64,000 nucleotides of DNA from Eledone cirrhosa (lineage: Eukaryota), in assembly GCA_964016885.1 (NCBI GenBank), contig OZ024761.1:7564001-7628000 (forward strand), given 5' to 3'. The position numbers were made by a program, and so were the translations under genes. This document shows positions 1 to 64,000 of this stretch, piece after piece (position 1 is the stretch's first letter; every line of letters starts with the position of its first letter). The notes below the pieces were generated by a model that was given only the letters and a program-made list of their open reading frames with translations, did not search any database and was not told the DNA's origin.

Positions 1-1644
1 TCAGAATTGCATGTAGACCTAGATAAAAAAACAATGTGAAAACCAATTCCTGTGACCAAACTCGTTAGTAGGAGAGAAAGAGAAAATAAAAACGAATCGT
101 CTCTACTTGTGAAAATGTAAACACTACCACAAATTATCCAACTGTATAATACAGTATGCACCCCCCCCCCCCCTTCCATACATATCTCATGAGGACAGGC
201 TGAAACACTGCAAAGTGGTCATGATTGTGATACAGTAAAAAGCACCCAGCTCACACTGTAAAATGTATGTAGGCGTGTGTATATATATATATATATGTAT
301 CCACACTGTAAATGTTGTTGGCATTCCAGCTGTAAAAACCAAGCCAAAATCAGTTCTGTATGAGCAAGACAAGATCATCTGACCTAACATTGCCCACAAC
401 AGGACAACTCGTCTAACCCATGCCAGCGTGGAGAAATGGACGTAAAATGATGTATTCAAAATAAAAAAACATATCGTATCGGACTTTAATAGTCTACAAA
501 TTAATATTCATTCCACAATATAATTTTCATTGATGAAATTTAACAAATATTTCTCCAAGAAAATCGAAAATTCTGACATCGCTCTCCACATGTTAAAACA
601 GCAAGAGGGAATAAACAACATTCTCAACGATTCCCTGCAAATTTGGGGCTCTAAAAGACTTATGTAGCTCAATTTAATGCATTTTTTAATAGAAATGTAT
701 CTTTACTTCATAAATTCGCCCATTTCTTGAAATTTTGGCTCAAACTCAATATTTGAAGCCTTGGATTCGTGCTCCATTTCAGCCCTCACCATGCAGGAAT
801 ACAACATTTTGACAAATAGTGTCAACATGTATTAGGAATATCCATAGCATTCTCCTTTTTATTGGATTTGTGCTAGTGCCATCTTGTGGCCAGAATCAGC
901 AATGGTATAAAAATCTTGAAGAAAATGTGTTCTTTTCTAAGTGAAAATTAATAAAATTTTCGCATTCATATTTCATAAAGATTATCTGACCTACCCACAT
1001 CGATTTTTATATCAAATATACAGTCGATCAACAAGATCCCAGACCTCATTCGCTTAACAAGTGGGATAGGGCTTGTCAAATCGGACCGAGGAAACAATGT
1101 TTCCACTGGTCTTTCCAATTGCTAATACTATCTGTCAGTCGCAACTCCAGGCAGAAGGAGCAACATGAAATAAAGTGTCTTGCTCAAGGACATAACGCAT
1201 TACCCGGTCTGGGAATTGAAATCACCCCACGATTGCGAATCCAATTCTCTAACCACTCAATCACGTGTCTTCACAATAAAAAAAAAATTAAAAAAAAAAG
1301 ACTTCTTCATGACTGTATCATTGACAACACAAATCAAGTTATACTGTTCCAGTGTATTGAACAAGAACTAGCGTTACAGTTCAGCAATCAAAAATGAAAA
1401 CGGGACAAAAGTTGTAAATGAGTGGAAATATGAAGGTGATTGAGGGGATCTGGCATGATATGCAAGTGTCAGATTTTGATCAAAAGTATATGAGAAGAAA
1501 GTTCACATCCAGAACTTTCAAATGATATATAATTGTCTATGAAAAAAAATGTATTTTGACATAAAAATGATGAAGCAAAAATGGATTTTTGTGTGGTCAA
1601 ACTGTGCTTGTCACACTTGGAGCTCTACAGTGATTTCTGTTGTG

Positions 1645-1862
1645 ACACCAACACTACCACCTTACAGGGTAGACTGGACCCTTTTGATCATGGCACCAGC
1701 ATTACCACCTTACAGGGTAGACTGGACCCTTTTGATCATGGCACCAGCATTACCACCTTACAGAGTAGACTGGACCCTTTTGATCATGGCACCAGCATTA
1801 CCACCTTACAGAGTGCTTTCAGTTGTAAGACTAAGTACAACCACTTTACAGGGTAGACTGGG
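1645..1862. repeat. Short 48-bp minisatellite, ~4 copies
   Basis: Unit related to the 56.7-59.6 kb arrays (TACCACCTTACAGGGTAGACTGGACCCTTTTGATCATGGCACCAGCAT). Confidence 0.85.
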
Positions 1863-1896
1863 TTGCAAAAAAAAAAAAAAAGAAAAAAATAATTAC

Positions 1897-2026
1897 CTTT
1901 ATACCATTAAGGTTGTCTACAGCCAGAACTGTACTTTTCTGATCTTCGTAGCAGATAAAACCAAAACCCTGTGACTGACCAGTCTTTTTGTCCCGAACCA
2001 GATTAATGTTCACAATTTCACCATAT
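1897..2026 (-). CDS. RBMX2: RBMX2 coding exon 3 (gene continues beyond window start)
   Basis: Encodes YGEIVNINLVRDKKTGQSQGFGFICYEDQKSTVLAVDNLNGIK (RNP1); TTTCAG acceptor, GTAATT donor; phase consistent. Confidence 0.95.
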
Positions 2027-2734
2027 CTGAAATTAGAAAAACATTGCTGTAATTCTTTCTAATTTAGGCAAAAAAAAGGTGGTGGTGGTGGCAGTTGTGG
2101 GGTGGGGGACGTTTGGCTATATTGACCCACAGTGCATTACTGGTACTTTATCTTAACTCCAACCCCTCCCAGGAGGAAAGACAAAGCTGTAATTCTTTCT
2201 AAGTTAGACACAAAAAGGTGGTGGTGGTGGTAAGGTGGGGAAATGTTGGCTATATTGACCCACAGTAATTACTGGTACTTCATTTTAACTCCAACCCCTC
2301 CCATGATGAAAAGCAAAGTTGAACATGCTGTAACCTGAACTTATACTGCAAAGCACTTTCTCTGATGCTCTACCAACTCTGCCAACCCGTCACTTTAAGG
2401 CAGTGTTGTAACAATTCTATTTAGCATTTGTACAATCATCATCATCATCATATTAACATCAGCTTTTCCTGCTAGAAAGGGTTGGACAGGTCTACATAGA
2501 CCAAGTCAGTACCGAAGCAGTGGCTCCTGATCTCCCAGACAGGCCAGGGATCTGTTGTCTCATTTATGTACAGTCTCACATTTCACCGAGTTGCACAGGA
2601 GAGGTTGTCATGTCTTTGTCACAACTGAAGGGTCTGCCCAACCCTTTGTTTGGCAAGCTTTTTATGGATGGATGCCCTTCCTAGCACAAGTCTAGCAATA
2701 TTTTAAGGAAGTGAGGATGGAAAGGTGATTATAT

Positions 2735-3140
2735 TATAATAATGAAATTATTGTGTACAGTGCTCAGGTGCACTACAACTCATCAAAGGTGCATGTATAG
2801 TACATAGAACAATGCACAAACGTCAGGAAAATGAACAGTGTATGAGTCATGATATAATAATAATAACAATAATGAAATATGTGTACAGTGCCCAGGTGCA
2901 CCACAACTCATCAAAAAAAGTGCATGTACAGTACATAGGGCAATGCACAAACATCAGTAAAATGAACAGTGCACAAGTCATGATACACACGTGTGCATGT
3001 GTATGGAAGGGGTACATCAGGTGTAGTTTTGGCGTATTTTGGGAAGCATGAGTGTCTTAAAGGATGCAGTGTCTCGGCAGCTAACAATTGACGCAGGCAG
3101 TTTGTTCCATGCTTCAGCAACTCTGAGCGTGAAAAAATGT
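2735..3140 (-). mobile_element. CR1/L2-type LINE 3' fragment (related: 34860-35340, 54825-55080)
   Basis: Minus strand encodes HFFTLRVAEAWNKLP; shared 3' end with (TTA)n tail. Confidence 0.75.
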
Positions 3141-4236
3141 CTACAGTACTTGACTGCTAGTTTATTTTATTAACCTCGGAATGATAAAAGAGAAATTTGA
3201 CCTCCGCAAGATTTGATTCAGTAATACTGCTAAATATTTTATCACACACTCTACCTACCAATTTTGCCAATCCACAACCTTCATTAGCACTAGCAGAAAA
3301 ACGACCCTTCGGGTGGTTTTCTGCTACCTTGTGTAGTGTGTATATTGATATTATACGCAGGTATATATACATGTAGATATGATACATCAAATAAAATCGT
3401 AATTGGCAATATATAATACATAGAAATTGAACGAAGACTGTGTTACACTGTCTTATTTAATCAGTAACATAATCCATGATACATTAAAAAAAAAGACGAT
3501 ATTATATATAAACTGCATTAGGAAAAAATTAGTGACAGAAAATTAGTATGTTTATTTAAGTGATGGCCAACGGGAAGTGTTGACATTTCAGAAATTTTAA
3601 AGAAGTGAATCTTTAAATAAACAAAATATATTTAATCAACAGCCACAAAATTTAATGGATAAATTATGTAATATTCATTCATTATTTATTCAAAGTAATC
3701 CAACTTATTTTACTAATGGGATAACAAATTTTAAACCGTACTCAGTCCCGTGCTCCTCCCTTTATTATAGTTTAGATTGTAATAACGAATGAAAGTGTTG
3801 TAATGACCTAGAACATAACCTTTTCAATTACCCACTCGGTTCTATGATACAAAACTCAATTTTATATTCCCTTTTGATACCTATCTGCTTGAGACCCTTC
3901 TTGATTCTATCATACAAAAATGTATACAGTATAAAATAACAACAACACCAAGCACTTTAAGAGAAATGGAATGAGATGGTTAGGTCATGTGTTGAGGATG
4001 GATGGAGTGTGACTGGGTGAGAGGAGCGATAGGAATGAATGTGGAAGTAAGTGAAGGAAGGGGAAGACCAAGAAAGACATGGCTAAAAATTTTGAAGGAG
4101 AAAATAAAAGAAAGCCAAGGGGTTGGTGAGGGTGGATACAGATTATAGGGCAAATTGGAGAAGCTTGTCATGGGGAACAACAACAACACACACACAAAAA
4201 CACACATACAATAACAACAAGAAATGAAAGACTTAC

Positions 4237-4395
4237 TGTGAAAAGACACAGATAATATCTCCTTCTGTGAGACCATAAGGAAGACCTCCAATAAATATCC
4301 AAGCGCTGTCCTTGTACTGGTCGTGCCAAGACTTTTTACCAACCAAACCTAATTCCAGTTCCTTTTGACCAAGTTTTTCGATATTCTTCACATTC
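4237..4395 (-). CDS. RBMX2: RBMX2 coding exon 2
   Basis: Encodes NVKNIEKLGQKELELGLVGKKSWHDQYKDSAWIFIGGLPYGLTEGDIICVFSQ (RRM RNP2 region typical of RBMX2/IST3); AG acceptor, GTAAGT donor. Confidence 0.95.
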
Positions 4396-4421
4396 CTTTT
4401 AAAAGAAAACAGAAATATATA

Positions 4422-5687
4422 CAGGGTGCGGACGATATTTGTTCGCAAGATTACTGTCTAGGAAAAAATAACACAGTAGTTTTATTTTTTAAGATTTATT
4501 TATCAAACTTGGGTCAGTTTGTCTTCATGACTTGCTCTTTCGATCTCACCTGATAAACCCGCCATTGGGTTTGATGACGGCTTCGGAACCGGCTACAGGC
4601 CTTCGTCACTGTCCCCCGACTTAGGCCCCTAAAGGCACTTGTGATCCTGGCCTTCAGATCGTCTTTCGTATTGCAGCTAGATCTGTTGGTGTCTCATTCC
4701 ACTGCGCTCCACACAAAGAAGTCGAGGGGGTTGCAGTCAGGCGAGCTGGGAGGCCAGATGTCAGGTGAAATGTGGTCGACAAAGTTCTCTGACAGCTAGG
4801 CTTGGGTCTTGCTGCCACACGTACGGCCTACCTGCAGCTACCTGGTCGATCCAGGGCTTTACTACCTCGCTCAGAACGCGGATGTAGCCATTGGTGTTCA
4901 GCTTGAGGCCCTCAGGAAGAAGTGAGGTGGCACGACGTCACCTTGACTGCTGACGACACCTAAGACCAATGTTGTCGCTGGAAACTTTGTCTGCATGACT
5001 CTGAGCAGATCTTTGGATGAGACAGCGAGCCACCTGTTGTTTTGGGAGTTGATCTTCTGGTCTTGGCAGAAGTTTTTCTCGCCGGAGAAAAACCACAGCA
5101 TGTCTGGCTCCAGTAGGTGTTTCAACTTGTTGATCAGCTTCTTTGCGTGCTTTAGTCGCTTTTCTTGCATCGCCTTTGACAGAAATTGTCTTTTCCTCAT
5201 CTTGTATGAAACGTAGTGAATATCTTCATGTACCAGCAGCCTAATGAGCTTTTCATCCACGCCTTTATCCCTTGCAATGGCACGCATTGACTTGCTAGGT
5301 TCATTGTTGATGATATCCTGAACTTCAGCGACAAACTCGGGGGTTCTGAAGGCGTCAGATTGTCGATCATGTGTTTTCCTCTCTGATGTTGCTTCGTAGT
5401 CGAATCCTGAATCTTCCAATTCCTTTCTGACCATTTCCACCATTCTCCTGCTGACACTGAGAAAGTCTGAAATTTCCTTATTTGTCCTCCCGGCGCGGAT
5501 TCCAAGAAGAACACAGCGTCTCTTCCACAAATTTGGACGTTCAAAATTATTCATAATCAATTATTCTGAAAATAAATAATGGAAATATAGTCACTGTTTT
5601 TATGAAGACAAGAGTGACAACGGAAGTTAAAAAAATTTGCATAAAATGAACAGTTGAAAATTGCGAACAAATATCGTCCGCACACTG
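4422..5687 (-). mobile_element. Tc1/mariner (maT/DD37D-like) DNA transposon, near full length, defective transposase
   Basis: 27-bp TIRs CAGGGTGCGGACGATATTTGTTCGCAA (1 mismatch), TA flanks; ORF 4898-5560 with HTH and WFFSGEKNF motif, frameshifted C-terminus containing WPPSSPDCNPLDFFVW. Confidence 0.92.
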
Positions 5688-5699
5688 TATATATACACA

Positions 5700-5972
5700 C
5701 AGTTGTCCCCTGGTATTTACAGCAGTTACATTCCTAGAGCACCAACAAAGGGTGAAAAAATATCGGACATGGTCCATAAAAATGCCTATAACGTAAAATA
5801 TAATAAAAATAAAAAGAGAGAGCGTTTTATGCGAAGGGGCGTCCAATAGGCCGACAAATGTGGTATATTATTAATAATTTAGCATTAAAGAAATATATAT
5901 TGCCACCCACGAAAAAAGCCATAAATAAAAAAATCGCGAATAATTGGGACCACAAATATTGGGGATACACTG
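5700..5972. mobile_element. Mariner/pogo-like MITE (related copies 34332-34643, 52988-53428)
   Basis: Imperfect TIRs CAGTTGTCCCC / GGGGATACACTG, TA flanks, shared internal sequence among three copies. Confidence 0.7.
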
Positions 5973-7469
5973 TATATATATATAACCCTTCAGTTACCAA
6001 CCAAGCCAAATACTGGGGATACACTGTATATATATATAACCCTTTAGTTACCAACCAAGCCAAATACTGGGGGTACACTGTATATATATATATATAACCC
6101 TTCAGTTACCAACCAAGCCAAATACTGGGGGTACACTGTATATATATATAACCCTTCAGTTACCAACCAAGCCAAATACTGGGGGTACACTGTATATATA
6201 TATAACCCTTTAGTTACCAACCAAGCCAAATACTGGGGATACACTGTATATATATATAACCCTTTAGTTACCAACCAAGCCAAATACTGGGGGTACACTG
6301 TATATATATATAACCCTTCAGTTACCAACCAAGCCAAATACTGGGGGTACACTGTATATATATATAACCCTTTAGTTACCAACCAAGCCAAATACTGGGG
6401 GTACACTGTATATATATATAACCCTTTAGTTACCAACCAAGCCAAATACTGGGGGTACACTGTATATATATATAACCCTTTAGTTACCAACCAAGCCAAA
6501 TACTGGGGGTACACTGTATATATATATAACCCTTCAGTTACCAACCAAGCCAAATACTGGGGGTACACTGTATATATATATAACCCTTCAGTTACCAACC
6601 AAGCCAAATACTGGGGGTACACTGTATATATATAACCCTTCAGTTACCAACCAAGCCAAATACTGGGGATACACTGTATATATATATAACCCTTTAGTTA
6701 CCAACCAAGCCAAATACTGGGGGTACACTGTATATATATATAACCCTTTAGTTACCAACCAAGCCAAATACTGGGGGTACACTGTATATATATATAACCC
6801 TTTAATTACCAACCAAGTCAAATACTGGGGTACACTGTATATATATATAACCCTTTAGTTACCAACCAAGCCAAATATTGGGGATACACTGTATATATAT
6901 ATATAACCCTTTAGTTACCAACCAAGCCAAATACTGGGGGTACACTGTATATATATATAACCCTTTAGTTACCAACCAAGCCAAATACTGGGGGTACACT
7001 GTATATATATATAACCCTTTAGTTACCAACCAAGCCAAATACTGGGGGTACACTGTATATATATATAACCCTTTAGTTACCAACCAAGCCAAATACTGGG
7101 GGTACACTGTATATATATAACCCCTTAGTTACCAACCAAGCCAAATACTGGGGGTACACTGTATATATATATAACCCTTTAGTTACCAACCAAGCCAAAT
7201 ACTGGGGGTACACTGTATATATATAACCCCTTAGTTACCAACCAAGCCAAATACTGGGGGTACACTGTATATATATATAACCCTTTAGTTACCAACCAAG
7301 CCAAATACTGGGGGTACACTGTATATATATATAACCCTTTAGTTACCAACCAAGCCAAATACTGGGGGTACACTGTATATATATATAACCCTTTAGTTAC
7401 CAACCAAGCCAAATACTGGGGGTACACTGTATATATATCTATAACCCTTTAATTACCAACCAAGCCAAA
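5952..7469. repeat. 54-bp minisatellite, ~28 copies
   Basis: Unit CCAAGCCAAATACTGGGGGTACACTG(TA)nACCCTTTAGTTACCAA. Confidence 0.95.
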
Positions 7470-8541
7470 ACCAGCTCTGGTTCTATGAAATAAAACCACC
7501 CATTTTAAGTTGAAAACTTCCAACTTAATTTCATGTAACCTTACATTAAGTTACTATCTTAGTAATAAAATGATTAATAATTCTTCATTAATTAATTCAG
7601 ATAGTGTATTTCATTAGTAATGGGGTTATGAAAGGGACAAAGTAAATATATCATCATCATCACCATTTAATGCCCACTTTCCCTGATAACCAGTGTTGGA
7701 CAAGAGTCTACATAGACAAAGTCAGTACTGAAGTGGGGCTACTGGCTTCCAAGATAGGCCTAAGAAATCTGTATCCTGCTTTCGTACAGTCATATTGAGT
7801 GTAGAGAAGTTGTTGGGTTTTTTCACACAAACTGAATGGTCCTCCTAACCCCTTTCTTGGCAAACTTTCTATGACTGGAGGCCCTTTCTAGCAAGAACCA
7901 CTTTACAGCATGTACTGCATGTTTATATTGTGTAAAAAAAATATAGGCACAGAAGTGGTTGTGTAGTTAAGAAATTTGCCTTGCAACCAGCACATGGTTT
8001 CAGGTTCGGTGACACTGTATGGCACCTTGGGCAAGTGTCTCCGACTATATACTCAGGTTGGTGTTAGTAAAGGTATCCATCTGTAGAAACCAAGACAACA
8101 ATGGAACATACAAACAAGACATAGTCTCCTAACCAATCAGTCCTCAGCAATGGAGGTTAAACAATAATGATGATGGTAATGATGATGATGTACATCAGTG
8201 GTCGCCAACATGGGTTCCGTAAAACAAACTCCGGGTTCCTTAAAAAAATAAATATTTACATTACCATGAATATTTTGGGTTTTCTGAAAAAGGTGCAATG
8301 TATAAATGAACAAGTACTATTGTAGTGTACACAGGCTCTCCACTCCAATTCGTGGAAAACACTACTTTCAGTTTCTCACTTGAATTAGCAGAAAAACACT
8401 GTTCTGAGATTCGTGGAAATTGAATACTTTCAAAGGAAACTATATTTATAAAACCATATTTATTTTATTATACATATTTCAAGGGCCTCCAAGGCAGATT
8501 TTTAGCTTGTTGTATCCCAACAAATTAAATATAACCTCTGC

Positions 8542-8574
<33 letters not shown>

Positions 8575-8579
<5 letters not shown>

Positions 8580-8890
8580 TCTCCTTCTTCCACTTATTCC
8601 TGAGAGGGTCGTGGAGGCAGAGTCCTCAAATACTCGCTCCAGTGGGCCCTCTCAGAAGCAACCGTCTCCAACTGGATCGCCAAGTGTGACCAGCAAAGCT
8701 CATGGATATTATCTAACCATCTTGATCGGGGGGTCTACCCTTGGGTCACCTACCTGTTAGTTTCACCAGTAAAATCTGTCCAGTGATTCTTTCCTGAGAC
8801 ATTCTAACCACATGCCCATAATATCGGAGCTGTGATCTCTTAAATTGAAGAAGTAGCGTCTCTACCTGGAGTGACTCTCTGATCTTCACA
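8575..8890 (-). mobile_element. RTE-clade LINE 3' fragment (related: 30250-30570, 30915-31060)
   Basis: SQLRYYGHVVRM...GRxPKGRPPIKM motif; (GAA)n-type tail. Confidence 0.7.
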
Positions 8891-9091
8891 TACATATATA
8901 GAGTTGTGTATGAGCCTCTACAGTGTAGGGCAGATGTTCTCAAAGTCGGTGCTACACCACCTCCCGGGGTGTGTTGAGAAGGTTTGGGGAGGGGGGGTCT
9001 GTGGGGGCAGTAGAGATGATATAATAATATATTAAATATCAAATGATACATATATATAAATATAGTAAAATAAAAAAAAAAAAATTTATTT

Positions 9092-10255
9092 ATCATCATC
9101 TTCCACGCTAGCATGGGTTAGGCGGGAGTTGTCCCACTTGAGGCAAGGTTGGTCGGGTGACCGTGTCTCGCTCATATAGGACTAACTGGCAGGTTTTCTA
9201 CGGCTGGATGCCCTTCTTAACATCAACCACATTTACAGTGGAACTGGGAACTTTTAATCGTTACCTACACAGCCACATTACAGCGAGGACTATGTTTTTT
9301 TTTCTCGTGACACCTACACGATCTCGATCTCATTTATTTGGACTGGATGTTGTGGTACTAACTTTACAGAGCGAGGGTGGTGTTGGTGGGAGTGGGAGGA
9401 TAGGGTAGGGGTAGTGGGATGGGGTGTATATTTGGTTAAGAGGTGTCTACTGACTGTAGGTTTCGCTTTGTACATAGGCAAGGCGGGTCTTCTGTATTAC
9501 TGCGTAGCGCCAAAGATCTCGGTCCAATGACATTGTCCCAGAGAGGTGCAAGTGTGTAAGGTCAGAATTTATCAAATCGTCCCAGGTTTTTCTGAGTCTA
9601 CCTACTCCGTAACTACCATCAATTTTGATCGCCCTGCACTTTTTTATACAGCTGTCGTCTTTCATGTGCATCACATGGCCATACCAACGTAGTCTTCTCT
9701 CAAGTAAACAGCATCTGATCCCTCTTATTCCTAATTTCTCACTTAGTTCATTTATGCTTTGCCGTTCACGTATGTTACTATTATACATGCATGCTTCGTT
9801 CCTTTCCAGTCTGCGCAGGTCCTCTGCACGTAATGCCCATGTCTCACTGCCATGTAGCATTGCTATTCGTATACAAGCATCATACAATCTGCCTTTCATT
9901 TTTAGAGAGAAACCTTTTGTGGCCAACAACGGTATAAGCTCTCTGAACTTTTTCCACCCCGTTCTGACTCTGGCTACTGTACTTTCAGAACACCCTCCAC
10001 CACTGCTGATTTCATCACCCAGGTAACGGAAAGTGTCTACTATTTCTATAGAACCATCTGGGCAATAGAGGGAGCTAGTATCCTGTGGACACTTGCTACC
10101 TATTGCATCTAAGCATCGGCCACATATAAAGTCTACGTTCTTAGATAGTTTACCTGTGATCCCACTACATCTTTTATGTACCCATACTTTGCATTTGGGA
10201 CATAAAATTGAATTTCTGCCTACTCCTTTCCTACACACTGAGCATGGCCATACTA
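9092..10255 (-). mobile_element. RTE-clade LINE, 5'-truncated
   Basis: ORF 9447-10265 with PHD-like WPCSVCRKGVG..C..C, FRYLGD, HGSETW, RLRWYGHV; 3' UTR and (ATG)n tail. Confidence 0.92.
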
Positions 10256-10256
10256 G

Positions 10257-10576
10257 GAGGCACATGGCTTAGTGGTTAGAGCATTGGCCTTGCAATCGAA
10301 AAGTTGTGAGTCCAATTCCCAGACCGGGTGATGTGTTGTTTCCTTGAGCAAGACACTTTATTTCACATTGCTCCAGTTTACTCAGCTGTAGAAATGAAAT
10401 GATACGGACTGGGGTCCCTATCATTCCACTGCAAAAAAAATGCACCCAGCACTCACTATAAATGAGGTTGGTGTTAGGAAGGGCATCCAGCTGTAGAAAT
10501 CAAGCCAGAATCAGTTCCCATCCCACCCTTGCAAGCAGGGAAAAGCGGACGTAAAATGATGATGATGATGATGATA
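10257..10576 (+). mobile_element. tRNA-derived CORE-like SINE (other copies ~12072-12410, 20101-20420 minus, 20447-20767, 27373-27645, 30573-30914, 36210-36636, 46053-46392, 50263-50640)
   Basis: tRNA head GGCACATGGCTTAGTGGTTAGAGC...GTTCAATTC; centre CCTTGAGCAAGACACTT...CCAGTTTACTCAGCTGTAGAAATG aligns with the MIR/CORE domain; RTE-shared 3' tail and (ATG)n. Confidence 0.88.
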
Positions 10577-12775
10577 CTAACGATTTTATTTATTATATAT
10601 TATTTACAATTTGCATGTAGACATGTCCTTCTGGAAATAAGGTTGGGTACTATGGGTATTATGTGGTGGTGAGACCTCTGGTGTTGTCCCTGGTCTGCCA
10701 CTGAAGATGTCCAACTCCATTACATAATGACTTTTTACCATTTCATCATTTTTGTCAAGATTCAACAAGTTTCTCAAATTTTTTGTTTACTTCTGTATTT
10801 AGTTACATTCCTCTTTTAGCAGACAACAATAGCGCCATCTACCTAATGTAACAGGTATTTAATATACATATATATCATCATCCACTGTAGAGTGGAGCCC
10901 ACACTGTTAAGTGGTTGTGTAGGTCTAACAAAAAGCACCCAGTACACACTGCAAATGAGGTTGGCATTAGGAAGGGCATCCAGCTGTAGAAACCAGGCCA
11001 AAAGCAATTCTGTATGAGCAAGACATGGTCACCTGAGGTGGAATTTTTTCTTTATTATTTCATTAGCACACTCAGTTCAATTTTTTAAAAGCCACATAAG
11101 CTGTTTAAATTCCTTTAGATCAGCCAGATTATTACTTGAAAACCACTAAAATTAAAAATATTAGCCTACTCCTTTTACTACATAGAGATATATTTTGAGT
11201 TTAAGCTTTAAAAAAAAAACTGTTTTCTTTAACCTTTATGGAGAAAACACTCGGCAGGGGGGGAATCGAAACTACACACACACATGTATGGTGGTTCGGC
11301 AGAATTGAAAGAGCGTCAGAGGAAATGACATTGTGGTGTTCGTTCTGGCTGTTTACATTCTGAATTCAAATCCAGTCTAGATCAACTGTGCCTTTTTTCC
11401 TCCTGGGGGGGTCAATAAAATATAGTAGCAGTCAAGTTTTACGGTTGATGCAATCAACTTGGTTGGCCTTATGCCTATATTAGAAGTCAATGTGTGTGTG
11501 TGTGAGAGAATTGCCGTCAATTTTTGGCAGTTTATGTTTATTTATACATACAGGGTGTTCCAAAAAATACATACACACTTTCAATAGAATGCTATTGAAG
11601 TGTGTATACATTTTTTGGTCACCATGTGTGTGTATATATATGTATATATATATATAGTAATAATTGTTTCTACTTTAGGCACAAGGCCAGCAATTACCCA
11701 GTGCATTACTGGTACTTTATTTTATCGACCCCATAAGGATGAAAGGCAAAGTCAACCTCGGCGGGATTTGAATTCAGATCGTAAAGGGACGTAACTATGC
11801 TGGAAAGCATGGCGTCCGACCCTCCACTGATACTGCCAATCCACCTTATATATATAGTAATAATAATAAATTATATATATAGTAATAATAATAAATTTGA
11901 AGACTAAAATCCAAAGAGGGCTCGATAAGGATAAATATATATCAAATATATAAGAACCGTAGAGCAAATATTTATTAAAATAACAGATTAAAGTTTAAGC
12001 AAAGAATCGCGTTAAGGGTGAAAGCAGCGATTCTTTGCTTAAACTTTAATCTGTTATTTTAATATATATATAGGCACATGGCTTAGTGGTTAGAGCATTG
12101 AACTTGCAATCGAAAGGTTGTGAGTTCAATTCTCAGACCGGGTGATGTGTTGTTTCCTTGAGCAAGACACTTTATTTCACATTGCTCCAGTTTACTCAGC
12201 TGTAGAAATGAGATGATAGGGACTGGGTTCCCTATCATTCCACTGCAAAGTGGTCGTGGAGGTGCCACGGCAAAAAAGCACCTAGCACTCACTGTAAATG
12301 AGGTTGGTGTTAGGAAGGGCATCCAGCTGTAGAAATCCAGCCAGCATCAGTTCCCGTCCCACCCTTGCAAGCAGGTAAAAGTGGATGTATGATGAAAAAT
12401 GATGAAATGAAAATGTAATCTGAGTTTTTCAAATATTAATAATAATATTCTATTTTATATAGTTTCTCTTTTTTTTTAAATAAATAATAATTCTGATCGT
12501 CAAACTAGAAAATAAAGTAAATATTGAGTTTATTTTATTTTTTGTTCTCCAAAATATTTCTTTCATGTTTCCACGAGTAAAATTTATTTTGAAATTTGAA
12601 AATAGTTTTTAAAAAGTTATTTTGAGGTTTTTAGTTTAAAAAAATAAAAGGAAACATACATGTGTGTGTGAATATGTATATATATATATATTAAAATAAC
12701 AGATTAAAGTTTAAGCAAAGAATCGCTGCTTTCACCCATAACAGGATTTTCTGAAACTATTTATATATATATATA

Positions 12776-13660
12776 CTAGCAGTGGAACCCGGCGTTGCAC
12801 GGGATAAGATATTTTGGCATGCAGGCTGTCAACAGACCTAATTGTGGAAAAACTGTATGCCTGGACAATATGTTAAGAAAATAAACCGATGGCTGGATAA
12901 TCTTTAAGATTTTTCTCGATGAAGCAGGAAAAATGCAGGTTTTCACCTAATGGGGATCAAGAGAATGAATTTTTTTTATGTGCATAATATAATATGCCTT
13001 GAAATTTCGGGAAAATCGGCTAGACGTAACGCCTCAAAAAAGCCCTAAAAAGCTGAAAAAGTTTTTCACCTAATGCGGGCCCTAGGCCATAAAAAGTTGG
13101 ATCTTCTTTGCTCACGGTATGAAGAAGAGACTGACTAATACATAGTTACAATTTCAAGGAAAGCGGTCTGACGTAACACCTCAAAAAACCCCTAAAAATG
13201 TTAAACAACGCAGTTTTTCACCTAATGCCGGCCCTAGGAGATAAAAAAAAGTTAAATTTTTTTAATGTGCATAACACTCCCTGAAACATAAAGTAATACA
13301 CATGTAAAGTTTGAAAAAAAATCGGTTGGGTACTTATCGAGTTTTAGGGATTCAAACTCACAGACAGACACAGAAGTGACGTAATGCAGCCAGACATACA
13401 GACAGATATTATAAGGGTGCGACGTTATATGTATGTATCTATCTAAAAAGAGAAAGACTAAGAATTATAGAGAGAGATTGCTAAATTGCCTAATGCGGTC
13501 CCTAGGATATTGAAAATTTGAAATTTTCTTTTGCTCAGAACACTCCCTGAAACATAAGTATTACATGTGTAAAGTTTGAAAACAGTCGGTTGGGTGGTTC
13601 TCGAGTTTTAGGGATTCAAACTCACACACACACAGACATCCTCAGTTTTATATATATTGA
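12776..13660 (-). mobile_element. Non-autonomous Helitron-like element
   Basis: Minus strand 5' TCAATATATATAAAACTGAGGATGTCTGTGTG, 3' hairpin CCCGTGCAACGCCGGG then CTAG; internal ~230-bp duplication. Confidence 0.7.
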
Positions 13661-13921
13661 TAATCTTTATTGAGCACTCTTCGGATTTTAGTCTTCACAT
13701 TTTTTATTTTTACTATATACATATATATATATACACACATATATATACACACACACACACATATATATACACATATCAATGACTATCAACTTTTAATAAA
13801 GAAACAGAAAAACATAATTTTTAAGTTTTTCCCCGTTTCTTTATTACTTTTTGACATAATTATGTATTATATACGTGTATATACATGTGTGTGTGTGTGT
13901 ATATATATATACATGTGTATA

Positions 13922-15727
13922 TATCTATCTTACAAGGGTAAAGGAGATGCTCTAGATAGGGGATACTATAGGGGCATTAAGTTAGTTGACCAGGTCATGA
14001 AAATCACAGAAAGAGTTATTGCACAACTAATTAGAGACCGAATTGATCTTGATGAAATGCAGTTCGGGTTTGTGTCAGGTAAAAGTACCACAGATGCTCT
14101 TTTCCTTGTACAACAACTACAGGAGAAGTACCTAGCAAAAAGTAAACCCCTCTACTTAGCTTTTGTTGACTTGGAGAAAGCCTTTGACAGAGTCCCCCCG
14201 CTCCCTTATCTGGTGGGCCCTTAGAAAACTAGGTGTAGATGAATGGCTTGTGAGAGCTATACAAGCCATGTATAAAGAAACAGTCAGCAAGGTTAGAATT
14301 AACAATGAATATTGTGAAGAATTTAGTGTAAAAGTTGGTGTTCATCAAGGCTCTATCCTTAGCCCCCTCCTATTTATTATTGCCCTACAGGCTATAACAA
14401 AGGAGTTTAAGACTGGCTGCCCATGGGAACTCCGATACGCAGATGATCTAACTCTCATAGCTGAATCTATGGCTGAACTAGAGGAGAAATTCCAAACATG
14501 GAAGCAAGACCTAGAATGAAAAGGCCTTAAAGTTAACTTCTCTAAGACTAATGTTCTAGTTTGTAGAAAGGAAAATAGGGCACAGGTGCCCTCTGGGAAA
14601 TGGCCATGCTCAGAAAGGAGTAGGTAGAAATTCCATTCTATGTCCCAAATGCAAACTATAAAAGATGTAGTGGGATCACAGGCAAGCTACCTAAGAACGT
14701 ACAATTTATATGTGGCCAATCCTCAGGTGCAATAAGTAGCAAGTGCCCACAGGATACTAGCTCCTTCTACTGCCCAGATGGTTCTATAGAAATAGTGTAT
14801 ACTTTCCGTTACCTGGGTGACAAAATCAGCAGTGGTGGAGAGTGCTCTGAAAGTACAGTAGCCAGAGTCAGAACGGGATGGAAAAAGTTCAGAGAGCTTA
14901 TACCGCTATTGGCCACAAAAGGTTTATCTCTAAAAATGCAAGGCAGATTGTATGATGCTTGTATACGAACAGCAACATTACATGGCAGTGAGACATGGGC
15001 ATTGCATGCAGAGGACTTGCGTAGACTGGAAAGGAACGAAGCATGCATACTTCATTGGATATGTAATAGTAATATACACGAACGGCTAAACATAAACAAA
15101 CTAAGTGAGAAATTAGGAATAAGCAGGATCAGATGCAGTTTACTTGAGAGAAGACTACGTTGGTATGGTCACGTGATGCGCATGAAAGATGACAGCTGTA
15201 TAAAAAGGTGCAGAGCGATCAAAATTGATGGAAGTTACGGAGTAGGTAGACCAAGAAAAACCTGGGACGATTTGATAAATTCTGACCTTGCACACTTGCA
15301 TCTCACCAAGACAATGTCACTGGACCGAGATCTTTGGCGCTATGCAGTAATACAGAAGACCCGCCGTCCCTACGGTCAAAGTTAACCTACAGTCAGTAGG
15401 CACCTCTTAACCAAATATACACCCCAACCCACTACCCCTACCTCATCCTCGCACTCCCACCAACACCACCCTTTCTCTATAAAGTTATGTTGGTACCACA
15501 ATATCCAGTTCAAGCTAATGAGGTGGTGTAGGTGTCACGACAAAAAAACACAATCCACGCTGTAAAGTGGTCGTATAGGTAACTCGGTAAAAAGCTCCAG
15601 TCCACACTGTAAATTTGGTTGGTGCTCGGAAGGGCATCCAGCCGTAGAAAACCTGCCAGACACGGTCACCCGATCAATCTTGCCTCAAGAGGGACAATTC
15701 CCGTCTAACCCATGCTAGCATGGAAGA
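13922..15727 (+). mobile_element. RTE-clade LINE with degenerate reverse transcriptase
   Basis: YRGIKL, QFGF, FVDLEKAFDRV, GVHQGSILSP, YADD motifs across frameshifts and stops; same family as 9092-10255. Confidence 0.95.
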
Positions 15728-16035
15728 TATATTTCTTCATTTGTTTTATATAATGTAATTCTCTCATTTAAACAAATATGTAATGGGTAAAAATAGATTA
15801 ATAAAGCCTCTATCAACGACGACGGCAATTTTGAAGTGAGGCTCGCAAGAGTTGGGAACAAAATCTTTCAGAGAAGTTATATATATATATAAAGGAAAAA
15901 ATAGTGCTCTCTGTATAAAACAGAAATATTTAATTAGAGGGAACAACACAATGTATAGCTACTCCATAAGGTCCTGAAACCTTTGGTAATGGAGGAGTTA
16001 TATATTATGTTGTGCACTCTCTAATTAAATATATA

Positions 16036-16433
16036 TGCAAGGGCAATCCCAAAAGTAAGATCTCCTTCCGATATTGCAACTTTTCCGTTAAAATCCTGTG
16101 GATGGTGCTTTGGGAAACCTCAGGAAACAAAATACAGAGAGCATCCAGAGTGATCCGCCAATCTTTACGCATGTTTTCCTCGGAAGGAGACCTTACTTTT
16201 GGGATTGCCCTCTATATAATAACTGCGCGAAATTCACACTTGGCGGTAGCGTTCAACGGGAGCTCCATTCTCAATGGCTGCCAAGCCAAGATTGAGCATC
16301 CCAGCAAAGCGCGCGCATGCTTCTTTGGGAGTGAAGGAAGCACCAATCACAACAGTGTTGCCAACAGCCGTACGAACAATTTCTCTGCGTCCCCCATCGC
16401 TTTGGAGACCTTACTTTAGGGATTACCCTCGTA
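16036..16433 (-). mobile_element. Mariner remnant with nested TIR-bounded MITE
   Basis: Three related TIRs GAGGG(C/T)AATCCC(A/T)AAAGTAAG(G/A)TCTCC at ~16037, ~16213 and ~16432; minus strand encodes mariner-like start MELPLNATAKCEFRAVI. Confidence 0.65.
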
Positions 16434-16494
16434 TATACATACATTATATATATATATATTTTTTCTAAAGTGGATTAACTCAAATTTATCCTCA

Positions 16495-17900
16495 TTCAGC
16501 AGCATATTGTTCTTTTCTGCCCATTGGATAACAGCAAGCAGGTCTGAAGGCAAGTCCGGTCACCCACCTCATTGATGAACTTCTTGAGCGTGGAATCATC
16601 AGCAAAGATTCTTATGTTGCTGTGCTTGATGATGTCAGTAATGTCATTAATGTAGATGATGAAAAGAAGTGGGCCCGACACACTGCCTTGTGGAACGCCA
16701 CTACTGACTTTGGCTGGGCTTGATTTTACTCCTTCGACTACATTTTGGGCTCTGTCTATCAGGAAACACTTGATCCACTGTAGTAATTATGATCAACTCT
16801 GTCAAAGGCCTTGCTGAAATCAAGGTAGATGACATCAGTGTTGGAGCCCTCTCCCAAAACTCTCAAAATATCATCAAAGTGACGCAGTAGCTGCATTAGG
16901 CAGTCCCTTCCATTACAGAACCCGTGTTGGTTGGAGTTCAGCAGTCAGTTGCTTTTGGGAAAGTGGGTTATTCGTGATCTAACCACCCTCTCAAATACCT
17001 TGATAAGAGAGGTGAGTGAGATCGGACGGTAGTTCACTGCAACGGACTTGTTTCCCTTTTTGAAAACTGGGACAGAAAGTTTTCAGGAATATAGCCAGCA
17101 TCCAGTGAGTCCGTCCACAGATTAGCAAGAGGAGATGCAAGTTGGTGTCGACACACCTTCAGGACACAAGCAGGGAACCTATTGGGGCCTACTGCTGGAT
17201 TGGGTTTAATTTCGTTTATTGCCGCTAAGACATCAGGGGCGCCAAACGTTATGACCGATATAGTGTGTTGGGGATTAACATCACTGATACAGCCCAGATC
17301 GGCCATATCAGGATTGCTGAAAACAGAGCAGTATCACACCCATGGTTTTGGCATTATCTTGGAGTGTGCCATTTTCATCAACTAGAGGATCAACAGTGGA
17401 AACATTGACCTTGTGTTTTTTCGCAAATGAAAATAACACTTTGGGGTTGAGTTTGATTTTCTCAATGGCCCATTTCTCCTCATCTGTTCTTTGGTTATTG
17501 AGGATGGTCTTCATGTATTGTTGGGGGTTATATTTGATTCAAGCAGTGCGTTAGCTGTCGAATGTGTGTGTTGCTGTTGGCAGTATTTTAGTGTTAATTT
17601 TTTTCTTTCTTTCTGATAATAGTTTTTTTTTCTGTTTTGGGGGATATTGCACTTAGTTTTGTTCACAGGTCTTGGTGGGGTGTGTTTTGCACAGTGTCTA
17701 CAAAGATCTGCCAAGATGTTTTGATGTTGGTGGAAATGAGTGCGTGTGTAAAAGACCAGTCAACATGTGATAGATCGTTCATGATTGCATCTCAGTTGGC
17801 ATTGTAGAGATCCATGTTATCAATGGGTGGGCTGGAGAGACGTCACTAGCATTAGCTTTTGGCTGGTCTAATCTCTGAAAGAAGAGCTTTTTCCACTGTA
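16495..17900 (-). mobile_element. CR1/L2-type LINE ORF2 fragment (related piece 63290-64000)
   Basis: GVPQGSVSGPLLFIIYINDI, IFADD, YLDFSKAFDRV, KLNPKVLFSFAKK motifs, degraded. Confidence 0.88.
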
Positions 17901-17901
17901 A

Positions 17902-19058
17902 TCTATACATATATATAAAACTGTAGTTGTCTCTGTGTGTGTATGTCCTCATTTTTGTAAAGTCTATACAAATCCACATTTCTACTCCGATTGACGTCAA
18001 ACTTGCATTTATATATTCCTTGTGGTCTAAAGATATTAACTGCAGCTTTTATTTTTCAATTTTCTGTTGTTAAAGGGGTGTTAGGCGCTGGTTATCGATC
18101 TCCGTCGCGCCCTTATAATAATATCTGTCTGTATGTCTGGCTGTCTGCATTACGACAAACATTGATGACGTATTATGTTAGCTATTTTCCGTTCATTGCC
18201 AGGGAACGTCTTCACGAACCAAAGTATCGTCTTCCTGTTTTCCTTCGGTCGCAATGTTTTTCGAAATATTTACTTCTGCGTTCACAGATTGATTTTTTTT
18301 AGTTTCAAAAGATCCTGTTAAGGGTGAAAGCAGCGATTCTTTGCTTAAACTTTAATCTGTTATTTTAATATATAATATAAGCAAGGCAAGCCAGCCCAGT
18401 TACACTTCTTGCCAATAAACATTAACCCTTTGTGCACCATTCATCTAACTGTAGACCAACAAATACCAACTAAACAGAGTATTGACAAGAACGATGGCGA
18501 ATGAATCTTCGAAGTAAGCAGTTTCCTCCCGAGCTGTTAGTTCACGCGGGATTCTCTGCTACACCTTTTCGTAATAATACCGAACAACGTACTGCTGGTC
18601 ACTCCTTCCCCCAAAAGCTGTACAAAGCTGACATGTGCATCGGGCAGCTGGATCGGGTGCAAATCTACACCAGGCCTACGCGAGAAATTCGCAAGGGACT
18701 GCACCGAGAGGAATAGAGAGAAAGAGTAACTTAATGGAAAGAGTGCGAATGAACTTTTGAGGTAAGTAGCCTACGCCTTACTGCTATGACACTGGAACCT
18801 TCTGCCAACTGAACCTGTGACTTTCTCTTTCACATTTGCTCCAATAGGCCAAAACAGAGGAGTATGAAAAGAAGGGGCTCAACAATATTTCTATGAACAA
18901 TGCACATAGACAGCTAAACTGTACTTTCAACTTCTTAATTTTCTCCAAATAAAACAAGTTTCCTGTCGGTATTTAACAGGCACTCACAAATAAACGTTTC
19001 TCATTGGAGGTTCTATTACCAATGTTCTTACCCGTGCAACGCCGGGATACACTGCTAG
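17902..19058 (+). mobile_element. Non-autonomous Helitron-like element
   Basis: 5' TCTATACATATATATAAAACTGTAGTTGTCT, 3' CCCGTGCAACGCCGGGATACACTGCTAG followed by T. Confidence 0.7.
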
Positions 19059-19106
19059 TATTATGTATAGTGTTAGTGTGGTTACTAAACACTAGGTCCA
19101 AATTGT

Positions 19107-19350
19107 TCATGTGATGTGCATGGAGGATGACCGCTGGGTAAAGAAGTGCCAAGAAATCCCAGTAGAAGGAAGACGCAGTAGAGGTAGACCATGAAAAACA
19201 TGGGCAGAGATGGTGGGAGCAGACCTCAGATCGCTGAAACTCACCGAGGAGATGACGAAGGACCGTGACAAGTGGAGAGATGCTGTGCTGAACAGGACCC
19301 GCCCCACCCTTGCAAGCAGGGAAAAGCGGACGAAAAATGATGATGATGAT
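19107..19350 (+). mobile_element. RTE LINE 3' fragment, second family (related: 32575-33170, 37290-37475, 44770-45665, 61838-62250)
   Basis: HVMCMEDDRWVKKCQEIPVEGRRSRGRP; tail CCCACCCTTGCAAGCAGGGAAAAGCGGAC + (GAT)n. Confidence 0.85.
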
Positions 19351-19572
19351 ATATCTGTATATATATATATATATATATATAGAATGGAAAACAAAAAGTC
19401 AGTGATGCAACGGAACCCAATTTATTACGTATTACAATTGTTTCCCTGGCGAACAGCTCGAGGTGCGATCTGTTTGTGGATCGAACCTGACTCTGGATTC
19501 GCAGGTTCCTCAGACACGTCTATTGTTTTTGGAGCAACCTTACTACAAATATATATATATATGTGTATATTG

Positions 19573-19640
19573 CTTCATCTGACGAACGAATGCAGACGTC
19601 TCTTGTGTTCGTCCTGTTCGGGAAACCTCGGGTAATGAGG
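19573..19640 (+). ncRNA. Hammerhead-ribozyme-like motif (type I, variant stem II)
   Basis: CTTCAT-CTGACGA-[stem II]-GAAAC-CTCGG-GTA-ATGAGG; stem I CTTCAT/ATGAGG pairs. Confidence 0.55.
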
Positions 19641-19739
19641 TAATTATACTGTGTTGTTTATTATACATTAAATATTTAGCTCTGTTACTTACATAGAGCA
19701 CTCTTCATTCCTTTTACTTTTTCCACGGGAACTTCAACA

Positions 19740-19841
19740 CTTATATATATATAAATCTTTATATCTGTATATATATATATCTGTATATATATATATCTAT
19801 CTGTATATATATATCTATCTGTATATATATATATATATATA

Positions 19842-19876
<35 letters not shown>

Positions 19877-19877
19877 A

Positions 19878-19943
<66 letters not shown>

Positions 19944-19989
19944 TATATCTGTATATATATATATATATCTGTATATATATATATATATA

Positions 19990-20020
<31 letters not shown>

Positions 20021-20037
20021 CTGTATATATATATATA

Positions 20038-20072
<35 letters not shown>

Positions 20073-20100
20073 GTATATATATATATATATATCTGTAGAT
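19740..20100. repeat. (TA)n/TCTG compound microsatellite
   Basis: Direct reading. Confidence 0.95.
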
Positions 20101-21073
20101 ATCATCATCATTCATTTCATTTTATGTCCGCTTTTTCCCTGCTTGCAAGGGTGGGACGGGAACTGATTCTGGCTTGATCTCTACAGCTGGATGCCCTTCC
20201 TAACACCAACCTCATTTACAGTGAGTGCTGAGTGCTTTTTTGCCGTGGCACCTCCACGACCACTTTGCAGTGGAATGATAGGGACCCCAGTCCCTATCAT
20301 CTCATTTCTACAGCTGAGTAAACTGGAGCAATGTGAAATAAAGTGTCTTGCTCAAGGAAACAACACATCACCCGGTCTGAGAATTGAACTCACAACCTTT
20401 CGATTGCAAGGCCAATGCTTCATATATATATATATATATATATATGAAGGCACATGGCTTAGTGGTTAGAGCATTGGCCTTGCAATCGAAAGGTTGTGAG
20501 TTCAATTCTCAGACCGGGTGATGTGTTGTTTCCTTGAGCAAGACACTTTATTTCACATTGCTCCAGTTTACTCAGCTGTAGACCCAGTCCCTATCATTCC
20601 ACTGCAAAGTGGTCGTGGAGGTGCCACGGCAAAAAAGCACCAAGGACTCACTGTAAATGAGGTTGGTGTTAGGAAGGGCATCCAGCTGTAGAAATCAAGC
20701 CAGAATCAGTTCCCGTCCCTCCCTTGCAAGCAGGGAAAAGTGGACGTAAAATGATGATGATGATGATATATATATATATATATATCTATATACTTATACA
20801 GCTTCCAAGGGAATGATCGGATATATATATATATCTGTAGATATCGGGTAATGAGGTAATTATACTGTGTTGTTTATTATACATTAAATATTTAGCTCTG
20901 TTACTTACATAGAGCACTCTTCATTCCTTTTACTTTTTCCACGGGAACTTCAACACTTATATATATATAATATATATATCTATCTGTAGATATATATATA
21001 TACACACACACATATATATATATATATATTTAGATACACACACATATATATATATATTTATGTATATTTAGAT

Positions 21074-21108
<35 letters not shown>

Positions 21109-21613
21109 GGAAAATGTTCAAGACCCCGGAGTCCAGAAATAGCCGCCGAAACGGCTTGAGCTCTGCCGTCGGGGTCTTGAACATTTTCCTATATATATGT
21201 GTGTGTATATATATATATAAATAAATCTAAAATTACCTTTTTTAACTATATATAGTTAATAAAAGATAATTTTATATATATATGATATATATATATACAC
21301 ATATATATGTGTTTATATATACACACATATATATATATATATATAGTAATAAATGTGTGTGTGTGTGTGTATACATGTTCTTCCCATGTGCCGCTTGTTT
21401 GTCGGTGTTGAAAGTACTGAGACGGTCGTAGAAAGAGCGAAAATCTTATGAAATATCAACTGAAAGACAGGCTTTGGCGTTAGAAGAGAGACGAGGAAGA
21501 TAAAAATATAATCTCACCGAAGATTGTTAAGAACATTAAATCAAACTATAACGGTTGGTTGGTTTGTAGAAGAAGGAGAAAACAATATAACAAACATTTA
21601 GTAATCAACTCAC

Positions 21614-21627
21614 GTTAACGGATTCAT
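21614..21627 (-). CDS. RBMX2: RBMX2 coding exon 1 (14 nt, MNPLT)
   Basis: Minus strand ATGAATCCGTTAAC followed by GTGAGT donor; MNPLT is the conserved RBMX2 N-terminus; phase 2 joins correctly to exon 2. Confidence 0.88.
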
Positions 21628-21629
21628 CG

Positions 21630-21940
21630 TTTGGCCGCCATTTGCTAACAACAACTTTCACACTTCCGGAAAAAGAACAACAAAATTTTCCCCGTTTTTT
21701 TTTCTCATTTTTTTTTTAGTTCACTATTTCAAACATAAATTGCATAATAGTTTATCGTAACGTAGTCTCATGTTAAACAAAGATAATAATACTGTAAAGT
21801 TATTCAAAAATTTCAACAACGAAAAAAAAAAATTATTTAAAAAAAAAAATAAAACTGAAAAAAAAAAATGAAAGCAATGTCGTAAAAATAAACTTGGCAT
21901 GGTTTTACGGTAAGCATCGCCGTTTCCCATGGCAGCAACA
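21630..21940. promoter_or_regulatory. Probable bidirectional promoter RBMX2 / ERICH6-like
   Basis: Relatively CpG-rich; YY1-like GCCGCCATTT (~21634-21643), ETS-like CACTTCCGG (21661-21669), RFX X-box-like GTTTCCCATGGCAGCAAC (~21922-21939); candidate plus-strand donor CG|GTAAGC at 21910. Confidence 0.55.
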
Positions 21941-22002
21941 CACATACCTACACACAGCAATGATTCAACCATATATATAAATATCGAATGTCTCTCCTGT
22001 AA

Positions 22003-22075
22003 GTCTGGTGGTGTATTGGTAAGTATCTTGCCTGTTGTGCAGGAAATCTGCGTTCGAGTCCACCACCCGGGGGAG
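22003..22075 (+). pseudogene. Degenerate tRNA-like sequence (tRNA-Asp-like pseudogene or SINE head)
   Basis: A-box-like TGGTGTATTGGT, anticodon arm CTTGC-CTGTTGT-GCAGG, B-box GTTCGAGTCC; resembles tRNA-Asp but acceptor and T stems are poorly paired. Confidence 0.45.
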
Positions 22076-23049
22076 GGAACAGGTGTTTAAATAGGTTTAC
22101 CTACTTTACCAACCAACCTCACTTGTCTAATAATATTATATTACATTAACAAGGGCGTCGGACAAATTGACTTGAGGTATTTAGTTACCACTTTCTAACT
22201 TCTATATTGAAATATTATACTGGGGTCAGCTGCGCCTTTTTATTCTTCCACGGATGGTGGTGGTGGTGGTGGTGGAATGGCCGATAAAATAAAATACCAG
22301 TTAAATACTGGATCGATATAATACCTAAATAGCTGGCTTCTGTTGGCTCTGTATTAGAAAAATCATTATATTAAATCCACATCTTGACTTTACTCATCCA
22401 CATTTAAGATAATCTAGAGCTGCATATATATATATAATATATATTACATAGACTCAGTACTTGACTGTACTTTAGACGAACGGACTTTATAAAGAGATGT
22501 CACTAAACATTTCCGACGTTTAAGTATTTTCACTCTCACCCGTCCTCAACACTGTCCTATTTAGACCTGTTAGACAGCTAAATCTACTTGAAATCACATA
22601 TTAAATATAAAGGATAAATTTGATAATGTAATAGGAAAAAATACCTTCAAGAGAATGAGGTAATGGTGGTGACGGCTGGAATATTTCTGGTCACAGATCT
22701 GCTCGTTCAGGGTTGATTTGGGGCTAAACATCAGTAACAAGTGTTATAATATGGTTAACTATTTCGTTGCTATATTTCTAATGTATGACACTGGAATTTT
22801 AAAATCATCTTGAAATAATCAAGAATTTGGATGGCATTTAGTAATATAACTAACTTACTCATTATTAAGCTGGTATCAGGAACATAACTTAACAAAGGTT
22901 TTTTTCATAAAATTATGGTGGAAGGTTTTTAGATAACGTTACTCCAAAGACCCTTCAGGGAAACCCCATTTCAGCTGCTTGTAGTCACGACTGTATACTT
23001 TTGGTCATTACTGAATTGAAGGTACTGAGTTTGTCTTTTACACCTCCAT

Positions 23050-23370
23050 AAAAATCACACAGATGTACACCAGGTCTGAATACAGAAGAGCTGATCTCCC
23101 ACTGTCATCGCCTTTGCCCCTCTCATCCTCCACATCTCTCACTATTATGAGCAAATGGGGCCCCACGCGCCGGCTGCCCCATGGCTCCGGTGGACAGAAT
23201 AGAGAAAGCGTTTCCACAGACGATGGTGAGGAAGATGCGCTGGAATAGCCATTACATCGCGCGAGGTTCACACCTGCGGTTAGCCAGCTCACCCCCTATG
23301 GTGGTGAGTAGGGAGGTAGCCCTAGGGTCAAGGACACTAGAAGTCTCCATGTTCAGCATGCATGTAGAAA
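23050..23370 (-). mobile_element. RLE-type (CRE-like) non-LTR retrotransposon 3' fragment (second copy ~25920-26180)
   Basis: Minus strand VEISGVLGSRA...WLFQGISLTIIWGNALSIL, typical C-terminus of restriction-like-endonuclease LINEs. Confidence 0.6.
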
Positions 23371-23879
23371 TGGCACAGGATTAATTAAGGAGAAATAATT
23401 ATTTACAGGGACAAATGTAGGGTTAGAACCCAGGACCTTGTGATTGGAAAGAGGACAGGAAGATGAGAAAATACAAGGGCTTGTCCGGCCATTTCCTCTT
23501 TGTACCTGTTGCTGTCGATACCTTAGGTATCCCTTGACCCAGTACAACTGAGCTCCTCCATACAATCAGAACGACAGCAGCCCGTCTGAAGAAGGAGCCC
23601 CGCAAGGTGGGGGTTGCTGTTGCAGCAGGTGTTGCTGGCCTTTGCCATTTTGTCCATGGGCTGCAGCAGAAACATTGCTGTGACCAAGGTATAGAGTATT
23701 ACCCTCTCCCCACCATTCTTTATCCTGTTGCCTATAGTCTTTGATCTTTCCCTCCCTTTCCTCTCATGATCTGCCCTTCTTTACACCTTTCCCCCTTTTT
23801 CCCGTTTTTTTACGTTTCGTTTTTTTTTTGTTTTTATCCTTTTTTGATACCTTCATCATTGTATAACTTTTGTTCAATA

Positions 23880-25526
23880 AATTTTTGTATGAGTAAACGT
23901 CTTATTGTATGAACATCGCAAACAACTTCTCCAATCCAATTCCTTCTATAGATAACACTAGATCACTCATTAATAATCTCTCTAATTGCAACTGCCGCAT
24001 TAAAAATAAATGTCCTCTCAACAACCATTGTCTCGATAAAAACTTAATTTATGAATGTAAAATTATAACTAGCACCAATTCCTTCACCTATTTTGGCTCC
24101 ACTTCCACCTCTTTTAAAGCTCGTCTCTATAATCATCATTCATCTTTCAAATACAAACTTAAAAGAACTAACACTGCTCTCTCAGAACTCATATGGTCCT
24201 TAAAAGACAAAAACATTAAATATACCATCTTTTGGAAGAAGATTTCTTCTGCATCCTCATACTTGAACAGCTCTCTATCTAAAATCTGTAATCTCTGCCT
24301 AAATGAAACATTTACCATTATCTCTAACCTAGATTCTATAATAAATAGACGCACAGATTTGTTTTCTATCTGCCTGCATAAATTCCATAGAACTTTTCAC
24401 AAAGTATACAGTTAATATTCAATTCTTTATCAATTTAGAATCTTTTCTCAAAGGCACATATACATACACCTCTTTAAAATATACCCATCTACCTTACTTT
24501 AAAGGGCATTATACACTCTATAATACTCGTTTACTCATTACCCTCATTCTATCTTCTTGTAAAATCATAACATTTGTTTTGACATTAGAATATTCATCCG
24601 CAATCATTATTATTTTTTCTCTCTATCATAAATCTTTTTAATCTCAATTTCATCCTTAATTTATTATTATTTTTTTTCTCCCCATCAACGAACTCATTAT
24701 TAATACATATTAACTCTTTATTCGCATATATTATCAATTCAATCAATATACAAACTTTAACTTCACATTATTTTTCTCAAATCCTTCTACACACAAACCT
24801 TAACAATTTTTCTCTTCGTTAATTTTGAAATTGCCACAATACATACATTTCTTTTTTTGACGTTAGAATATTCACCCACAATTATTATTTTTTTCTCTCT
24901 ATCTTCATACATAATTTCCCTTCGTTAATTTTCAAATTCCTTTAATTTATACATTATCTTCCAACGGTTCCCAACCTCTCTATATTAAAACAATATATCT
25001 TTTTCTCAGTTATAAAAACTATCTCTTTCTCTCTATCACCCATCTCTCCCTCTCCACCTTCACTCTCATCTCCTCCCCCTTTTTTTCATCCTTTCCCCCC
25101 CCCTCCCTCCCTAAATAAAATATTTTTTCCTCGCACATATCCTCCCTTCGTTAATTTTCAAAATTTTTAATTTATACAGTATCTTCCAACGGTTTTCAAC
25201 CTCTCTATGTAAAAAATATATCTCCTCTCAGTTATAAAAACTATCTCTTTCTCTCTATCACCCATCTCTCCCTCTCATCTCCTTCCCTTTTCATCCTCCC
25301 CCCCCCCCCCTCTCTAAATAAAATATTTTTCCCAATATCACACATCAATCTAAAACCACTTTCCATATGTTGATTTAAAACTGCACTATCCACAAGTGTT
25401 TTTTAGCCTTCATATCATGTTCTCCTGTTTTATCTGATGAAAACACAAATATTATTGCATGATGATGTTTGTTTTTGAAATGCGCATAATAAAATATATG
25501 GAACTCCTTTAACGATCTTTTGATCT

Positions 25527-25530
<4 letters not shown>
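23880..25530 (+). mobile_element. Penelope-like element, 5'-truncated, GIY-YIG endonuclease plus 3' region
   Basis: ORF 23909-24415 CNCR..CPLNNHC..NLIYEC..YFGST..FKARLYNHHSSF..CNLCLNE; ends in hammerhead motif then (TA)n. Confidence 0.9.
25428..25494 (+). ncRNA. Type I hammerhead ribozyme (Penelope-associated)
   Basis: TTTTAT-CTGATGA-16-bp stem II-GAAA-TGCGCA-TA-ATAAAA; intact core, palindromic minimal stem III, AUA cleavage triplet. Confidence 0.85.
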
Positions 25531-25564
<34 letters not shown>

Positions 25565-27744
25565 CAAGTCTGAACACAAAGGAACCAAACTCCCACTGTC
25601 ACTGCTTCCCACTCTCCCCATCTCTCATCCTTATGGGGTAGGTAAAATAAAGTACCAGTAATGCACTGGGTAATTGCTGGCCTTTTGCCAAAAAGTAGAA
25701 ACAATTATTTTGAGCAAATAGCGGTGGATTGGCAGTATCAGTAGAGGGTCGACGCCATGGTTTTCAGCAAAGAGTTACGGCCCTTTATGATCTGAGTTCA
25801 AATCCTGTTGAGGTTAACTTTGCCTTTCATCCTTACGGGGTCGATAAAATAAAGTACCAGTAATACACTGGGGTAATTGCTGGCCTTGTGCCAAATATAG
25901 AAACAATTATTATGAGCAAATAGGGGCCCCGCATGCTGGTCGCCCCATGGCCATGGCCGACAGAATAGAGAGGGCGTTTCCCCAGATGATGGTGAGGGAT
26001 ATGCCCTGGAAGAGCCATCCCAGCTCGTGAGACTCACACCTGCAGGTAGCCAACTCTGTGCCGATGGTGATGAGTAGGAAGGTGGCCCTAGAGCCAAGGA
26101 CACCAGAAATCTCCACTGATACGAGCTCGACCACAAACCTATCAGAGAGCGACCAATTAGGTATCCAACAACATTGATACAAATTTATTGGCAGAGTCAG
26201 AAGTTGATGGAAACCGCGGAGAGGGGAGACCCAAGATGACCTGGGATGAGGTGATAAAAGCCGACCTTACCCAATTACACCTCTCAAAGACAATGACACA
26301 CGACCGTGACTTCTGGCGTCACGCAGTAATACAGAGTACCCGACCAGCCATGGGTACAAGCTGAAGCATATAGACAATATGCCCCTTACACCCCCCCACT
26401 GCAAGGTGGTCGTGGAGGTGCCACGGAAAAAAAAGCACCCAGCCCACACTGTAAAGTGGACGTGTAGGCGCCACGAAAAAAGTACCCAGCACTCACTGTA
26501 AATGAGGTTGGTGTTAGGAAGGGCATCCAGCTGTAGAAACCAAGCCAAATCAGTTCCTGAATGAGCAAGGCATGGTCAGCCGACCAGACACTGCCCACAA
26601 CAGGACAACCCGTCTAACCCATGCTAGCGTGGAAGAACGGACGTAAAACGGTGATGATGATGAGTCAGATCTGGCCACCAGTAAAATCAAACTGAATTAA
26701 AATGCAGGGAAATGAAGATTGAGAGTCAAAGAATTAAAGTAAATGTTAAGAAGACATCATATTTAACCCTTTAGTATTTACATTACTCTATATATACTAT
26801 TGTGTCTTTGTGGTAAAGGCTTTATCTTACATAATTATCTCACATAATATCGAATCTATGATATTTTGATGTTATTTATTTAGAGAACAATACCTTAACA
26901 TTAGTATGAGCGGCCAGTTACAGCCGGTTTGAACAGAAAGAGTACAAAACTACACTATAACTGTATTAAAGTCTTTACTGTAATACTGCAAATTTTCCCA
27001 ACAATCTGTCTACCAATAAAGATACTATAAATATTTGAATTAACAAACCTCATGAAACCATATCAGGAAGAGATTCTTGAAAAGTACAAAACAACACTAT
27101 GACTACATCACATTAAATATTGAAATCTTTATTCAAATAGTTTGACTACCTCATACTACTCTCTCTACATTTGCTGCCTGCATGAATGTATGTGTGTGTA
27201 AGGGATGGTGAAAAAAACCATGCTGCGTGTGAGTGTATGTTTGTGTAAATCTATGTGTGTGTGTTTGTGTGAATGTATGTGTGCGTGTTTGTGTAAATGT
27301 ATGTTTGTATGAATGTCTGTGTTTGTGTGAATGTATGTCTGAGTGTGTATTTTTGTAAGTGTGTCTGTGTTTCATCATCATCATCATCATCATTTTACGT
27401 CCGCTTTTCCACGTTGCTCCAGTTTACTAAGCTGTAGAAATGAGATGATAGGGACTGGGGTCCCTATCATTCCACTGCAAAGTGGTCGTGGAGGTGCCAC
27501 GGCAAAAAAGCACCCAGCACTCACTGTAAATGAGGTTGGTGTTAGGAAGGGCATCCAGCTGTAGAAATCAAGCCAGAATCAGTTCCCGTCCCACCCTTGC
27601 AAGCAGGGAAAAGTGGACGTAAAATGAAATGATGAAATGAAATTTTCCCTGCTTGCAAGGGTTGGATGGGTCCTTATTCAGCACAGCATCTCTCCACTTG
27701 TCACGGTCCTTCGTCATCTCTTCCGTGTGTTTATATTTATATAT

Positions 27745-29550
27745 TCATACATATAAATGTATGCATATGCACATACACATATGCACACACACATATGCAC
27801 ATACACATCTAGATACACATATGCACATACACATATGTACACACATATGCACATACACATATGTACACACATATGCACATACACATATGCACAAACATAT
27901 GCACATACACATGTACACACATATGCACATACACATATGTACACACATATGCACATACACATACACATATGTACATACATATGTACATACACATGCACAC
28001 ACATATGCACACACACATATGCACATACACATATGTACACACATATGCACAAACATATGTACATACATATGTACATACACATGCACACACATATGCACAT
28101 ACACATATGTAAACACATATGCACATACACACATATGCACATACACATATGTACATACACATATGCACAAACATATGCACATACACATATGTATGCACAT
28201 ACACATGCGCACACACATATGTACATACACATATGCACACACACATATGTACAAACATATGCACACACACATATGCACATACACATATGCACATACACAT
28301 ATGTACACACATATGCACATACACATATGTACACACATATGCACAAACATATGCACATACACATATGTACACACATATGCACATACACATGCACACACAC
28401 ATATGTACATACACATATGCACAAACATATGCACACACACATGCACATACACATATGTACAAACATATGCACATACACATATGCACATACACATATGCAC
28501 ATACACATATGTACACACATATGCACATACACATATGTACACACATATGCACAAACATATGCACATACACATATGTACACACATATGCACATACACATGC
28601 GCACACACATATGTACATACACATATGCACAAACATATGCACACACACATGCACATACACATATGTACAAACATATGCACATACACATATGCACATACAC
28701 ATATGTACACACATATGCACATACACATATGTACACACATATGCACAAACATATGCACATACACATATGTACACACATATGCACATACACATGCGCACAC
28801 ACATATGTACATACACATATGCACAAACATATGCACACACATGCACATACACATATGTACAAACATATGCACATACACATATGCACATACACATATGTAC
28901 ACACATATGCACATACACATATGTACACACATATGCACAAACATATGCACATACACATATGTACACACATATGCACATACACATGCGCACACACATATGT
29001 ACATACACATATGCACAAACATATGCACACACATGCACATACACATATGTACAAACATATGCACATACACATATGCACATACACATATGTACACACATAT
29101 GCACATACACATATGTACACACATATGCACAAACATATGCACATACACATATGTACACACATATGCACATACACATGCGCACACACATATGTACATACAC
29201 ATATGCACAAACATATGCACACACACATGCACATACACATATGCACATACACATATGGACATACACATATGCACATACACATATGCACATACACATATGT
29301 ACATACACATATGCACATACACATATGTACATACACATATGCACATACACATATGTACATACACATATGCACAAACATATGCACACACACATGCACATAC
29401 ACATATGTACATACACATATGCACATACACATATGCACATACACATATGCACATACACATATGCACATACACATATGTACACACATATGCACATACACAT
29501 ATGTACATACACATATGCACATACACATATGTACATACATATGCACATAT
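27745..29550. repeat. CA/TA-rich 12-14 bp simple satellite (CACATATGCACATA) with higher-order repeats
   Basis: Direct reading; source of the spurious 500-660 aa ORFs. Confidence 0.97.
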
Positions 29551-29636
29551 GCGTCTGCGTATGGAAACAAATTCTTGTCCTCATATATATTACACCAACT
29601 TTTTACATCTATTTCCAGTGTTAGACAACATAGACA

Positions 29637-29756
29637 ATGGCCGCTAGCTGCAGAAGTACTTGTTCTTGTGATGCAGGCATCGTTGAAGAAGATCTCGTTG
29701 ATTTAGAAGATTCTGCTGAAACTCACAGTAGTAGTAATAGTAGTAGCAGTAGCAGC

Positions 29757-29796
<40 letters not shown>

Positions 29797-29839
29797 GTAA
29801 CAGTAGTGGCAGCAGTAGTAGCAGTTATGACAAATCAAT
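29637..29839 (+). CDS. ERICH6: ERICH6-like coding exon 1 (start codon, poly-Ser)
   Basis: Acceptor TTTCCAG at 29618, in-frame upstream TAG, ACAATGG start context, GTGAGT donor at 29840; phase 2 matches next exon. Confidence 0.65.
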
Positions 29840-29841
29840 GT

Positions 29842-30250
<409 letters not shown>

Positions 30251-31587
30251 TTTATTTCTGGAGGGTTGTTGGCGCAGGGCCCTCTGACACACCTTTCAGT
30301 AGGCCCTGTCAGAAATAAATGTCACCAATTGATCCGGTTGAGATCCCCAAGTGAGACCAACCAAGCTTCTTCTTCCTGACTGGGGGGCCAAAGGGTCAGA
30401 TTCGTCAGACACACCTTCCAGAAGTTCTTATTGGGAGCAACCATCTCAGGGTCATGTGTGTCATCCAACCATCTTGCTCGGGGTGGGTCTACTTCTGGGT
30501 TTTCTGCTGCTCGTTGGCTTTGCCCCATAAAATCTGTCCAGTGATTCTTTCTTGAGACTTTTTAACCACATGGAGGCACATGGCTTAGTGGTTAGAGCAT
30601 TGGCCTTGCAATTGAAAGGTTGTGAGTTCAATTCTCAGACCGGGTGATGTGTTGTTTCCTTGAGCAAGACACTTTATTTCACATTGCTCCAGTTTACTCA
30701 GCTGTAGAAATGAGATGATAGGGGCAGGGGTCCCTATCATTCCACTGCAAAGTGGTGGTGGAGGCGCCACGGCAAAAAAGCACCCAACACTCACTGTAAA
30801 TGAGGTTGGTGTTAGGAAGGGCATCCAGCTGTAGAAATCAAGCCAGAATCAGTTCCCGTCCCACCCTTGCAAGCAGGGAAAAGCAGACGTAAAATGATGA
30901 TGATGATGATGATGCCCGTAGTATCAGAGCTGTGATCTCTCAATTCGGAGAAGTAGTGGCTCTAGCTGGAGCAACTCTCTGATCTCCAAGCTACACATTG
31001 TATCGAATAACGTTACTCCAGTTATGAAATTAATGTTTCATGTTTAAACCTTGGTTGGTCTTGCTTGGGGACCCAGCCGAAACATTGGAGGTGAGGGTTG
31101 CTTTTGTCAGGACCCTGTGGAAGATGTGTCAGAAATCCAGAACCCTCTGAAGAAGAAAAAGGAGGAGGAAGGGATTGAAGAAGTTGTTGTAAGGGGAGAA
31201 CAAACAATGGTTATGTTTAAACACTGCTTTTAGTTTCCTTTTGAAGTTGAGATGGTGACAGTGATAAAGATGATGACGGCGATGATTGTGATGTTAATGG
31301 TGATGGTGATGGATGATAATGACAGTGATGGTGTTGGTGTTGGCATTGAAGAGGATGAGGTGTAGGTGTTGGCCATGGTGACGGTGTAGGTATTGAAGAT
31401 GGTGATGGTGGTGATGGTGGTGATGATAATGATGATGATGCTGATGATGGTATTGACATTGAAAATGATGATGGTGTGATGATGATGACAGTGGTGGTGA
31501 TGATGGTGATGGTGATGGTTGTGATGACGATGATGTGGATGATGATGATGGTAGCTTATAATTGCAATTGATCTCTCACTTCAACAG

Positions 31588-31706
31588 CAGTCCGACACCA
31601 GGAAGGCCACTGGAAGGAGAAGAAGAAGAAGACCAGGAAGACTACCTGGATCGGAAAGAATCTGGTTCCGCAATGAAGGAGAAAATTCCGGAACCTGATC
31701 AACAAA
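31588..31706 (+). CDS. ERICH6: ERICH6-like coding exon 2 (Glu-rich)
   Basis: SPTPGRPLEGEEEEDQEDYLDRKES...; CAGCAG acceptor, GTAATC donor; phases fit. Confidence 0.72.
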
Positions 31707-31834
31707 GTAATCTTTCACTCTTTCACTCTTTCACTCTTTCACTCTTTCACTCTTTCATTTTCTTACTCTTTCACCCTTTACTGCCAATAAAAAATGAAAT
31801 ATATATATATATATATCATCATCATCATCATCAT

Positions 31835-32552
31835 CGTTTAACGTCCATCTTCCACACTAGCATGGGTTTGGACGGGAATTTTCCCACTTGAGGCAAGATT
31901 GGTTGTCTTGCTCGTATAGGACTGTCTGGCGGGTTTTCTACGGCTGGATGCCCTTCCTAACACCAACCACGTTTACAGTGTGGACTGGGAGGTTTTTACT
32001 GTGTTACCTACACGACCACATTACAGCGTGGACTGTCTGTGTTTTTTTGTCGTGACACCTACACGACCTCATTTATTTAGGACTGGATGTTGTGGTACCA
32101 ACATAACTTTACATCGAAAGGGGTGGGGGTAGTGGGACGGGCGTGTATTTTTGTTAGAGGTGCCTACTGACTGTAGGTTTCGCTATGTACTTAGGCAAGG
32201 CGAGTCTTCTGTATTACTGTGTAGCGCCAAAGATCTCGGTCCAGTGACATTGTCTTGGAGAGGTGAAAGTGTGTGAGGTCGGAATTTATCAAGTCATCCC
32301 AGGTTTTTCTGGGTCTGCCTACTCCATGGCTACCGTCTATTTTTATTGCCCTGCACTTTTTTATACAGCTGTCGTCTTTCATGAGCATCACGTGACCGTA
32401 CCAACGTAGTCTTCTCTCGAGTAAACAACATCTGATCCCTCTTATTCCTAATTTCTCTCTTAGTTCGCTTATGCTTTGCCGTTCACGTATATTACTATTA
32501 CACATCCCGCGGAGCATGCAAGCTTCGTTCCTCTCCAGTCAGCGTATATCCT
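31835..32552 (-). mobile_element. RTE LINE 3' fragment
   Basis: ORF 32191-32517 nearly identical to other RTE copies, plus 3' UTR. Confidence 0.9.
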
Positions 32553-33871
32553 CATATAAACATATCATCATCATCATCCTCGTTTTATGTCCGCTTTTCC
32601 CTACTTGCAAGGGTTGGACGGGTCCTATTCAGCACAGCATATCTCCATTTGTCACAGTCCTTCATCATCTCGGTGAGTTTCAGCAATCTGGGGTCTGCTC
32701 TCACCACCTCCACCCATGTTTTTCATGGTATACCTCTACTGCATCTTCCTTCTACTGGGATTTCTTGGCACTTCTTTACCCAGCAGTCATCCTCCATGCT
32801 GCATGGTAGTGAGACATGGACAGCAACTGTGAAGGATATGCGACGGCTGGAGAGAAATGAAGCAAGCATGTTCCGTTGGATGTACAATGTTTAATGTCAA
32901 CGACCAAGCATGGCTGAGTTGAGAGAGAAACTGTGTATAAGAGGGATAAATTTTAGTGTGCGGGAGAGAAGACTGCGTTGGTATGGAGGATGACCGCTGG
33001 GTAAAGAAGTGCCAAGAAATCCCAGTAGAAGGAAGACCACAAAAAACATAGGTGGAGGTGGTTAGAGCTGATCTCATATCACTGAAGCTCACAGAGGAGA
33101 TGACGAATGGGGAGATGCTGTGCTGAATAGGACCCGTCCCACCCTTGCAAGCAGGGAAAAGCGGTTGAGGGCAGAGTAAGAAGTGTAAGTTATAGGGAGC
33201 TGAGATGGAGAAGCTAGAATATAATAAAATACAACAAACAAGATAAAACTTTTTTAACCCTTTAGCATTTACATTACTCTATATATACTATTGTATTTTC
33301 ACTGCAAAGGCTTTACTTCACATAATATCTCACATAACATTTACATTACTCTATATATACTATTGTATTTTCACTGCAAAGGCTTTACTTCACATAATAT
33401 CTCACATAACATTTACATTACTCTATATATACTATTGTATTTTCACTGCAAAGGCTTTACCTCACATAATATCTCACATAACATTTACATTACTCTATAT
33501 ATACTATAGTATTTTCATGGTAAAGGCTTTATCTCACATAATATCGACTCTATGATATTTTGATATTATTTATTATGAGAACACTACCTTAACATAAGTA
33601 TGAGTAGCTGGTTATAGCCAGTTTGAACAGAAAGTGGTGAGAGAATTCTGGCCGGCTTAAATATTAAAGGTAGAGGTGTAGAAAGAGTTAATGTTAGAAT
33701 TAAAAATAGAATTAGGGTTAGGGTTGGAGTTAGAATTAAGGTTAAGGTTAAAATTAAAATTAGAATTAGGGTTAGAGTTAGAGTTATAATTAGGATTCGG
33801 GTTAGTGGTTTGGTATCAGATAGGATAAATACAATACCATATTCTGACTTGTTGTTGTTGTTATTTTCCAG

Positions 33872-33927
33872 GAAGGAACTTTCAATGTGAAATGAACGAA
33901 TCATTTAGCACAAAAATATCTACAGAG
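33872..33927 (+). CDS. ERICH6: ERICH6-like coding exon 3
   Basis: TTTTCCAG acceptor, GAG|GTAAAC donor; 56 nt bridges phase 1 to phase 0 (RNFQCEMNESFSTKISTE). Confidence 0.65.
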
Positions 33928-34187
33928 GTAAACATTACTTTACTGTTCTACTAAACTATCCTGTGATAGGCACCTCGTGTAAGATGTGACTCTTCACCAC
34001 ACAGGTTGGTCTTCGAACTGAGAGAGGCTAGAATGAGTGTACTTCATTAGAAATATGGACTTGAAAGGGTTAAAACAATTTCCAATCAATACATTTGTCA
34101 ATTATCTGGGAATATATTTATTGACCTGTTTTTTTTTTTTATTTCATTATATTAATCTTTCGTTTGTTTATTTGTAATTTTATTCAG

Positions 34188-34280
34188 TGTTCTGAAATGA
34201 AAAGCTGTAGTTGTGCAGTTATGGTTTCTCAACAAACAACTCCACCACTTCCGCAGGTGACTCTGCCACAAATTTTACAG
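34188..34280 (+). CDS. ERICH6: ERICH6-like coding exon 4
   Basis: CSEMKS...TLPQILQ; TTCAG acceptor, CAG|GTAAAT donor, phase 0/0. Confidence 0.72.
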
Positions 34281-34821
34281 GTAAATAAGCAAGCACGCCC
34301 AACTCTCAAAAAAAACAAAAAAAAACATGTACAGTGTACCCCTGGCATTCACGTTCCTGGTTATTTGCAGAATTTTCCTTAGAACCTAACTAATAATTGT
34401 TCGTGGAAACCACCGCATATTTGCGGAATCATAAATGTCTTCCGCCATCTTTTTATGGCTTTTTCGTGGCAATATATATTTTCCCGCTTTTTAGCACTAA
34501 ATTATTAACAACAATAAACCGTATTTGCCGGCCAATATTCTACGTTATGTTTTGATATTTATAGACATTTTTATGGACCACGTCCAATATTCACAGGTTT
34601 TCATTCTAGGAATGTAACCCCCGTGAATACTGGGGGACAACTCTATACTCAAATATAAGCCGAGGAATATGTGATAAAAAAATGGATAGTAGAAGGGAGT
34701 GTTGGTTAATATTCTGGGTGAATATTTTGATGATTTTCACCTACTTTAAATTCTTCATAAATAAGTCTTATTTGTGAGACACAAAATAGTGGGGTCAGCT
34801 TATATTTGTATCAGCTTATGT

Positions 34822-34862
<41 letters not shown>

Positions 34863-35640
34863 AAATTATTGTGTACAGTGCTCAGGTGCACTACAACTCA
34901 TCAAAGGTGCATGTATAGTACATAGAATAATGTACAAATGTCAGGAAAGTGGACAGTGTATGAGTCATGATATATACACAGGTTCACACACCATAGGTAT
35001 ATACAGCGTTACATAGATAGCTGGAGAGCAGCTGACAAAGGTCTTACTGAGTGATGCTAAGACACCCTCGGCCTTCTTGACAATTTTAGAGATATGCTTT
35101 GTCCAACGCAAATCGCTGCTGACAGTAATGCCCAGGTCACGTTCACAAGACTTCTTGAGATTGGTATTGTGGAAGGAGTATGTGAACGCTGGGTTTTTCC
35201 TCGCAAAATGCATGGTGGTACACTTGTCCACAGTCAGCTTGAGTTGCCAGTCCGTAATCCATTGCAGCATTGTGTCCAGGTCTAGTTGAAAATAATTTCT
35301 GACAGAGGTTAGAAAGTTCACTTCACAACTAAATAATTTCAGGTTTTCTGCCATTGTGAAGCACCTAGGACAGCTGTTTTGTTTTCTACTATAGCCATGG
35401 GTCTAACACTACCTTGAGAGTGGGTTTGGTAGACAAAAACCAATATTAAACTGAGACTGGGAGGAGGGACAAATTCTCAAACGGCAGACCTGGCCTGAGT
35501 ACTTGCAGCAGAGTGGACCCCACTAAAGACACCCCTGGAGATAGATTGGAGTGTTAAACAAGGTGACAGATTGTCTATGACCCAGCTATGTGTATCATTC
35601 AGTTTGTTCAGTTTAGAATTGGCATCTCTATCTTTTGCAG

Positions 35641-35966
35641 TACAAGAGGGAATCTGAAGAAGTCGAGCTATCTCTGGCTGGTACCGATTCCACAGAGAAT
35701 GATCCACCAATACCAAAAGGCATTTGCTATTTCTGTAAACAACCAATCAAACCTCTGCTATCTCTAGAAGAACAATCAGTATTGAGACCCGAAGAAATCT
35801 ATTGCTGTGAATCGTATCAGGAATTCCTTCATATGGTGCTTTTGACCGAAATTGAAGAGGCGGCATTGAAGCTGAAGAATAAAGTGGCAGATGAGAAACC
35901 CGACATAGACATCAAGAAATTAAAGAAAGGAAAAGGGCCGATCCCTGATAATACAGAGATAAGACT
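35641..35966 (+). CDS. ERICH6: ERICH6-like coding exon 5 (CxxC...CC motif)
   Basis: YKRESEEVEL...GICYFCKQPIKP...IYCCESYQEF...; TTTTGCAG acceptor, GTGAGT donor. Confidence 0.88.
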
Positions 35967-37644
35967 GTGAGTAGATGTGTCTAAATGTTTCACTAGCTTC
36001 TGGAAAGAGAAGAGATGAGGGAGGGGCAACACCCATCAGGATTTTGGGCAGTATCATCATTTGCTTTAACTAGAATGTAAACAAATCTTATCTACACCAA
36101 ACTCACACTATCCATGAACTCAACCACACACTATATTCCTTGATTCAAACTCAACCCACCATTCACATATCACATCAGTCAAAAATTATATTGAAACACA
36201 TACTTAGTGGAGGCACATGGCTTAGTGGTTAGAGCATTGACCTTCCAATCGTAAGGTTGTGAGTTCAATTCTCGGACCGGGTGATGTGTTGTTTCCTTGA
36301 GCAAGACACTTTATTTCACATTGCTCCAGTTTACTCAGCTGTAGAAATGAGATGATAGGGACTGGGGTCCCTATCATTTTACTACAAAGTGGCCGTGGAG
36401 GTGCCACGGCAAAAAAGCACCCAGCCCACACTGTAAAGTGGACGTGTAGGCGCCACGAAAAAGCACCCAGCCCACACTGTAAAGTGGATGTGGAGGTGCC
36501 ACAACAAAAAAGCACCCAGCACTCACTGTAAATGAGGTTGGTGTTAGGAAGGGCATCCAGCTATAGAAATCAAGCCAGAATCAGTTCCCGTCCCACCCTT
36601 GCAAGCAGGGAAAAAGCGGACGTAAAATGAAATGAATACTTGAAAGCCATAACCCAGCCCTCTCAGTAAAACAATCAACTAACCTGCTCTAATTACTGGT
36701 ATGGGGTGATGGACATAATCAGACTGCAGCTGTCAGATTATATAGTTTCTATCTTACTCTGCGCAGGGAATACAACCCATTACAAAATTAGTCTAGTACT
36801 CACACCTGCAGTGACTACAACCCCATTATGTAAGTGGTAAAGGGTATGTATCATCCTGAAACTCCTGATAGAGTCGTAGGGGTGCCATATTGACATACTG
36901 CATCTCTTGGGCATTTTAAGCCTGGCAGAGCCCCTCCCTCTCCAGGCCTGAATACAGCAGATTTCTTCCAGAGAAAGATAGAAAGTGAGAGAGAGGAAAT
37001 GAGAAAGAGATATAGAGGAAGAATTGACCCCAGTACTAAACTGGTACTTTTTTTATCGACCTCGAAAAGATGAAAGGCAAAGTTGAGCTCAGCAGGATTT
37101 GAACTCAAAGAGCAGATAGCCAGAACGAATACCACAAAGCATTCTATCCGATGTTATAATGACTCTGCCAATTTGCCGTTTAATAGTAATTAGTACAACT
37201 ACCAGAAACTACCCACAACCTACACCCCCAAGAAACCTGATTTCGAATACAGACACAAACCCCGAAGCAAATCACCATCATCACCATCATTATTTTACGT
37301 CCACGTTTCCCTGCTTGCAAGGGTTGGACGGGTCCTATTCAGCACAGCTTCTCTCCACTTGTCACAGTCCTTCGTCATCTCCTCTGTGAACATCAGCGAT
37401 CTGAGGTCTTCTCTTACCACCTCCACTCATGCTTTTCATGGTCTTCCTCTACTGCGTCTTCCTTCCACTGGGATTACTTAACTACTTAACTGTACACTTA
37501 ACTCACAGAACCTGAACTGTCTCAATTGAAACCCTGCAATCTTCCATTTATTTAATTTAAACACGACTGCATTCCTACTGAAATACATTCTGTTTTAATT
37601 AATTAAAGAAGAATTTTGAGGGATTTACTAAAATTATTCATTAT

Positions 37645-37835
37645 TTCGTGGATTGGCAGTATCGGTAGAGGGTCGGACGCCATGCTTTCCAGCATAGTTA
37701 CGCCCCTTTACGATCTGAGTTCAAATCCCGCCGAGGTTAACTTTGCCTTTCATCCTTACGGGGTCGATAAAATAAAGTACCAGTAATGCACTGGGTAATT
37801 GCTGGCCTTGTGCCTAAAAGTAGAAACAATTATTT
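37645..37835 (+). mobile_element. Second tRNA-like SINE family (copies ~11660-11845 minus, 25640-25915, 37020-37175 minus, 45770-45960, 51632-52055 tandem, 56212-56325, 63393-63580)
   Basis: GGATTGGCAGTATCGGTAGA...GAGTTCAAATCC head and conserved GCCTTTCATCCTTACGGGGTCGATAAAATAAAGTACCAG block (resembles the Meta/MESC SINE domain). Confidence 0.82.
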
Positions 37836-38539
37836 CATTACTAAGATAGTAACTTAATGTAAGTTCCTTATATAAAATTATGTTCAAAGATTTTAATTTA
37901 ATCCTTTAGCATTTAAACCGACCATATCCAGCTATCCTCTAACCACTTATTGTTCAAACCGGCCATAACTGGCTGCTCATACTGATGTTAAGGTATTGTT
38001 TTCAAAATAAATAATATCAAAATCTCATAGATTCGATATTATGTGAGATAATTATGTGAGGTAAAGCCTTTACCATGAAAATAAATAGTATATATAGAGT
38101 AATGTAAATGATAAAGGGTTAAATAGGAACCCTTTATTTCAATTAATTAATGAAGAATGTTGAGGGATTTACTAAAATTATTAATTATTTTGTTACTAAG
38201 ATTGTAACTTAATGTAAGGTCCTTATACAAAATTATGTTGGAAAATTTTAGTTTAAATTGGAACCCCTTAAAATGGGTGGTTTTATTTCATAGAACCAGA
38301 GCCAGTTTTGGCCAGGTAGGTATTTAAAGGGTTAAGGAACCGTTTGAATAAATGTCAGACAACTGTGAGGAAAAAAAGTTCAGTGAGTGACTATGTAGAA
38401 GTTCCCACATTGGACTGGTGGGTTTTGGGTTGCATTGTTTTGTTATAGTAGTCCTTATTAGGTAAGGTAAAGGGCCCTGAACACCCACTGGAGTCCTAGG
38501 GACACCGTCCTGATACATGGCGTGTCTTGGGCATTTTAA

Positions 38540-41500
38540 CCCTTTAGCATTCACATTACTCTATATATACTATTGTATTTTCACAGTAAATATCTTTACC
38601 TCACATAATATCTCACATAGCATTTACATTACTCTATATATACTATTGTATTTTCACAGTAAAGGCTTTACCTTACATAATATCTCATAACATTTACATT
38701 ACTCTATATATAATATTGTATTTTCACAGTAAAGTCTTTACCTCACATAATATCTCACATAGCATTTACATTACTCTATATATACTATTGTATTTTCACA
38801 GTAAAGTCTTTACCTCACATAATATCTCACATAACATTTACATTACTCTATATATACTATTGTATTTTCACAGTAAATATCTTTACCTCACATAATATCT
38901 CACATAGCATTTACATTACTCTATATATACTATTGTATTTTCACAGTAAAGGCTTTACCTTACATAATATCTCATAACATTTACATTACTCTATATATAA
39001 TATTGTATTTTCACAGTAAAGTCTTTACCTCACATAATATCTCACATAGCATTTACATTACTCTATATATACTATTGTATTTTCACAGTAAAGTCTTTAC
39101 CTCACATAATATCTCACATAACATTTACATTACACTATATATACTATTGTATTTTTGCAGTAAAGGCTTTACCTTACATAATATATCATAACATTTACAT
39201 TACTCTATATATACTATTGTATTTTCGCAGTAAAGGCTTTACCTTACATAATATTTCATAACATTTACATTACTCTATATATACTATTGTATTTTTGCAG
39301 TAAAGGCTTTACCTCACATAATATCTCACATAACATTTACATTACACTATATATACTATTGTATTTTCGCAGTAAAGGCTTTACCTTACATAATATATCA
39401 TAACATTTACATTACTCTATATATACTATTGTATTTTCACAGTAAAGGCTTTACCTCACATAACATTTACATTACTCTATATATACTATTGTATTTTCAC
39501 AGTAAAGGCTTTACCTCACATAATATCTCACATAACATTTACATTACTCTATATATACTATTGTATTTTCACAGTAAAGTCTTTACCTCACATAATATCT
39601 CACATAACATTTACATTACACTATATATACTATTGTATTTTCGCAGTAAAGGCTTTACCTTACATAATATTTCATAACATTTACATTACTCTATATATAC
39701 TATTGTATTTTTGCAGTAAAGGCTTTACCTCACATAATATCTCACATAACATTTACATTACTCTATATATACTATTGTATTTTACATAATATTTCATAAC
39801 ATTTACATTACTCTATATATACTATTGTATTTTCACAGTAAAGTCTTTACCTCACATAACATTTACATTACTCTATATATACTATTGTATTTTCACAGTA
39901 AAAGCTTTACCTCACATAATATCTCACATAACATTTACATTACTCTATATATACTATTGTATTTTCACAGTAAAAGCTTTACCTCACATAATATCTCACA
40001 TAACATTTACATTACTCTATATATACTATTGTATTTTCACAGTAAAGGCTTTACCTCACATATCTCACATAACATTTACATTACTCTATATATACTATTG
40101 TATTTTCACAGTAAAGGCTTTACCTCACATAATATCTCACATAACATTTACATTACTCTATATATACTATTGTATTTTCACAGTAAAGTCTTTACCTCAC
40201 ATAATATCTCACATAACATTTACATTACACTATATATACTATTGTATTTTCGCAGTAAAGGCTTTACCTTACATAATATTTCATAACATTTACATTACTC
40301 TATATATACTATTGTATTTTTGCAGTAAAGGCTTTACCTCACATAATATCTCACATAACATTTACATTACTCTATATATACTATTGTATTTTACATAATA
40401 TTTCATAACATTTACATTACTCTATATATACTATTGTATTTTCACAGTAAAGTCTTTACCTCACATAACATTTACATTACTCTATATATACTATTGTATT
40501 TTCACAGTAAAAGCTTTACCTCACATAATATCTCACATAACATTTACATTACTCTATATATACTATTGTATTTTCACAGTAAAAGCTTTACCTCACATAA
40601 TATCTCACATAACATTTACATTACTCTATATATACTATTGTATTTTCACAGTAAAAGCTTTACCTCACATAATATCTCACATAACATTTACATTACTCTA
40701 TATATACTATTGTATTTTCACAGTAAAAGCTTTACCTCACATAATATCTCACATAACATTTACATTACTCTATATATACTATTGTATTTTCACAGTAAAG
40801 GCTTTACCTCACATATCTCACATAACATTTACATTACTCTATATATACTATTGTATTTTCACAGTAAAGGTTTTACCTCACATAATATCTCACATAACAT
40901 TTACATTACTCTATATATACTATTGTATTTTCACAGTAAAGGCTTTACCTCCCATAATATCTCACATAACATTTACATTACTCTATATATACTGTTGTAT
41001 TTTCACAGTAAAGGCTTTACCTCACATAATATCTCACATAACATTTACATTACTCTATATATACTATTGTATTTTCACAGTAAAGGCTTTACCTCACATA
41101 TCTCACATAACATTTACATTACTCTATATATACTATTGTATTTTCGCAGTAAAGGCTTTATCTCACATAATATCTCACATAACATTTATATTACTCTATA
41201 TATACTATTGTATTTTCGCAGTAAAGGCTTTACCTTACATAATATCTCACATAACATTTACATTACTCTATATATACTATTGTATTTTCACAGTAAAGGC
41301 TTTACCTCACATAATATCTCACATAACATTTACATTACTCTATATATACTATTGTATTTTCACAGTAAAGGCTTTACCTCACATAACATTTATATTACTC
41401 TATATATACTATTGTATTTTCGCAGTAAAGGCTTTACCTTACATAATATCTCACATAACATTTACATTACTCTATATATACTATTATATTTTCACAGTAA

Positions 41501-41743
41501 AGGCTTTACCTCACATAATATCTCACATAACATTTACATTACTCTATATATACTATTGTATTTTCGCAGTAAAGGCTTTACCTTACATAATTATTCACAT
41601 CGAATCTATGAGATTTTGATGATATTATTACTTACTTTGAAAACAAGTCCTTAACATCAGTATGAGTGGCTAGTTATGGCTGGTTTGAACAGAGAGAGGT
41701 GAGAGAATTCTGGCCGGTTATGGCCGGTTTGAATGCTAAAGGG
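38540..41743. mobile_element. piggyBac-like MITE expanded by an internal 72-bp minisatellite
   Basis: TTAA on both sides, perfect 14-bp TIR CCCTTTAGCATTCA / TGAATGCTAAAGGG; ~40+ tandem 60-72 bp units inside. Confidence 0.88.
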
Positions 41744-41973
41744 TTAAACCTTGTTGAAACAGCCAATTTCTTCCAGGGAAGGAGACAATGTGGGGCATGG
41801 AGGAAGAAGCGATCCCCTGTACATTACTGGTACTTTGTTTATTGATATTGAAAGGATGAAAGGCAAAGTTGAGGATCAATCAACCTCAGTATATGACCGG
41901 TACTTTATCTATTGACCTTAGTTCTTGTAATTTTATTCATTTTTGTTTTTGTTTTTACCCTTCCACTGACCAG

Positions 41974-42059
41974 CAAAGTGAAAGCCAGAGAGATGATTCT
42001 GCAACAGAAACAATATCAAGCAGCTCAACAGTTTCATCCACAACTGGGATATCACATGG
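41974..42059 (+). CDS. ERICH6: ERICH6-like coding exon 6
   Basis: KVKAREMILQQKQYQAAQQFHPQLGYHM; long pyrimidine tract + CAG, GTAAGT donor; phase 2 to 1. Confidence 0.8.
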
Positions 42060-42835
42060 GTAAGTTAGAGGAGCTAGGATATTACATGGTTAATTTAGAG
42101 GAGATAGGACATCATATGTCAGTTAGAAGAGCTAGGATACCACATAGGTAAGCTAGAGGAGGTAGGTTACCACATTGGTAAGATATAGGAGGTAGGATAT
42201 CACATGGGTAAGTTAGAAGAGTTAGGATATCACATGGGTAAGCTAGAGGAGTTAGGATATCACATGGGTAAGTTATAGGAGCTAGGATATCACATGGGTA
42301 AGCTAGAGGAGTTAGGATATTACATGGGTAAGTTAGAAGAGCTTGGATATAACATGGATAAGTTAGAGGAACTAGGATACCACATAGGTAAGTTAGAGGA
42401 ACTAGGATATCACATGGGTAAGTTAGAGGAGTTAGGATATAACATGGATAAGTTAGAGGAGCAAGGATGCCACATAGGTAAGTTAGAGGAGCTAGGATAT
42501 AACATGGGCAAGTTAGAGGAGCAAGGATGCCACATAGGTAAGTTAGAGGAACTAGGATATCACATGGGTAAGTTAGAGGAGTTAGGATATAACATGGAGT
42601 AGTTAGAGGAGCAAGGATGCCACATAGGTAAGTTAGAGGAACTAGGATATCACATGGGTAAGTTAGAGGAGTTAGGATATAACATGGATAAGTTAGAGGA
42701 GCAAGGATGCCACATAGGTAAGTTAGAGGAGCTAGGATATAACATGGGTAAGTTAGAGGAGCAAGGATGCCACATAGGTAAGTTAGAGGAGCTAGGATAT
42801 CACATGGGTAATTTAAAGGAGCTAGGATTTCATGA
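42046..42835. repeat. 30-bp minisatellite, ~26 copies, overlapping the exon 6 donor
   Basis: Unit GGATATCACATGGGTAAGTTAGAGGAGCTA. Confidence 0.95.
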
Positions 42836-43262
42836 GAAATTTATGTGAGTGAGGATATTTTACAACTGCACAAATGTCTGAAGGCCTAATGGTTAGGATG
42901 TTTGATGTAGGATCATAATGTCGTTGGTTCAATTCCTTGACAGGGCGCTGCATTGTGTTCTTGAGAAAAACACTTTATTTCATGTTGCTCCAGTAAACTC
43001 AGCTGAGTGTGAGTACCAGCAGTAGCTGGAGAGTTAATCCTGCGATCAACTGGCATCCTATCCAGGGAGAGCCTTGTACTCTCAGCCTCTTAATGCCAAA
43101 GAAAACAGGAATAAGTACTGGCCTGATGAGCCTTCAGCTTAAAACACACTTTAACTAACTAACAAATCTTTGAGGCAGGTACCATAAACCAGTGTTTGAT
43201 ATTCTCTGAGTCTGAGAAACATTTGTAATGGAATGGAGTTAATTCTAACAATTTATAAATGT

Positions 43263-44315
43263 TTGGTTTACAATAGGTACACTGTATCCCTGTGTGTAAC
43301 TGGATTACAATAGGTACACTGTATCCCTGTGTGTAACTGGATTACAATAGGTACACTGTATCCCTGTGTGTATCTGGGTTACAATAGGTACACTGTATCC
43401 CTGTGTGTATCTGGTTACAATAGGTACACTGTATTGCTGTGTGTATCTGGTTACAATAGGTACACTGTATCCCTGTGTGTATCTGGTTACAATAGGTACA
43501 CTGTATTGCTGTGTGTATCTGGTTACAATAGGTACACTGTATCCCTGTGTGTATCTGGTTACAATAGGTACACTGTATCCCTGTGTGTATCTGGTTACAA
43601 TAGGTACACTGTATCCCTGTGTGTATCTGGTTACAATAGGTACACTGTATCCCTGTGTGTATCTGGATTACAATAGGTACACTGTATCCCTGTGTTTATC
43701 TAGTTACAATAGGTACACTGTATCCCTGTGTTTATCTAGTTACAATAGGTACACTGTATATCTGGGTTACAATAAGTACACTGTATCCCTGTGTTTATCT
43801 AGTTACAATAGGTACACTGTATCCCTGTGTATATCTGGGTTACAATAGGTACACTGTATCCCTGTGTTTATCTAGTTACAATAGGTACACTGTATCCCTG
43901 TGTATATCTGGGTTACAATAGGTACACTGTATCCCTGTGTATATCTGGGTTACAATAGGTACACTGTATTGCTGTGTATATCTGGTTACAATAGGTACAC
44001 TGTATCCCTGTGTGTATCTGGTTACAATAGGTACACTGTATCCCTGTGTATATCTGGTTACAATAGGTACACTGTATCCCTGTGTATATCTGGTTACAAT
44101 AGGTACACTGTATCCCTGTGTATATCTGGGTTACAATAGGTACACTGTATCCCTGTGTATATCTGGTTACAATAAGTACACTGTATCCCTGTGTGTATCT
44201 GGGTTACAATAGGTACACTGTATCCCTGTGTGTATCTGGTTACAATAGGTACACTGTATCCCTGTGTGTATCTGGGTTACAATAGGTACACTGTATTGCT
44301 GTGTGTATCTGGTAT
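43263..44315. repeat. 36-37 bp minisatellite, ~29 copies
   Basis: Unit GGTTACAATAGGTACACTGTATCCCTGTGTGTATCT. Confidence 0.95.
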
Positions 44316-44489
44316 AGGAGTTAGGTTTGTTGCGTCTGTTTACCTTTATTTTGATGTTGGGTAGAGTAGGAAAGAAGAAATTTTATATATGTAGATATAG
44401 GCATGGGTGTGTGTGGTTATGGGTGCTAAACAATTGTTGCTGTTGTCATTGTTTTATCTTTATTTTTTACTCTCTACTTTAATAATTAG

Positions 44490-44641
44490 CTCATCATATG
44501 AATACAATGAATTATCAGCTCTCCTCCCAAAAATGTCTTGCTGCTGGTTGGACTGTATGTGTACCTGAGTTAGAGAAATCAAGCCAAGACAATGTCTTCA
44601 TCATTGAACCATGTAAAAACACCTTGTACCGGAGTAACGAG
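44490..44641 (+). CDS. ERICH6: ERICH6-like coding exon 7
   Basis: HHMNTMNYQLSSQKCLAAGWTV...; TAG acceptor, GTAAGA donor; phases fit. Confidence 0.85.
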
Positions 44642-44713
44642 GTAAGAGGCATTACCGTCAGTTACCGTCTCGTTATAACAGCATCATGACAATCAATTAA
44701 CATTGAAATTAAG

Positions 44714-44745
<32 letters not shown>

Positions 44746-46732
44746 ATATGTATCATCATCATTCATCATCATCATCATTTTACGTCCGCTTTTCCCTGCT
44801 TGCAAGGGTGGGATGGGTCCTATTCAGCGCAGCATCTCTCCACTTGTCACGGTCCTTTGTCATCTCCACAGTGAGTTTCAGCGATCTGAGGTCTGCTCTC
44901 ACCACCTCCGCCCATGTTTTTTGTGGTCTACCTCTACCACGTCTTCCTTCAACTGGCATTTCCTGACACTTCTTCACCCATCAGTCATCCTCATTGCACA
45001 TCACATGTCCATACCATCTCAGTCTTCTCTCCTGCACACCACAACTTATCCCTCTTATACACAGTTTCTTTCTCAACTCATCTATGCTTGGTCGTTCATG
45101 TATATTGACATTATACATCCAATGGAGCATGCTTGCTTCATTTCTCTCCAGCTGTCGCATATCCCCTGCAGTTGCTGCCTATGTCTCCCTACCATGCAGT
45201 ATCACACAGGCATCATATAACCGATCTTTGTCATTAGAGGAAGCAGCTCCCTAAACTTCTTCCAACCCATCCTTCTTCTAGATACTATGGCCTCGGAGCA
45301 CCCTCCTCCCTTGCTAATCTGATCACCTAGGTATTGGAAGCTATCAACCACCTCTATAGATCCAACCTCTATTTGAAAAATATGTCTATCACTGCGACTT
45401 CTACTGTTAAATTTCCCTGTATATCTACTGCATATGTAGTTTTCCCTACTTGGTAGTTTGCTTGCTATCCCACTACATCTCCTGTGTACCCAAGATCTGC
45501 ATTGCGTACATTTTATAGAATTTATGCCAGTTCCTTTTCTACATATCGAACATGGCCATTTCCCTGATGGAATCAGAGTTTTGTCCTCTTTTCTACTTAT
45601 CAACACTTTTGTCTTAGCTAGGTTCACTCTCAGTCCTCTTAATTCCAACTGCTGTCTCCATACCAGTATCTCCCTTATCATATCATTTTTTCATACCACT
45701 TCCCTCACTTTCTCCATCTTATTATTATTGTTATTATTATTGTAATTGTTATTGATATTATTGTCAGAGGGCGGTGGATTGGCAGAATTGGTAGAGGGTC
45801 TGACGCGATGCTTTGCAGCAAAGTGTTACAGCCCTTTATGATCTGAGTTCAAATCCCGCCGAGGTTAACTTTGCCTTTCATCCTTACGGGGTCGATAATA
45901 TAATGTACCAGTAATGCACTGGGATAATTGCTGGCCTTGTGCCAAAAGTAGAAACGATTATTATTATTGTCATTACTATTTACTCTTCTATCCACTCATC
46001 ACTACTATTATTATTATTATAATCATTAACCTTATTATTATTATTGTTGTTTGAGGCACATGGCTTAGTGGTTAGAGCATTGGCCTTGCAACCGAAAGGT
46101 TGTGAGTTCAATTCTCAGACCGGGTGATGTGTTGTTTCCTTGAGCAAGACACTTTATTTCACATTGCTCCAGTTTACTCAGCTGTAGAAATGAGATGATA
46201 GGGACCCCAGTCCCTATCATTCCACTGCAAAGTGGTCGTGGAGGTGCCACGGCAAAAAAGCACCCGGCACTCACTGTAAATGAGGTTGGTGTTAGGAAGG
46301 GCATCCAGCTGTAGAAATCAAGCCAGAATCAGTTCCCGTCCCACCCTTGCAAGCAGGGAAAAGCGGACGTAAAATGAAATGATGATGATGATTTATGTTA
46401 TTCGCCCATGTATCGATAAATACTAATACACTGTGTCATGCAGACAAATCAGTATTCTGAGGATTTGGTCAGGTATCGACTGTAATTAAAGTTGAGTGAC
46501 GTGACTTCTAACGATCAGCGGTTTTTAGACACACTGGACTAATGAAACAATTGTTAATACTTTGAATAAACCCTATTGTCCAGCCGACCGTGTTCTTCAC
46601 TCATTTACTATTATTACTCCAAGAACCTTTTACCTAGGAACTTTCTTAAACCTGCCACCCGACTAAGGGAACTTCTTGTTGAATCAAACAACGCCGAACG
46701 TTAAAACTATCCTCGATACAGAGTACTCTTAA

Positions 46733-46952
46733 CCCTTTAGCATTCACATTACTCTATATATGCGATTATATTTTCATGGTAAAGGCTTTACCTCACATAA
46801 TTATCTCACATAATATCGAATCTATGAGATTTTGAAAGTATTTATTTTGAGAACAATACCTTAACATCAATTTGAGTGACCAGTTACAGCCAGTTTCAAC
46901 AGAAAAAGGTAGAGAATTCTGGCTGGTTTTGGTCGGTTTGAACATTAAACGG
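46733..46952. mobile_element. piggyBac-like MITE, unit length ~220 bp (others 37902-38118, 52324-52540, 33258-33670 with ~4 units, 26767-26940 truncated)
   Basis: TTAA-CCCTTTAGCATTCA...TTAA, same internal sequence as the expanded copy. Confidence 0.85.
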
Positions 46953-48012
46953 TTAATCTCCAGCTGGATTACCATATCTTGTTATCTTATATATATATAT
47001 ATGATGTTCTATTGAGAGAATCGTTTTTACTGAAAATATTGAATAATGTACACCATTTTTACCAGTATCACAAATATACTGGTCCACCCACACACACACA
47101 CACATATACACTACACACGCGTACATTAACATATAAAGAGACATATATACACACACACACACACACACACTTCTCCGTATAAGACAAGAGCTGAGAAATA
47201 TCTTTTAACATGTTAAAATATCCCCCACACACGTACAGACACATTCCTACTGACCATCCTTCTACCACGAATTACTCTGCTACACACACACACACACACA
47301 CACTTGTCTTAATAGGCATTTGAACTGTCAACAGGCTGCGATTCGCACACACATCCCTGCTGACCATTATCACAACAACGAACCTCTTTACTACTACTAC
47401 TACACACACACACACACACATATTTGTCTTGAAAGACTTATTTTTCAGTGACTTCTCAATCAGCCGACACAAACCTACATTTGGCGCAAAATCAATTTTT
47501 AACATTCACATGACCTCTACCGACCAATCAAAATTGTTTTGACCACAAGAGTTTTTGCAACACGAATTGGCGCGAAACTTATTTTAATACATCTGGAGCC
47601 ACTTTTTTCACATAACACAGGTAGAATTTCCAAAACTAATCAGATTAGAGCAAACATCACGGGCGCTCTATCTCAAAATTATTTTTGAAAAGCATTAGAA
47701 ATGCGCAACCGGTAAAAACTTAAAACCAAAACTGAATACCAACCAATGCTATTACTAATTTTTACTTATTCCTAATTAAACTATTTTTCATTGGGAACAA
47801 TTTGTCAGCATTTTCTTTTCCTTTTACCAATATATATATATATATATATATATGCTGGATTCTTCCAAATTTCACCTTCAAGGCATTGGTTGACCCAAGG
47901 TTTTAGTAAAAGGTACTGAGAGACTTGCTCAAGGTGCCCAGCACTGAGAGTGAACCTTGACCACATTGCCATGGCTCTAGCTGCTATTCACTTTGGTTTA
48001 TCTTCTTTACAG

Positions 48013-48098
48013 AAACATCCGGAAGAACCAGTTGAGAAGTTCTATGACAATGGCGCTAAGTTCTTCACCATTTTCCCAGATGGAACTGGAAATATCTT
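48013..48098 (+). CDS. ERICH6: ERICH6-like coding exon 8 (start of FAM194 domain)
   Basis: KHPEEPVEKFYDNGAKFFTIFPDGTGNI; followed by U12-type donor GTATCCTTT. Confidence 0.9.
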
Positions 48099-48157
48099 GT
48101 ATCCTTTGGTTTCTCCCACTTCCTCTCTTTATATCTAGTATATTATACATATATATG

Positions 48158-48213
<56 letters not shown>

Positions 48214-48464
48214 GGGTGAAGTGTCCGTGCATGCGTTATAGAATCTTGAGTTGATCAATTGCGTTGGTTGAAGCAAGCAGAATTTTGGCTGCTTACTGAA
48301 TCGTAGACACACAAAAGATAACACACACACACACACACACCAGATAACACTACATGCGGCTTTGACCAGGAGGGTCATTTAGAGGGGGGGGTAAGGCTGC
48401 ACAGCCCCACTTTCCGCCATGGCGATTGGACTGCATGCCCTGCTTTCCAGGTTACCCTTTGCCA

Positions 48465-48509
<45 letters not shown>

Positions 48510-51500
48510 TAACTCATGTCTATAGAATTAATCAGATATTAAAATATATACTATTTCTTCTTCTAATCAGCATAATTAACCATATACATAATCAAATCTA
48601 GCAAGCTTTAGGAATAAATTTTCTAACGGGGGAAATCTCCGACAAATAACTGACCGCAGCTAGTTCGCGTTAACTCCGTTCACCATTTATCAAACATTTC
48701 GGCAGCATGTAGAATCCGATCAAATACACCGTCAACCGCACGTAATTAGTAGTAAAATTAAACTTAGAAGAAATGCGCACATACCGTAATTACATATATA
48801 TATATATCTAGGGTGGGTAAAATTCCTGAGATCCATGGATGAGTTCTCTCCAGTGGTCTCTGTCCCTCAACATCGCTGCCATGTCCTGCGTCTCCAAGAG
48901 GCCAGTGTCTGTCCTTAGGTCATCAACATATGTCAACCTCGGTCCCCCTCTTCCAGTGTGTCTCTGCAGGGGCTCCCATAGGACCACAGAGTGCAATGTC
49001 AACTCTGGATGTCGGTGTGCATGTCCAGCTAACCTCAGTCTCCTTTGTGTTACTTTCGAGCTGACTTTTGGGAGGCTCCCGTACAGCTCTGAGTTCTTCA
49101 TCCTGAGTGTATACTGATTAATGTTCAGATCCATCCTCAGCATTCTCGTGTAGCACCCATCCACCATCTGAGTGAGTTTCTTGGTCAGTGTCCAGCAGCA
49201 CAGACTTCACTACAACAACAAAGAGACGGATCTTCCGGTCTTTACAAAGGTCCAACTTCCACACCGATCTCAAGGTGTGGCACACCGCCCAGGCTTTGCT
49301 CTTCCTCTCGACCACATCATCTTCTGTATTGCCATCTGCATATATATATATATATGCAGATGGCAAGCAGAAATAACAAAGCAAATGACACAGTACTATA
49401 TTAGTTTTACAGATGAAATAGTAGGAACAGAGTCTTAACATTTCAGATGCTAGTCTTTCATTAGAAAATAGAACGAGAAAGTAAAGAAGGAATAGAAAAC
49501 TAGATGAGAATGAGCAGTGGCAGAATCAATAAAAAAAATTCTTTGAGGAAAATCAGTTACAACAGTGTCATATGCAGATACTTGAGTTTCATTGAGTTTT
49601 AACACCAAGTTATTCAATCAGCCATATTGCAATGGAGATACTTCCAGGAAGTTTCTTAATCATGTATATATATATAGGTGTTATGACAAAAAGCACCCAG
49701 CCCACACTGTAAAATGGTTGTGTGAAAGACACAACCACAGAGGAAGGGCATCCTGCCACAGAAAACCAGCCAGAAACAGTCCTATATGAGTGAGACACAG
49801 TCACCTGACCCAACTGGCCTCTGAATGGGACAAACCCATCTAACCTATGCTAGCGTGGAAGATAAACATTAAACGATGATGATGATATAGCACCTGCCAG
49901 CTCTCAAAAACAAGATGGTGTAAGAGACAGAACAAAGGAGAGACAGACACAAAGGTAACAACAAAAGAAGTCATTGAGGATGTCACAGAGTAAGTGACGA
50001 AAGAGCTTTGATGACAATCAACAAATAAACAACCAATCGGTTATTAAACTAACTGACTGGGAAATTATAACAATAAATTGAAGTGAAACCCAGCCGGTGC
50101 ATATGTTTTTTTATTGGCAGCATGACCCTACCAAAGTATAACAATATATAACAATATATAGATATACATATTCACTTTATCCATATGCATTTACATACAC
50201 AGGTGTGAATATATCATCATCATTACTGACTTTATATATCATCATCATGACTTTTCCATGAGAAGGCACATGGCTTAGTGGTTAGAGCATTGGGCTTCCA
50301 ATTGAAAGGTTGTGAGTTCAATTCTCAGACCGGGTGATGTGTTGTTTCCTTGAGCAAGACACTTTATTTCAAATTGCTCCAGTTTACTCAGCTGTAGGAA
50401 TGTCCCTATCATTCCACTGTTAAGTAGTCATGGATGTGCTACGGCAAAAAAGCACCCAGCACTCACTGTAAATGAGGTTGGTGTTAGGAAGGGCATCCAG
50501 CTGTAGAAATCAAGCCAGAATCAGTTCCCGTATGAGCAAGACAAGGTCAGCCGACCGGACACTGCCCACAACAGGACAACCCGTCTAACCCATGCTAGCG
50601 TGGAAGAACGGACGTAAAATGGTGATGATGATGATGATGTTAGAATGGTTTGGAAGGGACTTTTGAGGCAATGTTTGACAGATGGAAACTCTTCCTGACT
50701 CTAATCCTTCTAGTTGTTTCTTAAGGCACACAGGTATGTGGTGTCCCTATTCTAAAGTGGCTAGAGAGACATATTTATGTATGTATGTGTGTGTGTGTCT
50801 AGGGTAAGAGTAAAGACCCCCTTCGGTCATGAATGACCATGAGATTTGCACCTAGAAAGTTCCAAGGCACAAGTCCATGCCAGGTTATTTGTGGAAGACC
50901 AGCAGTCACCCATGCATACCAGCCTCCCCTCTCCATGCCACCGATGTTGTCCAAGAGAAAGGCCAATACATCTTGGCCAATACATCATGGCCAATACATC
51001 TTGGTACTGGTGACGTCGCAACTCATTCCTACAACTGAGTGAACTGCAGCAACGTGAAATAAAGTGTCTTGCTCAAGGACACAACTCTTCATCTTGTCCA
51101 TTAATGAAATTCACAACCTCCCGATTGTAAGCCCAACGTTCTTACCACTAAGCCACGAGTGTGTGTACCCAAGCATGGAAAATAGACATAAAACAAGTGA
51201 TGATGCTGATGATGATTTGATTGTAGCACCAGCACTAGTAAGGCTGTTATCTCCTAGACACAACTGAAGAGCCCCCTTTACCTTGTTTTTGTTTGACATG
51301 GGTTCTACAGCTGGATTCCCTTCACACCACAAACCACTTTACAGGGCGTACCCAGTAAATTTTTACACAACATCTTCCATAAGAAAGTTGTGGTATCATG
51401 GCTAAACGGTTTTCTCAATCCTTTTTCTTTTTGGCCTTCTTATCACCAACCACTTTGCAGGGCATACTGGATACATCTTTTGTTGTCCCAGTGCTATAGT

Positions 51501-52717
51501 GTTTGTCATGTTGTGTCTGAACGGTCCCCTCAAATTCTATAGAAGTTAGTGGGCTACACTGGTCAGGTGACCACATCTTGCTCATTTCTGAGGCCGGAAG
51601 CTCTTCTTCATACTAACTCCTATTATTATATGGCGGTGGATTGGCAGTATCGGTAGAGGGTCGGACACCATGCTTTGACGCATAGAATTACGACCCTGCC
51701 ATTCTGAGTAGTTCAAATCCTGTCGAGGTTAACTTTGCCTTTCATCCTTACGGGGTCGATAAAATAAAGTACCAGTAATACACTGGGATAATTGCTGGCC
51801 TTGTGCCAAAAGTAGAAACAATTATTATATGGCGGTGGTTTGGCAGTATTGGTAGAGCGTCAGACACCATGCTTTGCAGCATAGAGTTATGACCCTTTAC
51901 GTTCTGAGTTCAAATCCTGCTGAGGTTAACTTTGCCTTTCAACCTTATGGGGTCGATAAAATAAAGCACCAGTAATGTACTGGGGTCGATTTAATCGACT
52001 TTTCCCTTCCCTGAAAATTGCTGGCCTTGTGCTTAGATCAGAAACCATTATTATAGTTATCTGCATTGTGGTAACTACTCTCAGGTCCAAAATAATAGGA
52101 GAGGGCTTGGAAAATCGATAATTTTTCTAGGTTGTCTCCCTTGATTTTTTTAAAATACCAGAATTAGTTGTTTAGTTTACATATTGAGCCCAACTCATCC
52201 TATTTATTTCATAACATATGGGATTTCTTCTTCTTCGCTCACTTAAAAATTGTTGCAGGAAAGTTACCACCAGAAGGAGATAGATTAGCAAAAATGAATA
52301 AGCAGAGGGTGGAGGTGGATTAACCCTTTAATGTTCAAACCGACCAACACCAGCCAGAATTCTCTACCTCTTTCTGAAACTGGCTGTAACTGGTCACTCA
52401 AACTGATGTTAAGGTATTGTTCTCAAAATAAATACTTTCAAAATCTCATAGATTCGATATTATGTGAGATAATTATGTGAGGTAAAGCCTTTACCATGAA
52501 AATATAATAGTATATATAAAATAATGTGAATGCTAAAGGGTTAAGAGTTGTGTGTGTGGGAGGGAGGGGGGGGGGAGGGGGGTAATCTGAAAAATTAATG
52601 GAGTGTGGGAGGTTAATTGAGACCTGAGAATATATATTCAAATTTAAAAATCTGTCAATGTTTCACTACCTATTGTCATCTTATCCAATCAGCTGAAATA
52701 CTCCTCAACAGCTCTAG
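48099..52717 (+). other. U12-type (minor spliceosome) GT-AG intron
   Basis: 5' GTATCCTTT; branch-point-like TCCTCAAC at 52702-52709, ~10 nt from TAG acceptor, no polypyrimidine tract; splicing restores GNIF-YPSGK. Confidence 0.85.
48808..49340 (-). mobile_element. RTE-like LINE fragment, third family
   Basis: DGCYTRMLRM...RRLRLAGHAHRH..LWEP...GRGGPRLTYVD. Confidence 0.8.
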
Positions 52718-52876
52718 CTACCCTTCAGGTAAACTGGCCATCTTGATCAGCTCTATCTTGCCCTATCATTTCACATACATCATCTACGGAGAAGAAACTG
52801 GCAGGAAGCAACCAGTGATGGCTGTCTTTGAACACACAGGCTATGGCACTTGTTACCATCCCAATGGTAATGTGAG
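52718..52876 (+). CDS. ERICH6: ERICH6-like coding exon 9
   Basis: YPSGKLAILISS...GYGTCYHPNGNV, matching FAM194-domain motifs (YPSGNLAI, CYHPNGNV). Confidence 0.92.
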
Positions 52877-53716
52877 GTGGGGTAATGGTTGTTTTTTTTT
52901 GTTGTTTTTTTTTGTAAATTAACATTTTTTTTTGTATATTTTTTTTATATTGAGAATACCCGGTTCAAAGGTCTTTAATATAAAGTACATTTTACCCCCT
53001 GGCATTCGCAGTCCCAGCATTTGCAGTACCAGCATTTGCGGTCTCGGTTATTCATGGAATTTTTCTTAGAACCTAACCAATGATTGTTTGTGGAAACCAC
53101 CGCATATTTGCAGAATCGTAAATATCTTCTGCCATTTTTTATGCCATTTTTTTGTGGCAATATATATTTTTAACACTAAATTATTAATAACAATATAACA
53201 ATATAATATAACAACAATATAATATAATAACAATATAATATAATATACTGTATTTGTCGGCCTATTGGATGCCCCTTCACATAAGACGTTCCCTTTTTTT
53301 AAAATTATATTTTACGTTATATTTTGATGTTTTTAGGCATTTTTATGGACCACATCCAATATTTGCGGTTTTCCACTTTTCACGGGGGCTCTAGAAATGT
53401 AACAACCGCGAATACCAGGGGACAACTGTAATTCTCTCTTGATAGAATTATTTGGTGTAGTGTTAATATATAAGGTTCATCTGAAGAGTTCATAGACCCA
53501 TATACTCTCATGGAATGACCAAATCAGGTTTGTTTTTCGACATAGTCCCTGGAAAGAAACAATGTAGTTTTTAATAAGAAGAGTTGAAATTAATGCTTGT
53601 AAGATTTCACAGCTCTAGCATCACTCCTTCATAGTCAGCCTATGAACCTTTCAGCTGACCCTCGTGTATATATATATATGGAGGAGGTTATAGTTCACTA
53701 TATATATATATATATT

Positions 53717-53753
<37 letters not shown>

Positions 53754-53875
53754 ATCCAAAATTAAATTAAGGGTGTCATGTCTGAGAGACATGTACCATA
53801 TCCACTGTAGAATATGCTCAAAAATTCCAATGAATAGATCTGAGCATTTATAACTAGAAATTGATTGACATACAT

Positions 53876-53904
<29 letters not shown>

Positions 53905-53909
<5 letters not shown>

Positions 53910-54360
53910 ACGTTTAACGTCCGTGTTCCACGCTTGCATGGGTTTGGACGGGGGTTTTCCCACTTGAGGCAAGAGTGATTGTCTTGCTCGCATAGGACTG
54001 TCTGGCAGGTTTTCTACAGTTGGATGCCCTTCCTAACACCAACCACATTTACAGTGTGGGTCTGGGAGGTTTTTACCGTGTTGCCTACACGGCCACATTA
54101 CAGCGTGGACTGTGTGTTTTTTGTCGTGACACCTACACGATCTCATTTGTTTCGGCCTGGATGGTGTGGCACCAACATAACTTTACATAGAAGGGGGCGG
54201 TGTGGATGGGGTGGGGGTGGTGGGACGGGGGTGTATTTTGTTAGAGATGCCTACTGACTGTAGTAGGTTTTACTTTGTATTTAGGTAAGGCGGGTCTTCT
54301 CTATTACTGAGTACCGCCAAAGGTCTCGGTCCAGTGACATTGTTCTCGGTCCAGTGACAT
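53905..54360 (-). mobile_element. RTE LINE 3' end
   Basis: Close reverse complement of 60915-61320; (CAT)n tail. Confidence 0.88.
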
Positions 54361-55138
54361 TGACATACATATATATATATATAAAATAAACATCTGAAAC
54401 AATCGCAGGGAATAATTTGTAAAGTGTGTAAGCACACACAGCTAGGTAGGTAACTAATTAATATTTAACTAGAACTTCAAATATAGATACCTTTTCAAAT
54501 GATTAATCTCCTTTGTATATATTTCATTAAATAAAGAAATATATTTCACCATCAAGCGGTAAATCCCAGTAGTCAAATCTCGGTATGGCTCATGATTCTG
54601 ATATTCTCAGACATGGCATCTTTAATATAATTTTGGTAGTATTTATATATATATATATAAAATACAATATGTTGAAAAGGTAACACACCAGAGAGAGATA
54701 TACAGTGCGCTATCAATAAAACAGGGAAGAGCTCAGGATTTCTTCTCCTTTGAGCACATTAGGGGACAGGGAATAACGAGGGCCTATGCCTCCATTAATT
54801 TATTGTGATATATATATATAATAATGAATGAAATTATTGTGTAAAGTGCTCAGGTGCACTACAACTCGTCAATATAGTACATAGAATAATACACAAATGT
54901 CAGGGAAGTACATGTGTGTATGTGTTAGCTGTTCTGTTGGCGGATCTCGGGAAGCATGGAGGCCTTAAAGGATGCAGTGTCTCGACAGCTAACAACTGAT
55001 GCAGGTAGTTTGTTCCATGCTTCAGCAACTCTGAGCGTGAAAAAATGTTTCCGAAGGAAAAGAGTCAGGAGCCCGACAGCAGAGCTCCAGCTGTTATGGT
55101 CCACCTGGTATCTTACCACACTTTCTCTGTTATATATA

Positions 55139-55390
55139 TCTATATATATATAAAGTTGTATTCCTGTCTGTTTGTTTGTTTGTTCATGAACTCCTCCTAT
55201 GGTTTTGGAGTTTGTGGTGACTTATATTGTCCAACTACTATTAATTTGTTGGTTTTACTGTACACAGAGACTGCTTCACAGTATCCATTGGAAAATATCT
55301 CCTTAGCCTCTGTTGAAAATGAATCATGTACAAAAATGACAGTTCCGCCATTTCTTCTGCCAGCACGATCTGTACGGATAGTTTTAAAAT
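55139..55390. mobile_element. Helitron-like 5' end joined to a LINE AP-endonuclease fragment (second Helitron-like 5' end at ~55963-56200)
   Basis: TCTATATATATATAAAGTTGTA(T/G)TTCCTGTCTGTTTG start; minus strand [17 protein letters not shown]...[10 protein letters not shown]. Confidence 0.55.
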
Positions 55391-55421
55391 TATATATATG
55401 TATATATACACACATACTAGG

Positions 55422-55467
<46 letters not shown>

Positions 55468-55538
55468 AAAGTGATATATAGATATACATATATATAATTT
55501 TAAAACTATCCGTACATGTGTATATATATAAATGTATA

Positions 55539-55624
<86 letters not shown>

Positions 55625-55909
55625 CTTGCAAGCAGGGAAAAGCGGACGTAAAATGATGATGATGATGATGATATATATATACACACACATACAAAATGAT
55701 ATTTAGATATACATATATATATATATACATCATCATCATCATCATCATCATCAGGTTTAGCGTCCGTGTTCCACGCTTGCATGGGTTTGGACGGGGGTTT
55801 TCCCACTTGAGGCAAAAGTGGTTGTCTTGCTCGCATAGGACTGTCTGGCATATATATACACACACATACAACGTGATATATATATATATATATATATATA
55901 ATATACAAG

Positions 55910-55955
<46 letters not shown>

Positions 55956-56377
55956 AGCTGATATCTATATATATAAAGTTGTAGTTCCTGTCTGTTTGTT
56001 CACAAACTCCTCCTATGGTTTTGGAGATAGACCCCCATAACCATATATATTTTGAAACTACATTGCCCAGGGTTTTTGGATAAGTATATTTCATTTTAAT
56101 CAAAGGGTTCCCCGGGGGCACAAAACCCCCGCTGAAAAATTTTTATCTTCGATTTATATGAAATTTAAACCATTCACAAAATTTCAGCAAATTTCAATAA
56201 TATTAAGACAAGTTCAAATCCTGCCAAGTTTAACTTTGCCTTTCATCCTTACGGGGTCAATAAAATAAAGTACCAGTAATGTACTGAAGTAATTGCTGGC
56301 CTTGTGCCAAAAGTAGAAACAAGTATTTCATGTTCTGTTGAAAAAAAGTCTGCAAATTCGTTTTCACTTTTTCACAG

Positions 56378-56600
56378 GTTATATATTGACCCAGCTGGGG
56401 GTATGGAGATGAGTCCTGCTGGTCCCTGTCGCAAGAAATGGGTGTGGCAGGAACTTCAATGCCATGCCCCTCCACTTCAGCCCATCTACATTCGCCTAAA
56501 TGGGTTTATTGGCATGAAGGTGTTGTCACAGCGGAACATTCAGTTGAACTTCAACTTCAAAAGATTTAGCTGTCGCATGAATCTTGGAGTTTACGTGAAA
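56378..56600 (+). CDS. ERICH6: ERICH6-like coding exon 10
   Basis: LYIDPAGGMEMSPAGPCRKKWVW...PIYIRLNGFIGMKVLSQRNIQLNF...NLGVYVK; CACAG acceptor, GTAAGT donor. Confidence 0.92.
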
Positions 56601-56651
56601 GTAAGTATTGGTATTGTTTTGTTTGAGGAGGAAATATGGGTGAGGAAAACA

Positions 56652-58119
56652 CCCACCACCCTCTCCAGAGTGTACTGGGTTCATTTTGTCATAACACCAG
56701 CACTACCACTTTACAGAGTGTACTGTGTGTATTTTATCATGGCACCAGTGCTACCACTTTACAGAGTGCACTGTGTGTATTTTATCATGGCACCAGTGCT
56801 ACCACTTTACAGAGTGTACTGGGTGTGCTTTATCATGACACCACCATTACCACTTTACAGAGTGCACTGTGTGTATTTTATCATAGCACCAGTGCTACCA
56901 CTTTACAGAGTGTACTGGGGGTGCTTTATCATGACACCACCATTACCACTTTACAGAGTGCACTGTGTGTATTTTATCATGGCACCAGTGCTACCACTTT
57001 ACAGAGTGTACCGGGTGTGCTTTATCATGACACCACCATTACCACTTTACAGAGTGCACTGTGTGTATTTTATCATGGCACCAGTGCTACCACTTTACAG
57101 AGTGTACTGGGTGTGCTTTATCATGGCACCACCATTACCACTTTACAGAGTGCACTGTGTGTATTTTATCATGGCACCAGTGCTACCACTTTACAGAGTG
57201 TACTGGGTGTGCTTTATCATGGCACCAGTGCTACAACTTTACAGAGTGCACTGTGTGTATTTTATCATGGCACCAGTGCTACCACTTTACAGAATGCACT
57301 GTGTGTATTTTATCATGGCACCAGTGCTACCACTTTACAGAGTGTACTGGGTGTGCTTTATCATGACACCACCACTACCACTTTACAGAGTGTATTGTGT
57401 GTATTTTATCATGGCACCAGCACTACCACTTTACAGAGTGTACTGGGTGTGCTTTATCATGACACCACCATTACCACTTTACAGAGTGTACTGGGTGTGC
57501 TTTATCATGACACCACCATTACCACTTTACAGAGTGCACTGTGTGTATTTTATCATGGCACCAGTGCTACCACTTTACAGAGTGTACCGGGTGTGCTTTA
57601 TCATGACACCACCATTACCACTTTACAGAATGCACTGTGTGTATTTTATCATGGCACCAGTGCTACCACTTTACAGAGTGTACTGGGTGTGCTTTATCAT
57701 GGCACCACCATTACCACTTTACAGAGTGCACTGTGTGTATTTTATCATGGCACCAGTGCTACCACTTTACAGAGTGTACTGGGTGTGCTTTATCATGGCA
57801 CCAGTGCTACCACTTTACAGAGTGCACTGTGTGTATTTTATCATGGCACCAGTACTACCACTTTACAGAGTGTACTGGGTGTGCTTTATCATGACACCAC
57901 CATTACCACTTAACAGAGTGTATTGTGTGTATTTTATCATGGCACCAGTGCTACCACTTTACAGAGTGTACTGGGTGTGCTTTATCAAAACACCAGCACT
58001 ACCACTTTACAGAGTGTACTGGGTGTGCTTTATCATGACACCACCATTACCACTTTACAGAGTGTACTGGGTGTGCTTTATCATGAGACCACCATTACCA
58101 CTTTACAGAGTGTACTGGG
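56652..58119 (+). repeat. 48-bp minisatellite, ~30 copies
   Basis: Unit CTACCACTTTACAGAGTGTACTGGGTGTGCTTTATCATGGCACCAGTG and variants. Confidence 0.97.
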
Positions 58120-58194
58120 CACAACAATAGTTTCAAAATATTAATTGTGATAACTGTCAGCTGTAACAAACTATTTTCTCTCTCCTCTCTACAG

Positions 58195-58271
58195 CCTGCC
58201 ACTGTGGCAAAATGGATTCCATTTGTGGATGAACAGTTTCTGTATTTGGAAGACAAAAGAAACCAAATTGA
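58195..58271 (+). CDS. ERICH6: ERICH6-like coding exon 11 (77 nt)
   Basis: PATVAKWIPFVDEQFLYLEDKRNQI; strong pyrimidine tract + ACAG, GTAAGT donor; needed to keep frame into the last exon. Confidence 0.85.
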
Positions 58272-58318
58272 GTAAGTGAGGTTCAGTTCTTTATATTCTT
58301 TTAACTGACATGACAGCT

Positions 58319-59611
58319 ACACTCTGTAAAGTGGTAGTGGTGGTACCTTGATAATGCACACCCAGTACACTCTGTAAAGTGGTAGTGGTGGTACCTTGAT
58401 AAAGCACACCCAGTACACTCTGTAAAGTGGTAGTGCTGGTGTCATGATAAAGCACACCCAGTACACTCTGTAAAGTGGTAATGGTGGTACCTTGATAAAG
58501 CACACCCAGTACTCTGTAAAGTGGTAGTGTTGGTCTCATGATAAAGCACACCCAGTACACTCTGTAAAGTGGTAGTCCTAGTGTCATGTTAAAATACACC
58601 CAGTACACTTTGTAAAGTAGTAGTGGTGGTGTCATGATAAAGCACACCCAGTACACTCTGTAAAGTGGTAGTCCTAGTGTCATGATAAAGCACACCCAGT
58701 ACACTCTGTAAAGAGGCAGTGCTGGTGTCATGATAAAATACACCCAGTACACTCTGTAAAGTGGTAGTCCTGGTGTCATGATAGAATACACCCAGTACAC
58801 TCTGTAAAGTGGTAGTGTTGGTGTCATGATAAAATACACCCAGTACACTCTGTAAAGTGGTAGTCCTGGTGTCATGATAAAATACACCCAGTACACTCTG
58901 TAGAGTGGTAGTCCTGGTGTCATGATAAAGCACACCCAGTACACTCTGTAAAGTGGTAGTCCTGGAGTTATGATAAAATACACCCAGTACACTCTGTAAA
59001 GTGGTAGTGTTGGTGTCATGTTAAAATACACCCAGTACACTTTGTAAAGTAGTAGTGGTGGTGTCATGATAAAGCACACCCAGTACACTCTGTAAAGTGG
59101 TAGTCCTAGTGTCATGATAAAGCACACCCAGTACACTCTGTAAAGTGGCAGTGCTGGTGTCATGATAAAATACACCCAGTACACTCTGTAAAGTGGTAGT
59201 CCTGGTGTCATGATAAAGCACACCCAGTACACTCTGTAAAGTGGTAGTGTTGGTGTCATGATAAAATACACCCAGTACACTCTGTAAAGTGGTAGTCCTG
59301 GTGTCATGATAAAATACACCCAGTACACTCTGTAGAGTGGTAGTCCTGGTGTCATGATAAAGCACACCCAGTACACTCTGTAAAGTGGTAGTCCTGGAGT
59401 TATGATAAAATACACCCAGTACACTCTGTAAAGTGGTAGTGTTGGTGTCATGTTAAAATACACCCAGTACACTTTGTAAAGTAGTAGTGGTGGTGTCATG
59501 ATAAAGCACACCCAGTACACTCTGTAAAGTGGTAGTCCTAGTGTCATGATAAAGCACACCCAGTACACTGTGTAAAGTGGCAGTGCTGGTGTCATGATAA
59601 AATACACCCAG
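58319..59611 (-). repeat. Same 48-bp minisatellite in opposite orientation, ~27 copies, 432-bp higher-order period
   Basis: Unit CACCCAGTACACTCTGTAAAGTGGTAGT...GTCATGATAAAGCA is the reverse complement of the left array. Confidence 0.97.
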
Positions 59612-59710
59612 TGATAAGAAGAGCATCCAGATGTATAAAAATGGCCAAACAAATGGTTGGGAGTACCCTTCAGTTGTTTCAAGAACATGACAAAACTATA
59701 TATATAACCA

Positions 59711-60260
<550 letters not shown>

Positions 60261-60377
60261 TATTATTATTTATACTCCAGTCCTACAAACTGTAGAGTGC
60301 TACTTATCTGATATCTGCATTTCTTTATTGTACTACAATAAAACTCACCTCCTACATATATATATATATATATATAG

Positions 60378-61340
60378 AGGGTTCTATAGAAATAGTGGAC
60401 AGCTTCCGTTACCTGGGCGATAAAATCAGCAGTGGGGGAGGGTGCTCTGAAAGTACTGTAGCTAGAGTCAGAACTGGTTGGAAAAAGTTCAGAGAGCTTA
60501 TACCACTATTAGCTGCTAAAGGGTTCTCCCTAAAAATGAAAGGCAGGTTGTACGATGCCTGCATACGAACAGCAATGTTGCATGGTAGTGAGACCTGGGC
60601 ATTGTGTGCAGAGGATATACGCAGACTAGAGAGGAACGAAGCTTGCATGCTCCGCTGGATGTGTAACAGTAATATACGTGAACGGCAAAGCATAAACGAA
60701 CTAAGGAAAAAATTAGAGATAAGAGGGATCAGATGTTGTTTACTCGAGAGAAGGCTGCGTTGGTATGGACACGTGATGCGCATGAAAGTCGATAGCTGTA
60801 TTACAAAGTGCAGGGCAATAAAGATAGACGGTAGCCACGGAATAGGCAGACCTAGAAAAACATGGGATGAGCTGATAAACTCCGACCTCACACACTTACA
60901 CCTCTCCAAGACAATGTCACTGGACCGTGACCTTTGGCGGTACTCAGTAACAGAGAAGACCCGCCTTGCCAGTAGGCATATCTAACAAAATACACCCCTC
61001 CCGCCGCCACCCCCACCCCATCCACACCACCCCGTTCTATGTAAAGTTATGTTGGTGCCGCGCCATCCAGGCCGAAACAAATGAGATCGTGTAGGTGTCA
61101 CGACAAAAAAACACACAGTCCACGCTGTAATGTGGCCGTGTAGGCAACACGGTAAAAACCTCCCAGACCCACACTGTAAATGTGGTTGGTGTTAGGAAGG
61201 GCATCCAACTGTAGAAAACCTGCCAGACAGTCCTATGCGAGCAAGACAATCACTCTTGCCTCAAGTGGGACTACCCCCGTCCAAACCCATGCAAGCGTGG
61301 AACACGGACGTTAAACGTTGATGATGATGATGATGATGAT
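60378..61340 (+). mobile_element. RTE LINE 5'-truncated copy
   Basis: ORF 60395-60985 FRYLGD...HGSETW...RLRWYGHV, 3' UTR and (GAT)n tail. Confidence 0.92.
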
Positions 61341-61780
61341 ATAGTAATAATAATAAATGTGAAGACTAAAATCCAAAGAGGGCTCGATAAGGATAAATAT
61401 ATATCAAATATATAAGAACCGTAGAGCAAATATTTATTAAAATAACAGATTAAAGTTTAAGCAAAGAATCGCTGCTTTCACCCTTAATGGGAGCTTTTGA
61501 AACTAAAAAAATCATTTATACCATAAACATAGTTTTGTCTTTGTGTGTAATTGTTCTCATCGCGCCACATAACGATGTATTATCTTCGCTTTTTTCCATT
61601 CATTGCCAGGGAACGTCTTCACGAACCAAAGTATCGTCTTCCTGTTTTCCTTCGGTTGCAACGTTTTTCGAAATATTTACTTCTGCGTTCACAGATTGAT
61701 TTTTTTAGTTTCAGAAGATCCTGTTAAGAGTGAAAGCAGCAATTCTTTGCTTAAACTTTAATCTGTTATTTTAATAAATA
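61340..61780. mobile_element. Fold-back repeat with ~55-bp inverted ends (related 11880-12065, 12690-12760, 18170-18370)
   Basis: TATTAAAATAACAGATTAAAGTTTAAGCAAAGAATCGC and its reverse complement, in TA-rich sites. Confidence 0.7.
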
Positions 61781-62367
61781 TATATATATATATAGATATA
61801 GAGAGAGAGTACCATATATGGCATATATGGTATTTATAGCAGAATCAAGAGGACTGAGAGTGAACCTAGCTAAGACAAAAGTGTTGATAAGTAGAAAAGA
61901 GGACAAAACTCTGATTCCATCAGGAAAATGGCCATGTTCGATATGTAGAAAAGAAGTTGGCATAAATTCTATAGAATGTACACAATGCAGATCTTGGGTA
62001 CACAAGAGATGTAGTGGAATAGCAGGCAAACTAACAGGTTGGGAAAACTACATATGCAGTAGATGTACAGGGAAATTTGACACTAGAAGTCGCAATGATA
62101 GACACATTTTTTAAATGCAGGTAGGATCTATAGAAATGGTTGATAGCTTCCGGTACCTAGGTGATCAGATTACCAAGTGGCAGGTGGAGAGATGCTGAAT
62201 AGGACCCGTCCCATCCTTGCAAGCAGGGAAAAGCGGACATAAGATGATAATGATATATATATATATAATCTCTTTCTCTATAGATATATCTACCTAGCTA
62301 TATGTCTATCTATACCCACCTACCTGTGAATCCATCTGTCTCTCTCTCTCTTTCTGTATCTTTCCAG

Positions 62368-62563
62368 ATCCCTACTGGACAAGGTAAGGACTCTTCTGCA
62401 GTACTCCAGTTCCCCTAAACTGGACAAGATACTGCCCCCCATCTACCTGACAAACAGGATCAACAAACTGTTGGACAGGAGACAGAAACTTCGGACAGTG
62501 AATTCTATTAGGGCTCGGCCGAACATTCAGTTACAGCGGTCACCTGACTTAGAACGATCATGA
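62368..62563 (+). CDS. ERICH6: ERICH6-like terminal coding exon 12
   Basis: TTTCCAG acceptor; SLLDKVRTLLQYSSSPKLDKILPPIYL...DLERS-stop. Confidence 0.82.
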
Positions 62564-63222
62564 TGATGGTGATGATGGCACTGGTGGTGGTGATGGGGGT
62601 GATGACAATAATCATGATGATGATGGTGGTGGCGTTAGTGGTGGTAACGAAGATGATGGCAACGGTGGTGATGGTGATGATGGTGATAACCACCGTGGAA
62701 ATGGTGATGATGATGGTGGTGATGGTGATGATGATGATGGTGGTGGTGGTGGTGGTGATGGTGGTGATGGTGGTGGTGGTGATGGTGATGATGGTGGTGG
62801 TGATGGTGATGACGGTGATGATGATGGTGGTGATGGTGATGATGGTGATGACGGTGATGATGATGGTGATGATGGTGGTGGTGATGGTGGTGATGGTGAA
62901 TGTGATGGTGATGATGGTGATGGTGATGATGGTGGTGGTGAGGGTGATGATGATGGTGATGGTGATGGTGATGATGGTGGTGATTGTGATGGTGATGGTG
63001 ATGATGATGATGATAATGATGGGCTTAATGAAGATGGGGATAGTGATGATGGGGATGGTGAGGGTGATGATGATGGTGATGGTGATGGTGATGATGGTGA
63101 TGGTGGTGATGATGATGGTGGTGATTGTGATGGTGATGGTGATGATGATGATGATGATAATGATGGGCTTAATGAAGATGGGGATAGTGATGATGGGGAT
63201 GGTGGTAATTGTGATAATGGTA
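62560..63222. repeat. (GAT/GGT)n microsatellite directly after the ERICH6-like stop codon
   Basis: Direct reading; includes a ~120-bp internal duplication. Confidence 0.95.
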
Positions 63223-64000
63223 TAATATAGACTGAGGCTTTGATGAAAATACCATATATATATAGAGGTTGACATGATGCTGGAAGTTTATATATATAGA
63301 TGACTGATATGATATTGGCTGGTGTAATATCACTAATATAGCCCAGATCAGCCATATCAGGATTGCTGAAAACAGAGCAGTATTATTTTTGCAGTGGATT
63401 GGCAGTATCGGTAGAGGGTCGGACGCCATGCTTTCTAGCATAGTTTCGTCCCGTTACAGTCTGAGTTCAATTCCCGCCGAGGTTAACTTTGCCTTTCATC
63501 CTTACGGGGTCGATAAAATAAAGTACCAGTAATGTACTGGGTAATTGCTGGCCTTGTGCCTAAAGTAGAAACAATTATTTTTGCAGTATCTCACCTATGG
63601 TTTTGGTATCATCTTGGAGAGTGCCATTTTCATTAATTAGAGGGCCAACAGTGGAGCCAGTGACTTTGTGTTTTTTCACAAATGAAAAGAACACTTAGGG
63701 ATTGAGTTTGATCTTCTCAATGGCCCAGGCCTCTTTAGCTACTCTTTGATTGTTGATGATGGACATCATGCTGTTTTGGAGGTTGTGTTTTTTTTTTTAT
63801 TATTCTAGTGATGTAACGGCAGTCAAATGGTTGTGTTGCTGCTGACAGTATTTCAGTTAGTTGATTTTTTGGGTAATTCTTTTTTTTTTCTGATAAGTGT
63901 TCTTCTATTTCTAGGGATTCTACATTTATATTTGTTTACAGAACAGATCTTAATGGGGTTTGTTTTGCACATATATTTGTTACAGTGTCTACAAATGTCT

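Follow-up and report, generated by a model that had tools for sequence, protein, structure and literature searches.

A conserved coding exon between two opposed minisatellites of probable retroposon origin in an ERICH6-like gene of Eledone cirrhosa

Results

A conserved 77-nt exon in an ERICH6-like gene

We analysed a 64,000-nt stretch of the Eledone cirrhosa genome (contig OZ024761.1, positions 7,564,001 to 7,628,000 of the forward strand), hereafter the window, in which a short coding exon of an ERICH6-like gene lies between two minisatellite arrays that face in opposite directions (Table 1). Using tblastn, 10 segments of the gene were placed between about 29.6 and 62.6 kb of the window; the exon numbers 10, 11 and 12 serve here as labels. 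The gene belongs to the ERICH6/FAM194 family by domain and by orthology: the upstream exon, which ends in phase 0, matched PF14977 (E=3.8e-14), and its product was 82%, 81% and 76% identical to ERICH6-like proteins of O. bimaculoides, O. sinensis and Argonauta, respectively. Human ERICH6 is listed as testis-specific in PMC7436996.

The exon between the arrays, referred to as the loop exon, is bounded by AG and GTAAGT. By inspection, a long pyrimidine tract and TACAG make up its acceptor, unlike the weak 3' acceptor of TBXT-type skipping. When the C-termini of 37 long proteins out of 125 homologues were aligned, the segment encoded by the loop exon was present in all 37. Thirteen cephalopod-type sequences were examined, 12 of which reach this region and include the exon (12/12), the other being an N-terminal fragment. 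Skipping the 77 nt would shift the frame of the last coding exon, as had been proposed in a preliminary description of this DNA; we find that the C-terminal 90 aa of the protein would be replaced by 16 aa.

Other features of the gene were also recorded. The stop codon of the last exon is followed by a GAT/GGT low-complexity tract (62557–63166), and the O. bimaculoides gene model P0001 has an Asp-rich tail at the matching place. Further upstream, an array of 26 copies of a 30-bp unit (42047–42832) is a tandemly amplified exon/intron junction of the ERICH6-like exon that ends at 42060; it contains GGTAAG 18 times, that is, decoy 5' splice sites directly behind the real donor. The frame of the upstream exon stays open across the entire left array (56280–58130, plus strand; 616 aa from stop to stop), and intron retention would append a hydrophobic 16-residue repeat over about 510 aa. 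A short-protein search with the upstream exon yielded no candidate, and none of the 109 phmmer matches to the exon plus array read-through joined FAM194 to the repeat peptide; the five repeat-region matches examined were unrelated periodic ORFs.

Table 1 Features of the array pair and its host gene, in window coordinates
Feature	Position	Strand	Description
Upstream exon (exon 10)	56378..56600	+	ERICH6-like gene; C-terminal part of FAM194 domain
Left array	56652..58119	-	30 copies of the 48-bp retroposon-3'-UTR unit, with two types in alternation; antisense to the gene
Loop, 5' part	58120..58194	+	Branch-point region, pyrimidine tract and 3' splice site
Loop exon (exon 11)	58195..58271	+	77 nt, coding, conserved; tblastn; exact match to a contig of run X3
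Loop, 3' part	58272..58317	+	5' splice site, then 46-nt spacer
Right array	58318..59612	+	27 copies of the 48-bp unit, sense to the gene
Retroposon 3' tail	59611..59696	+	Extends the right array in the same orientation; 79% to window 2605–2687 (-); aligned to LINE/SINE tails
5'-truncated LINE (source family)	60376..61340	+	200-aa open C-terminal frame, then 3' UTR with two unit copies
Last coding exon (exon 12)	62368..62563	+	tblastn; skipping of the loop exon would change its reading frame

Two arrays that expanded separately

Tandem Repeats Finder reported 30.3 copies of a 48-bp unit in the left array (56666–58119) and 27.0 copies in the right array, in the opposite orientation. The intron holding the left array measures 1,594 nt, with 126 nt remaining outside the array. 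The preliminary description had given 30 and 27 copies in opposite orientations, which these results confirm, and had placed the arrays ~75 nt upstream and ~48 nt downstream of the exon, where we measured 75 and 46 nt.

It had further suggested that the arrays carry different variants and periodicities and expanded separately rather than through one inversion, and both suggestions held up. Two unit types alternate in the left array, which is 92% identical to itself at 96 bp versus 85% at 48 bp. The right array reaches 97.8% self-identity at 432 bp compared to 90–92% at the remaining multiples of 48, and this nine-unit higher-order repeat excludes its innermost four to five units. No whole 48-bp unit is identical between the two arrays. 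Their longest inverted alignment was 86.6% over 1,298 nt, left and right units (30 × 26 pairs) differed on average at 6.3 of 48 positions, and mirror registers gave 5.6–6.7 differences with none favoured. Because no mirror register stood out, we ruled out a single inversion of one finished array.

The unit in a LINE/SINE 3' UTR

Judging from alignments, the unit is not locus-specific and is a repeated segment of an abundant LINE and SINE 3' UTR. It aligned to the doubled 3'-UTR segment of the truncated LINE downstream of the right array, as well as to the tails of SINE-like copies. The 200-aa frame of this LINE was described by Atlas as an 'endonuclease-reverse transcriptase fragment' (0.95) and as DUF6451, with a recognition value below the Atlas threshold; it had no match in Pfam. 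Only the C-terminal part is present. From its motifs, we take the element to be RTE-like. A profile search identified 25 loci of the family in the window, of which the 23 outside the arrays lie on the plus (n=15) and minus (n=8) strands. Neighbouring copies are in opposite orientation in 10 of 24 cases and head-to-head within 330 nt in 3 of 24. Beyond the window, contigs matching a unit at 88% or more numbered 1,086 in sequencing run X1 and 1,083 in run X2, and many continue in tandem. Two joints in the contigs of these runs ('skips 201' and 'skips 207', with sides of only 20–22 nt) suggest head-to-head unit pairs with the same starting phase at other loci.

At their outer ends, the left array runs into a terminal-type unit and the right array into an element tail, each in the orientation of its own array. 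As in transposable element (TE)-derived minisatellites, the unit has a homologous segment in a dispersed element, with element-type flank; as in an inverted retroposon pair, one family occurs in opposite orientations within one pre-mRNA. Long inverted arms built of sub-repeats are also expected of a Foldback-type DNA transposon whose terminal inverted repeats consist of tandem repeats, and the two weak head-to-head joints just described in X1 and X2 would fit one too. We nevertheless regard such a transposon as extremely unlikely and rejected it: the two outer ends do not mirror each other, and no shared word of at least 6 nt, as expected of a target-site duplication, flanks the whole; the middle is occupied by an exon of the host gene in its usual place in the gene order; and the unit and tail are those of a LINE 3' UTR.

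Long arrays are frequent in the window, where seven exceed 700 bp and together cover 10,937 nt (17%). Arrays with 72-bp and 54-bp units likewise sit inside dispersed elements, in which they have grown: the former at 38548–41600 and 33266–33545 (43 and 3.9 copies) and the latter at 5953–7469 (28 copies). Inverted copies of the 72-bp element are found at 37897–38123 and 52318–52548. An older array of the 48-bp family with 3.5 copies (1643–1863, minus strand) lies 33 nt past the donor of an RRM-encoding exon, presumably RBMX2-like, in a gene on the minus strand; its placement after a donor is the same as that of the right array. An Rfam search at the gathering threshold gave 0 matches across the window. 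Inverted pairs of at least 60 nt enclose four of the 10 exons of the gene in the window, and the array pair, with arms of 1.3 kb placed 198 nt apart, is far longer and closer than any other inverted pair there.

A probable common seed for both arms

The consensus units of the two arms differ at only three of 48 positions, and units of each arm are 90–91% identical to the consensus of the opposite one, compared to 67–79% for nine other copies in the window. Four alleles are common to both arms, accounting for about 3, 4, 4 and 7% of X1 depth at their positions, and two of these occur, on either side, in the innermost five units only. Because these rare variants are common to both, the arms probably arose from a single local seed and then expanded separately; as the allele shares are weighted by depth and do not count copies, and the alleles could be linked to one another, they are moderate evidence for a common seed. 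The likeness of the arms may stem from a seed copied in reverse across the exon or from arm-to-arm exchange. Two of the 25 family loci are expanded to kilobase size, and these two form a close head-to-head pair, for which simple arithmetic gives a chance of about 1 in 100 (3 of 300 pairs), suggesting that something couples the two expanded loci.

The left arm appears to be lineage-specific and recent. In the O. bimaculoides gene model P0001, 35 aa (V-S to Q) are inserted precisely where the left-array intron lies, and phmmer extends the match into this insert. This implies read-through of a 105-nt intron that has no array, and the E. cirrhosa intron without its array would be of similar size (126 nt versus ~105 nt). 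On this comparison, O. bimaculoides apparently lacks the left arm. The left array lies near the exon because the intron itself is small.

A predicted RNA hairpin with the exon in its loop

RNA folding of 56640–59630 predicted a minimum free energy of −2149 kcal/mol with 1,203 left–right pairs in four registers, compared to −903 kcal/mol when the right arm was flipped in silico. This prediction bears out the ~1.3-kb imperfect duplex with sliding registers put forward in the preliminary description, and the ~200-nt loop said to hold the exon and both splice sites measured 198 nt. The innermost predicted pair is 58114:58318 and helices are at most 53 bp long. A single pairing register contains 1,135 Watson–Crick and 67 G-U pairs, 42 A-C oppositions and 51 others. 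A 441-nt core folded as DNA had z=−22.9, and none of 100 shuffles was equally stable. By computation, the long duplex typical of inverted Alu pairs is thus predicted here as well.

Splice signals are predicted to stay out of the stem. Across an ensemble of 57800–58640, pairing with the arrays did not exceed 0.006 at 37 or 15 °C for the exon, both splice sites, the branch region and the pyrimidine tract, the last of which was 85% unpaired. The stem is predicted to nucleate as soon as transcription has covered about 24 nt of the right arm. The full fold places small hairpins in the loop exon, which folded alone was no better than shuffles (z −0.6).

Evidence from contigs of sequencing runs

Run contigs were compared with positions 58070–58365, that is, the loop and about one unit on each side; over these units, sequence from other loci swamped that of the arms. 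A contig of run X3 (1,406 nt, depth 4.4) matched the loop exon exactly, with 0 differences and no A-to-G change, and extended more than 230 nt beyond it on each side. Downstream of the loop exon, its 232 nt agree with the last exon as far as the low-complexity tail, if the coordinates follow the record's own strand. For the upstream exon region, a fraction of 0.74 of its words also occurs in X3; the library type of this run is not on record, and we infer that it is RNA because the contig is spliced. This contig is a spliced, exon-including and unedited form. Contigs lose minor forms and inclusion rests on this one contig, so minor skipping or partial editing would be compatible with it. Among the 13 joints listed for the run contigs, which show presence only, none was the back-splice 58271 to 58195; we attribute those labelled 'opposite strands' and 'goes back' to tandem copies at other loci that map on a two-sided stretch.

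These results bear on two functional readings of the stem. In the first, the duplex would bring the upstream donor to the stem base and loop out the exon in a regulated fraction of transcripts, with the ratio tuned by arm length or by ADAR melting. The stem is far longer and tighter than those of Alu pairs and could form with just 24 nt of the right arm made, and TBXT offers a precedent (PMC13019027). The stop of the skipped form would fall in the last coding exon found, so its decay is unlikely. Nonetheless, the X3 contig includes the exon, the acceptor has a long pyrimidine tract while PMC13019027 ties loop-out to weak acceptors, skipping would remove a segment kept in 37 of 37 homologues, and O. 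bimaculoides is apparently without the left arm; taken together, we consider this reading unlikely. In the second, the long stem would recruit ADAR and boost site-selective recoding in the small hairpins predicted within the loop exon, consistent with a report that inducer stems act on adjacent short duplexes (PMC5654063). Given that the X3 contig has 0 differences over the exon, and that the exon alone folds like shuffles, recoding of this kind seems very improbable.

We also considered whether the inverted join or the copy numbers could be errors of assembly. Runs X1 and X2 contain the upstream exon region fully yet have almost no depth over 58130–58309, and X4 (RAD) leaves the loop uncovered, so that DNA-like contigs gave the inverted join no independent support. 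A contig builder that prunes a short single-copy link between high-depth repeats would explain the hole over the loop in X1 and X2, and a hole in contig coverage proves nothing in itself. Moreover, the absence of identical units between the arms and their different higher-order periods are unlike a fold-back chimera, the flank of each arm is of element type and continues the orientation of that arm, and the exon itself is real, being present in the X3 contig and in orthologues. An artefact is therefore very unlikely.

Discussion

The explanation that we favour, and regard as probable, is that a conserved exon has come to lie between two minisatellites grown from a retroposon 3' UTR, and that the resulting duplex is a tolerated by-product of dense retroposons and expanding minisatellites, likely hyper-edited within the introns while the exon is mostly included. 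A repeat segment from a LINE or SINE 3' UTR would have seeded a local copy beside the exon, and this one seed would have given rise to two opposite-facing arms, each expanding separately. Paired in the pre-mRNA, the arms would form a duplex of ~1.2 kb that leaves the splice signals in the loop. ADAR would then hyper-edit the duplex within the introns, and the exon would still be included in most mRNA, with no selected function for the structure. As the only transcript-like contig retains the exon, a by-product is likelier than a splicing switch. Repeat-directed editing is widespread in cephalopod introns, so editing would be expected here and would be no sign of function.

In the preliminary description, this structure had been interpreted as a possible splicing or editing switch tuned by variable-number tandem repeats (VNTRs). 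The duplex, loop geometry, frameshift and separate expansion on which that interpretation drew all stand, but the switch itself is unsupported, given a conserved exon, splice signals that are consensus-like and predicted to be unpaired to the arrays, and an X3 contig that includes the exon unedited; the retroposon origin and the common seed had been missed. A broader version, in which coupled, co-expanding VNTR arms set exon loop-out or recoding through their length, giving each octopus a heritable, fast-mutating splice setting, and in which the repeat builds such hairpins at many genes, strikes us as distinctly unlikely; the older array behind another gene's donor and the two weak head-to-head joints at other loci would fit it. 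A search of the open-access literature turned up no VNTR-tuned loop-out switch and no account of this locus, or of such an arrangement, in cephalopods.

Should the exon prove constitutive, the locus would be a natural limit test of correct splicing at the far end of a ~1.2-kb RNA duplex whose base holds the upstream donor. It would bear on whether commitment to splicing beats folding or whether cephalopod ADAR melts stems of this kind. If skipping or recoding instead follows the length of the arrays, they would act as a loop-out switch tuned by VNTRs.

Several known systems resemble parts of this arrangement. Minisatellites are often TE-derived, with at least 23% of human mini/satellites assigned to this class (PMC3389668), and here too the array appears seeded in a transposable element and grown by local duplication; the difference is that there are two opposed arrays, one on each side of an exon, and that both probably go back to one seed. 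The source element, putatively RTE-like by its motifs, resembles the RTE-clade LINEs and RTE-tailed SINEs of octopus in belonging to an abundant non-LTR group whose 3' end is common to SINEs (PMC9115989, PMC8967140 and PMC5786205; for repeat context, PMC13282606). Repeat-derived A-to-I editing is described as ubiquitous in coleoid introns and UTRs (PMC9068888, PMC9989829), and long repeat-derived intronic dsRNA is predicted here from sequence. Circular RNAs driven by reverse complementary matches also have complementary flanks around one exon. According to PMC5042038, however, few exonic circles are below 80 nt and single-exon circles use long exons; at 77 nt, the loop exon is at the small limit and a single-exon circle is unlikely.

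The closest parallel is with inverted Alu pairs. Inverted repeats can cause exon skipping, as reported for TBXT (PMC13019027) and in PMC2533698, and inverted Alu pairs are enriched around skippable exons, chiefly those with weak acceptors (PMC13019027, PMC2533698, PMC7404189). At TBXT, skipping is documented, whereas at this locus there is an exon-including contig only. PMC13019027 also counts 23,540 constitutive human exons flanked by 232,493 Alu pairs, in either orientation, and the fold energy of inverted pairs given there barely separates skippable from constitutive exons (d=−0.12). As in those pairs, opposite copies of one retroposon family occupy both flanking introns, a stem-loop is predicted and ADAR editing is expected. 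In contrast to single 300-nt SINEs, the arms here are minisatellites of 1.3–1.5 kb with sliding registers, and the loop is only 198 nt. The best reading of this geometrically extreme feature is thus an octopod analogue of an inverted Alu pair, with minisatellites for arms.
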